Assembly (NCBI GenBank): GCA_038735675.1
Contig: JAVYNJ010000015.1
Span: 1-13,788, forward strand
DNA: 13,788 nucleotides
Direction: 5' to 3'
Source: Nanopusillaceae archaeon
Lineage (GTDB): Archaea; Nanobdellota; Nanobdellia; Nanobdellales; Nanobdellaceae
A program made the translations under genes and the position numbers. The notes under the pieces are model-generated. The model was not told the DNA's origin. It did not search any database and saw only the letters and a program-made list of their open reading frames with translations. Positions 1 through 13,788 of this stretch are shown one piece after another; within the stretch, counting starts at the first letter, position 1; each line of letters opens with the position of its first letter.

Positions 1-425
1 ATCATAAAATATTGATTTAATTCTATTTCTGAATTTAAAGCTTCTTCTGGAACTATTAATCTATATATATTAACATATTCCCCTAAAACTAAAGTTTTTT
101 CTAATATTTTTGCTTTAGATTGTTTGTTGCCTATTATTTCTAAAGCCAAACAAGTCTTACTAAGAATTTTTCCAAAGATATTTAAATCTAACTCTGAATT
201 ATTAGACAAAGATATAGAAACATAAGATATTGCATTTTTTAATTTCGATACATCCAAAATAATTTTAGATTTTCCAATTAAATTAATTTTTATAATATTA
301 GCAGAATTTTCTCTAAAATTTATAACAAAATTTTCATCTTTTATATTAATTTCCTTTTTATTTATATCTAAATTCTCAAATTCCTTTGGAAAATATTTTC
401 CAAATATTTTAACCAATTCCTCCAT
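1..425 (-). CDS. Partial CDS (N-terminal ~141 codons, continues past the window start); probable SufD-like Fe-S assembly protein
   Basis: Absent from the ORF track because it runs off the window. A reverse-strand ATG at 425..423 opens a frame with no stop down to position 1 (MEELVKIFGKYFPKEFENLDINKKEINIKDENF...SEIELNQYFM). It overlaps the sufB stop by 17 nt and sits directly downstream of sufC-sufB, matching the common sufCBD order. The family call is positional only, since SufD N-termini are poorly conserved. Confidence 0.45.
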   Translation of the reverse strand, partial: MEELVKIFGKYFPKEFENLDINKKEINIKDENFVINFRENSANIIKINLIGKSKIILDVSKLKNAISYVSISLSNNSELDLNIFGKILSKTCLALEIIGNKQSKAKILEKTLVLGEYVNIYRLIVPEEALNSEIELNQYFM

Positions 426-1761
426 ATTTTTCTAAATCTAGATTTATTGCTCTTTTTATTTCTAATTTATATAAATCTGGCAAATTATTAGCTATATCCT
501 CAAAATATCCTAAGATTGCTAGTTTTGTTGCTTTATTTTTTTCTATTCCTTTACTCTCTAAATAAAATATTCTCTCTTCGTCTAAATATTCTGTTTTACT
601 TTCATTATTATAATAGAAATCTTCTTCTTCTATAATAAATCTTGGATAAGATTCTACCTTTCCTGCAAATAAAAGAGATTTACAACTACTATTAACCATG
701 GAATTTTTTGCTCCTTTAGATGCATATATATCTATCCTATGAACTATCTTTGAGTTTTTATCTAAACAAATTCCTATAGAATTTATGATGGCTCTAGAAT
801 TCTTTCCATGAAAATAAACCTTTCCACCGCTATCAAAAATTTGTCCTTCTTTAGCCATCGAAAAGGAATATACTTCTGCTGATGAATTATTATTGAGGAT
901 AACACTAGGATATAACATTGTAACTTTACTACCAAGCTCTACAGAAATCCATCTTATTCTGCCTTCATCTTCAACGTATGCTCTCTTTGTTGGTAAATTG
1001 TATACATTTCTAGACCAATTTTGTAGTGTAATATAATTAACATTAGCATTCTTATGTACATAAACCTCCACAACAGCAGCATGTAAAGAAGCAGTTGAAT
1101 ATATTGGTGCTGAACATCCTTCTACATACGTTAAACTACTATTTTCTTCAGCAATAATTAATGTTCTTTCAAATTGTCCTATACCTTCCAAGTTTATTCT
1201 AAAGTATGCATGAAGTGGTATATCCACTTTTACATTTTTTGGAACATATATAAAAACTCCTCCAGACCAAACAGCGGTATTTAAAGCAGAATATTTATTC
1301 TCTGAATAAGAAATTATCTTTGAAAAATATTTTTTTATAATTTCTGGGTATTCTTTGATAGCTTCCGACATTGACATAAAAATTACACCTATGCTTTCCA
1401 AATATTCTTTTATTTTTCTAAAAATTGGAGATGAATCATATTGAAATACTACACCTCCAAAATATTTTTCTATATATTCTTTATCTAAACCGAGCTTTCT
1501 ATATGTTTCTCTTATAAATTCTGGCAAATCTTCCCACTTAACTGGTTTTGGGTATATTAAAGGAGACCCAAAATATATTATTTTATTAAAATCTATTTTA
1601 GATAAATCTGGACCCCAAGCCGGATTTTCAAGCTTTTTAAAATATTCTAATCCTTTTAACCTATAATCCAAAACCCAATCCGGCTCATCTAAAATACTAT
1701 GTATCTCTCTAACAATTTCTTCATTCAACTCCCCTTTTAATATTTTTTTATATTCACTCAT
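409..1761 (-). CDS. sufB: Fe-S cluster assembly protein SufB
   Basis: 450 aa. The N-terminus (EPDWVLDYRLKGLEYFKKLENPAWGPDLSKIDFNKIIYF) and the EGCSAP motif are typical of SufB. It overlaps sufC by 8 nt in operon arrangement. Confidence 0.88.
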   Translation of the reverse strand: MSEYKKILKGELNEEIVREIHSILDEPDWVLDYRLKGLEYFKKLENPAWGPDLSKIDFNKIIYFGSPLIYPKPVKWEDLPEFIRETYRKLGLDKEYIEKYFGGVVFQYDSSPIFRKIKEYLESIGVIFMSMSEAIKEYPEIIKKYFSKIISYSENKYSALNTAVWSGGVFIYVPKNVKVDIPLHAYFRINLEGIGQFERTLIIAEENSSLTYVEGCSAPIYSTASLHAAVVEVYVHKNANVNYITLQNWSRNVYNLPTKRAYVEDEGRIRWISVELGSKVTMLYPSVILNNNSSAEVYSFSMAKEGQIFDSGGKVYFHGKNSRAIINSIGICLDKNSKIVHRIDIYASKGAKNSMVNSSCKSLLFAGKVESYPRFIIEEEDFYYNNESKTEYLDEERIFYLESKGIEKNKATKLAILGYFEDIANNLPDLYKLEIKRAINLDLEKYGGIG

Positions 1762-2422
1762 AACTTATCTTTCTTATACTTTCTGGCTTTTCAGAACCAA
1801 CTATTTTTCCATTCTTCATAATGTAGAGCTTATCTGGTAAAAAATTTTTAAAAAGACGATTTGTATGAGTAATTATTATTACACACTTCCCTGCTTCTTT
1901 TAATTTTTTTATAATTTCAGAAACTTTCCTTATAGATTCTTCATCTAATCCAGAATCGGGTTCATCAAATATATAAACTTTATAATCTCTTAACAAAGAT
2001 AATAAGATTTCGAATTTTTTTCTTTCTCCTCCAGATAAGCCATAATTTACCCCTCTGTTAATTATATCTTCTGGAAGTTCTAAGTAATGTATTAGGTCTT
2101 CTACTTTTTCTCTATTTTCATAAAAACTTTCTAAAAAGATACCTGTATTTAAATATTCTATTTCTGGAGGATATTGAAAAGCAAAATATATCTTCTCTGC
2201 TATTTTATAAGTTTCTAGATTTGTTATATCTTCTCCATCTAATATTATTTTACCTTCTTTTCTTAATCTTCTATCATTCAGTATTGCTCTAGCTAAAGTT
2301 GATTTTCCAGATCCATTAGGACCAATAATAACAGATATTTCAGAATATTTAAACTCTGCATTTATATTTTCTAAAATCTTTTTATTATCTATCCAAACAT
2401 TTAAATTTTTTATTAAAAGCAT
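1754..2422 (-). CDS. sufC: Fe-S cluster assembly ATPase SufC (ABC-type)
   Basis: 222 aa with Walker A GPNGSGKS, ABC signature LSGGERKK and Walker B VYIFDEPDSGLD. It lies immediately upstream of sufB. It is somewhat shorter than typical SufC (~250 aa). Confidence 0.88.
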   Translation of the reverse strand: MLLIKNLNVWIDNKKILENINAEFKYSEISVIIGPNGSGKSTLARAILNDRRLRKEGKIILDGEDITNLETYKIAEKIYFAFQYPPEIEYLNTGIFLESFYENREKVEDLIHYLELPEDIINRGVNYGLSGGERKKFEILLSLLRDYKVYIFDEPDSGLDEESIRKVSEIIKKLKEAGKCVIIITHTNRLFKNFLPDKLYIMKNGKIVGSEKPESIRKISYE

Positions 2423-2428
2423 AAAGAC

Positions 2429-2968
2429 TTAAATTTTTTCTCTTATTGCTGCTAATCTTTTTCTATTTCTTGGAGTTAATCCTCTCAAAGCTCTTTTTCT
2501 ATGTTTTGGCATAGTAATCCAAGAATATTCTTCTCTAGATAAAATTGATGGTTCATTTGGATCAATTAAAATTACTTCATACCATTTATAAATTCCGTCC
2601 TCTCCAACATAATATGAGTTTAAAACTTCTAAGTTAGGATATTTTCTAGCAGCTCTTTGTTCTGCAATAACTTGTAAAGGTATATCTAAAGGTCTATACC
2701 ATCTATAATTTTTTGGTTTTCTTCCTCTAGGAAATTCTTTTCTTTTTCTCCATCCCTTTTTAACCCTAACTCTAACCAAAATTATTCCTCTAATTGGTTT
2801 CCATCCAAGTCTTCTAGCTCTATCTAATCTTGTTGGTCTTTCTATTCTAACTATTGCTGGCTCTCTTCTCCATCTACTTATTCTTTCTTTCCACAATCTA
2901 ATTAAATTTGGATCTTTAGATTTATTTTTCCAAGTTCTAGAAATATAAAAATAAAAAGATTTTGACAT
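2429..2968 (-). CDS. rpl15e: 50S ribosomal protein L15e
   Basis: 179 aa and highly basic. The sequences YISRTWKN...RLWKERISRWRREPAIVRIERPTRLDRARRLGWKPIRG and YYVGEDGIYKWYEVILIDP match the conserved L15e pattern. Confidence 0.9.
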   Translation of the reverse strand: MSKSFYFYISRTWKNKSKDPNLIRLWKERISRWRREPAIVRIERPTRLDRARRLGWKPIRGIILVRVRVKKGWRKRKEFPRGRKPKNYRWYRPLDIPLQVIAEQRAARKYPNLEVLNSYYVGEDGIYKWYEVILIDPNEPSILSREEYSWITMPKHRKRALRGLTPRNRKRLAAIREKI

Positions 2969-2978
2969 CTTATTTTTG

Positions 2979-3212
2979 TTATTTAGCCTCTTTTTCTTCT
3001 TCCTTAAGCTCCTTTTCTATTTCCGCTAGTTCTTTTTCTAATTTTTTATCTTCATATCCTATCCATAATAATAATAAACCAATTAACAATATAATTGGTC
3101 CTATTGCCCCTTTTAACACAAATATTACTTCCTCTAACCAATAATATATCCCTAATATACCTAATAGAGTTAATACTATTCCTATTATGACTTCGAGCAA
3201 CCATTCTTTCAT
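2979..3212 (-). CDS. Small membrane protein (two predicted TM helices plus a Lys/Glu-rich C-terminal tail), function unknown
   Basis: 77 aa with two clean hydrophobic segments (LLEVIIGIVLTLLGILGIYYW and GAIGPIILLIGLLLLWIGY) followed by KKLEKELAEIEKELKEEEKEAK. It starts with ATG and ends 10 nt upstream of the rpl15e start. I prefer it over two overlapping low-complexity ORFs (2962..3144 +, 3052..3264 -). Confidence 0.5.
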   Translation of the reverse strand: MKEWLLEVIIGIVLTLLGILGIYYWLEEVIFVLKGAIGPIILLIGLLLLWIGYEDKKLEKELAEIEKELKEEEKEAK

Positions 3213-3241
3213 TTAAGTTTTTATATAACAATCTTTTTAAA

Positions 3242-4132
3242 ATGATTGATTTAGATAGTTTCATAAAAGAATTAATAAACCAAATTCCTGAAGGGAGAAT
3301 TTCTACATTTAAATGTATTTCAGATGCTTTAGGGAGTCATTATGCAATAAAATATGTTGCTTCTATATATAAAAAACTTGAATGTCCGTGGTGGAGAGTT
3401 GTTAATGAATCTGGAATTGTAAATGATGATTTTCAAAAGAAAAAGCTAATTGAAGAAGGAATAGAGATTATAAATAATAAAATAGATATAAAAAAATATC
3501 TTTTTAAAGATTTTAAAATAAAAATAAAACCACTAGAATATTTAAGAAAGATTCAAATTGAGATGTCTAAAAAGATTTCTTTAAATGACGAGTTTGAAAA
3601 AATAGAATATATTGGTGGCGTTGATATTGGATATAAAAATAATGTTGCAAAAGTTGTTTATGTAATATTAGACAAAAATCTTATTTTATTGAAAAAGTAT
3701 ATTTTTATAGAAAAGATAGAGTTTCCATATATTCCTACGTTTTTATCTTTTAGAGAAGGAGAACCGATAATTAAAACATTTAATAAAATCGATAAAATTG
3801 ATATTTTATTTGTAAATGGTTTTGGAATAGCCCATCCTGTTAAAATGGGATTGGCAAGTTGGATTGGAGTAAAATTAGATATACCAACAATTGGTATAAC
3901 AAAATCTCTTTTATATGGAAAGGTAGTAGAAGATAAAATAATTGATGAAAAAAGTAACGAAATTTTAGGATATGTTATTAGAAAGTTTAATAAAAAAATT
4001 TATACATCTCCTGGAAACAAAGTTTCGTTAAAAACTTGTAAAGAATTATCAGAAAGATTTTGGATTAAAGGAAATTATCCAGAGCCAATAAGACTTGCTG
4101 ATGAGATTAGTAAAAAAATATCTATTCCTTAA
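3242..4132 (+). CDS. nfi: Fusion protein: N-terminal MGMT/ATL-like DNA-binding domain (no nucleophilic Cys) joined to C-terminal endonuclease V
   Basis: Residues ~1-75 follow the MGMT C-domain pattern (IPEGRISTF..ISDALG...A.KYVA....CPWWRVVNESG...KK.LIEEGI), with PWWRV (nt 3386..3400) where alkyltransferases have PCHRV and ATLs have PWHRV. Residues ~97-296 carry the EndoV motifs GGVDIGY, FPYIPTFLSFREGEP, GFGIAHP, DIPTIGITKS, SPG and YPEPIRLAD. Confidence 0.85.
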   Translation: MIDLDSFIKELINQIPEGRISTFKCISDALGSHYAIKYVASIYKKLECPWWRVVNESGIVNDDFQKKKLIEEGIEIINNKIDIKKYLFKDFKIKIKPLEYLRKIQIEMSKKISLNDEFEKIEYIGGVDIGYKNNVAKVVYVILDKNLILLKKYIFIEKIEFPYIPTFLSFREGEPIIKTFNKIDKIDILFVNGFGIAHPVKMGLASWIGVKLDIPTIGITKSLLYGKVVEDKIIDEKSNEILGYVIRKFNKKIYTSPGNKVSLKTCKELSERFWIKGNYPEPIRLADEISKKISIP

Positions 4133-4523
4133 AAATTTGCACTATTATTTTTTCTCCAACATCCCAAACTAGCACTCTATTTCCTTCTACAATCTTCCCT
4201 TTTAATTCATCATTAACTACTTTTGCTTCAAAAGTTTCATATGTTTCCATATCCATAACCAAATATACATTATCTGAAATTTTAGAAACAACTTGTCCTT
4301 TTATTTTTCTAATAACTGGAACTTCTATTGGATCTTGGGTTGGTTTAACTATTTCGGCAACTTTTCCAGATGTTATAGATCTCATAACAACTCTTGCTTT
4401 TGCAGATCCGTGCTTTCCTGTTTTTGAAGTTTCTATTTCCAATACTTCATAAACTTCGTTATTATACCATACGTATGATCCTTTTCTTAAATCTATTACT
4501 TTTTTTATTTGTATCTCCGGCAT
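4122..4523 (-). CDS. eif5a: Translation initiation factor 5A (aIF5A)
   Basis: 133 aa. SKTGKHGSAKARV contains the hypusine-site Lys in the GKHG loop. The SH3-like N-domain plus OB-like C-domain length is typical of archaeal aIF5A. Confidence 0.9.
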   Translation of the reverse strand: MPEIQIKKVIDLRKGSYVWYNNEVYEVLEIETSKTGKHGSAKARVVMRSITSGKVAEIVKPTQDPIEVPVIRKIKGQVVSKISDNVYLVMDMETYETFEAKVVNDELKGKIVEGNRVLVWDVGEKIIVQIFKE

Positions 4524-4556
4524 AAGATATTAAAAATAAACTAAAATTTAAATAAT

Positions 4557-5753
4557 ATGTTAATTCATAAAGAAATCTTAGATAACGGAATAGAATTATA
4601 TTCTATTCCAATAAAAGGAGTAAATACAATAGGAATTGCTATTGTAGTAAATATAGGAAGTATATATGAAGAATCTGAATATAGAGGAATTTCGCATTTT
4701 TTAGAACATATGATGTTCAAATCAAATAAAAAATATAGTTATGAGCAAATAGATCTTGGGTTAGAATTAAACGGAGGGATTGCAAATGGTTTTACTTCAA
4801 AGGACTATACAGAATATGTTGTAGAATGTTCAAAAGGCGGGTTTGAAAATATTATTGATATTTTGTATTCGATGTTTGAAAATAAAGAATATAAAGAAGA
4901 AGAATTCGAAAATGAAAAAAAAGTAATTATGAGTGAAATAGAAAGAATAAACAACGATCCTGAGAGTAAATTATCTATATTAGTTAAAAAAAGCGTTTTT
5001 GGAGATTCAGATTATGGAGATGATATTGGGGGGACTAGAGAGACAATTCAAAATATAACAAAAGATATTTTAGAAGAATTTAAAGAGAAATATTATACTC
5101 CAAAAAATATGGCAATCTTTTTAGAAGGAAATGTTACTAAAAAAGATATAGAAATTGTTAAAAAATATTTTTCAAAATTAGAGGGAGATAAACCAAAATT
5201 AAAAAAACCTTCTATAGGAAAAGGAAGAGACATAACAGAATATATGGATACGAAAAATCAAATATATTATTCTTTAGGAATAGATTTTAACATAGATGAC
5301 TTCTTTGATCTCTTAACTTTATCTGTATTATTATCTGGAGGAATGTCCTCTAAAACATTTCAAATATTCAGAAATAAATATGGAATAGGGTATCATATTG
5401 ATTTAGGATTTGCAGCTCAGTATCCCGATAAAGTTATATATAATTTAGAGATTCCGGGATTTGAAACTGAAAAAGAAAAAGTTTTGTATAATGCCATAGA
5501 AGATTTTGTAAATTCTAAAGTAGATGAAACCTATATTAATGGAAGACTTAAAAGATATGAATTAAAATTTGAAAAAAAGAGAAAGGATGTATTTGAAAGA
5601 CTTTTAGTAGATCCAATTGGATATAAAAGGTTTAGAGTAATATATGACAACATTTTAGAGATTGTAAAAGAAAAATCAAAAGATTTTGAAAGTTTAAGAA
5701 AAAAATTAGAAAAATTATTGGATGGTTATGAAGTATGGATAAGACAGAAATAA
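4557..5753 (+). CDS. M16 (pitrilysin/insulinase) family zinc peptidase
   Basis: 398 aa. The inverted zinc motif HFLEH is at aa 47-51, and the downstream EKKVIMSEIER places Glu at aa 120 and 127 at the spacing expected for the third zinc ligand region. Confidence 0.8.
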   Translation: MLIHKEILDNGIELYSIPIKGVNTIGIAIVVNIGSIYEESEYRGISHFLEHMMFKSNKKYSYEQIDLGLELNGGIANGFTSKDYTEYVVECSKGGFENIIDILYSMFENKEYKEEEFENEKKVIMSEIERINNDPESKLSILVKKSVFGDSDYGDDIGGTRETIQNITKDILEEFKEKYYTPKNMAIFLEGNVTKKDIEIVKKYFSKLEGDKPKLKKPSIGKGRDITEYMDTKNQIYYSLGIDFNIDDFFDLLTLSVLLSGGMSSKTFQIFRNKYGIGYHIDLGFAAQYPDKVIYNLEIPGFETEKEKVLYNAIEDFVNSKVDETYINGRLKRYELKFEKKRKDVFERLLVDPIGYKRFRVIYDNILEIVKEKSKDFESLRKKLEKLLDGYEVWIRQK

Positions 5754-6379
5754 ATAATATAATAAAAAAAATAATATCTTTTTCTGATAAAATTGAAGAT
5801 AAATTAGCCGCTCCAGAAATATGGAAAAATTTTAAAGATCCATTTAAAGTTTTAATAACAGCAATAATATCTATAAGAGTTAGAGAAGAAACGACAATAA
5901 AAGTTTCTGAGAAATTTTTCAATAGATTTAAAACTTTGGAAGATATAAGAAATTCTAGTGAAGATGAAATAAAAAAATATTTAAAAAATGTTGGATTGTA
6001 TAATCAAAAAGCCAAATGGATAAAAAAAATAGCAGAAATTTGGGATTATAACAAAAGTTGTGATGAAGAATATATAAGATCTCTACCTGGAGTTGGAAGA
6101 AAAGTTGCTAATGTCTATTTGAATATTGTTTGTAATAAAAATTATATTGCTGTGGATTCTAATGTTCATAGAGTTTTAAATAGAATTGGAATTGTTAAAA
6201 CAAAAAATTTTGAAGATACCGAAAAAGAGCTATATTCTTTATTAGATAAAGAGTATTGGAGTTTAATAAACTATTATTTAATAAAATTTGGAAGAAATAT
6301 ATGTAAACCTTTAAAACCCAAATGTAATATTTGTCCAATTAAAGAAAAGTGTAATTATTATAAAAATAAAAAAGAATAA
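5735..6379 (+). CDS. nth: Endonuclease III (Nth, HhH-GPD DNA glycosylase/AP lyase with a 4Fe-4S cluster)
   Basis: 214 aa. The HhH motif LPGVGRKVANVYL includes the catalytic Lys, and VDSNVHRV supplies the Asp. The C-terminal CKPLKPKCNICPIKEKC matches C-x6-C-x2-C-x5-C. The start overlaps the M16 peptidase gene by 19 nt. Confidence 0.88.
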   Translation: MDKTEINNIIKKIISFSDKIEDKLAAPEIWKNFKDPFKVLITAIISIRVREETTIKVSEKFFNRFKTLEDIRNSSEDEIKKYLKNVGLYNQKAKWIKKIAEIWDYNKSCDEEYIRSLPGVGRKVANVYLNIVCNKNYIAVDSNVHRVLNRIGIVKTKNFEDTEKELYSLLDKEYWSLINYYLIKFGRNICKPLKPKCNICPIKEKCNYYKNKKE

Positions 6380-6383
6380 AGCC

Positions 6384-6623
6384 TTATAATTTTACTGTTC
6401 CTTTTACTGCTATTTTTATATCTTCTGGTTTTACTGTTGTTCTCTTTCCATGCTTTGCTAATGCTGCTGCTCTTTGTGCTATTTCAAATGCCAAATCTTC
6501 TAATGCCTGCTTTAGATACTTTACTGCTCTATCAGATACTCTATCAACTCCTGCCTTTTCCCCTCTTGCTTTTAATAACCTTTCTACAGCTGCCATTGGA
6601 ATTCCTCTTTCACCTCTCGCCAT
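6384..6623 (-). CDS. Archaeal histone (HMf-type histone fold)
   Basis: 79 aa. IPMAAVERLLK...RVSDRAVKYLKQALEDLAFEIAQRAAALAKHGKRTTVKPEDIKIAVKG aligns with the HMfB pattern LPIAPIGRIIK..RVSDDA....HAGRKTIKAEDIELAV. It is noticeably more GC-rich than its neighbours, which its Ala/Arg/Gly content explains. Confidence 0.9.
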   Translation of the reverse strand: MARGERGIPMAAVERLLKARGEKAGVDRVSDRAVKYLKQALEDLAFEIAQRAAALAKHGKRTTVKPEDIKIAVKGTVKL

Positions 6624-6746
6624 AATAAATATTTTGTTTGATAATTTATAAAATTTTTTCCTTTTTTAATAAAAAATCAAAAAATTCTGAGAATAAGAAG
6701 TAGTTATCTCTATTTTTCTATATTACTATAATTAGAGACCGTTGAT

Positions 6747-6787
6747 TTTTTCTAATAATATATAAGTTTCCCCTTTTTCTAATAATA
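6747..6787. repeat. Exact 14-nt direct repeat TTTTTCTAATAATA (6747..6760 and 6774..6787, 27-bp period) in the largest intergenic gap
   Basis: Read directly from the sequence. Related TTTTTCTA octamers occur at 6713..6720, and TTTTTCTG at about 6816. The second copy is bracketed by CCCC and GGG. Confidence 0.6.
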
Positions 6788-6833
6788 GGGCTATTCGATT
6801 GAAAAATACAAATATTTTTTCTGATTTTTTCCT

Positions 6834-6841
6834 AAAAAAAA
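6834..6841 (-). terminator. Possible oligo-T archaeal terminator downstream of PCNA
   Basis: A T8 run on the minus strand (plus-strand aaaaaaaa) lies ~26 nt after the PCNA stop codon. T-runs are common in DNA this AT-rich, so support is weak. Confidence 0.3.
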
Positions 6842-6866
6842 TAAATTTTTTTGATATATCTTAATT

Positions 6867-7616
6867 TTATTCTCTGGGTGCCAGAACAAATCCAAATTTA
6901 AATTTATCTAACGATCTATAATCCAACCAAATTGGTTTATCCTGATCTAGCTTTATAATAACTGTATCTGATACTGTAGCTACTTTAGTTACTTTATAAA
7001 GATAGTCTACAGAATATCTGGATGTTACTTTGGCTGGAATTTCCATTGATAGAACACTTTCATCTTGCGGTGTAATATCAATTTTCATATCTTTTAGCTC
7101 TCCTTCAGCAATAAAACTAACAGTATTTGAATCTGGATTTGTAACTATTTTTATTTCATCTGCTATAATTTTTGCAGAGGATATTATTTCTGAAAATGCC
7201 TTTGCATCCATTTCTAATTTTATTCTCAAATCTATAGAAGGTATTTCTAATATATTTCCTTCGGTTTCTATTAAAGGTAAGGTAAATGTTCTTTTTGATT
7301 TACCTTTTAAAGAAACTAAAAGTTTATTTTTTTTCTTGTCAATACTCCATTCTATTTGTTCCTTTACTTTTGCTTTACCAATAATTTTTTTAAGATCTTC
7401 TAGATTTACTGTAAATATTTCCTCTTCTTCTGTTAATTTATAGTCTAAAAACATATTAGGATACATTTCTACAATAATTATTGCTACATTTGCGGGATCT
7501 AGAGAAGTTAGAAATATACCATCATTTTTTGCTTTAAAAGTACCTTCTGACAAAAAAGCCGTTGTTGCTGCTAATATATTTTTTAATTCTTTAGCTTGGG
7601 GGAATACAACATCCAT
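6867..7616 (-). CDS. pcn: DNA polymerase sliding clamp PCNA
   Basis: The 249 aa length and the N-terminus (F.QAKELKNILAATTAFLSEGTFKAKNDGIFLTSLDPANVAIIIVEM) match archaeal PCNA. The two-domain repeat architecture and the C-terminal FGFVLAPR(I/E) ending are typical. Confidence 0.88.
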   Translation of the reverse strand: MDVVFPQAKELKNILAATTAFLSEGTFKAKNDGIFLTSLDPANVAIIIVEMYPNMFLDYKLTEEEEIFTVNLEDLKKIIGKAKVKEQIEWSIDKKKNKLLVSLKGKSKRTFTLPLIETEGNILEIPSIDLRIKLEMDAKAFSEIISSAKIIADEIKIVTNPDSNTVSFIAEGELKDMKIDITPQDESVLSMEIPAKVTSRYSVDYLYKVTKVATVSDTVIIKLDQDKPIWLDYRSLDKFKFGFVLAPRE

Positions 7617-7635
7617 AAAAAATTGTTTATGAAAA

Positions 7636-10221
7636 TTATTTAAAATCTTTAATATTTTTAAAAAATTTCTTATATATTAATCTTGCAGAATATTTATCCA
7701 AATATTCATTAAAATTACCACACTTTGAAGAAAATACGCATTTTGGACAGCCATCTAAACATTTACAACTAATTAAAGATTTCTTAGATTCTAATATTAG
7801 TTTTTCTATATTTTCAAATATTATTTCTGCCAATCCTACTCCATTTTCAAATCCTTCATATATAAAAATTGTTGGTTTTTGTGTTTGCGAATGAATAGGA
7901 TATGAAAAACCTCCCAATTCTCTTGAATCTATGTAAGTGACTATTGGAGATATTTTAATAATATTGTGTTCTATTGCATGTAATCCAGATCTAAAAGATG
8001 TCTGAGAATCAATAAGCTTTTTAATATAAAAAGCTAGCTTTTTATCTTTAATTCTAAGATCTAACAAAAATTTTTCTACGATTTCCTTAATTTTTCTACT
8101 AGCTAATCCCCTATATTTTTCATAAAAATAATCTTTAACTACTGTAGTCGAAAAATTAAACAAATCTTCAAAGGAAATGGGATATTTCTTTTCAGAAATA
8201 ATTTTTGAAATTTTTTTCTTTAGAGTTTCAAGATATTCTCTTTCTATAGTTTCGTATTCCTTTGGTATTTCTATCCAAATTGCTTTAGTTATAAATTTTC
8301 TTTTAATTGTATTATCATAATATATTATATTCTGCATATATTCTTCTCCATATTTTATTTTTTCTACGTATCCTAAATATTCTCTATTAACTTCTATAAT
8401 ACCTAAGTTTATTTTCCAATCTCCAAATTTTTTTTCTTTAAGTTTTTCTATTATTTTAACCTCTTCATTGTAAATTGGTTCCGTTTCTATACCAGATTCT
8501 TCTTTTTGAACTATAACAAAATTTATATTTCCTATATTCACTAAAGATACAGATCTATATGCTTTTCCTAAGGAATAATAAACCATTCCTGGTAATAAAT
8601 ATTCATAAAATGCAATTTCATCTACTTCTTCTATTATTTTTCCTTTAGATTTTAACATATTCGCTATTTTAAAAGCAGTCTCTTCTCTTTTAATATTTTT
8701 AACAATTTCATAATCTGATATATCTATTAAATAATAAATTTTATCAGATATGTTTCTTAATCCAGAATATATTACTTTTCTTATAGGAATTACATATTCC
8801 TTTCCAAACAAACTATCTTTAATTATTTTTATATAATTTTTTTCTATTAATCTTTTTAGTATTTCTTTATCTTTTTCTTCAATAAGATCTAAAGGTAGTC
8901 TTCCAAATTCGTGAATCATGTAAAGTAAATGTTTTTCCCTTATTTTTTCATTATCCAAATTAATCGGAAGTTCTTCAATATCGTTTTTTTCTATTTTTTC
9001 AAACAATTCTTCAAAATTTGATGAGTAATATAAATCTAATGCATCTTTTTTGAATATTATTATATTTAGTCCATTAGATGTTCTACCAGATCTTCCAAAT
9101 CTTTGAATTAAAGAAAATATACCATCTCTAGGTATTCCATAATTTGCTACTGCAGAAACATCTCCAATATCTATTCCAAGCTCTAAGGCTGAAGTAGTTA
9201 TTAAAATTCTATATTCATTATTTTTAAATTTCTTCTCTATTTCTTTTCTAATATCTTTTAAATAACTTGCTTTATATGTAAAAACCAGATTACTTTTTTC
9301 AAGATCCTCTATTAGCATTTTATATCTCTCTACTCCTTTCTTTGATTCTAAAAAAACTAAAGATTTTATATCATTTTCTAAAAGTATTCTTATTAATCTT
9401 TTTAATACTACCTTTGGTCCTATGTTTTTAGTATCTATTCCGATAACCCATCTATCATATCTTTTACTATAATCCTCGCTTATAGTATAAAAATCTAAGC
9501 TAAATAATTTTTTAGCAAATTCTTTTGGATTTTTTAAAGTTGCTGATAAAGCTAGAAACTTAAAAGAATTGTTTTTATATAAATATTTCAATAAATAAAT
9601 TAATCTTTTAAAAACATAAGCAGAATTTGTACCAAAAACTCCACGATAAGAATGTAATTCGTCAACAACTATTAAATCTAGATTTCTAAAAAAATAGTAC
9701 ATTTTTCCATGATTTTTTAATAAAAACAAATGTAAATTATCTATGGTAGTTAATATAACATTGGGTTTATCTTTTATCAGCTTTTCTTTTTCTTTATAAG
9801 TTAAATCTCCTAAAAGAATTCCAAATTTTAAATTTATCTTTTTTTCAAAGATTTCATTAAATTGATTTATTAAAGATTGGAATTTCTCAAATTGATCATA
9901 CAATAGTGCTCTTAATGGATAAATTAAAAGATAGGTTTTATTTTGATTTTTTAAATAATTATCCATTATATATAACCTAAAAATATGAGATTTTCCAGAG
10001 GCTGTTGGTGTTGTTACAACTACGTTTTTTCCATTGTATAATAATTCTAAAGTTTCTTTTTGATGTTTATATAATTTTATATTAATTTTATTCAAAAATT
10101 TGTTTATTTCTTCATTAAAAAACTTAAAATCATCAAAAATTGGATCTTTTTTATTTATTTTTTTTATTCCTACAATTAGGTCTCCGAATTCTTTCTTCAA
10201 AATTTCAACAATATTTTCCAC
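7636..10221 (-). CDS. DExH-box superfamily 2 helicase with a C-terminal DUF1998/MZB zinc-binding module (YprA/MrfA/Hrq1-like)
   Basis: 861 aa with LYKHQ, Walker A TPTASGKS (nt 9988..10011), motif II VVDELH, SAT, TSALELGIDIG and motif VI QRFGRSGR. The C-terminal CKCLDGCPKCVFSSKCGNFNEYLDK (nt 7720..7767) matches the DUF1998 signature C..GC..C....CGN.N..LDK. The start codon is GTG (10221..10219); an in-frame TAA lies 6 codons upstream and there is no earlier ATG. Confidence 0.85.
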   Translation of the reverse strand: MENIVEILKKEFGDLIVGIKKINKKDPIFDDFKFFNEEINKFLNKINIKLYKHQKETLELLYNGKNVVVTTPTASGKSHIFRLYIMDNYLKNQNKTYLLIYPLRALLYDQFEKFQSLINQFNEIFEKKINLKFGILLGDLTYKEKEKLIKDKPNVILTTIDNLHLFLLKNHGKMYYFFRNLDLIVVDELHSYRGVFGTNSAYVFKRLIYLLKYLYKNNSFKFLALSATLKNPKEFAKKLFSLDFYTISEDYSKRYDRWVIGIDTKNIGPKVVLKRLIRILLENDIKSLVFLESKKGVERYKMLIEDLEKSNLVFTYKASYLKDIRKEIEKKFKNNEYRILITTSALELGIDIGDVSAVANYGIPRDGIFSLIQRFGRSGRTSNGLNIIIFKKDALDLYYSSNFEELFEKIEKNDIEELPINLDNEKIREKHLLYMIHEFGRLPLDLIEEKDKEILKRLIEKNYIKIIKDSLFGKEYVIPIRKVIYSGLRNISDKIYYLIDISDYEIVKNIKREETAFKIANMLKSKGKIIEEVDEIAFYEYLLPGMVYYSLGKAYRSVSLVNIGNINFVIVQKEESGIETEPIYNEEVKIIEKLKEKKFGDWKINLGIIEVNREYLGYVEKIKYGEEYMQNIIYYDNTIKRKFITKAIWIEIPKEYETIEREYLETLKKKISKIISEKKYPISFEDLFNFSTTVVKDYFYEKYRGLASRKIKEIVEKFLLDLRIKDKKLAFYIKKLIDSQTSFRSGLHAIEHNIIKISPIVTYIDSRELGGFSYPIHSQTQKPTIFIYEGFENGVGLAEIIFENIEKLILESKKSLISCKCLDGCPKCVFSSKCGNFNEYLDKYSARLIYKKFFKNIKDFK

Positions 10222-10246
10222 AATAATATAATTTATTTAAATAATT

Positions 10247-10252
10247 AAAAAA
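10247..10252 (-). terminator. Possible oligo-T stop signal just after the sRNA D box; the same AT block could be the helicase promoter
   Basis: The minus strand reads CUGA-UA-UUUUUU-AAUUAU directly after the candidate D box. Specificity is low in AT-rich DNA. Confidence 0.25.
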
Positions 10253-10254
10253 TA

Positions 10255-10306
10255 TCAGCCAGGAGTGCTTAATCATTGTTCATTTCCCGGCAAAACCCTT
10301 CATCAT
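10255..10306 (-). ncRNA. Candidate C/D-box sRNA (2'-O-methylation guide), 52 nt, directly 3' of tRNA-Asn
   Basis: The minus strand reads AUGAUGA-AGGGUUUUGCCGGGAA-AUGA-ACA-AUGAUUA-AGCACUCCUGG-CUGA. The C box is perfect (10306..10300) and the D box CUGA is perfect (10258..10255). The internal D' AUGA (10283..10280) and C' AUGAUUA (10276..10270) show a compensatory change: the usual C-box G6/D-box C1 pair becomes U/A. The segment is a local GC-enriched island in AT-rich spacer. Confidence 0.55.
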
Positions 10307-10309
10307 CTA

Positions 10310-10381
10310 CGCCGCCGGGGGGATTTGAACCCCCGACCCTCCGGTTAACAGCCGGATGCTCTACCGCTGAGCTACGGCGGC
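10310..10381 (-). tRNA. tRNA-Asn (anticodon GUU), 72 nt, no intron, CCA not encoded
   Basis: The manual cloverleaf is GCCGCCG-UA-GCUC-AGCGGUA-GAGC-A-UCCGG-CU GUU AA-CCGGA-GGGUC-GGGGG-UUCAAAU-CCCCC-CGGCGGC-G. All stems are Watson-Crick. 50 of 72 nt are G/C. Confidence 0.93.
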
Positions 10382-10406
10382 AATATAAATATTAATAATA
10401 AACTTC

Positions 10407-10414
10407 ATTTAAAA
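10407..10414 (-). promoter_or_regulatory. TATA-like box candidate for tRNA-Asn at -33..-26 relative to mature G1
   Basis: The minus strand reads TTTTAAAT, preceded by purine-rich AAAGAATA (BRE-like). It lies in the 43-bp divergent spacer shared with the 10425 ORF. AT-rich background makes this weak. Confidence 0.3.
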
Positions 10415-10424
10415 AATATTCTTT

Positions 10425-10688
10425 ATGAACATAAATAATGAAATTATAGAAATTACAAGTAGAGAAATTGAAAAATTAAAAATTGTTTTTGAAAAAATAA
10501 AATTTTTTGATTTTGAATTAAAAACCTTTATTGAAGCTTACTGGAAGGATTGTTTATATTTCTATAATAAAAAAGATTATATAAAATCTTTTGAATTAGT
10601 AAATTATATTTGGGGTATTTTAGATTGTATGGCAAACAAAAACATGATTTATATTCCAGAAGATATTAGAAAATGGTTTAAGATTTAA
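10425..10688 (+). CDS. Small helical protein of unknown function, DUF357-like
   Basis: 87 aa. AYWKDCLYFYNKKDYIKSFELVNYIWGILDCM resembles the archaeal DUF357 pattern as I recall it (Y..D...F...gdY..A....nYa.GwLD). This recollection has not been checked against Pfam. Confidence 0.5.
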   Translation: MNINNEIIEITSREIEKLKIVFEKIKFFDFELKTFIEAYWKDCLYFYNKKDYIKSFELVNYIWGILDCMANKNMIYIPEDIRKWFKI

Positions 10689-11226
10689 AGAGCTTCTTAA
10701 CTAAAAAAAATATAAAGTCCTTTTCTTCTTCAGAAAACCAAATAATGTCAAAATATTTTTTTATAAGTGGTTTCCAAAATGCTAAACCTTTTCTTTTTAA
10801 AACAGTTAAAATTAATATTCCATCATCCTTAAGAACTTTTTCCAATATTTTTAAATCTTCTTCAGGATTTTTAGAATCTTGCAAAACAGTAACAGATAAT
10901 ATTATATCAAAAAATTTTTCATATTTATCCAATTCTTCTTTCCTTATTATTTTAACATTTTTTATTTTTTCTTTTGTTTTTTGAATCATTTTTTCAGATA
11001 AATCATATATGTATATCTCTTTAGCTATTTTTGCTAAGAAAGAAGTAGAAATACCTGTACCACATCCATAATCTAATCCTTTTTCAAATATTTTAGATAA
11101 AAATAATCTATTGTATATTTTTTCTATTTCTAAAATTTTATTTTTTTGTTCTTCACCATATAAATCATCGTATATGTCAGCTAAATTATCATAAAATTCT
11201 GAAACTATGTCCTTATATTCATCCAT
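10678..11226 (-). CDS. Class I SAM-dependent methyltransferase (small, substrate unknown)
   Basis: 182 aa. It has the motif I sequence LDYGCGTGIS, the acidic post-I IYIYDLSEKM and the motif II-like FDIILSVTVLQ. No DNA-methyltransferase motifs (DPPY, or PC with ENV) are present. Confidence 0.75.
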   Translation of the reverse strand: MDEYKDIVSEFYDNLADIYDDLYGEEQKNKILEIEKIYNRLFLSKIFEKGLDYGCGTGISTSFLAKIAKEIYIYDLSEKMIQKTKEKIKNVKIIRKEELDKYEKFFDIILSVTVLQDSKNPEEDLKILEKVLKDDGILILTVLKRKGLAFWKPLIKKYFDIIWFSEEEKDFIFFLVKKLFKS

Positions 11227-11281
11227 TATTTTATGAAAGTTTTTATTAAAAGATATAAATTATTACATTAAATATTTTGTT

Positions 11282-11746
11282 ATGATAGAAATTTTAGGAA
11301 TTGGTATAAAATTAGATGTAGATAATAAAGAAGTTGAATTAGAAAAAAACAAAAATATATTAAATATTAAAGATAAAATATTTGTTTCTTCACAGGCATA
11401 TGATGTTTATAATAAAAATTGGAAGTGTAGATTATTTTTTAATGATAAAATAAAATTTATTAGTGGGCATGATATTTATCTTTATGACTTTGATTATTTA
11501 AATCAAAAAGATAAAATATTTTCAAGATCAGAAATAATATATGTTGGTTTAAATTTAAAAGAAGAAAAAGAAATTGATTTAATTCAAGACAAATATTATA
11601 TATTGTCTCCGTCTAGTAAAATAAAAATAGGAAAGGGAAAAATTGGAAGTGATTTAAAAGAAACAATAATAGATACTGAAAATGTAATAAGAAATATATT
11701 AAGAGCTATAGACGGTTTATTAATAAGAAAAATACCAAAAATATAA
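11282..11746 (+). CDS. Hypothetical protein
   Basis: 154 aa with an ATG start, filling the gap between neighbours exactly (its stop abuts the enolase stop). I recognise no motif. The call rests on ORF length, genome compactness and the absence of a competing ORF. Confidence 0.5.
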   Translation: MIEILGIGIKLDVDNKEVELEKNKNILNIKDKIFVSSQAYDVYNKNWKCRLFFNDKIKFISGHDIYLYDFDYLNQKDKIFSRSEIIYVGLNLKEEKEIDLIQDKYYILSPSSKIKIGKGKIGSDLKETIIDTENVIRNILRAIDGLLIRKIPKI

Positions 11747-12925
11747 TTAAGATCCTATCTTCTCATATATTCTTAATAATTCATTAAGTTTACTAATTCT
11801 TTCTCCACCAATAATTCCAAATTTTACATATGGTACTTCAAATGCAACTGCTAAATGGGCTATAATATTGCTTTCTGTTTCTCCAGACCTATGAGAAAAT
11901 ATTGGAATAATATCGTTTTTCTTACAGAATTCTATAGCTTCAATTGTTCTAATAATTGAACCTGCTTGATCTGGCTTTATTATTACTGCTTTAATAGAAT
12001 TTTGTTTTATTGCTTTTTCTATTCTTTCTATATTTGTAACAGTTAAATCATCTCCAGCTACTATTGCTCTTGTTTCCTTATTTATTTCCGAAAATCCTTC
12101 AAAATCATCTTCATGTAAAGGATCTTCAATATAAAAGAGATTATAATCTTTAATTATATCTAAAACTGTTCTTATGAACTCTTCTTTACTATATTTTTTA
12201 TTTTCAAACACATAAACACTGTTATTAAAAATATGTGTTGCTGCTAAATCTATACCAATGTCAATTTTTATAGAATATTCTTTTTCTAAACTTTCAGATA
12301 AATTTCTTAAAACATTTAATAAAGTATGTGTTTTTAAAGAAGTTGTCCATGCTCCTTCATCATTTTTACCATACATAAATTTTTCATCTAATAATTCTAA
12401 TCTTTCCCCTAAAAGTTTATGATAATATGATGCTAAAAATATTGCCACTTTTAAATTGTTAATTCGAGGGGAAATTAAATATTCTTGTACTGTTGTACTT
12501 CTCCACTTTGCATGAGCTCCACCACCTACAACATTTGCTAATATTCTAATATTTTTTATATTCGGTTTTTTATTAAAAAATGAATAAATTGGTTCATTAT
12601 AATGAAAAGACCATGCCCTTAATATTGCATACTCTATTGCCAATATGAGATTGCTTCCATATTTTTTAATTCCACCAATTAATTCTAGATCATTTTCAAA
12701 ATTTTTTAAATCTCCCAAAGTTTGGATGTCATATGTTTTTAATAAATCTACTAGTTCGGAATTAAATAATTTTATCGCTTCCTCTACATCTATTTTATTT
12801 GCTTCATAAGATCCTTTACTTGCTCCAGAAGGAACTGACTCTGAAAAACCATTTATTTCAACTTCAATTGCTGGATCTCCCCTAGAATTTAAAACAATTC
12901 TTGCTTTAGCATCAACAATCCTCAT
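11747..12925 (-). CDS. eno: Enolase (phosphopyruvate hydratase), short form
   Basis: 392 aa. Enolase signatures include the N-terminal ARIVLNSRGDPAIEVEI and SGASKGSYEA, then VQEYLISP, NDEGAW, IEDPLHEDDFEGF, VAGDDLTVTN, IKPDQAGSI, SHRSGETE and ISKLNELLRI. Confidence 0.9.
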   Translation of the reverse strand: MRIVDAKARIVLNSRGDPAIEVEINGFSESVPSGASKGSYEANKIDVEEAIKLFNSELVDLLKTYDIQTLGDLKNFENDLELIGGIKKYGSNLILAIEYAILRAWSFHYNEPIYSFFNKKPNIKNIRILANVVGGGAHAKWRSTTVQEYLISPRINNLKVAIFLASYYHKLLGERLELLDEKFMYGKNDEGAWTTSLKTHTLLNVLRNLSESLEKEYSIKIDIGIDLAATHIFNNSVYVFENKKYSKEEFIRTVLDIIKDYNLFYIEDPLHEDDFEGFSEINKETRAIVAGDDLTVTNIERIEKAIKQNSIKAVIIKPDQAGSIIRTIEAIEFCKKNDIIPIFSHRSGETESNIIAHLAVAFEVPYVKFGIIGGERISKLNELLRIYEKIGS

Positions 12926-12965
12926 AAATTTATTTCTATTTTTTAGATAATTTAAATTATCTAAG

Positions 12966-13037
12966 TGGGCCCGGGGGGAATTGAACCCCCGACCTCCCGG
13001 TTATCAGCCGGGCGCTCCGCCACTGAGCCACGGGCCC
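12966..13037 (-). tRNA. tRNA-Ile (anticodon GAU), 72 nt, no intron, CCA not encoded
   Basis: The manual cloverleaf is GGGCCCG-UG-GCUC-AGUGGCG-GAGC-G-CCCGG-CU GAU AA-CCGGG-AGGUC-GGGGG-UUCAAUU-CCCCC-CGGGCCC-A. 53 of 72 nt are G/C. Confidence 0.93.
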
Positions 13038-13062
13038 ATATTATTTGATTTTATACTAATAA

Positions 13063-13070
13063 ATTTTTAA
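13063..13070 (-). promoter_or_regulatory. TATA-like box candidate for tRNA-Ile at -33..-26 relative to mature G1
   Basis: The minus strand reads TTAAAAAT at the same distance from G1 as the tRNA-Asn candidate. It lies in a 47-bp divergent spacer. AT-rich background makes this weak. Confidence 0.3.
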
Positions 13071-13084
13071 TTAGTTTAAAAAGT

Positions 13085-13723
13085 ATGGATATTATTACAG
13101 ATATTTTAGAAATAGTTTATAAAGAAATAACTTTACCTATCATAACATTTATAGCAAACACTCCAATATATGTGTCAAATATAGTTTTATTTATACTTAT
13201 AGCTACTCTTGGTTATATTATAGGTAGATTCTTAGATTTTTTTGCTAGAATTATTTTGTCTTATATAAAGTTAGATGATATTTTTAAAAAAAATAATATA
13301 GAAAATGCTTTCTTTAACATAAAACCATCAATTTACATTAGAAATTTGTTAAAATATTACATATATTTTTATTTTATAATTCTTGGCCTAGAAAGGATTA
13401 ATTTAATAATGGCAATTTTATTCTCATATTTAAACATGCTTTATAAAATAATTATAGTATTGTCTATTGGTTTTATAGTTTCAGCAATTTTAGAAAGATA
13501 TCTAAGATCTATAACAGATAAGAAGATTGTTTTAAATCTATCAAGAGGATTAACAATATATATTTTCTTTATATGGGCATTAGAAATAGTAAATTTACCT
13601 ACCTATATTTTCTATACTATCTTGAGTATATTTCTAATAGTAGTTGCAATATCTTTAGGATTATTTATTGGAATAATCTTAACTTTAGAATATAAAGAAG
13701 AAATTAAAAAAATACTAAAATGA
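13085..13723 (+). CDS. Integral membrane protein (about 5 TM helices), function unknown
   Basis: 212 aa with repeated long hydrophobic segments (IVLFILIATLGYIIGRF, YYIYFYFIILGL, IIIVLSIGFIVSAIL, LTIYIFFIWALEI, ILSIFLIVVAISLGLFIGIIL). It loosely resembles the TM-helix repeats at the N-terminus of MscS-like proteins, but no channel domain is present. Confidence 0.6.
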   Translation: MDIITDILEIVYKEITLPIITFIANTPIYVSNIVLFILIATLGYIIGRFLDFFARIILSYIKLDDIFKKNNIENAFFNIKPSIYIRNLLKYYIYFYFIILGLERINLIMAILFSYLNMLYKIIIVLSIGFIVSAILERYLRSITDKKIVLNLSRGLTIYIFFIWALEIVNLPTYIFYTILSIFLIVVAISLGLFIGIILTLEYKEEIKKILK

Positions 13724-13788
13724 TTTGTGAGATTTGTGGAATAAATAAATCTTCTAGAAAAGTTTTTTTAGAAGGAGCATTAATAGAT
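13720..13788 (+). CDS. Partial CDS (first 23 codons, continues past the window end); possibly an MBF1-type zinc-ribbon protein
   Basis: Absent from the ORF track. Its ATG overlaps the preceding stop (ATGA at 13720..13723). MICEICGINKSSRKVFLEGALID resembles the N-terminal CxxC zinc ribbon of archaeal MBF1 (CE.CG......V.IEGA.L.VC). The fragment is too short to be sure. Confidence 0.35.
   Translation, partial: MICEICGINKSSRKVFLEGALID

Follow-up and report, generated by a model that had tools for sequence, protein, structure and literature searches.

A Nanopusillaceae endonuclease V with an N-terminal alkyltransferase-like domain and a conserved asparagine in its metal site

The 13,788-nt stretch of DNA analysed here (contig JAVYNJ010000015.1, termed the window) carries a complete open reading frame at positions 3242..4132 of the plus strand. 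The source is a tiny hot-spring archaeon of the Nanopusillaceae (Nanoarchaeota), a thermophilic and genome-reduced lineage. Genome size is 0.67–0.77 Mb with a G+C content of ~25% (22%–28% in the window). The closest homologue (P0001) shows 97% identity and is labelled as a Nanopusillaceae endonuclease V (EndoV). The features of the locus are given below; Tma refers to the Thermotoga maritima EndoV, and the Nano clade to 34 Nanoarchaeota orthologues that diverge to ~50% identity, with columns of the N-terminal domain counted in 32–33 of them. P0026 is the orthologue from Nanobdella aerobiophila.

3242..4132, plus strand: alkyltransferase-like (ATL-like) domain fused to EndoV, complete open reading frame of 296 aa and a stop codon, ATG start
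3242..3475, plus strand: N-terminal AGT-C/ATL-like helix-turn-helix domain, aa 1–78 (PF01035, phmmer, Foldseek)
3308..3310, plus strand: F23, in the column of a conserved Tyr (family alignments; Nano clade F 26, Y 6)
3350..3352, plus strand: K37, in the column of the Arg finger, RAVG motif (family alignment; Nano clade K 27, R 5)
3383..3400, plus strand: C48-P49-W50-W51-R52-V53, counterpart of PCHRV, W50 taking the place of the nucleophile and W51 that of the His
3476..3559, plus strand: linker and first EndoV helix, aa 79–106, with conserved F88, F91, L98, R102 and Q105
3560..4102, plus strand: EndoV domain, aa 107–287, RNase H-like fold (PF04493, 2w35, Foldseek)
3623..3625, plus strand: D128, equivalent to Tma D43, metal ligand (alignment to 2w35; 34/34 in the Nano clade)
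3725..3736, plus strand: P162-Y163-I164-P165, strand-separating wedge (columns invariant or nearly so)
3755..3757, plus strand: E172, equivalent to Tma E89 (alignment to 2w35; 34/34 in the Nano clade)
3815..3817, plus strand: N192 (codon AAT), equivalent to Tma D110 (alignment to 2w35; Asn in 34/34 of the Nano clade)
3839..3841, plus strand: V200, in the Tma R118 column, the positive charge being lost together with the D110 to Asn change (family alignment)
3902..3904, plus strand: K221, equivalent to Tma K139, contact to the scissile/5′ phosphate (alignment to 2w35; Nano clade K 30, R 4)
4016..4018, plus strand: N259, in the Tma H214 column, which is variable across the family (alignment to 2w35 and family alignment)

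A preliminary description of this DNA had proposed a two-domain protein, alkyltransferase-like and EndoV, and this architecture is borne out by Pfam, where both profiles score above threshold. The N-terminal region, for which a profile check had been suggested, matches PF01035 (DNA_binding_1) at aa 10–62 with 30.3 bits (gathering cut-off 27). PF04493 (Endonuclease_5) matches aa 107–287 (E = 1.3e-47, 162.5 bits, gathering cut-off 23.4) and is covered at profile positions 2–197 of 198. Scores at the NCBIfam equivalog level are below the cut-offs, i.e. 145.5 bits for NF041102 (cut-off 300) and 140.8 bits for NF008629 (cut-off 230). PF01035, a conserved linker (LF-DF...PL) and PF04493 are present on one polypeptide, which is the arrangement of an AGT/ATL-EndoV fusion, and there are dozens of fused homologues in archaea and bacteria. 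Such fusions are widespread and are found in Thermoplasmatota, Bipolaricaulota, Planctomycetota and other groups.

The AlphaFold2 model of the 296-aa protein (pLDDT 97.1, pTM 0.91) confidently predicts both domains as one rigid body. In Foldseek comparisons the EndoV fold of the model has a TM score of 0.80–0.85 to the T. maritima and E. coli EndoV structures (0.80–0.84 for T. maritima), and the N-terminal domain has a TM score of 0.73–0.74 to Atl1 (3gva) and Vibrio Atl (2kif). For the EndoV half, a structural comparison with the T. maritima enzyme had been proposed earlier as a check, and the model agrees with it. Phmmer gives the same two relatives for the N-terminal domain (2kif, E = 2.5e-7; 3gva, E = 1.6e-4). 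The best explanation of the gene is a Nanopusillaceae EndoV with an N-terminal non-catalytic domain derived from an ATL.

In EndoV, the textbook enzyme for starting the repair of deaminated adenine, two residues bind the catalytic Mg2+ directly, one of them D110. Residues were mapped by a phmmer alignment to the solved T. maritima EndoV 2w35 (E = 1e-29), which shows ~36% identity across the whole EndoV domain; the best-scoring PDB sequence is an engineered D110N mutant of this same enzyme (6ozf). The alignment agrees with the earlier observation that the first Asp, the Glu and the PYIP wedge are retained, with D128 at D43, E172 at E89 and residues 162–165 on the wedge. The register that had placed Asn in both the D110 and H214 columns is also right, as the alignment does not put Asp or His there. 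The set of metal-binding carboxylates D43/E89/D110 is therefore incomplete, N192 being in the column of D110, which in canonical EndoV binds Mg2+ directly (PMC4650699).

The residues of the wedge and of the hypoxanthine pocket are conserved (P162, Y163, I164, P165, G193, G195, H198, G203, G218 and L224), the pocket being composed of Gly, Leu and His residues (PMC4650699). As judged from these columns, the predicted lesion-recognition apparatus of the EndoV half is shown to be whole, i.e. the PYIP wedge, the Gly/Leu/His pocket, D128, E172 and K221.

The two Asn residues are of different significance. Homologues from three pooled searches were classed by the D110 column into 296 Asp-type and 160 Asn-type sequences, a ratio that does not represent the family frequency since two of the searches were seeded with Asn-type queries. 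The H214 column of the 296 Asp-type homologues has His in 185, Asn in 80 and Ser in 18, and Tyr also occurs; in the E. coli EndoV, which is active, the residue is Asp (PMC4650699). N259 was thus rejected as an active-site anomaly. A D-E-N-N metal site had originally been proposed: its D-E-N part (D128, E172, N192) stands, and the final Asn is an ordinary residue in a variable column.

In the Nano clade the columns of D128, Y163, E172 and H198 are each invariant (34/34), and the N192 column has Asn in all 34 sequences, never Ser, Ala or Gly. Conservation within the clade reaches 90% or more at ~90 positions, and the open reading frame is intact in the 34 orthologues. The least saturated pair has a dN/dS ratio of 0.13 in the EndoV half and of 0.18 in the N-terminal domain. 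Both halves are under purifying selection. The invariance of N192, without drift, points to a functional residue and not to relaxed constraint. A survey of orthologues for conservation of the two unusual motifs had been recommended, and the outcome is full conservation for N192 and partial for PWWRV, with W50 found in 30/33 and W51 in 28/33. None of the homologue matches was labelled Nanoarchaeum equitans, although the cluster entries carried no organism names.

An Asp to Asn change requires a single G to A substitution, and the N192 codon is AAT both in the window and in L001–L004. In a window as poor in G+C as this one, G to A pressure (at ~25% G+C) might have turned GAT into AAT in a decaying gene, with the protein heading for loss. 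This is hardly credible, since the D128 codon is still GAT, the reading frames are intact with the low dN/dS values given above, Asn is invariant amid so many conserved positions, and the same change is seen in unrelated lineages. Pseudogenisation is effectively refuted by the clade columns and the dN/dS ratios.

A Trp at the Cys position is the hallmark of ATL proteins, which hand alkyl lesions to NER, and the Tyr of the AGT/ATL domain promotes nucleotide flipping, in which the Arg finger also takes part. The origin of the N-terminal domain was judged from the family alignment together with the PDB matches. The acceptor Cys of the AGT/MGMT PCHR motif is absent, the motif reading P-W-W-R. In the column of W50, the Cys-bearing fusion homologues have the Cys of their PCHRV motif, and Vibrio Atl (PWFRV) and S. 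pombe Atl1 (PWHRV) have Trp. Assignment of a Trp to the alkyltransferase Cys position, made at first from the letters, is thereby upheld, as is that of a Lys (K37) to the Arg-finger position. The register of K37 is that of the family alignment, the HMMER pairwise alignment to vpAtl having a gap at this point. C48 was considered as a displaced nucleophile and was rejected, as this residue is not conserved among orthologues.

We take the Tyr column to be that of hAGT Y114 and Atl1 Y25, and the Arg-finger column that of hAGT R128 and Atl1 R39. The family alignment also shows that two loops of the AGT/ATL domain, which flank the PCHR motif, are shortened by 4 and 8 residues. Compared with the Cys-type fusions, the loop after the conserved Gly is shorter by 8 residues, and the difference is 5 residues for Vibrio Atl and 7 for Atl1. 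In Atl1 the alkyl group is recognised by R69, a residue of this loop. Alkyl-lesion sensing by the ATL-like domain is doubtful because, besides the lost Cys, there are the Tyr to Phe and Arg to Lys changes and the two loop deletions. On this sequence evidence, the ATL part in the Nano clade looks too degenerate for such a function.

These features bear on a function raised in the preliminary description, i.e. an alkyl-lesion-directed nicking enzyme, in which the ATL-like domain would flip O6-alkylguanine and the tethered EndoV would incise, mimicking an ATL with an NER endonuclease. The review PMC10779285 puts this proposal forward for archaeal ATL-EndoV fusions. The idea is in keeping with the Trp at the Cys position, as in the PWFRV of Vibrio Atl, and with the finding that the nearest solved relatives of the N-terminal domain, in sequence and in fold, are true ATLs. 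The proposal is nevertheless improbable for this protein, where the flipping Tyr is Phe, the Arg finger is Lys and the loops are short. In addition, several Asn-type relatives are without the PCHR half, so that half is dispensable, and the fully intact hypoxanthine pocket of EndoV points to a deaminated base as substrate.

The gene order around the locus is SufC, L15e, a small open reading frame, the ATL-EndoV gene, aIF5A, an M16 peptidase, Nth, a histone, PCNA and a helicase. Four Nanopusillaceae genomes share this order, and it is not seen in other lineages. Proximity to Nth, PCNA and a repair helicase had been pointed out earlier, but the order represents family-wide collinearity of housekeeping genes and not a repair operon. 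A functional link to these three genes was rejected, since ribosomal, Suf, aIF5A and peptidase genes lie among them in the order that the four genomes have in common.

Comparison of Asn-type and Asp-type homologues shows that the change at D110 does not occur by itself. D43 is kept in 158/158 and E89 in 157/160 of the Asn-type sequences. The K139 column has Lys in all 296 Asp-type sequences, as against 50/160 Asn-type, and Arg is found at the R118 column in 205/296 Asp-type as against 27/160 Asn-type. A clade with Asn at D110 and Gln at K139 has strictly His in the H214 column, which looks like compensation rather than decay.

The fused domain follows a similar pattern. A Cys-bearing AGT domain accompanies 119/183 of the Asp-type EndoV domains and 1/48 of the Asn-type, the sole exception being P0244. 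In ~7 separate lineages the AGT-like domain joined to an Asn-type EndoV is Cys-less or truncated, and in several Asn-type relatives the whole PCHR half of the AGT-like domain has been lost. As the Asn-type almost never occurs with a Cys-bearing AGT domain, both chemistries may have been abandoned together. A neighbour-joining tree (~200 columns, distance-based, no support values) was used only to determine if Asn arose more than once; the parsimony count of changes at the D110 column is 29, which is an overestimate. By its distribution on the tree, Asn at this column is judged to have arisen more than once. It recurs in many archaeal EndoV lineages.

We give about an even chance to the reading that the protein is a still-functional inosine nicking enzyme, slower and more lesion-specific than canonical EndoV, with an accessory DNA-binding domain. 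The protein would scan DNA, flip a deaminated purine (hypoxanthine) into the EndoV pocket, and nick the second phosphodiester bond 3′ of the lesion via a remodelled D-E-N metal site. The carbonyl oxygen of Asn192 would still ligate the metal. A weaker hold on the metal would give a slower enzyme, probably favouring Mn2+ and with little non-specific nuclease activity. The N-terminal domain, devoid of the Cys, the Tyr and the lesion-pocket loop, would provide an additional hold on DNA through its helix-turn-helix, packed rigidly on the nuclease, and would not sense O6-alkylguanine.

By their PDB titles, the engineered E89Q and D110N forms of T. maritima EndoV were crystallised with inosine-containing DNA. 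Because these proteins form DNA complexes, binding alone should not need the acids at E89 and D110, and the invariance of D43 and E89 in the Asn-type lineages argues that the metal site is still in use. A mutant panel that included the active-site positions D43, E89, D110 and H214, the D110 substitutions not being named, was assayed with Mn2+ and an excess of enzyme (PMC3025561). Strong nicking specific for inosine persisted in all mutants except D43A, D43C and D43H, whereas the non-specific nuclease activity was lost in those of the active site (PMC3025561).

Several observations count against a nicking enzyme. One is the engineered Tma D110N structure 6ozf, titled as a complex with an inosine-containing 12mer; from its title this is taken to be a trap of uncleaved substrate, and D110N is taken to strongly impair cleavage in the T. 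maritima background. Others are that D110 directly coordinates Mg2+, that the constraint on the catalytic Lys is altered in the Asn-type lineages, with Arg in its place in 4/34 of the Nano clade, and that an Asn-type EndoV is so rarely joined to a Cys-bearing AGT domain.

The same observations lead to a possible but tentative alternative, a non-cleaving lesion reader in which alkyl transfer and phosphodiester hydrolysis are both off. The sensor with reduced nuclease chemistry of the preliminary description is close to this, and is one possible reading among others. A reader would bind hypoxanthine, or another lesion or structure, by means of the intact pocket and wedge, and would mark the site or pass it to another nuclease. 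The 6ozf complex, read as binding without cutting, is consistent with this, as are the replacement of the catalytic Lys in 110/160 Asn-type sequences (0/296 Asp-type), the parallel loss of charge at the R118 column, and the coupling, P0244 excepted, to Cys-less or truncated AGT-like domains. Against a reader, D43 and E89 are essentially invariant in the Asn-type although the E89Q and D110N mutants of T. maritima still bind DNA; Asn, and in the other clade Gln at K139, are specifically conserved and do not drift; and the window protein retains K221. Further, a reader in so small a genome would depend on a second nuclease as partner, for which there is no evident candidate beside the gene.

A third possibility is that the protein is directed to RNA, recognising inosine in RNA (e.g. 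tRNA) as eukaryotic EndoV does, with the altered metal site reflecting a change of substrate. Eukaryotic EndoV homologues are inosine-specific ribonucleases, as indicated by structures 6ozj–6ozs and by published abstracts. An RNA-directed function is very improbable here, as the sequence offers no direct evidence for it, the mouse and Ciona enzymes keep the Asp, the nearest relatives in structure and sequence are bacterial DNA enzymes, the fused domain is a DNA-binding helix-turn-helix, and there is no link to RNA metabolism within the window.

If a D-E-N site is tolerated, as the nicking enzyme would require, then the metal mechanism of EndoV would have to be rethought, and naturally high-specificity inosine nickases could become available for mutation scanning or inosine mapping. 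If otherwise, there would be a family of natural dead-nuclease lesion readers. In either case a whole Nanoarchaeota lineage keeps Asn at D110 under purifying selection, and the change recurs in archaea with replacement of the catalytic Lys. More speculatively, the Asn-type EndoV proteins of DPANN and other archaea, among them the Nanoarchaeota fusion and a large single-domain clade with Asn at D110 and K139 replaced by Gln, Ser or Thr, could be a functional class that is widespread but undescribed. Its members may have become readers of deaminated or damaged bases that need a metal but do not cleave, or nucleases whose one-metal or transition-metal site is built differently, and the fused AGT domain would have lost its alkyl transfer along with this change. 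A literature search found no published description of the single-domain Asn-type group. The Asp to Asn change, conserved and recurrent, was apparently not previously known, while the fusion itself was.

An ATL-type AGT-EndoV fusion, which the preliminary description had set apart from the Ferroplasma protein, is already on record: the review PMC10779285 credits the archaeal ATL-EndoV fusion to Tubbs et al. 2009, cites its discussion by Pegg 2011 and treats the function as a proposal. The fusion noted by Tubbs et al. 2009, like the protein described here, joins a Cys-less alkyltransferase-like domain to EndoV in archaea, and by that account the window protein is very probably a member or a close relative of it. 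The review does not mention an Asp to Asn change or further degeneration of the ATL part. The present findings bear on the long-standing speculation about ATL-EndoV fusions as alkyl-lesion-directed enzymes.

The AGTendoV of Ferroplasma acidarmanus (Kanugula et al. 2005) has both alkyl-transfer and EndoV activities as described in the review PMC10779285. The architecture is the same, with the C-terminal half of an alkyltransferase (PF01035) placed N-terminal to a full EndoV domain. The window protein differs from the Cys-type fusions sampled, which have Asp at the D110 column, in having Trp for Cys, Phe for Tyr, two loop deletions and Asn; Ferroplasma is compared by its description in the review.

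Atl1 and the Atl of Vibrio parahaemolyticus are the best matches in sequence and fold for aa 8–89. Both share with the window protein the pattern P-W-aromatic/His-R-V-(V/I)-N without a nucleophile. Stand-alone ATLs, however, are free proteins (~110 aa) in which the Tyr and the Arg finger are retained and the lesion-binding loop is longer, in contrast to the Phe, Lys and short loop of the fused domain.

The window protein shares with T. maritima EndoV the fold, the wedge, the pocket, D43, E89 and K139. It differs in the lost charge at R118, the Asn at the H214 column and the added N-terminal domain, and whereas the Asn110 of T. maritima was engineered, here Asn is the conserved natural state. 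The single-domain Asn-type proteins of DPANN (e.g. P0144 and P0186, labelled Aenigmarchaeota) share the Asn at D110, invariant D43 and E89 and a hydrophobic R118 column. These proteins have no N-terminal domain, K139 is replaced by Gln (or Ser, Thr, Ala or Gly) and H214 is strictly His, whereas the window protein keeps the Lys and has Asn at H214.

The fusion gene lies in archaeal DNA with a G+C content of 22–28% in the window:

3242–4132, + strand, open reading frame of 296 aa.

The closest relatives of its product are labelled endonuclease V (EndoV) and are found in Nanopusillaceae, Candidatus Nanopusillus, Nanoarchaeota archaeon YN1 and Nanobdella aerobiophila (97% to 55% identity, full length), which assigns the window to a member of the Nanopusillaceae (Nanoarchaeota, DPANN). 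Pfam searches show Endonuclease_5 at aa positions 107–287 (E-value = 1.3e-47) and the MGMT DNA-binding domain PF01035 at positions 10–62, the latter with 30.3 bits, narrowly over the curated cut-off of 27. In a search of solved structures, 194 residues of the EndoV half align with T. maritima EndoV (E-value about 1e-29). The residue pairs are D128 with D43, E172 with E89, N192 with D110, K221 with K139 and N259 with H214, and the PYIP sequence aligns on the T. maritima wedge. The best-scoring PDB sequence for this half is 6ozf, an engineered D110N mutant. The N-terminal 100 aa alone match best to Vibrio parahaemolyticus Atl (2kif, 2.5e-7) and S. pombe Atl1 (3gva, 1.6e-4); real alkyltransferases rank after these, with E-values > 0.02. 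An AlphaFold2 model from 74 homologues (pLDDT 97.1, pTM 0.91) gave Foldseek TM scores of 0.80–0.85 between the EndoV half and the T. maritima and E. coli enzymes, and of 0.73–0.74 between the N-domain and Atl1 and Vibrio Atl. The fusion of an AGT/ATL fold with EndoV proposed in the preliminary description is thus confirmed, and its coordinates are exact: C-P-W-W-R-V at nt 3383–3400, N192 at 3815–3817 and N259 at 4016–4018.

Two Asn residues at the metal site had also been considered unusual. Key columns were tabulated in three sets: 120 listed homologues, 80 loci taken from species genomes in GTDB, and a pool of 463 non-identical sequences. The window protein does have Asn, not Asp or His, at both the D110 and H214 columns, but N259 is ordinary, because His is not conserved at the H214 column. 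In the 296 sequences that carry Asp at D110 (Asp-type), this column is H in 185, N in 80, S in 18 and another residue in a few; it is Ser in Archaeoglobus-type proteins and Asp in the E. coli enzyme (PMC4650699). N192 is the real active-site deviation. In the product complex, D43 and D110 coordinate Mg2+ directly (PMC4650699).

In a Nanoarchaeota clade of 34 sequences, with identity down to about 50%, N192, D128 and E172 are each present in 34/34. K221 is Lys in 30 and Arg in 4, 33/34 have V, F, I, A, T or Y at the R118 column, and the N259 position varies (N 25, H 8, Y 1). N192 is encoded by AAT both in the window and in four species genomes. The least saturated pair gives dN/dS values of 0.13 (EndoV half) and 0.18 (N-domain); together with the invariant N192, D128 and E172 this argues against gene decay, a most improbable reading. 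By these measures the gene is maintained and not decaying.

The pooled set of 463 includes 296 Asp-type and 160 Asn-type sequences (Asn at D110). Because Asn-type queries were used to seed two of the searches, these counts are skewed to Asn-type; the conditional patterns are independent of this bias.

Residues at key columns (T. maritima numbering) in the pooled set
K139 kept as Lys: Asp-type 296/296; Asn-type 50/160 (Q 67, R 15, S 10, T 7, A 5, G 4, I 2)
D43 kept: Asp-type 296/296; Asn-type 158/158
E89 kept: Asp-type 296/296; Asn-type 157/160
R118 column Arg: Asp-type 205/296; Asn-type 27/160

Fusions with Cys at the AGT position number 119 in the Asp-type and 1 in the Asn-type; those with a non-Cys or missing residue number 64 and 47. 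A crude NJ tree shows repeated origins of Asn.

PF01035–EndoV fusions are common, in archaea (Thermoplasmatota, the DHVE2 group/Aciduliprofundum, Methanomassiliicoccales-like, Bathyarchaeia, Nitrososphaerota) and in other groups (Bipolaricaulota/Acetothermia, Fraserbacteria, Planctomycetota, uncultured Thermotogae). The majority combine a PCHRV, PCYRV or PCYKV motif with Asp at D110; several lineages have another residue (W, S, T, V, F, A or others) in place of the Cys. Asn at D110 is also found outside Nanoarchaeota, e.g. in a Bathyarchaeota fusion (locus L008) with PVHRV and a K139 to R change. In six Asn-type fusions of 260–288 aa (P0039, P0259, P0296, P0303, P0356 and locus L028, 8001–8813) the N-domain is reduced to its helix-turn-helix half, the PCHR motif and all that is C-terminal to it in the domain being gone. 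P0244 is the sole Asn-type fusion retaining PCHRV. A large clade of single-domain EndoV proteins, some labelled Aenigmarchaeota, combines Asn at D110 with Gln (or Ser, Thr, Ala or Gly) at K139 (P0071, P0084, P0086, P0089, P0102 and P0129–P0242). The clade strictly conserves D43, E89 and the His at H214, and it contains a few scattered Asp+Lys members.

The window protein may be an attenuated, lesion-specific inosine 3′-endonuclease with a putative accessory helix-turn-helix domain, a reading held at about even confidence and favoured over a lesion reader that has lost cleavage, which is possible but rather unlikely. Such a reader would fit the T. maritima D110N protein, deposited in the PDB as a complex with inosine-containing DNA and read as binding without cleavage. 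It would also fit the K139 constraint, relaxed or altered in Asn-type lineages only, and the coupling of Asn-type sites to Cys-less or truncated AGT domains. Against it, D43 and E89 are essentially invariant across Asn-type lineages; since E89Q and D110N mutants of T. maritima EndoV retain inosine-DNA binding (PDB titles), this invariance is counted for a remodelled but working site. Asn at D110 and Gln at K139 are specifically conserved, with no drift; strict His at H214 exactly where Lys is lost looks like compensation; and loss of charge at D110 is paired with loss at R118 and/or K139, which leaves the net charge at the site unchanged. In addition, Mi et al. assayed T. maritima mutants at D43, E89, D110 and H214 with Mn2+ and enzyme excess, and all but D43A, D43C and D43H gave a strong inosine-specific nick with non-specific nuclease activity minimised, the D110 substitutions being unnamed (PMC3025561).

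Among Asn-type proteins, the window protein falls into the least altered class, in which Lys is retained, and its host lineage has genomes of 0.67–0.77 Mb. The cultured relatives are thermophiles. With a small genome and fast hypoxanthine formation at high temperature, a partner-dependent sensor is less parsimonious, and for these reasons the attenuated endonuclease is favoured.

The N-domain carries P-W-W-R-V-V-N, which is an ATL-type motif because Vibrio Atl has PWFRVIN and Atl1 has PWHRVIN; W50 matches their Trp, in agreement with the earlier assignment of Trp to the reactive-Cys position. W50 is conserved in 30/33 and W51 in 28/33 clade members, as are R52, V53, V54, N55 and G58; conservation of C48 is absent from the family alignment. 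The Tyr column (VSTYG in Cys-type fusions, i.e. those with the PCHR Cys) is Phe in the window protein (clade F 26, Y 6). Lys at the arginine-finger column (ARAVG), noted previously, is borne out (clade K 27, R 5). Compared with Cys-type fusions, the domain lacks 4 residues ahead of the motif (NP-x loop) and 8 more past the conserved S-D-G (alkyl-pocket loop); this second loop is shorter by 5 residues than in Vibrio Atl and by 7 than in Atl1. The AlphaFold2 model, a rigid two-domain structure, retains the helix-turn-helix. The domain is more reduced than an ATL, and it is inferred to be an ATL-derived DNA-binding module with a lesion pocket that is probably non-functional. Nicking directed by alkyl lesions is improbable, and a role on RNA marginally more so.

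Besides a small membrane ORF, the fusion gene has as neighbours the genes for aIF5A, an M16 peptidase, an HhH-GPD (Nth-like) glycosylase, a histone, PCNA and a DEAD-box helicase that carries an MrfA zinc-binding domain. All four Nanopusillaceae species genomes share the order SufC, L15e, small ORF, fusion gene, aIF5A, M16, Nth, histone, PCNA, helicase, and among the homologous loci compared this order was not found outside the family. Nth, PCNA and the helicase are therefore present as previously noted, but a repair module was rejected: translation, Fe-S and chromatin genes are mixed in, and the order reflects the collinearity of small genomes. Other features are:

2979–3212, − strand, 77-aa ORF, hydrophobic N-terminus and Glu/Lys-rich tail
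7636–10221, − strand, DEAD-box helicase, 861 aa, C-terminal MrfA zinc-binding domain PF09369
10309–10382, − strand, tRNA-Asn (GTT), ARAGORN and Rfam
11282–11746, + strand, 154-aa ORF between a class I methyltransferase and the 392-aa ORF
11747–12925, − strand, 392-aa ORF
12965–13037, − strand, tRNA-Ile (GAT), ARAGORN and Rfam

The 77-aa ORF and the fusion gene are divergent, with 29 nt between them; the ORF is conserved in loci L001 and L003 and has a sub-threshold DUF373 match only; the 154-aa ORF has no Pfam match at E ≤ 0.001. The genes are tightly packed: the fusion gene shares its last 11 nt (4122–4132) with the 3′ end of aIF5A, which is convergent with it, and there is an overlap of 19 nt between the M16 peptidase and Nth-like genes (5735–5753) and of 8 nt between the two Suf-like ORFs (1754–1761). 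PCNA is followed immediately by the helicase on the same strand, a pair conserved in four Nanopusillaceae genomes. In Nanopusillaceae MAG KM4331-08 (L001, 9619–12013) two tandem copies of the M16 peptidase stand beside the fusion gene, with 56% and 37% identity to the window's single copy. An HhH-GPD (Nth-like) gene is found < 8 kb from an AGT/ATL–EndoV fusion in five non-Nanoarchaeota loci (L017, L052, L058, L061, L080).

In the literature, with limited access to subscription papers, no mention was found of a natural Asn at the D110 position, of Asn-type EndoV in DPANN archaea or of K139 covariation. The conserved, recurrent D-E-N site and its coupling to AGT-domain degeneration appear to be new. 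The fusion architecture is already known, since the AGT–EndoV fusion of Ferroplasma acidarmanus has been characterised as bifunctional and an archaeal ATL–EndoV fusion was reported by Tubbs et al. 2009 (ref. 20 in the review), according to a review (PMC10779285). There, the EndoV part of the ATL–EndoV fusion is speculated to play the part of the NER nuclease XPG, with experiments awaited.
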